In this document: piece after piece, positions 1 through 16,695 of the stretch
Position numbering within the stretch: position 1 is the first letter of the stretch
How the letters are laid out: every line of letters begins with the position of its first letter
Source: an uncultured Eubacteriales bacterium
GTDB lineage: Bacteria > Bacillota > Clostridia > Christensenellales > Aristaeellaceae
Length of the DNA stretch: 16,695 bases
Direction: 5' to 3'
Assembly: GCA_902789365.1 (NCBI GenBank)
Contig: CADANQ010000073.1
Span: 1-16,695, forward strand
The notes under the pieces: generated by a model
Database searches by the model: none
Seen by the model: only the letters and a program-made list of their open reading frames with translations
What the model was told of the DNA's origin: nothing
Made by a program: the position numbers and the translations under genes

Positions 1-100
1 CATGCCGCTGAAGCGGATCATGATCGGAGGGAGATCCCTCCGATACCTCCCCTCTGCTGCCATACGTTCATTCTCCTTCACACACGACTGAACAGTTACG
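1..100 (+). repeat. Partial copy (right end) of a ~241-bp MITE-like repeat element, copy 1. It extends off the window's left edge.
   Basis: About 90% identical to 1478..1567, sharing the palindrome atcggaggga-ga-tccctccgat. It ends at 100 with the same terminal sequence cgactgaacagttacg as the complete copy at 1552..1567. Confidence 0.55.
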
Positions 101-135
101 GACGTTCTTTGTCATGGCCTGCGTTGTTTCTGGGA

Positions 136-1302
136 TCAGCCGTTTTCTTCTCCGGCGCCGCGGAATATGGCGGAAAGAAAGCGGGTAATGTTTTCGTCGA
201 TTTCCACGGTATCGTCGGCCGCCATGCAGTAAAGCACCATCCAGTCAAAGGGCGTCCTGGAATCCAGCGGAGGAAACCCGCAGTCGGAAAGCATGCTGCT
301 GAGCCGGGCGTAGGAATCTTCGAACACGTCGTCCTCGGAGCCGTCGGAATAATAATCCCCGTAATCCGATTCCCCGCCGTCGCAGGCCATGAACAAAAGG
401 ATGAGCGCCTTGCGGGTGACGTCGATCTCCCGGCTTGTCATGCGGGCCAGGGTAAACTCGTCCGGCCAGTTTTGCTGGATATCCCGCTGAATGGCGTCCT
501 TCAGCACGCCGGCGTTTCCCTTCTTTTTGCTGTCGGCGTTCTTGCCTTTGGGAATCAGGTTCCGGTAAAGATAGGTCTCCAGGATCTCGGTAACCGTCAT
601 TTTCCTTTCTTCCGAAAGGCAATCGTCCATATCTGAGTTTTTCAGCAGGTCCATGAACCCCATGAACAGCTGGTATGCCGTGTTATGCAGCGCGCCGAGC
701 CTCGGCGCGGCCTCGCCGAGGAAAGCCTTCAGTTCTTCCTCGTTCTTCAGCCTGGAAACCTCATTGCGCACGTTCCCGGTCATCTCGCCCGCGTCCCCGT
801 TCTTCGCTTTGGCGCACAGGGGCGCCATACGCTCCTGCAGGGCGCAGGCTTCAGCCCAGTTCATTCCCCTGTCCAGGGCGAAAAGATACACAATGTCTTC
901 CGGGTCCCGCCAGTGGAAGCTTTCGCCGCACAGGCGCGGCAGCGCTTCTCCGGCGTCCTTTGCCGTCATCCCAAGGGCAAAGACCAGGTTCACGGCGCTT
1001 TTTTTGCTGATGTACTGGGGCTTATCGTTTATCCATATCCTTACCTTGCGCCCTATGTTATCCCGGTTCGCCCCCGGGGTGCTTTGGGCCAGCAGGTCCG
1101 TCACCCGCTTTTTCAGGGCGTCGCCGTCCTTTGGGTCCGCGCCGCAGAGCTTCGCCAGCGTTTCCGTCACCGGACGAAGATAGGCGTCCTCGTGCAGCCT
1201 GGTTCTGGCTTCCTTCAGCGTCAGGTTTCCCCCGGCCGCAATACGAAACATCAGGTCTGTCATTCCAAGCGGCTTATCGTCCACTGTTTTGTCCTCCGGC
1301 AT
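136..1302 (-). CDS. Hypothetical protein (388 aa), predominantly alpha-helical and acidic, with no family I recognise.
   Basis: Long minus-strand ORF with balanced amino-acid composition (D/E/K/L rich). The overlapping plus-strand ORFs are R/P/G/A-rich antisense artefacts. The ATG at 1300-1302 has only a weak GGA RBS. The gene is flanked by the two repeat-element copies. Confidence 0.55.
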   Translation of the reverse strand: MPEDKTVDDKPLGMTDLMFRIAAGGNLTLKEARTRLHEDAYLRPVTETLAKLCGADPKDGDALKKRVTDLLAQSTPGANRDNIGRKVRIWINDKPQYISKKSAVNLVFALGMTAKDAGEALPRLCGESFHWRDPEDIVYLFALDRGMNWAEACALQERMAPLCAKAKNGDAGEMTGNVRNEVSRLKNEEELKAFLGEAAPRLGALHNTAYQLFMGFMDLLKNSDMDDCLSEERKMTVTEILETYLYRNLIPKGKNADSKKKGNAGVLKDAIQRDIQQNWPDEFTLARMTSREIDVTRKALILLFMACDGGESDYGDYYSDGSEDDVFEDSYARLSSMLSDCGFPPLDSRTPFDWMVLYCMAADDTVEIDENITRFLSAIFRGAGEENG

Positions 1303-1326
1303 TCCGATCGGTTTTTAAAGATTATT

Positions 1327-1567
1327 CGTATCTGTTCAGTCCTACGGACAGAACAGATACCGCGGGGGGTACCCGTACCCCCCGCGAGCCCCCCGGGCGA
1401 AGAACGGAGTCCGGGGAAGGAAAACATCCTGCGGGAACGGTTCGGGGTATCGTTCCGCTTCACCGTACACGAAGCTTAAGCGGATTATAATCGGAGGGAG
1501 CTCCCTCCGATACCTCCCCACTGCTGCCATACGTTCGTTCTCCTTCACACACGACTGAACAGTTACG
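1327..1567 (+). mobile_element. Complete MITE-like non-autonomous element, copy 2.
   Basis: The terminal inverted repeats are CGTATCTGTTCAGTCC at 1327-1342 and CGACTGAACAGTTACG at 1552-1567 (14/16 as inverted repeat). A direct 6-bp ATTATT duplication sits at 1321-1326 and 1568-1573. There are three internal hairpins: H1 at 1328-1360 (15-3-15), H2 at 1361-1386 (12-bp GC arms) and H3 at 1391-1416. The left ~95 bp are repeated at 16526 onward and the right ~95 bp at 1..100. Confidence 0.6.
1342..1530 (-). CDS. Possible 62-aa small ORF carried inside the MITE-like element (MAAVGRYRRELPPIIIRL...). It may be a remnant of a transposase N-terminus.
   Basis: A perfect RBS AAGGAGA lies 8 nt before the ATG (the RC of 1528-1530), and the same RBS plus ATG is present in copy 1 at 61-78. 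Substitutions between the copies fall mostly at third codon positions. The C-terminal half runs through GC palindromes and looks non-protein-like. Confidence 0.15.
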   Translation of the reverse strand: MAAVGRYRRELPPIIIRLSFVYGEAERYPEPFPQDVFLPRTPFFARGARGGYGYPPRYLFCP

Positions 1568-1582
1568 ATTATTCTTCTACGG

Positions 1583-1611
1583 ATTATAATGGATAACTCG
1601 CAATTTGGCAA
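1583..1611 (-). promoter_or_regulatory. Sigma-A-type promoter TTGCCA-N17-TATAAT reading leftward into the MITE copy and the hypothetical gene.
   Basis: On the minus strand the -35 TTGCCA is the RC of 1606-1611 and the -10 TATAAT is the RC of 1583-1588, with a 17-nt spacer. Confidence 0.45.
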
Positions 1612-1805
1612 TAAAATCCGGAGCCGCCCTTTGTCTGATTTTTGTTCCTGCGTTTTTGTTTTATGCAGGATTTTATCCCGGCAGTATCGAAAGTATAATA
1701 AAATGGATTTGGTCCTGTCGCGTCTGAGTGGGCAAAGGTCCCCCGGAAGCGCGCGCCGGCGCGCCTCCGTTCGCCGGCCTATACCTTCAGGAAGGAAGCA
1801 GAAAT

Positions 1806-2423
1806 ATGGATTCCAAAGTATTGATCGAACTGATCGGCTACCTCGGCTCCGCCCTGGTGGTCGTTTCCATGCTGATGGCCTCGGTGGTGAAGCTGCGGGT
1901 GGTCAACACCGTCGGCAGCGCCATCTTCATGGGCTACGCCCTGGTGATCGGGTCCTATCCCACGGCGGTGATGAACTTTTTCCTGATCGCCATCAACGTG
2001 TACCATCTGTTGCGCCTATTCCGCAGCCACAAGGAATACGATCTTGTCGCCGCCTCCCCCGACGACGGCTTCGTAAAATACTTTCTGGATAAATACCGCG
2101 CGGACATCGCCGCGCACTTCCCCGGGTTCACCGAAAAGGACGCCCGTGCGGACCGCGTGCTGCTGGTGTGCTGCGGCGGCGACCCGGCCGGCATCTTCCT
2201 GTCCGACGACGCCGGGAACGGGGACCTGAATGTGCTTCTGGATTACGCCGTCCCCGCCTACCGGGACACTTCCGCCGGGCGCTTCCTGTACGCCCGGCTG
2301 AAGGAAAAAGGGTACCGCAGGCTGATTGCCATGGGTGATGCCGAAAAACACCGGGATTACCTGACCCACGTCGGATTCAAGCAGGAGGGAGACAGGTTTA
2401 TACTGGACCTGGGGGCGAAATAA
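1806..2423 (+). CDS. YgjV-family membrane domain (N-terminal ~75 aa, 2-3 TM helices) fused to an uncharacterised ~120-aa soluble C-terminal domain.
   Basis: The ATG at 1806 is preceded by a GGAAGGAAG RBS. The N-terminus (LIELIGYLGSALVVVSML...GSYPTAVMNFFLIAINVYHLL) resembles the Imp-YgjV inner-membrane family. The C-terminal segment VPAYRDTSAGRFLYARL is vaguely GNAT-like, which I hold with low certainty. The track ORF begins earlier at 1728, but that stretch has no RBS. Confidence 0.7.
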   Translation: MDSKVLIELIGYLGSALVVVSMLMASVVKLRVVNTVGSAIFMGYALVIGSYPTAVMNFFLIAINVYHLLRLFRSHKEYDLVAASPDDGFVKYFLDKYRADIAAHFPGFTEKDARADRVLLVCCGGDPAGIFLSDDAGNGDLNVLLDYAVPAYRDTSAGRFLYARLKEKGYRRLIAMGDAEKHRDYLTHVGFKQEGDRFILDLGAK

Positions 2424-2458
2424 GGCACGGCGGCTTCCGTATCCGCAAGCCAAGGCCC

Positions 2459-2508
2459 GGGGTCTTCGCGCCGTATGATGCGTGAAAACCCCAGGTCTTT
2501 TCTTTATA
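2459..2508 (+). terminator. Putative intrinsic terminator of the ygjV-like gene.
   Basis: The stem is ggggtcttcgcg / cgtgaaaacccc (10 of 12 bp) with a 10-nt loop, followed by aggtcttttcttt. Confidence 0.45.
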
Positions 2509-2966
2509 ATTCGGTTATGTGCATTTATCGGCACTGCCGTGGCGGCGGCCCGCGGTGCATTCACCCTGGGTTTATCATGGGTCGGCGGCCGCAGAAGGAT
2601 GGGGTAAGCCTTTGTCACGGTGTGGATACCGCAGGCGGACGGAGCGGTCAAAGATTCTTGACGTGGCTGTCTTCCCCGATGGACGTGGTATCCGTCCCCA
2701 TCAATGTACCGCGCGAGGCAGACGTCAGCCTGTGTCCTGCGGAAGACTGGCGGCAGCCCGTATTGCCTTCCCCCTTGGGGGAAGGGAGACCGCGGAGCGG
2801 TGGATGAGGTTCCTCGTCCCGCAGCATGCGGTGAACGTTTCGGATGATGGAAAACCTATGCCCTCTTATCGACAAAAAGGGAAAGACGGCGTGGAACGTG
2901 AGAACCTCATCCGTCTCCTCGCTGACGCTTGGAGCCACTGCCCGGGGCTGCCGCCCGCCCTCCGCT

Positions 2967-2991
2967 GAAAACAGTCCGCCGGACTGTTTTC
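2967..2991. other. Perfect 11-bp inverted repeat with a 3-bp spacer (gaaaacagtcc-gcc-ggactgttttc). It is a candidate bidirectional terminator or operator.
   Basis: Read directly from the sequence. U-runs flank the GC core on both strands. Confidence 0.35.
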
Positions 2992-3395
2992 CGAGCGCTC
3001 CGGGCCCCCCGAGAGGGAAGGCTTACGAAGTCTTCCTTGTCGGTTGAAAGATTCTGTGGCGAGCAAATTATGGAGAAATGCGTAGTAAAACACGACCCAT
3101 GGCAGGCGGCAGCCCGTCATTATAGGTCAATCTTTATTTTTCTGCCAATACACAGAACCGTCCCCTGTTTTTCGCATCGGGAACAACGCCAACCCAGGTT
3201 ACCGCCTCATCACCGATTGCCGCATGCCGAAGCATGGCGGCCCTCGGGCCGCCGCTACATATCGCTTTCCATTCGTTCGCTCGACAATAACTTTTTTTGC
3301 CTGTGCTTCAATGCCAGGGATTCCCACGTCGTTTTATGCGTGCCAATCACGAGCTTTAAATATTTCTTTTTTTAACTTGCCGCCGGGATTTCAGA

Positions 3396-6300
3396 TCAGA
3401 AGATACCTGATTCCAGATTCACCCACAAAGCGGGGCGAACGGCGGTATAGCCATCGTCGACAATGTCGTAGTTGTAGCGCGCACCATAGCTGTTCACATT
3501 GCAGGCGGAAGAAGAGTCCCGCCCCGACGACCGCAACCACCACTTGCAGTTCCCATTGTATGCGTTATATGGTGCTCCCTGGGCAACAGCATATTCCGTC
3601 GGTTTGCATTCCAAGGCACTGTCGCTCTTGAAATAACCCCACGCTTCCGCGTAACTTAGCAGGAAGACCCGGTCTTCCGTATCTTTCCCTCCGCTCGTGT
3701 TCCATCCGCTGTACCCCTGACCTGCACCGTTGTCCACCTTTGTCAGCACGATTGCCGTTTGCTCCCGAGCTGTGAAAGCTTTGTTCAGGAACGTCCCGTT
3801 CAGCCACGTCCGCAGAGTGCAAGTTTCCCACGTCACGCTTGTCCAACCCGTATTATACGGATGACAGTCAAGCGCATATTGGCTGATCAGCAGCGCTTTC
3901 TGTCCGTCCCTCGCAAGCACCAGCCATTCGATCGGCGTGCTATCATTTCCAGACGCCGTCTGCGGATAGGTGCCGAAAGTGACATAATTTCCCAAGCCGA
4001 ATTTCGCGTCACGTTCCGCCGCTGCAGCTACTGCCATAAGATTCTGAGCATTCGCCAGCAGGCTGTCTACGTCCTTGTAACCTTTAATCCCGATAAAGAT
4101 TACAGCGGCTCCGGCATAATCGCCCTTCGACGCCAGATTCTTCGCCTTCAAGTATCGTGTCTCCGTAATCTGCACCGCAGCGTCTGAATAGTTCCCGAGC
4201 GTTGTGAATTCTTCTATCGCCTCCTCATATCTCCCCGCCTGCTGCAGCGCGACCGCGGCCTTGTAATCGCGCTCTTTTATACTGTTCCTGCATACTTCAA
4301 TCTGCGCCGCGGAATCTCCGTATCCGTCCAGCGCTTCAAATGCCGCAATCGCTTCCTCATACTTCCCCGCCTGCTGCAGCGCTATCGCTGCATTGTAATC
4401 ACGCTCTTTGATACTGTTCCTGCATGCTTCAATCTGCACCGCGGAATCTCCGTATCCGTTCAGCGCTTCAAATGCCGCAATCGCTTCCTCGTACTTCCCC
4501 GCCTGCTGTAGCGCTATCGCTGCATTGTAATCACGCTCTTTGATACTGTTTCTGCACGCTTCAATCTGAGCTGCGGAATCACTGTATCCGTTCAGCTCTT
4601 CGAATGCCGTAATCGCTTCCTCGTATCTCCCCGCCTGCTGCAGTGCGACCGCGGCCCTGTAATTGTTGCCGGGAATAATAACCTTTGTAACAAGGATAAT
4701 TGCCGCAATGATCAATACCGGAACCAGAATGGCAAGGATCGTGTCCCGTAACTTTTTGACAGCAGCCGCTTCCTCCGCGCGCCGTTTTTCCTCATTTTCG
4801 GCAGAAAGGCATTCCTCATACCGCTTGTCGGCTTTTTCCCTCAGCTGCTCCACATCGCGGTAGCCGTTAAGTTCCCATTTGGCAAGGGCACTTTTAACGT
4901 TTGACCACTTGCGGCTGTCCTCTCCCGCATTCTTAATCTGCTTCATCACTTCGTTATACTGATAGGACCGAATACTTTCCGCGGATTCAAAACATTCTTT
5001 TGCCTTGGCCTTCGCGTCACGATAAGAGGGGATCGTTTGAAATATCTTTGCCGCATCCTCAAGGATTGCTGGATCGTTCAACCCGCTTCTTTGTTTTTGT
5101 TCGGCGCTGTCATAAACAGCCTTCTGCCTTGCCTGCTCCGCCAAAGCGCGGCACTGCTTCGCGCATTCCGACGCATCTTTATCCCCAACGGAATCAAACA
5201 TTTCCGCGGCCGTTTTGAAACCTTGCTCGGTCACATAACCCGGATCGTTGTTTCGTACTGTCTGTCGGAAAATCTTCTCGTTATGCTCGCTGTTCGCACG
5301 CCGCTTTCCGTCTGCCCGATCACCCTGGGAACGCGCGCAGGTCTCCCTGTATCTTTCAAGCTCCCTGTCAAGTTTTTCCCGGTCCGCTTTCGGGCTGACC
5401 GCCATCTCCATGGCGCAGTCATATGCGTAATCGCGGATCTGCCTGTCCACCCGCTCCTTTGCCTTTGCCGCATACTCTTCATACGTTTTTTTCTGCCCCG
5501 GGTCGGCAAAGCGCAGGGCCTTTTTCCAGTCCGGATCATCATTATACAGGAACGTCGCTTCAGCAAGTTCGCTCTCCCTGCACATACCGAATTTAACGCA
5601 GGCCTTGGCGGCATAGGCAGGAGCGTATTCCGGGTCGATATCCAGCACCCGGTCCAGGTATTCGGAAGCGCTGCGGAAGTCCCCGTCCTCCATGAACAGC
5701 TGCGCCCGCTTCATCAGGCTGGCGACGCCCGGCGCTGCGATGTCGGCGGACGCCGCCGGCGCGGCCTGCCGCGCAGTCACGGAGCTCCCGGCCTTTTTAT
5801 CCGCATCCAGCACCTTTTTGACGCCGCGGATCAGATCCTGCATGAAGCCGATCTTCCCCATGTCCTGGCTCTGCAGGCTGCTCAGCTCGTCCGGCAGGTC
5901 GTAGGGGTCCATGCCCCGGTAACAGGGGATCAGCAGACGCCCGCGGTCGTTCGCCATCAGCTTCAGGTAGCGGCTCCATTCGTTCCTTACCCACACGGCG
6001 CTGAAATATTCCGGTTTGCTCCCGATGACCACCATCACTTTAGCGCTGTTCAGCGCCGCGAAGATATAGGGCTCGTATTCCTGCCCCAGCTTGTCCTCCA
6101 GGGTGATGCGGCTGAAGAACACCTTGTAGCCCTGCTCCGTCAGGCCGTAGTAAACGTCCTGCGCCCACTGGCTGTCGTGGGTGCGCTGCCCGTTTTCGTC
6201 GGTCTCCTTATAACAGATAAAGACGTCGTAGGGCTTTTCGTTTTGCGATATGGCCAGGATGCCCCTTTGGATCTCCGCGATGCGGGCGCCCTCCTCACGG

Positions 6301-6695
6301 TAGATCCGGCGGCTTTCATCGTCCGGCGCGTATTCCACCGCGGCCTTGTAATCCTCGTCCGAAAGGATGGAGGTCAGCTGCAGCCGGTGGCAGGTGGGCA
6401 CCCGTTTCCCGGTGGCAGGATCCTCCACATATTCGATGCCATACCGGCTGATGACCACGCCCCAGTGGGCCTCGGCGTCGGTATCGTCCTGCTCCAGGAT
6501 CTTTTCGTACGCCGCGGCCGCCTTGTCGAACTCCCCCTGCCGCCGGAAATGGTTGGCCCGGTTATAGCGGTTCAGCTTGCCCTCGTCCTCAGCCTTCGGA
6601 ATGGTGGAGACGCTGCCGCAGTATTCGCAGGTGCCGTAAGTGGCGCCGGGAATGAAATCAATGTCTCCGCCGCACATCTTGCATTTGATGATCAT
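3396..6695 (-). CDS. 1099-aa single-pass membrane protein. Reading N to C: zinc ribbon, TIR domain, coiled coil, TM helix, four TPR-like 44-aa repeats, then a C-terminal extracellular domain of the DUF6273 type.
   Basis: A GGAGG RBS lies 5 nt before the ATG at 6695. The N-terminus has CxxC...CxxC at aa 5-26. Residues 154-250 (KPYDVFICYKETD...KVMVVIGS...AVWVRNEWSRYL) match TIR hallmarks, and Glu239 in WVRNE aligns with the catalytic Glu of NADase TIRs. The TM helix ILAILVPVLIIAAIILVTKVII spans aa 654-675. The repeats NAAIALQQAGKYEEAIAAFEALNGYGDSA.QIEACRNSIKERDY occur four times at aa 676-850. The C-terminal 200 aa (FGTYPQ...IEWLVLARDGQKALLISQYALDCHPYNTGWTSVTWETCTLRTWLN...) match the clostridial DUF6273-like family. 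Confidence 0.85.
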   Translation of the reverse strand: MIIKCKMCGGDIDFIPGATYGTCEYCGSVSTIPKAEDEGKLNRYNRANHFRRQGEFDKAAAAYEKILEQDDTDAEAHWGVVISRYGIEYVEDPATGKRVPTCHRLQLTSILSDEDYKAAVEYAPDDESRRIYREEGARIAEIQRGILAISQNEKPYDVFICYKETDENGQRTHDSQWAQDVYYGLTEQGYKVFFSRITLEDKLGQEYEPYIFAALNSAKVMVVIGSKPEYFSAVWVRNEWSRYLKLMANDRGRLLIPCYRGMDPYDLPDELSSLQSQDMGKIGFMQDLIRGVKKVLDADKKAGSSVTARQAAPAASADIAAPGVASLMKRAQLFMEDGDFRSASEYLDRVLDIDPEYAPAYAAKACVKFGMCRESELAEATFLYNDDPDWKKALRFADPGQKKTYEEYAAKAKERVDRQIRDYAYDCAMEMAVSPKADREKLDRELERYRETCARSQGDRADGKRRANSEHNEKIFRQTVRNNDPGYVTEQGFKTAAEMFDSVGDKDASECAKQCRALAEQARQKAVYDSAEQKQRSGLNDPAILEDAAKIFQTIPSYRDAKAKAKECFESAESIRSYQYNEVMKQIKNAGEDSRKWSNVKSALAKWELNGYRDVEQLREKADKRYEECLSAENEEKRRAEEAAAVKKLRDTILAILVPVLIIAAIILVTKVIIPGNNYRAAVALQQAGRYEEAITAFEELNGYSDSAAQIEACRNSIKERDYNAAIALQQAGKYEEAIAAFEALNGYGDSAVQIEACRNSIKERDYNAAIALQQAGKYEEAIAAFEALDGYGDSAAQIEVCRNSIKERDYKAAVALQQAGRYEEAIEEFTTLGNYSDAAVQITETRYLKAKNLASKGDYAGAAVIFIGIKGYKDVDSLLANAQNLMAVAAAAERDAKFGLGNYVTFGTYPQTASGNDSTPIEWLVLARDGQKALLISQYALDCHPYNTGWTSVTWETCTLRTWLNGTFLNKAFTAREQTAIVLTKVDNGAGQGYSGWNTSGGKDTEDRVFLLSYAEAWGYFKSDSALECKPTEYAVAQGAPYNAYNGNCKWWLRSSGRDSSSACNVNSYGARYNYDIVDDGYTAVRPALWVNLESGIF
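4233..4680 (-). repeat. 132-bp in-frame tandem repeat, about 3.4 copies (units start at 4233, 4365, 4497 and 4629), encoding the TPR-like 44-aa repeats.
   Basis: The exact 132-bp period is read from the recurring ccccgcctgctgcagcgc motif. The central copies are more than 90% identical at the DNA level. Confidence 0.8.
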
Positions 6696-6735
6696 CGCAA
6701 TTGCCTCCGTTTTATCAAATATCCTTTGTCACAGG

Positions 6736-7377
6736 TCATTTTCCGGACTTCGCAAGCGCCTTCCGCTCTTCCAGCATGCGGAAGGCCTTTTGAATATTGG
6801 CCGCGTCGGCATAGCTCGAAAGGGTCTCCAGCATATCGGCAATCCGGCTGTCCATGGGGGTGGGCGTGGGATCCGCGTACCGGATCTCCTCCGCCAGCTT
6901 TTTGATTTCCGGATGGTTCGTGGCAGCCGCAATGGCCGCGGCCCGGGTACGGATGGCCTTCCAGGGGCCGGTTTTATCCTCCGGAGCGGCTTCAGACCGG
7001 CGAACGGCTTCCCTCGCCGCGTCCTTCACCGTAAGGCAGATTGCCGCGGCGGCGAATACCGCCAGCTCGGCGGCAATTGCCGCCCAAACGGGGCAGAAGG
7101 AGGCAATGCCCATGATGACCGCCCCAACGATCAGCTGAACGATTACAAAGATATACCCCACCCGAAAAATGGGCCAGCCCAGCAGCTTGCTTTCAAGCGT
7201 CCGTTCCCTGCGGAAGGCGCGGAAAAAGGCGGCGGCGCACAGGCCGAACATCGCCGCGGTGCATCCCGCGCCGATCCACCATGCCGCCGTACGGTCAAAG
7301 GGAATCAGAATCATCAGAGCGATAACGAGTACCAGGGCCACGGACCAGACGATCCATGCGTGTTTGGTGAGCTTCAC
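6736..7377 (-). CDS. Small membrane protein (213 aa) with four predicted TM helices and a ~90-aa helical cytoplasmic tail.
   Basis: The GTG start at 7377 is preceded by an AAGGGGGAA RBS. It lies 4 nt after the upstream gene's TAA, indicating translational coupling. There are four hydrophobic stretches. Confidence 0.7.
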   Translation of the reverse strand: MKLTKHAWIVWSVALVLVIALMILIPFDRTAAWWIGAGCTAAMFGLCAAAFFRAFRRERTLESKLLGWPIFRVGYIFVIVQLIVGAVIMGIASFCPVWAAIAAELAVFAAAAICLTVKDAAREAVRRSEAAPEDKTGPWKAIRTRAAAIAAATNHPEIKKLAEEIRYADPTPTPMDSRIADMLETLSSYADAANIQKAFRMLEERKALAKSGK

Positions 7378-7380
7378 TTT

Positions 7381-9177
7381 TTATTCCCCCTTCTTCTTTC
7401 CGCAGTCCGGGCAGAATTTGCTGGTGATTCCCGTGCGTCCGCAGGAACAGTCCCAGGTGTCCGGTTCCGGCTTTTTCATGCCGCACTCGGGACAGAATCT
7501 GCTGGTGATGCCCGCGCGTCCGCAGCCGGGGCAGGTCCAGCCCAATTGGTGCTGAGGCCTTTTGGCCCCGCAGTCGGGGCAGAACCTGCTGGCAATGCCC
7601 TTCGCGCCGCAGGCGCAGTCCCATGTATCCGTGGGAATGGCCCCGCCGATGCCGGCGGCCGCCTGTGTAACCGGGGTGATGGCTTCCTTTGCCATGCCGA
7701 TCACGCTGCCCATGGTGCCGAGGCCCACGCCCAATTGCATCATGTCCCCGGCAAGGCCCGTTGCGCCCCCCGCGCCGCCGTTCTTCATGGCCTCCAGGCC
7801 CACCTGGCGCGCGGTTTCCTGCTGGTAGGTGTAGCCCTTCATGCGCATTTCCTGGGCCTCCGCCTCGGCCTGCATGCGGTATACGTCCGCCTGGGCCTGG
7901 CCGGAAATACGCGCGGCCTCGGCCTCGCCCTGAGCGCCGATCACCTTCATGCGGGCCGCGGTCTGGGCCTCCACTGCCTTGCGCTCGAAGGCTGCTTCGG
8001 CCTCCGCCTTGCGGATTTCCTCCTCCCGGGTGCGCAGGTACATGTCCGCGTGCTGCTGCTTGACACGGCGGAAATTGGGGTCGTCGTCGGGGGTGACGAT
8101 GTTGGCCACATAGAATTCCGGCATCTCCAGGCCGTATTCCTTCAGCTCCGGATTGATGGCTTCCCTCAGGGCCAGGCTGATGCTTTCCACATGCTCGTCC
8201 AATTCCAGCACGTTGAAGCGGTTGGCCTTGATGATCTTCGCCAGGCTGCCCTTCACCTTGGCGGCAACCATGGTGCGGAAATAGCCCGAATCCAGGCTGG
8301 CGGAAGCCGTAACGGTGACGCCGCCGGCCTGAGCGGAAACGGAGGCGCTTTCGCTGCGGAACAGGTCGTCCCGGCTGAGATTGCCGGTGGTGCCCACCAG
8401 CCTGATCAGAAGCTTGCGCGCGTCGGTCACCCGCAGGTTAAAGGATCCGGACGCGCCAAGCTCCACGTGCAGCCCGGTGGCCGGGTCAAACAAGCCCACC
8501 CGGCTGGGGGTGCCCCATTTGATGCCCATCTGGGTGGTCAGGTTGACGAAATATACCTCCGCGTGGAAGGGCTGCCCCTGCACGGGAAGGCGGTACAGCT
8601 GTTCCATTTTGGGCAGGATGCCCGTTTCCAGGGTGTATCTGCCGGGACCGAAGGAATCCAGCGCCTCGCCGTTGCGGAAAAAGACGGCCTCCTGGCTTTC
8701 GTGAACGATCAGCTGGCTGCCCGTCACGAAGTCCGTCAGGGGATGTTTCCACACAAAGGTGCTGTTGTCCCCCTCAAAGCTGATGACCGACGGAATGCCG
8801 GCATCCCGCATTTCGGCCTTTTTGATCTCCTGCTGCACGTCGCATTCAGCGTCGCACATGGGGCAGGCAATGGTATCCGCCGCCTTGTCCGCCTGCAGGC
8901 GGCACCCGCAGGTGGGGCAGCGGAAATGCACCAGGTTGATATAGGTCTCATCCGATATCAGGTTAGCCTTGCATACGGGGCATTTGGCGTTTCTCCCCTC
9001 CGCCTGGTCATACACCACATGGTTGCCGCAGGACGGACAGTCCATGGCCGCCATCCGGTCGGTTTTGACGTTGATGATGTTGCCGCAGGAGCAGCGGATA
9101 TGCTTGCTGGCGAAAAAACCCGTGCTTGCCTGGGCGTAGTTGTGGCAGGCCGGGCACGCGATGATAAACTTGCTCAT
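7381..9177 (-). CDS. SPFH/band-7 domain protein (Band_7_1/YdjI-like, COG4260-type) flanked by three N-terminal and three C-terminal zinc ribbons.
   Basis: A GGAGGGA RBS lies 6 nt before the ATG. Six CxxC pairs occur in the first 115 aa. The core FVWKHPLTDFVTGSQLIVHESQEAVFFRNGEALDSFGPGRYTLETG...PFHAEVYFVN is typical of PF13421-type SPFH domains. There is an Ala/Glu-rich coiled coil and a Gly-rich linker. The C-terminus carries three copies of W(D/T)CxCG...FCP(D/E)CG. Confidence 0.85.
   Translation of the reverse strand: MSKFIIACPACHNYAQASTGFFASKHIRCSCGNIINVKTDRMAAMDCPSCGNHVVYDQAEGRNAKCPVCKANLISDETYINLVHFRCPTCGCRLQADKAADTIACPMCDAECDVQQEIKKAEMRDAGIPSVISFEGDNSTFVWKHPLTDFVTGSQLIVHESQEAVFFRNGEALDSFGPGRYTLETGILPKMEQLYRLPVQGQPFHAEVYFVNLTTQMGIKWGTPSRVGLFDPATGLHVELGASGSFNLRVTDARKLLIRLVGTTGNLSRDDLFRSESASVSAQAGGVTVTASASLDSGYFRTMVAAKVKGSLAKIIKANRFNVLELDEHVESISLALREAINPELKEYGLEMPEFYVANIVTPDDDPNFRRVKQQHADMYLRTREEEIRKAEAEAAFERKAVEAQTAARMKVIGAQGEAEAARISGQAQADVYRMQAEAEAQEMRMKGYTYQQETARQVGLEAMKNGGAGGATGLAGDMMQLGVGLGTMGSVIGMAKEAITPVTQAAAGIGGAIPTDTWDCACGAKGIASRFCPDCGAKRPQHQLGWTCPGCGRAGITSRFCPECGMKKPEPDTWDCSCGRTGITSKFCPDCGKKKGE
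7390..7625 (-). repeat. Approximately 78-bp tandem repeat, three copies (~75% identical), encoding the C-terminal zinc-ribbon triplet.
   Basis: The unit ccgcagtccgggcagaatttgctggtgattcccgtgcgtccgcagg recurs three times with substitutions. Confidence 0.7.
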
Positions 9178-9287
9178 GATGCTTCCCTCCGTGGATCGAA
9201 TTTTCAGGCAGGCGGTCTTTAAGGTTGATTAAGCCGTGTCCCGAACGGGGCGTACGGAACAAGCCGGCATGTGTCATACTGATATCT

Positions 9288-9316
9288 ATTTTATCCTATG
9301 AAAGGGTTGTTTTCAA
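9288..9316 (-). promoter_or_regulatory. Putative sigma-A promoter TTGAAA-N17-TAAAAT for the SPFH-TM-TIR operon.
   Basis: The -35 is the RC of 9311-9316 and the -10 is the RC of 9288-9293. This leaves a ~110-nt leader before the ATG at 9177. Confidence 0.45.
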
Positions 9317-9564
9317 TGATTTCCAAACATTTTATGTCGAAACGGCGGGCGGCAGCCCGTTGTATCTTCTCATTTGACGGCCCGGAGCGACCGATAAACA
9401 GGCTGTTGACTGTTTTCGGCACAAGGTGTGCGGCAGCCCGAGGCGCTTTATCCGTACGGGGTCTGAGGCTCCGGAAAATAAGTCCGGCGGGCTGTTGGGA
9501 GGCGGCGGATATCACCTTTTCCGGGCACCCGCATCCCGCGGCATATCCCCGTCCCGGAATCCCG

Positions 9565-9593
9565 TTGCCCCGCGCGTCAAACCGTGGTAAAAT
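9565..9593 (+). promoter_or_regulatory. Putative fbp promoter TTGCCC-N17-TGgTAAAAT with an extended -10.
   Basis: The -35 is at 9565-9570 and the TG-extended -10 at 9585-9593. A leader hairpin ccgccg-tgatc-cggcgg sits at about 9608-9624. Confidence 0.35.
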
Positions 9594-9669
9594 GGTTACA
9601 GAAGACCAACCGCCGTGATCCGGCGGATAACAGTATAACGCTGACCATACGCGAACAGGAGGAAACAAG

Positions 9670-11586
9670 GTGGACGGGAAAATTTCAGCGGCGGACCTCA
9701 AATATCTGCGTCTCCTGGGGGAGCAGTACCCCACCATTGAAGCGCTGTGTGCGGAAATCACCCGCATCAGCGCCAAACTGAGCCTTCCAAAGGGCACCGA
9801 GCATTTCATGAGCGACATCCACGGTGAATATGAAGCTTTCTGCCACATCATGAACAACTGCTCCGGCGTGGTCCGGGAAAAAGTGAACCTTTGGCTCGGT
9901 GACCTGTCCGTCCGTGAGGCGGATGAACTGTGCACGCTGATCTATTATCCCGCAGCCATCCTCAAGCAGCGTCACCAGAAGGGCGAGATCCTCCCGGAAT
10001 GGTACAAACGTCAGACGGAACACCTGATCCGCCTTTGCAGGCTGCTTTCATCCAAATATTCCCGGGAAAAGGTCCGCCGCTTCATGCCGGACGGCCTTGC
10101 TTTTCTGCTGGACGAGCTGATGCACTACCAGAACGACGAAACCAACGAGGAAAGCGAGCAGGAAGGCAACCGCCGCCGCTATCACGACGCCATCATCGAC
10201 ACCCTGATTTCCACCCGCTCCATCGACAGCCTGATCGAAGCGCTGACGGAGATGATCAAAAAGCTTTCGGTGGACCGGCTTCATGTGGTGGGCGATATTT
10301 ATGACCGCGGTCCCCGTGCCGACAGCATCATGGATATCCTGATGACCCATCATTCCGTGGACATCGAATGGGGCAACCACGACATTCTCTGGATGGGCGC
10401 GGCGTCAGGAAGCGAGTGCTGCATCGCGGGTGTCCTGCGCAACTCCATTTCCTACGGCAACATGGAGATTCTGGAGCGCGGATACGGCATCCCCCTGAGA
10501 GAACTGACCCTTTACGCCGAAAAGCGCTACCCCGACCTGAAGCCGGATCAGGCCATGGTGCAGGCGGTCAACGTGATGATGTTCAAGCTGGAAGGACAGC
10601 TGATCAAAAGGAACCCGGAATTTGAAATGGAGGACCGCCTGCTGCTGGACAAAATCGACCCGGAGCGGCGGACGGCGGAAATCGACGGGGAGGTCTGGCC
10701 GATTAAGCCCGTTCCCCTGCCAACCGTCGATTTCAGCGATCCTTACGCCCTGACGAACGAGGAATCCCAGGTCATGGCCGGGCTGAAGCGGGCCTTCACC
10801 CACAGCCTGCGGCTGCGCGAGCACATCGCTTTCCTTTACCGGCGGGGATGGATGTACCGGGCCTTCAACGGCAACCTGCTGTTCCACGGCTGCGTTCCGC
10901 TGAACGCGGACGGAACGTTCCTCAAAAAAAAGCTGGACGGAAAGGAACTGAGCGGCAAGGCCCTGATGGATTACGCGGACCGCGTCGCCCGCCGTGCCTT
11001 TTACAACGGGGACCGGGCGGCGCTGGATTTCATGTGGTACCTGTGGTGCGGCACGGATTCGCCGGTATGCGGACGCCGGGTCAAGACCTTCGCCAGGGCT
11101 TTTATTCCCGACGAACGCGCGTGGCAGGAGCCCCGCAATCCTTATTACGAATGGTATAATTCCGAAAGCAAATGCCGGGAAATCCTGGCGGAATTCGGCC
11201 TGACAGAGGAGACGTCCTGCATTGTCAACGGCCATACGCCCATCCGGGTGACTCACGGGGAAAGCCCCCTGAAGGCCGGCGGCAAGCTGGTGGTAATCGA
11301 CGGCGGTTTCTGCCGGGCTTACCAGAAAACCACCGGTATTGCCGGGTACACCCTGATATCCAACAGCCACGGGATGCGGCTGATGTCCCACCAGCCCTTC
11401 ACATCCCTGAGGGACGCCCGGGAAACCGGGCGCGATATCCATTCCCAGTCCTTCGAATTCAAGACCTTCGCCCAAAGGAAATACGTCGCCGACACCGACC
11501 AGGGCCGGGCGCTGACGGAGCGCATGCGCGACCTGATGCGGCTGCTTGAGGCCTGCCGGAGCGGCGTAATCAACCTTCAGAGATGA
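9670..11586 (+). CDS. fbp: Fructose-1,6-bisphosphatase class III (Bacillus Fbp type).
   Basis: The GTG start at 9670 follows an AGGAGGA RBS 8 nt upstream. The 638-aa product is collinear with B. subtilis Fbp: PKGTEHFMSDIHGEYEAF, HVVGDIYDRGP, WGNHDILWMGA, GHTPI, VIDGGF, GIAGYTL. Confidence 0.95.
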   Translation: MDGKISAADLKYLRLLGEQYPTIEALCAEITRISAKLSLPKGTEHFMSDIHGEYEAFCHIMNNCSGVVREKVNLWLGDLSVREADELCTLIYYPAAILKQRHQKGEILPEWYKRQTEHLIRLCRLLSSKYSREKVRRFMPDGLAFLLDELMHYQNDETNEESEQEGNRRRYHDAIIDTLISTRSIDSLIEALTEMIKKLSVDRLHVVGDIYDRGPRADSIMDILMTHHSVDIEWGNHDILWMGAASGSECCIAGVLRNSISYGNMEILERGYGIPLRELTLYAEKRYPDLKPDQAMVQAVNVMMFKLEGQLIKRNPEFEMEDRLLLDKIDPERRTAEIDGEVWPIKPVPLPTVDFSDPYALTNEESQVMAGLKRAFTHSLRLREHIAFLYRRGWMYRAFNGNLLFHGCVPLNADGTFLKKKLDGKELSGKALMDYADRVARRAFYNGDRAALDFMWYLWCGTDSPVCGRRVKTFARAFIPDERAWQEPRNPYYEWYNSESKCREILAEFGLTEETSCIVNGHTPIRVTHGESPLKAGGKLVVIDGGFCRAYQKTTGIAGYTLISNSHGMRLMSHQPFTSLRDARETGRDIHSQSFEFKTFAQRKYVADTDQGRALTERMRDLMRLLEACRSGVINLQR

Positions 11587-11616
11587 AAAAAAGAAGCGGG
11601 ACCTCCGCGGCCCCGC
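11586..11616 (-). terminator. Intrinsic terminator for the minus-strand ADP-ribosylglycohydrolase gene. It also gives weak bidirectional coverage of fbp.
   Basis: The hairpin gcgggacc-tccgc-ggccccgc at 11596-11616 is followed on the minus strand by UUCUUUUUUU. On the plus strand only CCUUUCC follows it. Confidence 0.5.
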
Positions 11617-11677
11617 CCTTTCCCCGGCACATTTCCCTTGCCGGTGTCCTGACAATACAGCGCATCAAATCCAAAAC

Positions 11678-11761
11678 TTCACTCTTCACTCTCCACTCTT
11701 CACTCTCCGCTCTCAACTCTCCACTCTTCACTCTCCACTCTCCGCTCTCAACTCTCAACTC
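11678..11761. repeat. Heptanucleotide microsatellite with 12 tandem units of TYCRCTC (ttcactc, tccactc, tccgctc, tcaactc). A 6-unit higher-order repeat is also present.
   Basis: Read directly from the sequence. It overlaps the last four codons and the 3' UTR of the ADP-ribosylglycohydrolase gene. Confidence 0.85.
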
Positions 11762-12545
11762 TTTTCTTAAGCCTTTCCGCAACGGCGCGCATGTCCTCCG
11801 GCAGCCGGGCACGGCATTCGGCCTCCAGTTCTTTCGGCACCCCGTAAAAGGCCTCGGCCATGGAGCCCGCGATGCAGGTCAGGGTGTCGCAGTCGCCGCC
11901 GAGGGACACGGCGGTGCGGATCACATCCTCGAAGTCCGTCCCCTCAAGGAAAGCGGTGATCGCCTCGGGCACGGTCTTTTGGCATGTCTCTACGTGGTGA
12001 TAGGTCGGGCGGATCTGGTCGCAGGTACGGCTCAGGTCATAACCGAAAGCCGCGGTGATATATTCCCGAATCCGCTCCTTTGACGCGCCTGTCCGGGCCA
12101 GGAAGACGGCGGCAGCCGTCGCCTGAGCGCCTTTGATGCCCTCGGGATGGTTGTGGGTCACCTCGGCGGTCAGTTTCGCCGCGTGCAGGGTTTCTTCCAG
12201 GGTATCGTACAGCCATCCGGCGGAGCTGACGCGCATGGCCGAGCCGTTACCGAAGCTCCCGTACGGGGCGGGGTTGCCGCTCATCAGCCATCTGTAAAAC
12301 ATTCCGCCGTACCCGGCGTCGGGATAGCGTCGTCCCCATTTGCGCATGGATTTGATCAGGGCGGCGCGAATTTCGTCGTCGGTCCCGCCCATGCTGTCCA
12401 TCAGCGCTTCCGCCACGGCCACCGACATCACCGAATCGTCGGTAAACACGCTCCGCTTGCCGAAAAGCGGAAAATCCCTGGTTTTATTGCCCATGTCAAA
12501 TTCATAGGGCGCGCCGATCATGTCTCCAAGCAAAGCTCCGTACAT
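11748..12545 (-). CDS. ADP-ribosylglycohydrolase family protein (DraG/ARH-like).
   Basis: An AGGAGG RBS lies 8 nt before the ATG. Family motifs are present: GALLGDMIGAPYEF, GNGSAMRVSSAGW, and LGGDCDTLTCIAGSMAEAFYG (the Mg-binding Asp/Thr cluster). Confidence 0.85.
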   Translation of the reverse strand: MYGALLGDMIGAPYEFDMGNKTRDFPLFGKRSVFTDDSVMSVAVAEALMDSMGGTDDEIRAALIKSMRKWGRRYPDAGYGGMFYRWLMSGNPAPYGSFGNGSAMRVSSAGWLYDTLEETLHAAKLTAEVTHNHPEGIKGAQATAAAVFLARTGASKERIREYITAAFGYDLSRTCDQIRPTYHHVETCQKTVPEAITAFLEGTDFEDVIRTAVSLGGDCDTLTCIAGSMAEAFYGVPKELEAECRARLPEDMRAVAERLKKRVES

Positions 12546-12728
12546 ACTTCAAACCTCCTGTCTTTTGTTCAGCGGCATGATATCACATTATCCCGATCCG
12601 TTGGTCGTCCGCCGGGCGACATTTACGCGGGCGTTCCCCGGTCTGTGCTTTCTATTCCGGCCTGCCGCTTTCTCGCCGCGCTTCCGGGGCATTTGCCGGT
12701 ATCCATCACGCCGCAAGGGGTTAAAAAA

Positions 12729-13550
12729 ATGGTTATACGAATTTCCGACGACTTTGACCTTGAGAAAATCGAAACCAGCGGCCAGTGCTTCCGATGGACG
12801 CGAACGGAAGCGGACACCTGGCGCGTCCTCAGCGGGGAATCCTGCCTGTATATCTCATCCCTGGGGAACGGCGATTATGCCCTCGACTGCGGCGAGGACG
12901 AATTCGACAGCCGATGGAAGGACTATTTTGACCTGCGGGAAAGCTACGCCTCCATCCGCGCGCGAATCGATCCCGCAAAGGACCCCTTCCTCCACGCCGC
13001 GGCGGAGCATGGCAGAGGCATCCGCATCCTGCGTCAGGACCCTTGGGAAACGCTGGTATCCTTCATCATATCCCAGAACCGCAATATCCCGGCCATCCGG
13101 CGCTCGGTGGAAAAGCTGTGCACCCTGTGCGGCGAAAAAAAGACCGATTCCCGGGGCATCGAATACCATGCGTTTCCCTCCCCCGTTTCCGTCGCCGCTC
13201 TTACATTGGAGGACCTTTCCCCCTGCAGGCTCGGCTACCGTGACAGATACGTCCTGCGGGCGGCGAAGGACGCGGCGGCGGGTTTATTGGACCTTGAAGC
13301 AATGCGGGACATGCCCTGCGCCGACGCCGTAAAGGAGCTTGAAAAACTGTACGGGGTCGGTAACAAGGTTGCCTGCTGCGCCGCGCTTTTCGGCCTGCAC
13401 CGTCTGGACGCCTTTCCCCGGGACGTGTGGATCAACCGCGCCCTGAAGGACGAATACCCGGATGGCTGGCCCTATGAAAAATACAGCCCTTACAACGGGG
13501 TGTACCAGCAGTATATATTCGCGTATTACCGCGCGTTGAAAGGCAGATGA
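12729..13550 (+). CDS. ogg: 8-oxoguanine DNA glycosylase / AP lyase (Ogg, HhH-GPD superfamily).
   Basis: The internal ATG at 12729 has an AAGGGG RBS. The N-terminal DFDLEKIETSGQCFRW motif and the HhH-GPD motif LYGVGNKVACCAALFGLHRLDAFPRDVW are both present. The longer track ORF has a junk-like N-terminus. Confidence 0.8.
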   Translation: MVIRISDDFDLEKIETSGQCFRWTRTEADTWRVLSGESCLYISSLGNGDYALDCGEDEFDSRWKDYFDLRESYASIRARIDPAKDPFLHAAAEHGRGIRILRQDPWETLVSFIISQNRNIPAIRRSVEKLCTLCGEKKTDSRGIEYHAFPSPVSVAALTLEDLSPCRLGYRDRYVLRAAKDAAAGLLDLEAMRDMPCADAVKELEKLYGVGNKVACCAALFGLHRLDAFPRDVWINRALKDEYPDGWPYEKYSPYNGVYQQYIFAYYRALKGR

Positions 13551-13598
13551 GCTTCCGCGCTCGGACATTCGCAAATACGTCATAAAGGAGATCGATCC

Positions 13599-14171
13599 AT
13601 GGATAATATCGTTGAAGCCGCCAGGGAATATATCGCCGGACTGTTCCGCGGGAATGCCGGAGGGCACGACGCAGCCCACACCCTGCGGGTATACCACAGC
13701 GCGATTCTGATCGCGGAAAAGGAAAAATCCGGCGATCCCGAAACCGTCGCCCTCGCGGCCCTTCTCCACGACGCCGACGACCATAAGCTGTTCCATACGG
13801 AAAACAACCGAAACGCCCGGTCCTTCCTGGCATCCCACGGCGTGGACGCCGAAAAAACCGAGCGCATCATCGCGGCCGTGAACTCCGTGTCCTTCAGCCG
13901 GAACCGCGGAAAGAGGCCTTACACCATTGAGGGAAAAATTGTGCAGGACGCGGACCGCCTGGACGCCATCGGCGCCGTTGGCATCGCGCGTACCTTCGCC
14001 TACGGCGGGGAGCACGGCCGCGGCCCGGACGATTCCATCGCCCATTTCCATGAAAAGCTGCTTCTTTTGAAGGACGAAATGAACACGGACACCGCGAAGG
14101 CCATGGCCGAGGAACGGCACGCCTTCATGCTTGCCTTCCTGAAGGAGTACGCCCGGGAAACAGGCGGATAA
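13599..14171 (+). CDS. HD-domain phosphohydrolase.
   Basis: An AAGGAG RBS lies 9 nt before the ATG. HD motifs are present: GHDAAHTLRV...LLHDADD...QDADRLDAIG. It lies 48 nt after ogg and is probably co-transcribed with it. Confidence 0.85.
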   Translation: MDNIVEAAREYIAGLFRGNAGGHDAAHTLRVYHSAILIAEKEKSGDPETVALAALLHDADDHKLFHTENNRNARSFLASHGVDAEKTERIIAAVNSVSFSRNRGKRPYTIEGKIVQDADRLDAIGAVGIARTFAYGGEHGRGPDDSIAHFHEKLLLLKDEMNTDTAKAMAEERHAFMLAFLKEYARETGG

Positions 14172-14212
14172 GGGCGGCGCGTTATCCGTATATCGGCCGT
14201 TTCCCGAACACA

Positions 14213-14596
14213 TCAAAGAATATATTCCGCAATCATCCTGGAAAGCTTGCCGAAATCCGTGTTCCCGATGACCCTGAACGTGACTTCCGCCCCGTTGCAA
14301 AATGACAGCGTCAATTCGGAATCGGACGCATCGCCGATCGATCCCGTGGTCTGGATAGAAAAGAAATTCACTTTGCCGTAGGGCAGGGTTGCATACGATT
14401 TCCTTTTTCCCGAAAGTCCCTGCGTGTCGGCGGCAATGATCCTCTTGTTGGTAAATATCACCTGTTCCCGGGGGTTACGGAACGCCGCGGCGCATTCCTC
14501 CCCCGTCACCAGCAGGGCAAATACATCTTTATCAACTGACTGAAGATCGGTCGGATTCAGGGTGCAGATTCCGCCCGCGCTGAAACTGATGGCCAT
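14213..14596 (-). CDS. Bacterial PH-domain protein (bPH/YokE-like).
   Basis: The core VIFTNKRIIAADTQGLSGKRKSYATLPYGKVNFFSIQT is typical of bacterial pleckstrin-homology domains. It lies downstream of, and on the same strand as, the LRR gene. Confidence 0.65.
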   Translation of the reverse strand: MAISFSAGGICTLNPTDLQSVDKDVFALLVTGEECAAAFRNPREQVIFTNKRIIAADTQGLSGKRKSYATLPYGKVNFFSIQTTGSIGDASDSELTLSFCNGAEVTFRVIGNTDFGKLSRMIAEYIL

Positions 14597-14665
14597 GGGT
14601 CAAATTTCCTTTCTTACAATTTTTTTCGTTCTCACGCCGTATTTCCGCCCCTGATATCCTGCGGT

Positions 14666-15814
14666 TCACTTGACAGCAAAGCCGTTTTCGGCGGCGTACG
14701 CCGCGGCGGCGGATCCCTCGCCGCAGCTGATGGTGAACCTGGGAATCGGCACGAACTCACCGTCTTTATAATCATAGCCGAAAGCCTGTTCCCCGATCGT
14801 TTTTACACTGTCCGGGATGGCGGCCGAGGTGATCCGCGAGCAGCCGTTAAAAGCAAAACTATCGATGAATGCAACAGTATCCGGTATGTCAAGCTTCCCG
14901 GTGAAGCCGGAGCACATGCTGAACGCGCCCCAGCCGATGCGGGTCACGCCGGAAGGGATCACAAGCTTCCCGGTGAAGCCACGGCAGAGATAGAACGCGT
15001 CGCCTTCTATTTTTTTGAGGCCTGAAGGAAGCCGGAGCTCCTCGGTGAGGTATACGCAGCATTGAAAAGCATACTCCCCGATCTCGGTCACGCTGTCCGG
15101 GAAGGTGATGCTGCCCCTCAGCCCGTCGCAGTTTTCGAATGCCGATTTTGCAATCCTCGTCACGCCGTCGGGGATGACGTAATCGTTCATCGTTTTCCCC
15201 CCAGGGGCTGCCAGCAGCACCGTTCCGTCGGCGGTAAACAGGATACCTTTTACCGTTTTGTAGTTTTCGTTCCCTTTGGAAACTGTAAACAGGGTCAAAC
15301 CTGTGCATCCGCCGAACGCCCCTTCCCCGATGTATGTGACCCCGGCGGGGATTGTGACCTTCCCCTTCAGGCCGATACAGATTCGGAACGCGTTCTCCCC
15401 GATCTCACGGAGGGATTCCGGCAGCTTGAGCGACCCCGTAAGACACATACACCAGCAGAACGCGCCTTCGGAAATGACTTCCAAAGAATCGGGAAGCGCC
15501 AGTTCCCCGGAAAATTGGCAGTTGAAGAAAGCGGAGTCGCCGATCCGGACGATACCTTCCGGAATCGTCAGCTTCCCCGACAGGTCCTCACGATCATAGA
15601 ACGCCATATCGCCGATGCGCGTTACACTGTATCCGTCCACCTCGGCAGGTATGGTCATATCTGCGCCCGTACCTGTGTAACCCGTGATCTCCGCGGTTCC
15701 GTCCTCCAGGAGAACATATTCAAAAGCGCCGCAGGTGCGCTTTTCCGGCGAAAGCGCCGAAGCAAAGGCCGGAAGCAGCGCCAATGCCAGCAGCAGAGCA
15801 AACAGTTTTCTCAT
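14666..15814 (-). CDS. Secreted BspA-type leucine-rich-repeat (LRR_5) protein.
   Basis: A GGAGGG RBS is present. The signal peptide is MRKLFALLLALALLPAFASA. There are about 12 repeats of IPxxVtxIGxxAFxxCxxLtgxLxLP and a BspA-type C-terminal cap. Confidence 0.85.
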   Translation of the reverse strand: MRKLFALLLALALLPAFASALSPEKRTCGAFEYVLLEDGTAEITGYTGTGADMTIPAEVDGYSVTRIGDMAFYDREDLSGKLTIPEGIVRIGDSAFFNCQFSGELALPDSLEVISEGAFCWCMCLTGSLKLPESLREIGENAFRICIGLKGKVTIPAGVTYIGEGAFGGCTGLTLFTVSKGNENYKTVKGILFTADGTVLLAAPGGKTMNDYVIPDGVTRIAKSAFENCDGLRGSITFPDSVTEIGEYAFQCCVYLTEELRLPSGLKKIEGDAFYLCRGFTGKLVIPSGVTRIGWGAFSMCSGFTGKLDIPDTVAFIDSFAFNGCSRITSAAIPDSVKTIGEQAFGYDYKDGEFVPIPRFTISCGEGSAAAAYAAENGFAVK

Positions 15815-15874
15815 ACCCGCCCTCCGTTATTCCGTTATTTTCGGCCCGATCCTTCACCGGACCATTACGAACAA

Positions 15875-15904
15875 ATTATATCATGTTCTCCGAGCGGCGG
15901 TCAA
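15875..15904 (-). promoter_or_regulatory. Promoter TTGACC-N18-TGaTATAAT (extended -10) for the LRR/PH operon.
   Basis: The -35 is the RC of 15899-15904 and the -10 is the RC of 15875-15880 with TG upstream. This leaves a ~55-nt leader. Confidence 0.5.
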
Positions 15905-15986
15905 GGAACAGCCCCCGCTCCTTTTCCCGCGATTTCGTCCCCCCGCGTAAAAAACGCCGACGCGACAATGATCCGCCCCGGAACCG

Positions 15987-16024
15987 GAAAAACGCAAAAG
16001 GGACCGCCCTTTCGGGACAGTCCG
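15987..16024 (-). terminator. Intrinsic terminator of ybjQ.
   Basis: On the minus strand the hairpin GGACUGUCCC-GAAA-GGGCGGUCC is followed by CUUUUGCGUUUUUCC. Confidence 0.45.
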
Positions 16025-16071
16025 CGGATAAGCGTTTGCCGGGCGGAAGAATCGTTCTCCCCGCGCCGGGG

Positions 16072-16383
16072 TTATTTGAATTTGACCGCCGTGCCGTAAG
16101 CCATGACTTCCGCGGCGCTCTGCATGATGCTCGACGTGGTATAACGTACGCATACGACAGCGTCCGCCCCCATGTTCTTTGCTTCCTCCGTCATCCGGTC
16201 GGTGGCGATCCGACGCGCGTTGTCCATCATTTCGTTGTATTTCTTCAGTTCGCCGCCCACCAGGGTTTTAAAGCTCGCGCCGATATCCCTGAAGGCGTTG
16301 ACCGTCTGGATGGTGCTGCCCTTGACAATGCCCAGCTGCTCCAGTTCCTTGCCCGCGATGTTTTCCGTTGTCACGATAAGCAT
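16072..16383 (-). CDS. ybjQ: YbjQ/UPF0145 (DUF74) family protein.
   Basis: The start is the second ATG (MLIVTTENIAG...), preceded by an AAAGGGG RBS. The product is collinear with E. coli YbjQ (...GGELKKYNEMMDNARRIA...GADAVVCVRY...GTAVK). Confidence 0.8.
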   Translation of the reverse strand: MLIVTTENIAGKELEQLGIVKGSTIQTVNAFRDIGASFKTLVGGELKKYNEMMDNARRIATDRMTEEAKNMGADAVVCVRYTTSSIMQSAAEVMAYGTAVKFK

Positions 16384-16485
16384 AACGAAACCCCTTTCTC
16401 TTCCCTTTGTTTTCATTTTTCGTGTTTTGTTTCCGCTCCGCCGCGGCGCCGGCCTTCCCGGCGCCCGACCGGCTTTCTGAATATC

Positions 16486-16514
16486 ATTATCATGATTTCA
16501 TGTACAACTGTCAA
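16486..16514 (-). promoter_or_regulatory. Consensus sigma-A promoter TTGACA-N17-GATAAT for ybjQ.
   Basis: The -35 is the RC of 16509-16514 and the -10 is the RC of 16486-16491. It lies immediately downstream, in the minus sense, of the third repeat-element copy. Confidence 0.55.
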
Positions 16515-16525
16515 GTTATTCATAA

Positions 16526-16695
16526 CGTATCTGTTCAGTCCTGCGGACAGTTTAGATACCGCGGGGGGTACCCGTACCCCCCGCGAACCCCCCGGACGAA
16601 GAGGGGAGTCCGGGGAAGGGAAACCCCTTCCCCGAGTCCTGAGCCTCGCCGGCGGCGCTTACTTTCCTGCGTCCAAGCGGCACCGCCGGCCGGGT
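16526..16695 (+). repeat. Left part of a third MITE-like element copy. It runs off the window's right edge.
   Basis: 16526-16620 is about 90% identical to 1327-1420, with the same left TIR cgtatctgttcagtcc and an identical H2 palindrome ccgcggggggtacccgtaccccccgcg. H3 differs by one G-to-A change that preserves pairing as a G·U wobble. Homology with the element's right-hand module resumes at aagcgg (16676), at the expected offset of ~150 bp. Confidence 0.55.

Follow-up and report, generated by a model that had tools for sequence, protein, structure and literature searches.

A MITE family with IS66/ISBst12-type ends in an uncultured Clostridia bacterium

The 16,695-nt stretch of DNA analysed here (hereafter the window; contig CADANQ010000073.1 of an uncultured Eubacteriales bacterium) carries a short, palindrome-rich repeat with inverted termini, which a preliminary description, made from the letters alone, had matched to no recognised IS family. 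A Firmicute-type FBPase, and relatives that are MAGs named "Clostridia bacterium", place the host among the uncultured Clostridia. The locus raises the question of what kind of mobile element this repeat is, where it begins and ends, and which transposases would act on its termini. We find that the element is a real and recently mobile MITE of the IS66/ISBst12 type, and put at roughly 90% the probability that it is one of the elements mobilised by single-ORF DDE transposases of the IS66 family (ISBst12 group). We stress that it is a non-autonomous derivative or passenger with IS66-family ends, and not itself a member of the IS66 family, since it encodes no transposase.

The complete copy, a short allele of 239 bp, occupies positions 1328-1566 (no strand assigned), and its outermost sequence reads GTATCTGTTCAGTC... 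at the left and ...GACTGAACAGTTAC at the right. These terminal inverted repeats are complementary at 13 of 14 positions: the GTATC end (GTATCTGTTCAGTCC) lies on the plus strand at 1328-1342 and the GTAAC end, inward GTAACTGTTCAGTC, on the minus strand at 1553-1566. Read directly, the same 8 bp, GATTATTC, stand on both sides (1320-1327 and 1567-1574; no strand assigned) as the left and right copies of a target-site duplication. The agreement that the preliminary description had reported between 1327-1342 (CGTATCTGTTCAGTCC) and 1552-1567 (reverse complement CGTAACTGTTCAGTCG), at 14 of 16 positions, was confirmed by direct reading. It had delimited an element of 241 bp with 16-bp inverted repeats starting CG and a 6-bp duplication, ATTATT; this hexamer does occur on both sides, but the flush repeat is 8 bp long. 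Because the outer C and G are part of the 8-bp duplication, the element comprises 1328-1566 only, and its inverted repeats measure 14-15 nt, with GTA as their first letters. The length of the duplication is settled by the single GATTATTC at an empty site, by copies preceded by T (in L044 and L048, metagenome contigs with members of the same family, the base before the GTAAC end is T, not C) and by the 8-bp duplications of 25 out of 30 short elements with the same termini (see below). A 20-nt degenerate end motif occurs four times in the window (81-100, 1327-1346, 1548-1567 and 16526-16545), against a chance expectation of 0 in 200 dinucleotide-preserving shuffles.

The empty site, a check that the preliminary description had proposed, was sought by retrieving homologues of the neighbouring 382-aa gene, fetching their contigs and aligning them. 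In the relative L055 (GCA_024712465.1; flanking gene product 93% identical) the element is absent and the site reads TTTTTAAA-GATTATTC-TTCTACGG; over a wider span (...GGTTTTTAAA GATTATTC TTCTACGGATTATAAT...) GATTATTC is present once only. The left flank is identical to that of the window at 85 of 90 positions, and on the right the two sequences are collinear. The element is likewise missing from relatives at 87% identity, and none of the relatives L049-L055 has it. The element was inserted at the 1328 site, with an 8-bp duplication of the target.

The partial copies noted earlier at both window ends are borne out. Cut by the left edge is the GTAAC-end part of a ~366-bp variant (1-99, no strand assigned; flank GGACGTTC at 100-107), whose positions 7-99 are 90-93% identical to 1474-1566, and cut by the right edge is the GTATC-end part of a long variant (16527-16695, no strand assigned; flank TTCATAAC at 16519-16526), 91-92% identical to 1328-1425. 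All three window copies are intergenic, the second lying ~36 nt past the stop of the 382-aa gene and the third ~140 nt upstream of a YbjQ-family gene. Since the outer flanks of the two window-end copies differ (TTCATAAC versus GGACGTTC), these are separate insertions; together with the complete copy and those in L044 and L048 they make five distinct insertion sites with flanks that all differ, so that the idea of a dispersed, mobile and non-coding MITE family with inverted repeats and target duplication stands.

The ENA contig ERZ27280466 k141_1155639 (16,945 bp; L034, L036) covers the window and reaches 123 nt beyond its left edge and 42 nt beyond its right edge. The ends of this contig share a 67-nt overlap with a single mismatch. 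The overlap reconstructs a non-coding variant of ~366 bp, which L048 matches at 93%. At the 1328 site the same ENA contig (L036) carries a 324-bp allele with 85 extra nt of hairpin sequence after 1425, an internal segment missing from the 239-bp copy; no microhomology was seen at this junction, and it is conceivable that the difference arose as an artefact of assembly. The sizes of the family are modular (239, 324 and ~366 bp), and the number of stacked hairpin modules varies by copy. Several ways of joining the copies were considered and rejected. The window ends do not form a full-length IS, as the extended contig gives the non-coding ~366-bp variant in their place, and the full-length parent with a MAAxGRYRR transposase that had been anticipated is not what the window-end copies are. 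A circular contig with the element across the junction is at odds with the differing flanks (TTCATAAC and GGACGTTC) and with the mismatch in the 67-nt overlap, and a MITE-gene-MITE composite around the 382-aa gene with the fact that the copy at 1328-1566 is flanked by its own duplication. The contig assembly broke inside repeats at both ends.

Within the element, three strong palindromes cover 81 of the 239 nt and weaker hairpins occupy part of the remainder; the palindromes had been correctly recognised in the preliminary description, which overstated their share in calling the interior almost entirely palindromic. The outermost is a hairpin with 15-nt arms (1328-1342/1346-1360; 93% complementary, 3-nt loop), whose second arm (GGACAGAACAGATAC, minus strand, 1346-1360) is the internal inverted copy of the terminus already pointed out there, and could serve as a third potential transposase-binding site. 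It is followed by a perfect GC-rich palindrome, CGCGGGGGGTAC/GTACCCCCCGCG (1361-1386; 12-nt arms at 1361-1372 and 1375-1386, 100%), which looks terminator-like on the minus strand (12 pairs, 9 of them G-C, in a terminator scan) and is succeeded there by TATCTGTTCT. A perfect 22-bp palindrome, ATCGGAGGGAG/CTCCCTCCGAT (1490-1511; 11-nt arms at 1490-1500 and 1501-1511, 100%), recurs at 23-44 in the window-end copy. The single strand of the MITE has a folding energy of -55.6 kcal/mol (z = -5.6 versus shuffles), and an Rfam 15 search of the whole window gave no match at gathering thresholds.

By ORF lengths and Pfam, no transposase gene was found in any MITE copy of the family. In every copy a Shine-Dalgarno-like AAGGAG together with an ATG lies 37 nt in from the GTAAC terminus. 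In the 239-bp copy this start belongs to a spurious 62-codon ORF (MAAVGRYRR..., 1342-1530, minus strand, AAGGAG upstream) that reads through the 22-bp palindrome and is not a transposase; a Pfam search of the ORF enclosing this frame returned no match. The homologous ORF of the ~366-bp variant (MAAEGRYRR...) meets a stop after 21 codons. Contrary to the earlier proposal, this frame, which ends after 21 or 62 codons depending on the copy, is not the beginning of a transposase.

The family of the termini could be approached through elements that do encode one. The IS66 family is characterised by ends starting 5'-GTAA together with duplications of 8 bp. One end of the MITE starts GTAAC and the other GTATC, a pair that is also found in an IS on the Geobacillus kaustophilus plasmid pHTA426. 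This IS (RefSeq label 'IS66-like element ISGka4 family transposase') encodes one 485-aa protein (PF03050 DDE_Tnp_IS66, zf-IS66, DUF6444, NCBIfam transpos_IS66/NF033517), which starts MANVAF... ~100 nt from the IS end. Its ends read GTAACTATTCAGCC... and ...GGCTGAATAGATAC (in a longer reading, GTAACTATTCAGCCCGTAC... and ...GGGCTGAATAGATAC), with the GTATC end reading inward GTATCTATTCAGCC, its 8-bp duplication is AACTCGTC on both sides, and its end agrees with that of the MITE at 12 of 14 positions. Relatives found by tblastn are an IS of B. tropicus (end GTAACTACTCAGCT, duplication ATTCTTTC), one of D. wulumuqiensis (end GTAACTGCTCAGCA, duplication TAAAAATC) and one of C. estertheticum (end GTTACTGCTCAGCC, flanks matching at 7 of 8). 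Transposition has been seen experimentally for ISDge4 of Deinococcus geothermalis (IS66 family, ISBst12 group, single-ORF), which has imperfectly matched ends (GTGACTACTCAGCA and GTAACTGCTCAGCA) and produces an 8-bp repeat on insertion (PMC12898284).

A metagenome scan with the pattern GTAACTGTTCAGTCGTGTG returned, besides L044 and L048, the contig-end fragments L045-L047 (JGI metagenome Ga0209737), in which an ORF ending ...SHD* enters the terminal GTAACTGTTCAGTCGTGTGAAGG, so that the stop codon falls within the repeat. This terminal sequence equals the GTAAC end of the MITE (inward, 1548-1566) exactly, at 19 of 19 positions. The ORF is the C-terminus of an IS66 DDE transposase (PF03050, E = 2e-9) and shares 43% identity with the C-terminal part of the pHTA426 enzyme. 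Among database sequences its nearest relatives are truncated IS66 transposases, those named by taxon being labelled Bathyarchaeota or Bathycorpusculum. A contig that encodes one of these relatives (L057, from a Bathyarchaeia MAG) holds an IS66-type element that is interrupted and has the ends GTAACTATTCAGTCG and GTAACTGTTCAGTCG; one of these ends matches the GTAAC end of the MITE at 14 of 14 positions. A search for a full-length copy of the L045-L047 IS gave only truncated or interrupted copies. These exact-end, transposase-bearing matches come from distant hosts (the closest named protein matches are Bathyarchaeota), and an autonomous ISBst12-type IS was found neither in the host's 16.9-kb contig nor for the lineage in collection scans.

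Judged by their letters, the MITE termini sit squarely within the ISBst12-group consensus GT[AT]ACT[AG][CT]TCAG, and the lack of any recognised family for them, as first reported, gives way to a match with the ISBst12 group of IS66. The GTAAC end lies upstream of the transposase gene in pHTA426 and downstream of it in L045-L047, which leaves the assignment of a putative transposase-proximal end in the MITE ambiguous. The end pattern of a would-be partner IS can be written GTAWCTRTTCAG.

We reason that the transposase of an autonomous ISBst12-type IS would recognise the ~14-nt termini (GTAACTGTTCAGTC, GTATCTGTTCAGTC) and insert the MITE at 8-bp staggered cuts, and that gap repair would then give rise to the flanking GATTATTC duplication. 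Having no transposase of its own, the MITE must be moved in trans, and we infer that a resident ISBst12-type transposase would be the one to do so.

Do the same ends occur on other short elements? A genome collection was scanned at one genome per species with an end-motif query that required C before GTA; as this C is a base of the duplication, the scan was biased towards C-ending targets and probably missed most insertions. Within this scope it recovered no copy of the window element and no autonomous IS, and it did recover MITEs: many other short repeats that have only the first 15-20 nt in common with the window element. Repeat families with the same ends number three in the rumen Clostridiales MAG RUG14473 and one in a Pirellulaceae MAG, where a copy bears CTGACTGC on both sides. 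In a set of 30 short elements bearing these termini, nearly all of them from RUG14473, 25 have perfect 8-bp duplications and two have duplications matching at 7 of 8 positions; the other three are end pairs without a duplication, at least one of which consists of the mispaired ends of neighbouring elements (L033, 7275-7706). Conservation of the terminus only, across phyla, points to what is probably a common transposase family.

Other searches were made with parts of the element. A 22-mer from the interior of the long variant had no match in a metagenome scan, and two end patterns had none in viral contig scans; BLAST of a 36-nt end region against plasmids gave chance-level matches only, and a string search of the literature with the terminal 12-mer led only to unrelated primer sequences.

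An 8-bp duplication alone is not family-specific, and with no partner transposase found in the same genome (16.9-kb contig; collection scans) the MITE might have been mobilised by another DDE family that makes duplications of this length (ISL3, IS256, IS1595, IS6 or ISH6). The termini, however, agree with those of verified IS66-family elements at 11-14 of 14 positions and with those of L045-L047 at 19 of 19, and to our knowledge the ends of the other 8-bp families start GG or GA, not GTAA; mobilisation by one of these appears quite improbable. It is very improbable that a single full-length IS with a MAAxGRYRR transposase left both the window ends and the 239-bp copy as its remnants, the short copy being its direct deletion derivative. 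The AAGGAG and ATG 37 nt inside the GTAAC end of all copies would suit such an origin, but the window-end copies represent the non-coding ~366-bp variant, in which the ORF stops after 21 codons, and the sole complete IS66 transposase examined starts differently (MANVAF..., pHTA426).

The hairpin-rich interior, which folds beyond shuffled controls, the three intergenic copies and the variation of hairpin modules among them would also be expected of a regulatory or structural intergenic repeat of the REP/BIME kind, or of a family of structured non-coding RNA genes, that had multiplied by duplication or recombination and not by transposition. Against this stand the precise empty site with one copy of the 8-bp repeat (a deletion would not leave exactly one), inverted-repeat termini common to transposase-bearing IS elements, unrelated interiors with the same termini in other genomes and the lack of any Rfam match at gathering thresholds, so that we hold this origin to be extremely improbable. 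The prominent end hairpin (1328-1360) and the several palindromes might further recall the palindrome-associated IS200/IS605 elements, for which a Y1 (HUH) transposase recognises subterminal hairpins and moves the DNA as a single strand. Elements of that type lack terminal inverted repeats and do not duplicate their target, whereas inverted repeats and an 8-bp duplication confirmed by the empty site are both present here, and the probability of this reading is close to negligible. The reading that we prefer remains a MITE mobilised by ISBst12-group transposases.

The position of this MITE relative to the neighbouring gene deserves separate attention. The gene call in ENA contig L036 places the 382-aa gene, of unknown function, on the minus strand at 136-1284, and the MITE lies within its predicted 5' leader; the gene product has 202 homologues at E <= 1e-10, with no informative source name among the 120 matches listed, and a single, marginal Pfam match. 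A near-consensus match to a sigma-70-type promoter (TTGCCA-17-TATAAT, 11/12; 1583-1611, minus strand) is conserved in relatives, its columns being invariant in 8 of 8 aligned sequences, empty-site relatives included. The duplicated target occupies nucleotides 9-16 downstream of the -10 hexamer, which places the MITE a few bases downstream of the predicted transcription start. Lying after this start, the whole MITE should be part of the transcript, as a predicted, highly structured leader 5' to the 382-aa coding sequence. The transcribed strand would include the AAGGAG/ATG mini-ORF and, after it, a strong 12-bp GC-rich hairpin followed by UAUCUGUUCU as a U-rich tail, terminator-like in the scan; for the leader RNA a folding energy of -125.5 kcal/mol (z = -5.0) is predicted, with the MITE ends pairing over a long range.

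A polar or attenuating effect that would lower expression of the 382-aa gene is plausible from these predictions. That the MITE is a transposon-delivered leader or attenuator of this gene, tuned by the 239/324-bp polymorphism, and that ISBst12-type ends have seeded many independent MITE families across phyla, form a broader proposal that we regard as rather unlikely; if true, ISBst12-type ends would be a source of MITEs unmentioned in the review checked (PMC10969869).

A repeat without an earlier family placement is now assigned to a transposase family, and its boundaries have been corrected. Several MITE families of rumen Clostridia and Planctomycetes, unrelated to one another, have ISBst12-type ends, and such elements can be annotated by means of a 14-nt motif at their ends plus an 8-bp duplication. 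Such MITEs break short-read assemblies (the window contig ends inside copies at both sides) and create strain-level insertion and length polymorphisms beside promoters. The understanding of how MITEs work is unchanged, as this element behaves like any bacterial MITE. We found no description of IS66- or ISBst12-derived MITEs in the open-access literature: both IS66 and ISBst12 are absent from a 2024 review of prokaryotic MITEs (PMC10969869), and IS66 is absent from a large MITE survey preprint. One IS66 paper does contain a MITE, which has a 4-bp repeat and is unrelated to the window element.

Among known systems, ISDge4 resembles the MITE in its inverted repeat (GTAACTGCTCAGCA versus GTAACTGTTCAGTC, 11 of 14) and in its 8-bp repeat, and differs in being autonomous, with a 449-aa transposase, whereas the MITE has 239 bp, no transposase and an uncultured Clostridia host. 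The pHTA426 IS shares with the MITE the GTAAC/GTATC asymmetry and the 8-bp duplication, but is ~1.6 kb long, codes for a transposase and has an unrelated interior. In L045-L047 the terminal 19 nt, and in L057 14 of 14 positions of one end, equal the GTAAC end of the MITE; unlike it, they carry IS66 DDE transposase sequence, and they are truncated at contig ends or interrupted. The MITEs of RUG14473 and of the Pirellulaceae MAG have the same architecture (termini GTAACTGTTCAGTC... and ...GAATAGATAC, 8-bp duplications, lengths of 135-305 bp, hairpin-stacked interiors, intergenic positions), yet their interiors show no detectable similarity to the window element, and they constitute separate families.

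Classical bacterial MITEs depend on mobilisation in trans; they are frequently found close to promoters, and co-transcription is common (review: PMC10969869). The element described here is like them (Correia elements, RUP, MITEAba12) in being small and non-coding, with inverted repeats and a target duplication, and differs from them in that theirs are other IS families, other ends and other duplication lengths.

The MITE was found to differ in length at one and the same locus, as it spans 324 bp in the ENA contig k141_1155639 (L036, positions 1451-1774), which covers the window and extends beyond both of its ends, versus 239 bp in the window itself (1328-1566). The two versions are set apart by a single 85-nt hairpin module, at whose junction no microhomology was detected when they were compared. 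Two copies of the element (1-99 and 1328-1566), placed in the same orientation, bracket the 382-aa gene of unknown function (136-1284, minus strand). A composite transposon built around this gene was considered and rejected, since the inner copy (1328-1566) carries a target-site duplication of its own. Recombination between the copies at 1-99 and 1328-1566 could take place.

ISBst12-type ends were found to be common to at least three MITE families in the rumen Clostridiales MAG RUG14473 (CADCAS01, loci L001-L033), where the interior of many copies is broken by stretches of N. Among 30 short elements with these ends, almost all of them from this MAG, eight of the duplications read CGGATTTC/GAAATCCG, meaning that insertion was recurrent and hit one arm of a recurring palindrome (GAAATCCnnnnGGATTTC). 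Heptamer arrays, (CCATTYT)n, adjoin the insertion hot spots of this MAG; a similar array of approximately 14 tandem heptamers, (CACTCTY)n, occupies positions 11672-11769 of the window, in the intergenic space from the FBPase gene to the ADP-ribosylglycohydrolase gene.

The stretch 2430-9600 of the window varies among relatives, since the genomes in which the product of the 382-aa gene is 87% identical (and which lack the MITE) have in its place a 665-nt spacer, where a 129-aa TPR remnant is left. In the window this region encodes two large proteins on the minus strand, namely a 1099-aa TPR/TIR_2/DUF6273 protein (3396-6695) and a 598-aa SPFH protein that also bears zinc ribbons (7381-9177), as well as a 213-aa ORF; the TIR-domain gene hints at a putative role in defence. 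Both of the larger genes harbor internal repeats. Within the 1099-aa protein gene, a 132-nt tandem repeat is present in three copies (4198-4663; 81-100% identity), with a fourth copy suggested by a shorter sub-repeat. In the SPFH protein gene, the part that encodes the C-terminus (7384-7612) holds three 61-nt repeats, spaced by 81-87 nt, that correspond to repeated zinc-ribbon modules. No convincing gene was found in the approximately 1 kb at 2430-3395, a segment that contains hairpins and motifs (GGCGGCAGCCCG...; AACAGTCCGCCGGACTGTT) which reappear inverted on the opposite side of the variable region (9348-9496). These elements may belong to a further repeat family, or else mark the limits of the variable region.

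An IS66-type element, broken up by a second insertion, was recovered from an archaeal MAG contig (L057, positions 1651-4082; GCA_009778815.1, WRFL01000102.1), with ends GTAACTATTCAGTCG and GTAACTGTTCAGTCG. A protein encoded on this contig is named Candidatus Bathycorpusculum (Bathyarchaeia), and therefore the terminal motif is shared between bacteria and an archaeal MAG.

Follow-up and report, generated by a model that had tools for sequence, protein, structure and literature searches.

What do three genes in series on the minus strand of a contig from an uncultured Eubacteriales bacterium encode, and do they belong together? The question is raised by positions 3396-9177 of the window, the whole stretch of 16,695 nucleotides analyzed here. 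An earlier note had proposed that an SPFH scaffold akin to the YdjG/H/I proteins of B. subtilis senses envelope stress or phage injection and passes this to a TIR effector.

Layout and conservation of the gene trio

The genes and the candidate promoter are as follows.
9177..7381, minus strand: SPFH gene, 598 aa
7377..6736, minus strand: TM gene, 213 aa, GTG start
6695..3396, minus strand: TIR gene, 1099 aa
9288..9316, minus strand: sigma-70-like promoter match TTGAAA-17-TAAAAT, 10/12 consensus positions (consensus match only)

Reading of the ORFs in the window confirmed the three genes, which are tightly spaced. The TAA of the SPFH gene (7383-7381) and the GTG of the TM gene (7377-7375) are separated by 3 nt, rather than the 4 nt previously counted; the 40 nt between the TM-gene TGA (6738-6736) and the TIR-gene ATG (6695) are as first reported. 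A GGAGG-like Shine-Dalgarno sequence precedes each of the three start codons by 7-10 nt. The promoter proposed by the earlier note is well located: it lies inside a 490-nt divergent intergenic region, with the first ATG about 110 nt downstream. The match by itself is weak evidence, since 7 promoter-like matches were observed in the region versus 3.2 +/- 1.7 in shuffles. Terminator-like matches number 12 (8.0 +/- 3.2 expected), but the minus-strand matches within the genes are short and weak, so the terminator scan gave no evidence for an internal terminator, in line with the earlier note, which saw none.

Co-conservation of the trio was assessed over 78 TIR loci, including 34 species-representative loci with complete flanks. 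The expectation that the genes are conserved as a unit was borne out: an SPFH gene adjoins the TIR gene or genes at 29 of the 34 fully flanked loci (it is absent next to the other 5) and at 58 of the 78 overall. At the conserved loci the SPFH gene is almost always followed by the gene for a protein with four predicted transmembrane helices (4-TM), in at least 53 loci. The reverse search, starting from SPFH homologues, found an SPFH-TM-[HEPN]-TIR cluster in 4 of 4 places. TIR paralogues number 1-5 per locus, and the SPFH-TM pair is usually single. Different families of Clostridia share the gene order, with protein identities of 33-75% and unrelated flanks. The carriers are gut and rumen Clostridia; among 2.9 million viral contigs there were three relatives, all at contig ends and all with the same cluster. 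Because it recurs in dozens of species, the three-gene arrangement is not due to chance.

Optional genes of the cluster encode SIR2_2 (26.2 and 25.7 bits; cut-off 24.5), HEPN (HEPN_RiboL-PSP, 52.9 bits) or RHH proteins, the RHH gene being the leader gene in some loci. The flanks of the window are housekeeping genes. Around the other loci, too, housekeeping genes predominate, with a defence or mobile gene here and there. A consistent defence-island context, which the earlier note proposed to look for, is therefore not seen. No synteny was found between the flanks of the window and those of 90 other loci, and recombinase and mobilisation genes adjoin the cluster in loci L086 and L088; together these observations argue for accessory status. 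None of the three proteins matched a PADLOC model, and a literature search found no paper describing an SPFH/4-TM/TIR-receptor architecture, in agreement with the suggestion that it lies outside described defence systems.

Anatomy of the three proteins

The features of the TIR protein, all on the minus strand, are listed below.
3396..6695, minus strand: TIR protein, 1099 aa, type-II single-pass receptor-like (domain search, hydropathy, alignment, AlphaFold model)
6246..6695, minus strand: N-terminal zinc ribbon (aa 1-34) and TPR-containing domain (aa 35-150), cytoplasmic
5811..6233, minus strand: TIR domain, aa 155-295, catalytic-position Glu239 (TIR_2, 48.5 bits versus cut-off 28)
4791..5729, minus strand: alpha-helical TPR-like region, aa 323-635, cytoplasmic (pLDDT about 90, all-helical)
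4671..4742, minus strand: single transmembrane helix, aa 652-675, N-in/C-out (hydropathy 3.01)
4011..4670, minus strand: extracellular stalk of four 44-aa TPR-like repeats (DNA repeat D1)
3399..3998, minus strand: extracellular DUF6273 (C-type-lectin-like) head (96.6 bits, aa 933-1093)
3423..3542, minus strand: variable-region-like segment WWLRSSG...(27 aa)...VRPALW, a homologue of segments that in relatives are proven variable regions of diversity-generating retroelements (DGRs)

These features show the TIR protein to be a predicted type-II single-pass receptor, with zinc ribbon, TPR and TIR domains inside the cell and stalk and DUF6273 head outside. The positive-inside rule holds in 82 of 82 single-pass TIR paralogues (K+R 6.4 on the N side versus 1.8). 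The TM segment is missing in 34 of 126 paralogues, which therefore cannot detect anything outside the cell. Neither the DUF6273 head nor the type-II topology appears in the earlier note.

The TIR domain is the lowest-entropy region of the protein (0.24 bits). Its E239, previously picked out as the catalytic residue, is invariant in 122 of 122 relatives and lines up with the Glu of the WCxxE motif in the TIR domains of L6, TLR and TcpB; AlphaFold confidence over the TIR part is low (pLDDT 44-66). The zinc ribbon and TPR-containing domain are nearly invariant as well (0.38-0.40 bits), with all four Cys of the ribbon conserved in 124 of 124 sequences and TPR_1 and TPR_2 matching aa 44-72. For aa 323-635, Foldseek returned TPR solenoids only. 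The stalk is encoded in part by repeat D1 (4198-4663, period 132 nt, identity 81-89%), and alignment shows that repeat number differs among homologues through whole-repeat indels.

The partner proteins have the following features.
7381..9177, minus strand: SPFH protein, 598 aa (Band_7_1, 128.6 bits)
8842..9156, minus strand: three N-terminal Cys4 zinc-ribbon-like motifs, SPFH aa 8-112 (CxxC pairs)
7978..8778, minus strand: SPFH core domain, aa about 134-400 (profile match, invariant alignment columns)
7390..7632, minus strand: three C-terminal zinc-ribbon repeats W-x-C-x-C-G...F-C-P-x-C-G, SPFH aa 516-596 (DNA repeats)
6736..7377, minus strand: 213-aa membrane protein, four predicted TM helices, aa 2-129 (hydropathy)

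The SPFH protein has more than 7000 close homologues. It lacks a TM segment, the hydropathy scan finding no hydrophobic stretch, and its core gives way to an E/A-rich helical stretch and a stretch rich in Gly. Alignment confines the N-terminal Cys4 motifs to one subfamily of SPFH partners and places 1-3 C-terminal ribbons in most of them; in the window the latter are encoded by DNA repeat family D3 (7384-7612). The zinc ribbons noted earlier are thus visible as Cys4 motifs, but the Pfam DZR score of 19.5 bits is below the cut-off of 27.3.

The 4-TM protein ends in a conserved helical domain, predicted to be cytoplasmic, that carries the motif EEIRYADPxPT, of which RYADPxPT is invariant. It has no Pfam, NCBIfam or PADLOC match, its AlphaFold model (pLDDT 71) resembled generic helical bundles only in the fold search, with no specific fold, and all of its 298 homologues are annotated as hypothetical.

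Variability of the ectodomain

Ectodomain types were assigned for 89 TIR paralogues: 50 are DUF6273, 19 are RCC1 propellers, and the rest include LRR_5, RHS and lipocalin. BspA-type LRR and InlK-like domains also occur. DUF6273 is a C-lectin-like DGR target domain (PMC10743442, PMC11792537, bioRxiv 10.1101/2024.10.15.618418). In six relatives the DUF6273 head is a DGR variable region (VR), with TR/VR mismatches at TR adenines in 21/21, 24/26, 18/20, 18/21, 13/16 and 14/17 cases. Avd, TR and RT lie directly downstream of the TIR gene in L002, L022, L025, L034 and L042; L054 has a DGR with the RT lost. Throughout the family the high-entropy positions of the head correspond to TR AAY codons, and the VR-like segment has an entropy of 2.12 bits versus 0.81 for the remaining head.

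Repeat and homology searches within the window found no TR, Avd or RT, and hence no DGR, and its VR-like segment differs by one codon in length from the family standard. The window copy may therefore be a receptor of fixed specificity. The anatomy points to the ectodomain of the TIR protein, a lectin-like head that serves some relatives as a DGR variable region, as the sensing part, rather than to the SPFH scaffold put forward in the earlier note. Swapped head types, 1-5 paralogues per locus and variable stalk repeats likewise suggest that the ectodomain is a sensor.

As in gut-phage DGR targets (tentaclins and Mtd-like receptor-binding proteins; PMC10743442, PMC11792537), the VR lies at the C-terminal end of DUF6273; the phage targets, however, are virion proteins, whereas here a cellular membrane protein with a TIR domain has DUF6273 as its ectodomain. 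Multicellular bacteria have "antigen sensor" conflict systems that are diversified by DGRs (Kaur et al. 2020, PMC7159879; Dore et al. 2024, PMC10907252), and Wu et al. 2018 (PMC5758913) mention DGR targets that contain TIR. Those systems also fuse a variable region of C-type-lectin fold to an effector-type domain, possibly TIR, and share with the relatives, although not with the DGR-less window copy, an Avd-TR-RT set adjoining the target gene and adenine-specific TR/VR mismatches. They differ in having STAND NTPases or MoxR-vWA ternary modules, where the SPFH-TM-TIR cluster has no NTPase, and in occurring in cyanobacteria and proteobacteria rather than gut Clostridia. Their targets are mostly predicted to be cytoplasmic, with few periplasmic or secreted, whereas the TIR receptor spans the membrane with its variable head outside and has SPFH and 4-TM proteins as constant partner.

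Possible functions of the cluster

We infer, with a probability of about one half, that the operon is an extracellular-sensing, TIR-based conflict module of gut Clostridia organised by an SPFH scaffold. An unlikely competitor is a surface adhesin or ligand receptor without an immune role, whose head would bind host glycans, mucus or partner cells and whose cytoplasmic TIR, TPR and zinc-ribbon domains would be a mere anchoring or signalling platform organised by SPFH. Most cellular DGR targets are binding proteins anchored in the membrane, and those on bacterial surfaces are usually interpreted as adhesins (PMC8144416), which counts against an immune module; the gut and rumen hosts, the housekeeping flanks and the BspA-type LRR and InlK-like ectodomains fit adhesion also. 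However, constraint within the protein is strongest on the TIR domain as a whole, including its catalytic-position Glu, which one would not expect of a passive anchor; several loci have SIR2_2 and HEPN_RiboL-PSP genes inserted into the cluster; and paralogue arrays with swapped heads suit an arms race better than adhesion.

Somewhat less probable still is a division of labour like that of Thoeris, in which the TIR proteins would be only sensors making a small nucleotide signal and the SPFH and 4-TM pair a membrane-damaging or membrane-sealing effector. Both have TIR proteins with a catalytic Glu, often several paralogues to one constant partner (as several ThsB to one ThsA), and a few SPFH-TM-TIR loci include a SIR2-family gene; the conserved cytoplasmic domain of the 4-TM protein, with its invariant motif, would suit an effector. 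Against this, neither the SPFH nor the TM protein has a detectable signal-binding domain (SLOG, Macro, SAVED or CARF), the 4-TM fold search points to nothing beyond generic bundles, and 5 of 34 TIR genes lack the pair. No ThsA or ThsB model matched, and NCBIfam ThcB4 scored 16.6 bits, far below its cut-off of 220. The TIR proteins here are membrane receptors with ectodomains, and their partner is SPFH plus 4-TM rather than the SIR2/SLOG or Macro proteins of Thoeris.

The reading of the earlier note, in which the SPFH and TM proteins would detect damage to the membrane, for instance from phage DNA injection, and activate the TIR protein, is improbable. YdjI of B. subtilis, which together with YdjG and YdjH links PspA to the membrane (bioRxiv 10.1101/2021.02.15.431232), is of the Band_7_1 family, and in both cases a Band_7_1 SPFH protein is encoded with membrane protein(s) and zinc-ribbon motifs, as in YdjG. 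The analogy drawn by the earlier note stands for this domain only: the operon lacks a PspA gene, the membrane partner, a 4-TM orphan without family or specific fold, looks unrelated, and the ribbons are on the SPFH protein itself, which pairs with TIR receptors. The large, swappable and sometimes DGR-diversified extracellular domain would also go unexplained. That three unrelated genes lie together on the contig by chance is refuted by the co-occurrence counts and by the recurrence of gene order across Clostridia families at 33-75% identity with unrelated flanks.

The proposed conflict module resembles animal Toll-like receptors in its extracellular ligand-binding domain, single TM helix and cytoplasmic TIR, and a few paralogues have LRR ectodomains. 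Its orientation is reversed, however, with an N-terminal TIR (type II), and only the TIR domain shows homology (E about 0.04 to a TLR TIR), so that this is analogy, not membership. Oligomerisation turns TIR domains with a catalytic Glu into active enzymes that cleave NAD+ or produce a signal. Binding of a foreign surface ligand to the head, most likely a phage particle or receptor-binding protein but possibly the surface of another cell, would cluster the receptors and bring their TIR domains together. This would end in NAD+ depletion or in a nucleotide signal, the latter leading to cell arrest or, in some loci, activating the optional SIR2_2 or HEPN partners. The cytoplasmic zinc-ribbon SPFH/Band_7_1 protein and the 4-TM protein would be the constant partner; most likely they form a membrane-attached scaffold or microdomain that keeps the receptors inactive or aids their assembly. 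In some lineages, as shown for relatives and not for the window copy, a DGR rewrites the ligand-binding tip of the head, which yields hypervariable specificity. The cluster thus looks like a so far undescribed outside-in immune sensor.

Gene layout and conservation of the cluster

The window (ENA metagenome contig ERZ27280466, k141_1155639) carries three minus-strand genes in series, as the earlier note had claimed and as the ORFs confirm:

Genes of the cluster
9177..7381, minus strand, SPFH protein gene (598 aa)
7377..6736, minus strand, 4-TM protein gene (213 aa, GTG start)
6695..3396, minus strand, TIR protein gene (1099 aa)

The stop codon of the SPFH gene is separated from the start of the 4-TM gene by 3 nt, not by the 4 nt first reported; the 40 nt between the 4-TM stop and the TIR start agree with the earlier value. 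A GGAGG-type ribosome-binding site precedes each of the three starts. The promoter-like site that had been proposed for the whole set, TTGAAA-17-TAAAAT, is indeed present at 9316..9288, but it is a consensus match only, the region containing 7 such sites against 3.2 expected. The reported absence of an internal terminator was borne out, terminator-like matches within the genes being no more common than in shuffled sequence. The three genes form an operon-like unit. No match was obtained when the window was searched against Rfam. The roughly 970 nt downstream of the TIR gene (2424-3395) contain no called gene, and a GC-rich hairpin at about 3230-3255 lacks a T-run.

Database searches identified more than 8000 relatives of the TIR protein, many of which are full-length and 50-70% identical. 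With each GTDB species represented by one genome, a scan yielded at least 568 matching stretches, of which the best 80 loci were taken; almost all of these belong to Clostridia (Oscillospiraceae, Lachnospiraceae, Christensenellales, Acutalibacteraceae, Ruminococcus, Lacrimispora and others). Locus maps were drawn with our own crude ORF calling and HMM searches, and the loci used for co-occurrence were chosen by similarity of the TIR protein, except for four look-ups from the SPFH side. The trio is conserved as a unit, as the earlier note had supposed. In 58 of 78 loci the TIR gene has an SPFH gene on its own strand no more than 3 kb away; among the 34 loci whose flanks both reach 3 kb or more, 29 show this arrangement. 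The SPFH gene is immediately followed by the 4-TM gene in at least 53 loci, and all 4 places examined with an SPFH homologue as the starting point show the order SPFH-TM-[HEPN]-TIR. Tandem TIR paralogues number one per locus in 50 loci, two in 18, three in 8, and four and five in one locus each; the SPFH-TM pair usually occurs once per locus.

Some loci include additional genes. An RHH_1 leader gene is present in about 15, a SIR2_2 gene is inserted in the cluster in only three (L002, L010 and L033), and a HEPN or HEPN_RiboL-PSP gene is inserted in three others (L088-L090). In bacterial conflict systems, SIR2 and HEPN are typical effector domains.

The genes flanking the cluster in the window encode an FBPase class III, OGG, an HD protein, an ADP-ribosylglycohydrolase, a BspA-like LRR protein and a YgjV-like protein. 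These flanks are shared by none of 90 other loci, and the cluster therefore either is mobile as a whole or occupies variable regions. The ADP-ribosylglycohydrolase gene (11748-12545, minus strand), 2.5 kb from the TIR operon, was considered as a partner and rejected, as it is absent from the 90 other loci; its proximity is probably coincidental, though suggestive for ADP-ribose signalling. The 130 flanking ORFs of 23 loci are mostly housekeeping genes with scattered MzaA, PDC-S34, mads and DRT matches, a tally made without a background set that does not establish an enrichment of the cluster in defence islands. Some loci adjoin serine recombinases and mobilisation genes. L088 and L089 carry the same SPFH-TM-HEPN-TIR cluster beside the same small resolvase gene; the place taken by housekeeping genes in L089 is occupied in L088 by a block that comprises a large serine recombinase, RhuM and TnpV, and the upstream sequence is common to both only up to that block, which shows that this neighborhood is a site of mobile-element traffic. 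A phage origin of the cluster was rejected: a search of 2.9 million viral contigs gave only 3 matches, each at the end of a contig and each beside an SPFH-TM pair. The cluster is cellular, not viral.

Several repeats occur in the window. Imperfect inverted repeats (2940-3008 / 9408-9496, and also 2749-2788 / 9348-9387; 72-78% complementarity, motif GGCGGCAGCCCG) bracket the three-gene operon at a distance of about 6.4 kb from each other and could be REP-like elements or the worn ends of a mobile unit. Two families of intergenic repeats of about 100 nt (7-109 / 1474-1576 and 1327-1425 / 16526-16624; 90-91% identity), the second with two internal palindromes, GTATCTGTTC...GAACAGATAC and GCGGGGGGTAC...GTACCCCCCGC, have the appearance of REP-like or terminator-type elements belonging to this genome. 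A 388-aa ORF (136-1302, minus strand) is flanked by repeat elements. At 11658-11769, a tandem array of at least six copies of a 14-nt CACTCT-rich unit starts between the FBPase stop codon and the 3' end of the ADP-ribosylglycohydrolase gene, and enters that end by about 20 nt.

The three proteins

The 598-aa SPFH protein matches Pfam Band_7_1 at 128.6 bits and has no hydrophobic segment. Three N-terminal Cys4 motifs are followed by the SPFH core, an E/A-rich helical stretch, a Gly-rich stretch and C-terminal zinc ribbons, whose three repeats are also visible as a DNA repeat (7384-7612). Across its relatives the constant part is the core with one to three C-terminal ribbons; the N-terminal ribbons are confined to one subfamily. 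In alignments of L027, L044 and L063, the 3' ends of the SPFH genes encode a SHOCT-like short helix, MKEAGxLSDEEF, instead of the C-terminal ribbons. A PDB sequence search with the SPFH protein returned nothing specific.

Four TM helices are predicted in the 213-aa protein, as is a cytoplasmic helical domain, in which the motif RYADPxPT is invariant. The protein, one of a small orphan family (298 matches, all hypothetical), has no match above threshold in Pfam or NCBIfam, including none to NfeD; its structural model is all-helical, with no OB fold. Fold searches with this protein and the TIR protein were uninformative. None of the three proteins matched a PADLOC model, and NCBIfam gave only sub-threshold noise for all three.

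The 1099-aa protein contains TIR_2 (48.5 bits) and TPR matches and, at aa 933-1093, a DUF6273 domain (96.6 bits) that does not appear in the earlier note. Its single TM helix spans aa 652-675. Lys and Arg are more numerous on the N-terminal than on the C-terminal flank of this helix in all 82 single-pass paralogues (6.4 versus 1.8). This bias places the zinc ribbon, TPR segment, TIR domain and long helical region (aa 1-635) in the cytoplasm, and the repeats and DUF6273 outside. The repeats are four 44-aa units, seen in the DNA as a repeat of period 132 nt (4198-4663). A reading as a polymorphic toxin, in which the TIR domain would be the toxin delivered, was rejected, the TIR domain being N-terminal and cytoplasmic and the protein having no signal peptide.

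The TIR domain has the lowest mean entropy in the protein (0.24 bits). E239 occupies the position of the WxxxE Glu of the alpha-C helix and aligns with the conserved Glu of flax L6 (WCLMEL), of a TLR TIR (WCQYEL) and of Brucella TcpB; weak matches of the TIR region to L6 and TLR TIR domains in a PDB sequence search were used only to place this residue. E239 is invariant in all 122 aligned relatives (about 80 species), as are the four Cys of the N-terminal zinc ribbon. In TIR domains that cleave NAD+ the catalytic residue is this Glu, and the domain here looks, from its sequence, catalytically competent. An AlphaFold model of the full protein is confident in the helical regions and the head, and poor in the TIR domain (pLDDT 44-66); TPR solenoids dominate Foldseek matches to the model.

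The head domain, and a retroelement in relatives

The ectodomain is a sensor-type, fast-evolving module, and it is swapped between homologues. Among 89 ectodomains, DUF6273 occurs in 50 and RCC1-like propellers in 19; others are BspA-type LRR, RHS repeats, lipocalin-like and InlK-like. Elsewhere, two TIR paralogues of other loci have LRR_5 as their ectodomain, and the window itself includes a BspA-type LRR_5 surface-protein gene (14666-15814, minus strand). DUF6273 has been described as a C-type-lectin-like target of diversity-generating retroelements (DGRs) in gut phages, with the variable region (VR) at its C-terminal end (PMC10743442, PMC11792537, bioRxiv 10.1101/2024.10.15.618418).

The closest long-contig relative, L002 (67% identity), has the gene order RHH - SPFH - TM - SIR2_2 - TIR/DUF6273 - TIR/DUF6273 - Avd - TR - RT. 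Six loci have, between Avd and RT, a template repeat (TR) that pairs with the 3' end of the TIR gene, and mismatches are almost confined to TR adenines, a pattern that is the defining signature of a DGR:

TR/VR mismatches located at TR adenines
L034: 21/21
L025: 24/26
L042: 18/20
L054: 18/21
L022: 13/16
L002: 14/17

Over 50 homologues, the segment from WWLRSxG to VRPALW has an entropy of 2.12 bits, compared with 0.81 for the rest of the head. High-entropy positions of the VR are encoded by AAY in the TRs, and the interleaved A, V and G positions are fixed.

Two further observations concern individual loci. The tandem TIR/DUF6273 paralogues of L002 are 99-100% identical in their 3' part (10550-11178 versus 16077-16705) with identical VRs, which points to recent duplication, to gene conversion, or to rewriting of both VRs from the same cDNA. 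In L054, repeats of 200-250 nt with 84-92% identity (13273-13750 versus 17101-17352 and 7294-7494) occur at the expected RT site after Avd and TR, where the RT appears to have been replaced or split by a mobile element.

The window encodes a full receptor with a VR-like segment (3423-3542) that has NNY-rich codons and conserved flanks and exceeds the family standard by one codon. Its WWLRSxG...VRPALW region is homologous to the proven VRs and lies at the end of the C-terminal C-type-lectin-fold domain. DGR-bearing relatives carry Avd and RT directly downstream of the TIR gene. In the 16.7-kb window there is no second copy of 3396-3545 that could be a cognate TR, six sequences each of Avd and RT used as tblastn queries gave no match better than E = 0.05, and no Avd, RT or TR remnants were found, the 970 nt without genes that follow the TIR gene included. 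The window retains CGCCGTTCGCCCCGC, a candidate GC-rich IMH-like element that matches the L022 TR exactly at its 3' end; because those bases also encode the invariant VRPA motif, protein constraint explains them equally well. A search of JGI metagenomes with exact VR flanks returned no strain variants. The window copy may be a target in trans of a TR elsewhere in the genome, or a frozen former target.

Relation to known systems and proposed function

TIR domains have been reported in DGR targets of cyanobacteria and Thiohalocapsa, within STAND or MoxR-vWA systems (PMC5758913, PMC7517822, PMC7159879, PMC10907252); a global survey of DGRs contains no mention of TIR (PMC8144416). Unlike the STAND and MoxR-vWA ternary DGR conflict systems, none of the three proteins in the window contains an NTPase domain. 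Full-text literature searches of incomplete coverage returned no account of a TIR membrane receptor partnered by an SPFH protein, so that an earlier description is possible. We rate the cluster as a putative TIR-based, partly DGR-diversified conflict sensor, distinguished by extracellular sensing and a dedicated SPFH scaffold.

The best reading, to which we give about even odds (0.5), is that the TIR protein senses an extracellular ligand and thereby activates its TIR domain, with the SPFH and 4-TM proteins as scaffold. Binding of a ligand outside the cell would cluster the receptors, and their TIR domains would then oligomerise and cleave NAD+ or produce a signal. The SPFH protein and its 4-TM partner would act as a membrane scaffold that restrains or promotes receptor assembly, and SIR2 or HEPN proteins, where present, could add effector power.

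Of the alternatives, a non-immune adhesin or receptor is the least improbable, though unlikely. Somewhat less probable still is a division of labor resembling Thoeris, in which the SPFH-TM pair would be the effector. The window TIR protein differs from ThsB-type proteins, however, in having no PADLOC match, only generic TIR_2 matches, and an NCBIfam score of 16.6 bits against ThcB4, for which the cut-off is 220. ThsA, with its SIR2 or TM domain and SLOG/Macro sensor, is also absent from an operon that consists of the SPFH, 4-TM and TIR genes only. The partner of the SPFH protein is likewise not of the type found in SPFH-NfeD pairs, having neither a Pfam match nor an OB fold in its model. The Psp-like envelope-stress model of the earlier note is the most doubtful: a Band_7_1 (YdjI-type) SPFH protein is common to the operon and PspA-YdjGHI, but the likeness ends there, since none of the three genes encodes a PspA domain and the membrane partner is an orphan. 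No PspA/IM30 gene lies in the operon, and its neighbors are FBPase and YgjV-like genes.

Beyond ligand sensing with TIR activation, we tentatively suggest, as a possibility of well under even odds, that these proteins make up a family of outside-in innate immune receptors. Through its extracellular lectin-like head the membrane-spanning TIR protein would recognise invaders before or at adsorption, a DGR would continually re-diversify the head in some lineages, and a dedicated raft of the SPFH/flotillin type would control clustering. To our knowledge, the bacterial defence systems characterised so far almost all detect infection within the cell. The DUF6273 head with its DGR would offer a natural scaffold for evolving binders with a built-in cytoplasmic read-out. 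If the swappable, sometimes DGR-hypermutated head couples to the cytoplasmic TIR enzyme, it would become testable whether bacteria signal immunity from the outside in, what purpose cellular DGRs serve in the gut microbiome, and what role SPFH/flotillin-like proteins play in a defined signalling complex. The receptor family is widespread in gut and rumen Clostridia and, if the immune proposal is true, would be a prokaryotic counterpart of the Toll-like receptor with an antibody-like variable tip.

Follow-up and report, generated by a model that had tools for sequence, protein, structure and literature searches.

A transmembrane TIR protein with a predicted lectin-like ectodomain, encoded in an SPFH cassette of Clostridia, is a candidate outside-in receptor

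The DNA analyzed here, a stretch of 16,695 nucleotides that we call the window, carries an intact reading frame with an ATG start codon that encodes a protein of 1099 amino acids (Table 1). An identical protein is present on an ENA metagenome contig, and its full-length homologues are 51–70% identical to it. Thousands of full-length homologues have the same layout, so the architecture is not a chance pattern, and what an earlier note had observed of this gene is confirmed. That note had read off, in order, a zinc ribbon, a TIR domain, a charged region, one transmembrane (TM) helix, a set of repeats and a C-terminal domain, and Pfam, hydropathy and repeat searches recover the same order. The DGR-type variable region, the C-type-lectin fold and the conserved operon partners described below (an SPFH protein and a four-TM protein) were absent from it.

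Table 1. Features of the TIR gene and its operon (window coordinates; VR, variable region; DGR, diversity-generating retroelement)
Feature	Position	Strand	Basis
Whole TIR gene, 1099 aa: zinc ribbon-TPR-TIR-linker-TM-repeat stalk-DUF6273	3396..6695	-	ORF list and translation
Conserved N-terminal module, aa 1-150: Cys4 zinc ribbon, TPR-like helices, beta-hairpin "GIEYVEDP...PTCHR", helices	6246..6695	-	
Cys4 zinc ribbon, aa 5-26 (C5/C8/C23/C26)	6618-6683	-	
TIR domain, aa 156-280, WxxxE motif (Glu239 codon 5979-5981)	5856..6230	-	
Cytoplasmic linker, aa 301-650: TPR at 326-369, then charged Pro/Gly-poor stretch	4746..5795	-	Pfam TPR matches, composition
Single TM helix, aa 652-675, predicted N-in/C-out	4671..4742	-	Hydropathy
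Extracellular stalk, aa 676-895: four 44-aa TPR-like repeats and one degenerate	4011..4670	-	DNA repeats, register, weak Pfam TPR
DUF6273 ectodomain, aa 896-1099, predicted C-type-lectin fold	3399..4010	-	
DGR VR-equivalent, aa 1052-1091, WWLRS...VRPALW	3423..3542	-	Positional homology to VRs of six related loci
213-aa membrane protein, 4 predicted TM helices, soluble tail of ~90 aa (second operon gene)	6736..7377	-	Hydropathy
SPFH/Band_7_1 protein, 598 aa, soluble (first operon gene)	7381..9177	-	Pfam Band_7_1 E 3.3e-37, no TM segment
Promoter-like site TTGAAA-17-TAAAAT, ~110 nt upstream of SPFH start codon	9288..9316	-	Consensus scan only, weak

The TIR gene comes third in a conserved operon, after the SPFH and 4-TM genes, and the three are predicted to be co-transcribed. 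The SPFH protein is YdjI/SamI-like. Zinc ribbons lie in its N-terminal and C-terminal parts, those of the C-terminal part being three repeats encoded by 61-nt repeats at 7384-7612, and it also has a low-complexity, Gly-rich stretch. The 4-TM gene stops 40 nt ahead of the TIR gene. In 54 of 80 genome loci the gene immediately ahead of the TIR gene is a homologue of the 4-TM gene, an SPFH gene is found in 59 of the 80 (29 of the 34 loci with full flanks), and the synteny of the three genes is kept across Clostridia families. The 213-aa 4-TM protein matched no Pfam, NCBIfam or PADLOC family, and NCBIfam gave nothing informative on the operon partners. Scanning the window for Rfam families and tRNAs returned no matches. 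The neighboring genes are of a housekeeping kind (FBPase, OGG, an HD-domain protein) rather than those of a defense island. An ADP-ribosylglycohydrolase gene (11748..12545) was considered as a part of the system and rejected, since the window neighbors, that gene included, are not conserved beside the family. Membership in a known defense system was likewise set aside after PADLOC gave no match for the three operon proteins, a 388-aa ORF or the ADP-ribosylglycohydrolase.

The N-terminal module and the TIR domain are the most conserved parts of the protein (0.94), and the four zinc-ribbon cysteines are invariant in 24 homologues. A Pfam profile search matches aa 158-280 to TIR_2 (PF13676; E 1.5e-12, 48.5 bits against a gathering cut-off of 28 bits), and the same family is matched in all 58 of a set of diverse family representatives. 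TIR NADases such as SARM1, the plant TIRs and AbTir require the Glu of a WxxxE motif and are activated by oligomerization. The earlier note had proposed that the Glu of WVRNE (aa 235-239) corresponds to this catalytic residue, and sequence comparison upholds the proposal: W235 and E239 align with the W and E of flax L6 "SKWCLMEL" and are invariant across three alignments, and Glu239 is invariant in 58/58 diverse representatives. The TIR domain is predicted to be of the enzyme type and to cleave NAD. An AF2 model of aa 1-320 reached a pLDDT of 30-75 in the TIR part (the alignment was shallow and its sequences highly similar), and because of this poor quality it was kept out of the evidence on pocket geometry. 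In the linker (aa 301-650) no family other than TPR was matched; its charged region, which the earlier note had also remarked on, is 40% charged and scarce in Pro and Gly at aa 376-650 and is presumably helical.

The protein has one strongly hydrophobic segment, aa 652-675, with KKLRD just before it, and the flanks of this helix hold six Lys and Arg residues on the N side and two on the C side. The same bias is seen in every one of 84 single-TM relatives (mean 6.9 vs 2.3, p 1e-15). This positive-inside pattern supports a topology in which the TIR domain is cytoplasmic, as does the N-terminal part, which is 650 aa long, opens with a Cys4 zinc ribbon and is not preceded by a signal peptide; DUF6273 would lie outside, as a secreted IgA protease and receptor-binding proteins of phages contain this domain too. 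The earlier note had placed the TIR domain inside and the repeats and C-terminal domain outside, and these data agree. The four 44-aa repeats span aa 676-851, with a degenerate fifth after them. These repeats, described as TPR-like in the earlier note, are borne out by 132-nt direct repeats in the DNA (4198-4663), the protein register and weak Pfam TPR matches, and relatives with ectodomains of other kinds have the same repeats after their TM helix.

The C-terminal domain, as the earlier note had believed, is DUF6273 (PF19789; aa 933-1093, E 1.9e-27, 96.6 bits against a Pfam cut-off of 23.5 bits), a receptor-binding domain in phage surface proteins (PMC10743442, PMC11792537, bioRxiv 10.1101/2024.10.15.618418). 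A PDB sequence search with this domain gave lysozyme matches only, which are spurious because the variable region is rich in Cys and Asn; the fold was therefore taken from prediction, which gives DUF6273 a C-type-lectin fold. In six related loci (L002, L022, L025, L034, L042 and L054) the last ~40 aa of DUF6273 form the variable region (VR) of a diversity-generating retroelement (DGR), and Avd, the template repeat (TR) and the reverse transcriptase (RT) lie directly downstream of the gene. Only these 6 of about 51 DUF6273 loci have a DGR within 10 kb. In the six loci, 122 of the 138 mismatches between TR and VR fall at TR adenines. Near-identical alleles differ at 5.8% per site in the VR vs 0.46% in the remaining ectodomain, and K, E, Q, M and W make up 5.2% of family VRs vs 18.5% of the rest of the domain.

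A DGR target has a variable region and a cognate TR whose mismatches fall at template adenines, together with RT and Avd. The six related loci have all of these; for the window gene, a repeat search and tblastn with Avd and RT found no TR, Avd or RT in the 16,695 nt. The VR-equivalent of the 1099-aa protein does carry the compositional footprint of adenine mutagenesis. NNY codons account for 24 of 29 codons in it vs a 48% background (p 1.2e-4), and its residues are all reachable from AAY codons, with no AAY-inaccessible residue among them. It is also the least conserved segment of the protein (0.53). When the VR-equivalent was set against six heterologous TRs, its mismatches to these foreign TRs had no adenine specificity. 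An exact-flank pattern used to look for the cognate TR in metagenomes gave 10 matches, all of them VRs of other family members, none adenine-rich and none matching the window sequence, and the GC-rich hairpins found downstream of DGR-linked VRs do not occur in the window. The VR-equivalent of the window protein keeps the compositional signature of a variable region only and, since no retroelement lies in the window, this copy is either a frozen variant or the target of a DGR located elsewhere in the genome. In the DGR relatives we infer that the variable region is the binding surface, which would provide a range of specificities. [quoted passage not shown] 2021, PMC8144416), and diversification by DGRs typically affects arms-race or attachment interfaces (PMC8144416).

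The family defined by the N-terminal module plus TIR comprises about 4,450 clusters at 50% identity in at least 568 Clostridia species, and is among the larger uncharacterized Clostridia families; the earlier statement that such a protein would be unusual in a bacterium was wrong on frequency. A description of the family was not found in the literature searched, although absence there is not proof of absence. Among 58 representatives the C-terminal domains include 16 DUF6273 and 9 RCC1, plus LRR, ankyrin, SH3 and FMN_bind domains. The family is modular, with a constant cytoplasmic module and interchangeable C-terminal binding domains, and this lends added support to a receptor logic. Several paralogues with differing ectodomains occur in one genome. 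Some members have no TM helix and others have 3–4, so that sensing by an ectodomain cannot be the sole input. An origin in mobile elements was rejected, as the N-terminal module plus TIR is unmatched in phage and plasmid collections.

The earlier note had likened the protein to Toll-like receptors. In both, a single-pass protein joins a repeat-containing, ligand-binding ectodomain to a cytoplasmic TIR, and the TLR15/TLR2 TIR is the top profile match in the PDB. The receptor logic of this comparison, a sensor outside and a TIR inside, is supported by the modular family. In other respects the two differ: Toll-like receptors have an LRR ectodomain, type I topology and a C-terminal TIR, whereas the window protein has TPR-like repeats and a predicted C-type lectin, type II topology and an N-terminal TIR. 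Scaffolding TIRs of Toll-like receptors are not known to have the enzyme-type WxxxE Glu, which the window TIR keeps. The likeness is a functional analogy only and one of convergent domain assembly, and we see no evidence of common architectural ancestry. Like the bacterial TIR NADase effectors Thoeris ThsB, AbTir and TcpB/BtpA, the protein has a TIR_2-type domain with the conserved catalytic Glu, but those effectors are soluble and have neither TM helix nor ectodomain. Its TIR matches TcpB and the Thoeris type III ThcB4 model weakly (the NCBIfam ThcB4 model scores 16.6 bits, far below its cut-off of 220), and the window holds no ThsA-type partner (SIR2 or Macro-SLOG); with PADLOC giving no hit either, the locus does not qualify as a Thoeris system.

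Similar in idea are the DGR-diversified C-type-lectin "antigen sensors" with TIR, CHAT or kinase effectors of multicellular bacteria (Kaur et al. 2020, PMC7159879; Vallota-Eastman et al. 2020, PMC7517822; Doré et al. 2024, PMC10907252). There too a C-type-lectin VR domain and a conflict-type effector, which can be a TIR, share one polypeptide, and what is proposed for them agrees with what we propose for the Clostridia family: a sensor that can be diversified is linked to an effector. Those sensors are built on STAND NTPases or vWA-MoxR ternary systems, mostly cytoplasmic, of cyanobacteria and proteobacteria with multicellular habits. The window protein, by contrast, crosses the membrane by one TM helix, and its lectin domain is predicted to lie outside; it has no NTPase, has a zinc ribbon-TPR N-terminal module and SPFH/4-TM partners, and belongs to gut- and rumen-type Clostridia; no STAND or MoxR NTPase or vWA domain was found in it or its operon partners. 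The DUF6273 receptor-binding proteins of phages, namely tentaclins and the Mtd-like proteins that gut-phage DGRs target (PMC10743442, PMC11792537, bioRxiv 10.1101/2024.10.15.618418), share with the family DUF6273, its predicted C-type-lectin fold and a VR at the C-terminal end of the domain, and their TR/VR anatomy equals that of the related Clostridia loci. They are tail or decoration proteins, however, whereas the window protein is chromosomal, sits in a bacterial membrane and has a cytoplasmic TIR, and it is only 34–37% identical to GenBank phage sequences.

Our preferred reading, which we judge about as apt to be right as wrong, is an outside-in, type II receptor whose cytoplasmic TIR NADase, on an SPFH scaffold, would be activated when a ligand clusters the receptors. 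The first 300 aa, which are conserved, and the 350-aa charged helical linker would sit in the cytoplasm, and the stalk of 44-aa repeats would carry the lectin-fold DUF6273 outside the cell. An SPFH oligomer, drawn to the membrane by the 4-TM protein and the receptor, would arrange the receptors in a controlled array and keep them inactive. The extracellular ligand would be multivalent, with phage particles, glycans and the surfaces of foreign cells as candidates; it would dock on the lectin-like tip and cluster the receptors, so that the TIR domains reach the self-association that TIR enzymes require. Cleavage of NAD+ might then lead to its depletion, with growth arrest or abortive infection, or to an ADPR-derived signal. 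In the DGR relatives a dedicated retroelement would diversify the binding surface. In 5 of 85 related loci the cassette also contains a SIR2_2 gene, which hints at an NAD-centered output (the window has no SIR2 gene). We counted against the receptor reading the lack of a PADLOC match, the housekeeping context, the lack of a DGR and of the GC-rich hairpins in the window, the small share of DUF6273 loci with a DGR (6 of about 51), the members with no TM helix or with 3–4, and the low-confidence AF2 model of the TIR.

The operon partners bring up another explanation. Bacillus subtilis YdjI is a soluble SPFH protein with C-terminal zinc fingers (PMC8581546), and its recruitment requires the membrane proteins YdjG and YdjH (PMC8581546, PMC9239133). 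In the window, too, the SPFH protein, which matches Band_7_1, is soluble, has zinc-ribbon repeats in its C-terminal part and is encoded beside a 4-TM protein. The SPFH, 4-TM and zinc ribbon-TM trio might then be a membrane-integrity sensor like YdjGHI (SamGHI), in which membrane perturbation by phage injection, holins or antimicrobials switches the TIR on and the ectodomain serves only to position the protein or to hold it in the wall. The conserved, YdjI-like SPFH partner fits this, as do members without TM helix or ectodomain that keep the N-terminal module and TIR beside SPFH (L046 and L063, for example). Such an envelope-stress effector nonetheless seems unlikely, as it leaves unexplained both the interchangeable C-terminal ligand-binding modules and the DGR diversification of one of them. 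Furthermore, unlike in PspA-YdjGHI, the genes called on the contig include no pspA or PspA-family gene, the gene order is different, and the zinc-ribbon membrane protein bears a TIR and a large ectodomain.

Alternatively, the protein may sense from outside in but have no role in conflict: host mucus, dietary glycans or kin cells would be the ligands, and a nucleotide second messenger made by the TIR would tune physiology. The housekeeping context without a PADLOC match, the chromosomal nature of the family and its absence from phage and plasmid collections agree with this, and paralogues with different ectodomains per genome resemble sensor repertoires. Against it, the cassette has no conserved gene for a dedicated reader of a nucleotide signal, SIR2_2 being present in only 5 loci; DGRs, moreover, typically diversify arms-race or attachment interfaces (PMC8144416), and we think this alternative rather unlikely. 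A surface adhesin, that is, a membrane-anchored binder of particles or cells whose zinc ribbon-TIR part is an anchoring or oligomerization platform on SPFH microdomains with no enzymatic output, would resemble most cellular DGR targets (Roux et al. 2021, PMC8144416) and accord with DUF6273 as a phage receptor-binding domain, but it is very improbable, given that a conservation of 0.94 with an invariant catalytic Glu is unexpected in a passive anchor and that a 650-aa cytoplasmic part far exceeds an anchor's needs.

Returning to the outside-in receptor, we extend it tentatively, and regard the extension as possible though on the doubtful side, to a very large class of immune-type receptors on the surface of gut and rumen Clostridia, single-pass proteins in which swappable, partly DGR-hypermutated ectodomains sense a threat or partner, such as a phage before its genome enters or a foreign cell, and fire a TIR NADase on an SPFH scaffold; retroelement hypermutation in a subset would be an anticipatory repertoire. 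Bacterial TIR systems known so far sense infection inside the cell, and the DGR-diversified TIR/STAND sensors are mostly cytoplasmic and so far confined to multicellular bacteria. If the class exists, it would be an outside-in bacterial counterpart of Toll-like or antigen receptors. It would also be a new type of bacterial transmembrane signaling, with a constant TIR module, swappable and sometimes DGR-diversified ectodomains and an NAD-cleaving enzyme as output instead of a kinase or cyclase, by which abundant gut commensals could monitor their own surface for variable ligands. The YdjI-type SPFH scaffold would gain its first candidate function beyond the Psp response, and DUF6273, hitherto discussed chiefly in phage receptor-binding proteins, a cellular role. 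The three-gene cassette is compact and open to direct testing.

The elements that the earlier note had listed from the sequence (zinc ribbon, TIR domain, transmembrane (TM) helix, repeats and DUF6273) are all recovered in the window protein at the same positions. DUF6273 has a C-type-lectin fold. The TIR domain retains its catalytic motif; its structure model is weak.

Features of the TIR gene, its product and its operon partners in the window
Feature	Position	Strand	Remarks
TIR-DUF6273 protein, 1099 aa	3396..6695	(-)	Intact ORF, ATG start
Cys4 zinc ribbon	C5, C8, C23, C26		All four cysteines invariant among homologues
TPR-type matches	aa 44-79, 326-369, and across 679-870		Pfam
TIR_2	aa 158-280		Pfam, E 1.5e-12, 48.5 bits vs cut-off 28
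WVRNE	aa 235-239		Conserved catalytic motif of TIR
TM helix	aa 652-675		Sole strongly hydrophobic segment (hydropathy); KKLRD just before
Four 44-aa repeats and degenerate fifth	C-terminal to TM helix		132-nt period in DNA
DUF6273	aa 933-1093		Pfam, E 1.9e-27, 96.6 bits vs cut-off 23.5
Variable-region equivalent, WWLRS...VRPALW	3423-3542	(-)	Scaffold and 3' GTTCGCCCCGCTTTGTGG retained
213-aa protein, four predicted TM helices and soluble tail	6736..7377	(-)	Ends 40 nt upstream of TIR gene
598-aa SPFH protein	7381..9177	(-)	Band_7_1 E 3.3e-37; ends 3 nt upstream of 4-TM gene
Promoter-like site	~110 nt upstream of SPFH gene		

The orientation proposed in that note, with the TIR domain inside the cell and the ectodomain outside, is well supported by prediction, since the window protein lacks a signal peptide, the 650 residues N-terminal of its helix start with a Cys4 zinc ribbon, and positive charge is biased to the N-terminal side of the helix. 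Counted over 15 residues on either side of the helix, Lys+Arg is more frequent N-terminally than C-terminally in every one of the 84 relatives with a single TM helix (mean 6.9 versus 2.3, Wilcoxon p 1e-15), and the window protein has 6 and 2, respectively. The analogy with Toll-like receptors extends to one TM helix plus a TIR domain; every other defining feature of those receptors is missing.

Such a protein had been thought unusual in a bacterium, and it is in fact no oddity. A word-indexed search with the window protein gave at least 8,000 candidates, and the best 120 of these all have the complete architecture at 51-70% identity and are annotated at source solely as 'TIR domain-containing protein'. 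A profile of aa 1-320 matched about 4,450 clusters among 1.84 billion 50%-identity representatives (E <= 1e-30), always at the N-terminus of proteins whose length runs from 470 aa to over 3,000 aa, and two N-terminal peptide patterns matched at least 568 loci in GTDB species genomes. Among the matches listed, the hosts are Oscillospiraceae, Christensenellales, Lachnospiraceae, Ruminococcus, Acutalibacteraceae and other Clostridia, mainly gut and rumen MAGs, and the closest to the window protein, from a Clostridiales MAG of the rumen and from an Aristaeellaceae MAG, reach only 74-75% identity, so that its own species is absent from the representatives. Conservation is highest in the N-terminal module and TIR domain (mean column conservation 0.94), and the proteins vary beyond aa ~320. 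By Pfam, 58 of 58 representatives contain TIR_2, 16 contain DUF6273 and nine contain RCC1-like propellers; further C-terminal domains include BspA-type or other LRRs, ankyrin, WG repeats, FMN_bind and SH3_3. In the majority of relatives the same 44-aa repeats come after a lone TM helix; some members lack a TM helix, and some have 3-4. Arrays of three to five tandem zinc ribbon-TPR-TIR paralogues with differing C-terminal parts, which look like a receptor repertoire, occur at 920-20000 of L009, a related locus from a Christensenellales MAG, and in the related loci L021, L026, L031, L039, L064, L065, L070 and L083; a 2324-aa member of these arrays combines 44-aa repeats by the dozen with a pair of degenerate DUF6273-like domains.

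The window gene's two upstream partners recur with the family. By tblastn against the fetched loci, the SPFH gene is present at 59 of 80 genome loci (29 of the 34 with ample flanks on both sides) and the 4-TM gene at 54 of 80; the order SPFH, TM, TIR on a single strand is found in 46 loci, and in 28 of 80, TIR paralogues that differ in their ectodomains stand in tandem, two or three to a locus. None of the window's other neighbour genes is conserved alongside the family. The ADP-ribosylglycohydrolase gene at 11748-12545 (-), 2.5 kb from the operon, was a tempting partner and was rejected, as it adjoins the family in 0 of 85 related loci. The SPFH protein has N-terminal zinc ribbons, Band_7_1, a Gly-rich stretch and three C-terminal zinc-ribbon repeats but no TM segment, and resembles YdjI/SamI of B. 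subtilis, whose recruitment needs the membrane proteins YdjG (zinc ribbon) and YdjH (PMC8581546, PMC9239133). Its zinc-ribbon repeats (DTWDCxCG...SRFCPxCG) correspond to three 61-nt direct repeats at 7384-7612, the 3' end of the gene. Members of 546 aa (L046 and L063, from Lacrimispora and [Clostridium] aerotolerans, and L044 and L055) consist of the N-terminal module, TIR and TPR, with neither TM helix nor ectodomain, and still adjoin SPFH and TM protein genes; thus the cytoplasmic module can work without an ectodomain of its own. The entire operon lies between inverted repeats, ~37-39 nt long and 72-78% complementary, at 2940-3008 and 9408-9496. Each repeat includes a terminator-type hairpin with a T-run (AACAGTCCGCCGGACTGTTTT). 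They may simply terminate transcription in both directions, or they may mark the ends of a cassette that was inserted here.

From these computational results we infer the direction of information flow. The most economical reading, which we hold with moderate confidence, is that the protein works as a receptor from the outside in. The 4-TM protein and the cytoplasmic module of the receptor would recruit the SPFH oligomer, which would arrange the receptors in the membrane; binding of a multivalent ligand outside the cell would cluster them, and their TIR domains would then self-associate and cleave NAD+. A SIR2_2 gene occasionally lies within the cassette at related loci, which fits an NAD-centred output. 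The SPFH module might instead mediate activation by membrane damage, which we think improbable, and slightly more doubtful still is that the identical outside-in mechanism serves a sensory role outside conflict. A pure adhesin is the least probable and fits poorly with a cytoplasmic module that is the most conserved part.

In the related locus L002, the accessory gene bAvd and an RVT_1 reverse transcriptase (RT) of a diversity-generating retroelement (DGR) come after a homologue and its 1765-aa paralogue, and a 119-nt template repeat (TR) between bAvd and RT matches the 3' ends of both TIR genes. This arrangement recurs in five more loci, from MAGs of Christensenella, Acutalibacteraceae, Eubacterium, Eubacteriales and Lachnospiraceae, and over the six loci pooled 122 of 138 mismatches between TR and variable region (VR) fall at TR adenines. 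In 135 pairs of near-identical alleles, 5.8% of sites mismatch within the VR, compared with 0.46% across the remaining ectodomain and 1.3% across the cytoplasmic portion. The single TR of L002 serves both paralogues (1069 and 1765 aa), with the DGR adjoining only the downstream copy; their 3' ends (10550-11210 and 16077-16737) are 99-100% identical, with identical VRs, which suggests a recent duplication or gene conversion, or else retrohoming into both copies at once. In five related loci (L022, L025, L034, L042 and L054) the stretch from the target-gene stop to bAvd holds a series of short, GC-rich hairpins, among them GCGCCGAAGGCGC and GCGTGCGAAGCACGC, whose loops are 3-5 nt long and which recall the target-recognition hairpins of DGRs.

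The demonstrated DGR linkage belongs to these relatives; the window gene keeps only the compositional signature. NNY codons make up 24 of 29 in its VR equivalent versus 48% elsewhere in the gene (p 1.2e-4) and all residues there are reachable from AAY codons, so that the segment looks as if adenine mutagenesis had produced it; the sequence would now be either frozen or the target of a DGR located elsewhere in the genome. Repeat searches and tblastn with Avd and RT found no TR, Avd or RT in the 16.7-kb window; the contig that carries the gene is just 16.9 kb long. The ~970 nt from the TIR gene stop to the YgjV-like gene (2424-3395), which correspond to the site of the DGR cassettes in related loci, hold no Avd, TR or RT remnant, Rfam match or convincing ORF, and the GC-rich short hairpins seen after DGR-linked VRs are absent downstream of the window gene. 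A metagenome scan with the adenine-free flanks of the VR equivalent returned VRs of other family members only.

Among known systems the nearest idea is a lectin 'antigen sensor' that is diversified by a DGR and joined to a TIR, CHAT or kinase effector, as described from cyanobacteria and Thiohalocapsa. Those systems are mostly cytoplasmic and need STAND or MoxR-vWA components, which the window protein lacks. No PADLOC model matched, and the window protein fails the tests for Thoeris. In literature of incomplete coverage on SPFH with TIR, DGR with TIR in Clostridia, and transmembrane bacterial TIR receptors we found no description of the family, and the large DGR surveys examined mention neither TIR nor DUF6273 in such a context. 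The component parts are all known; their assembly, the partners and the abundance of the family appear to be undescribed.

Further repeats occur in the window. Direct repeats of ~100 nt form two pairs (7-109 with 1474-1576, and 1327-1425 with 16526-16624) at 90-91% identity and hold a near-perfect hairpin (GTATCTGTTCAGTCC...GGACAGAACAGATAC) and then a G/C-rich run; they match nothing in Rfam, are probably an intergenic repeat family, and may be the reason the contig ends there. They flank a 388-aa ORF (136..1302 (-)) with no NCBIfam or PADLOC match and a marginal, probably spurious Pfam match to P16-Arc (E 2e-4). A tandem 14-nt repeat of the CACTCTTCACTCTC type lies in six copies at 11658-11769, between the FBPase and ADP-ribosylglycohydrolase genes.
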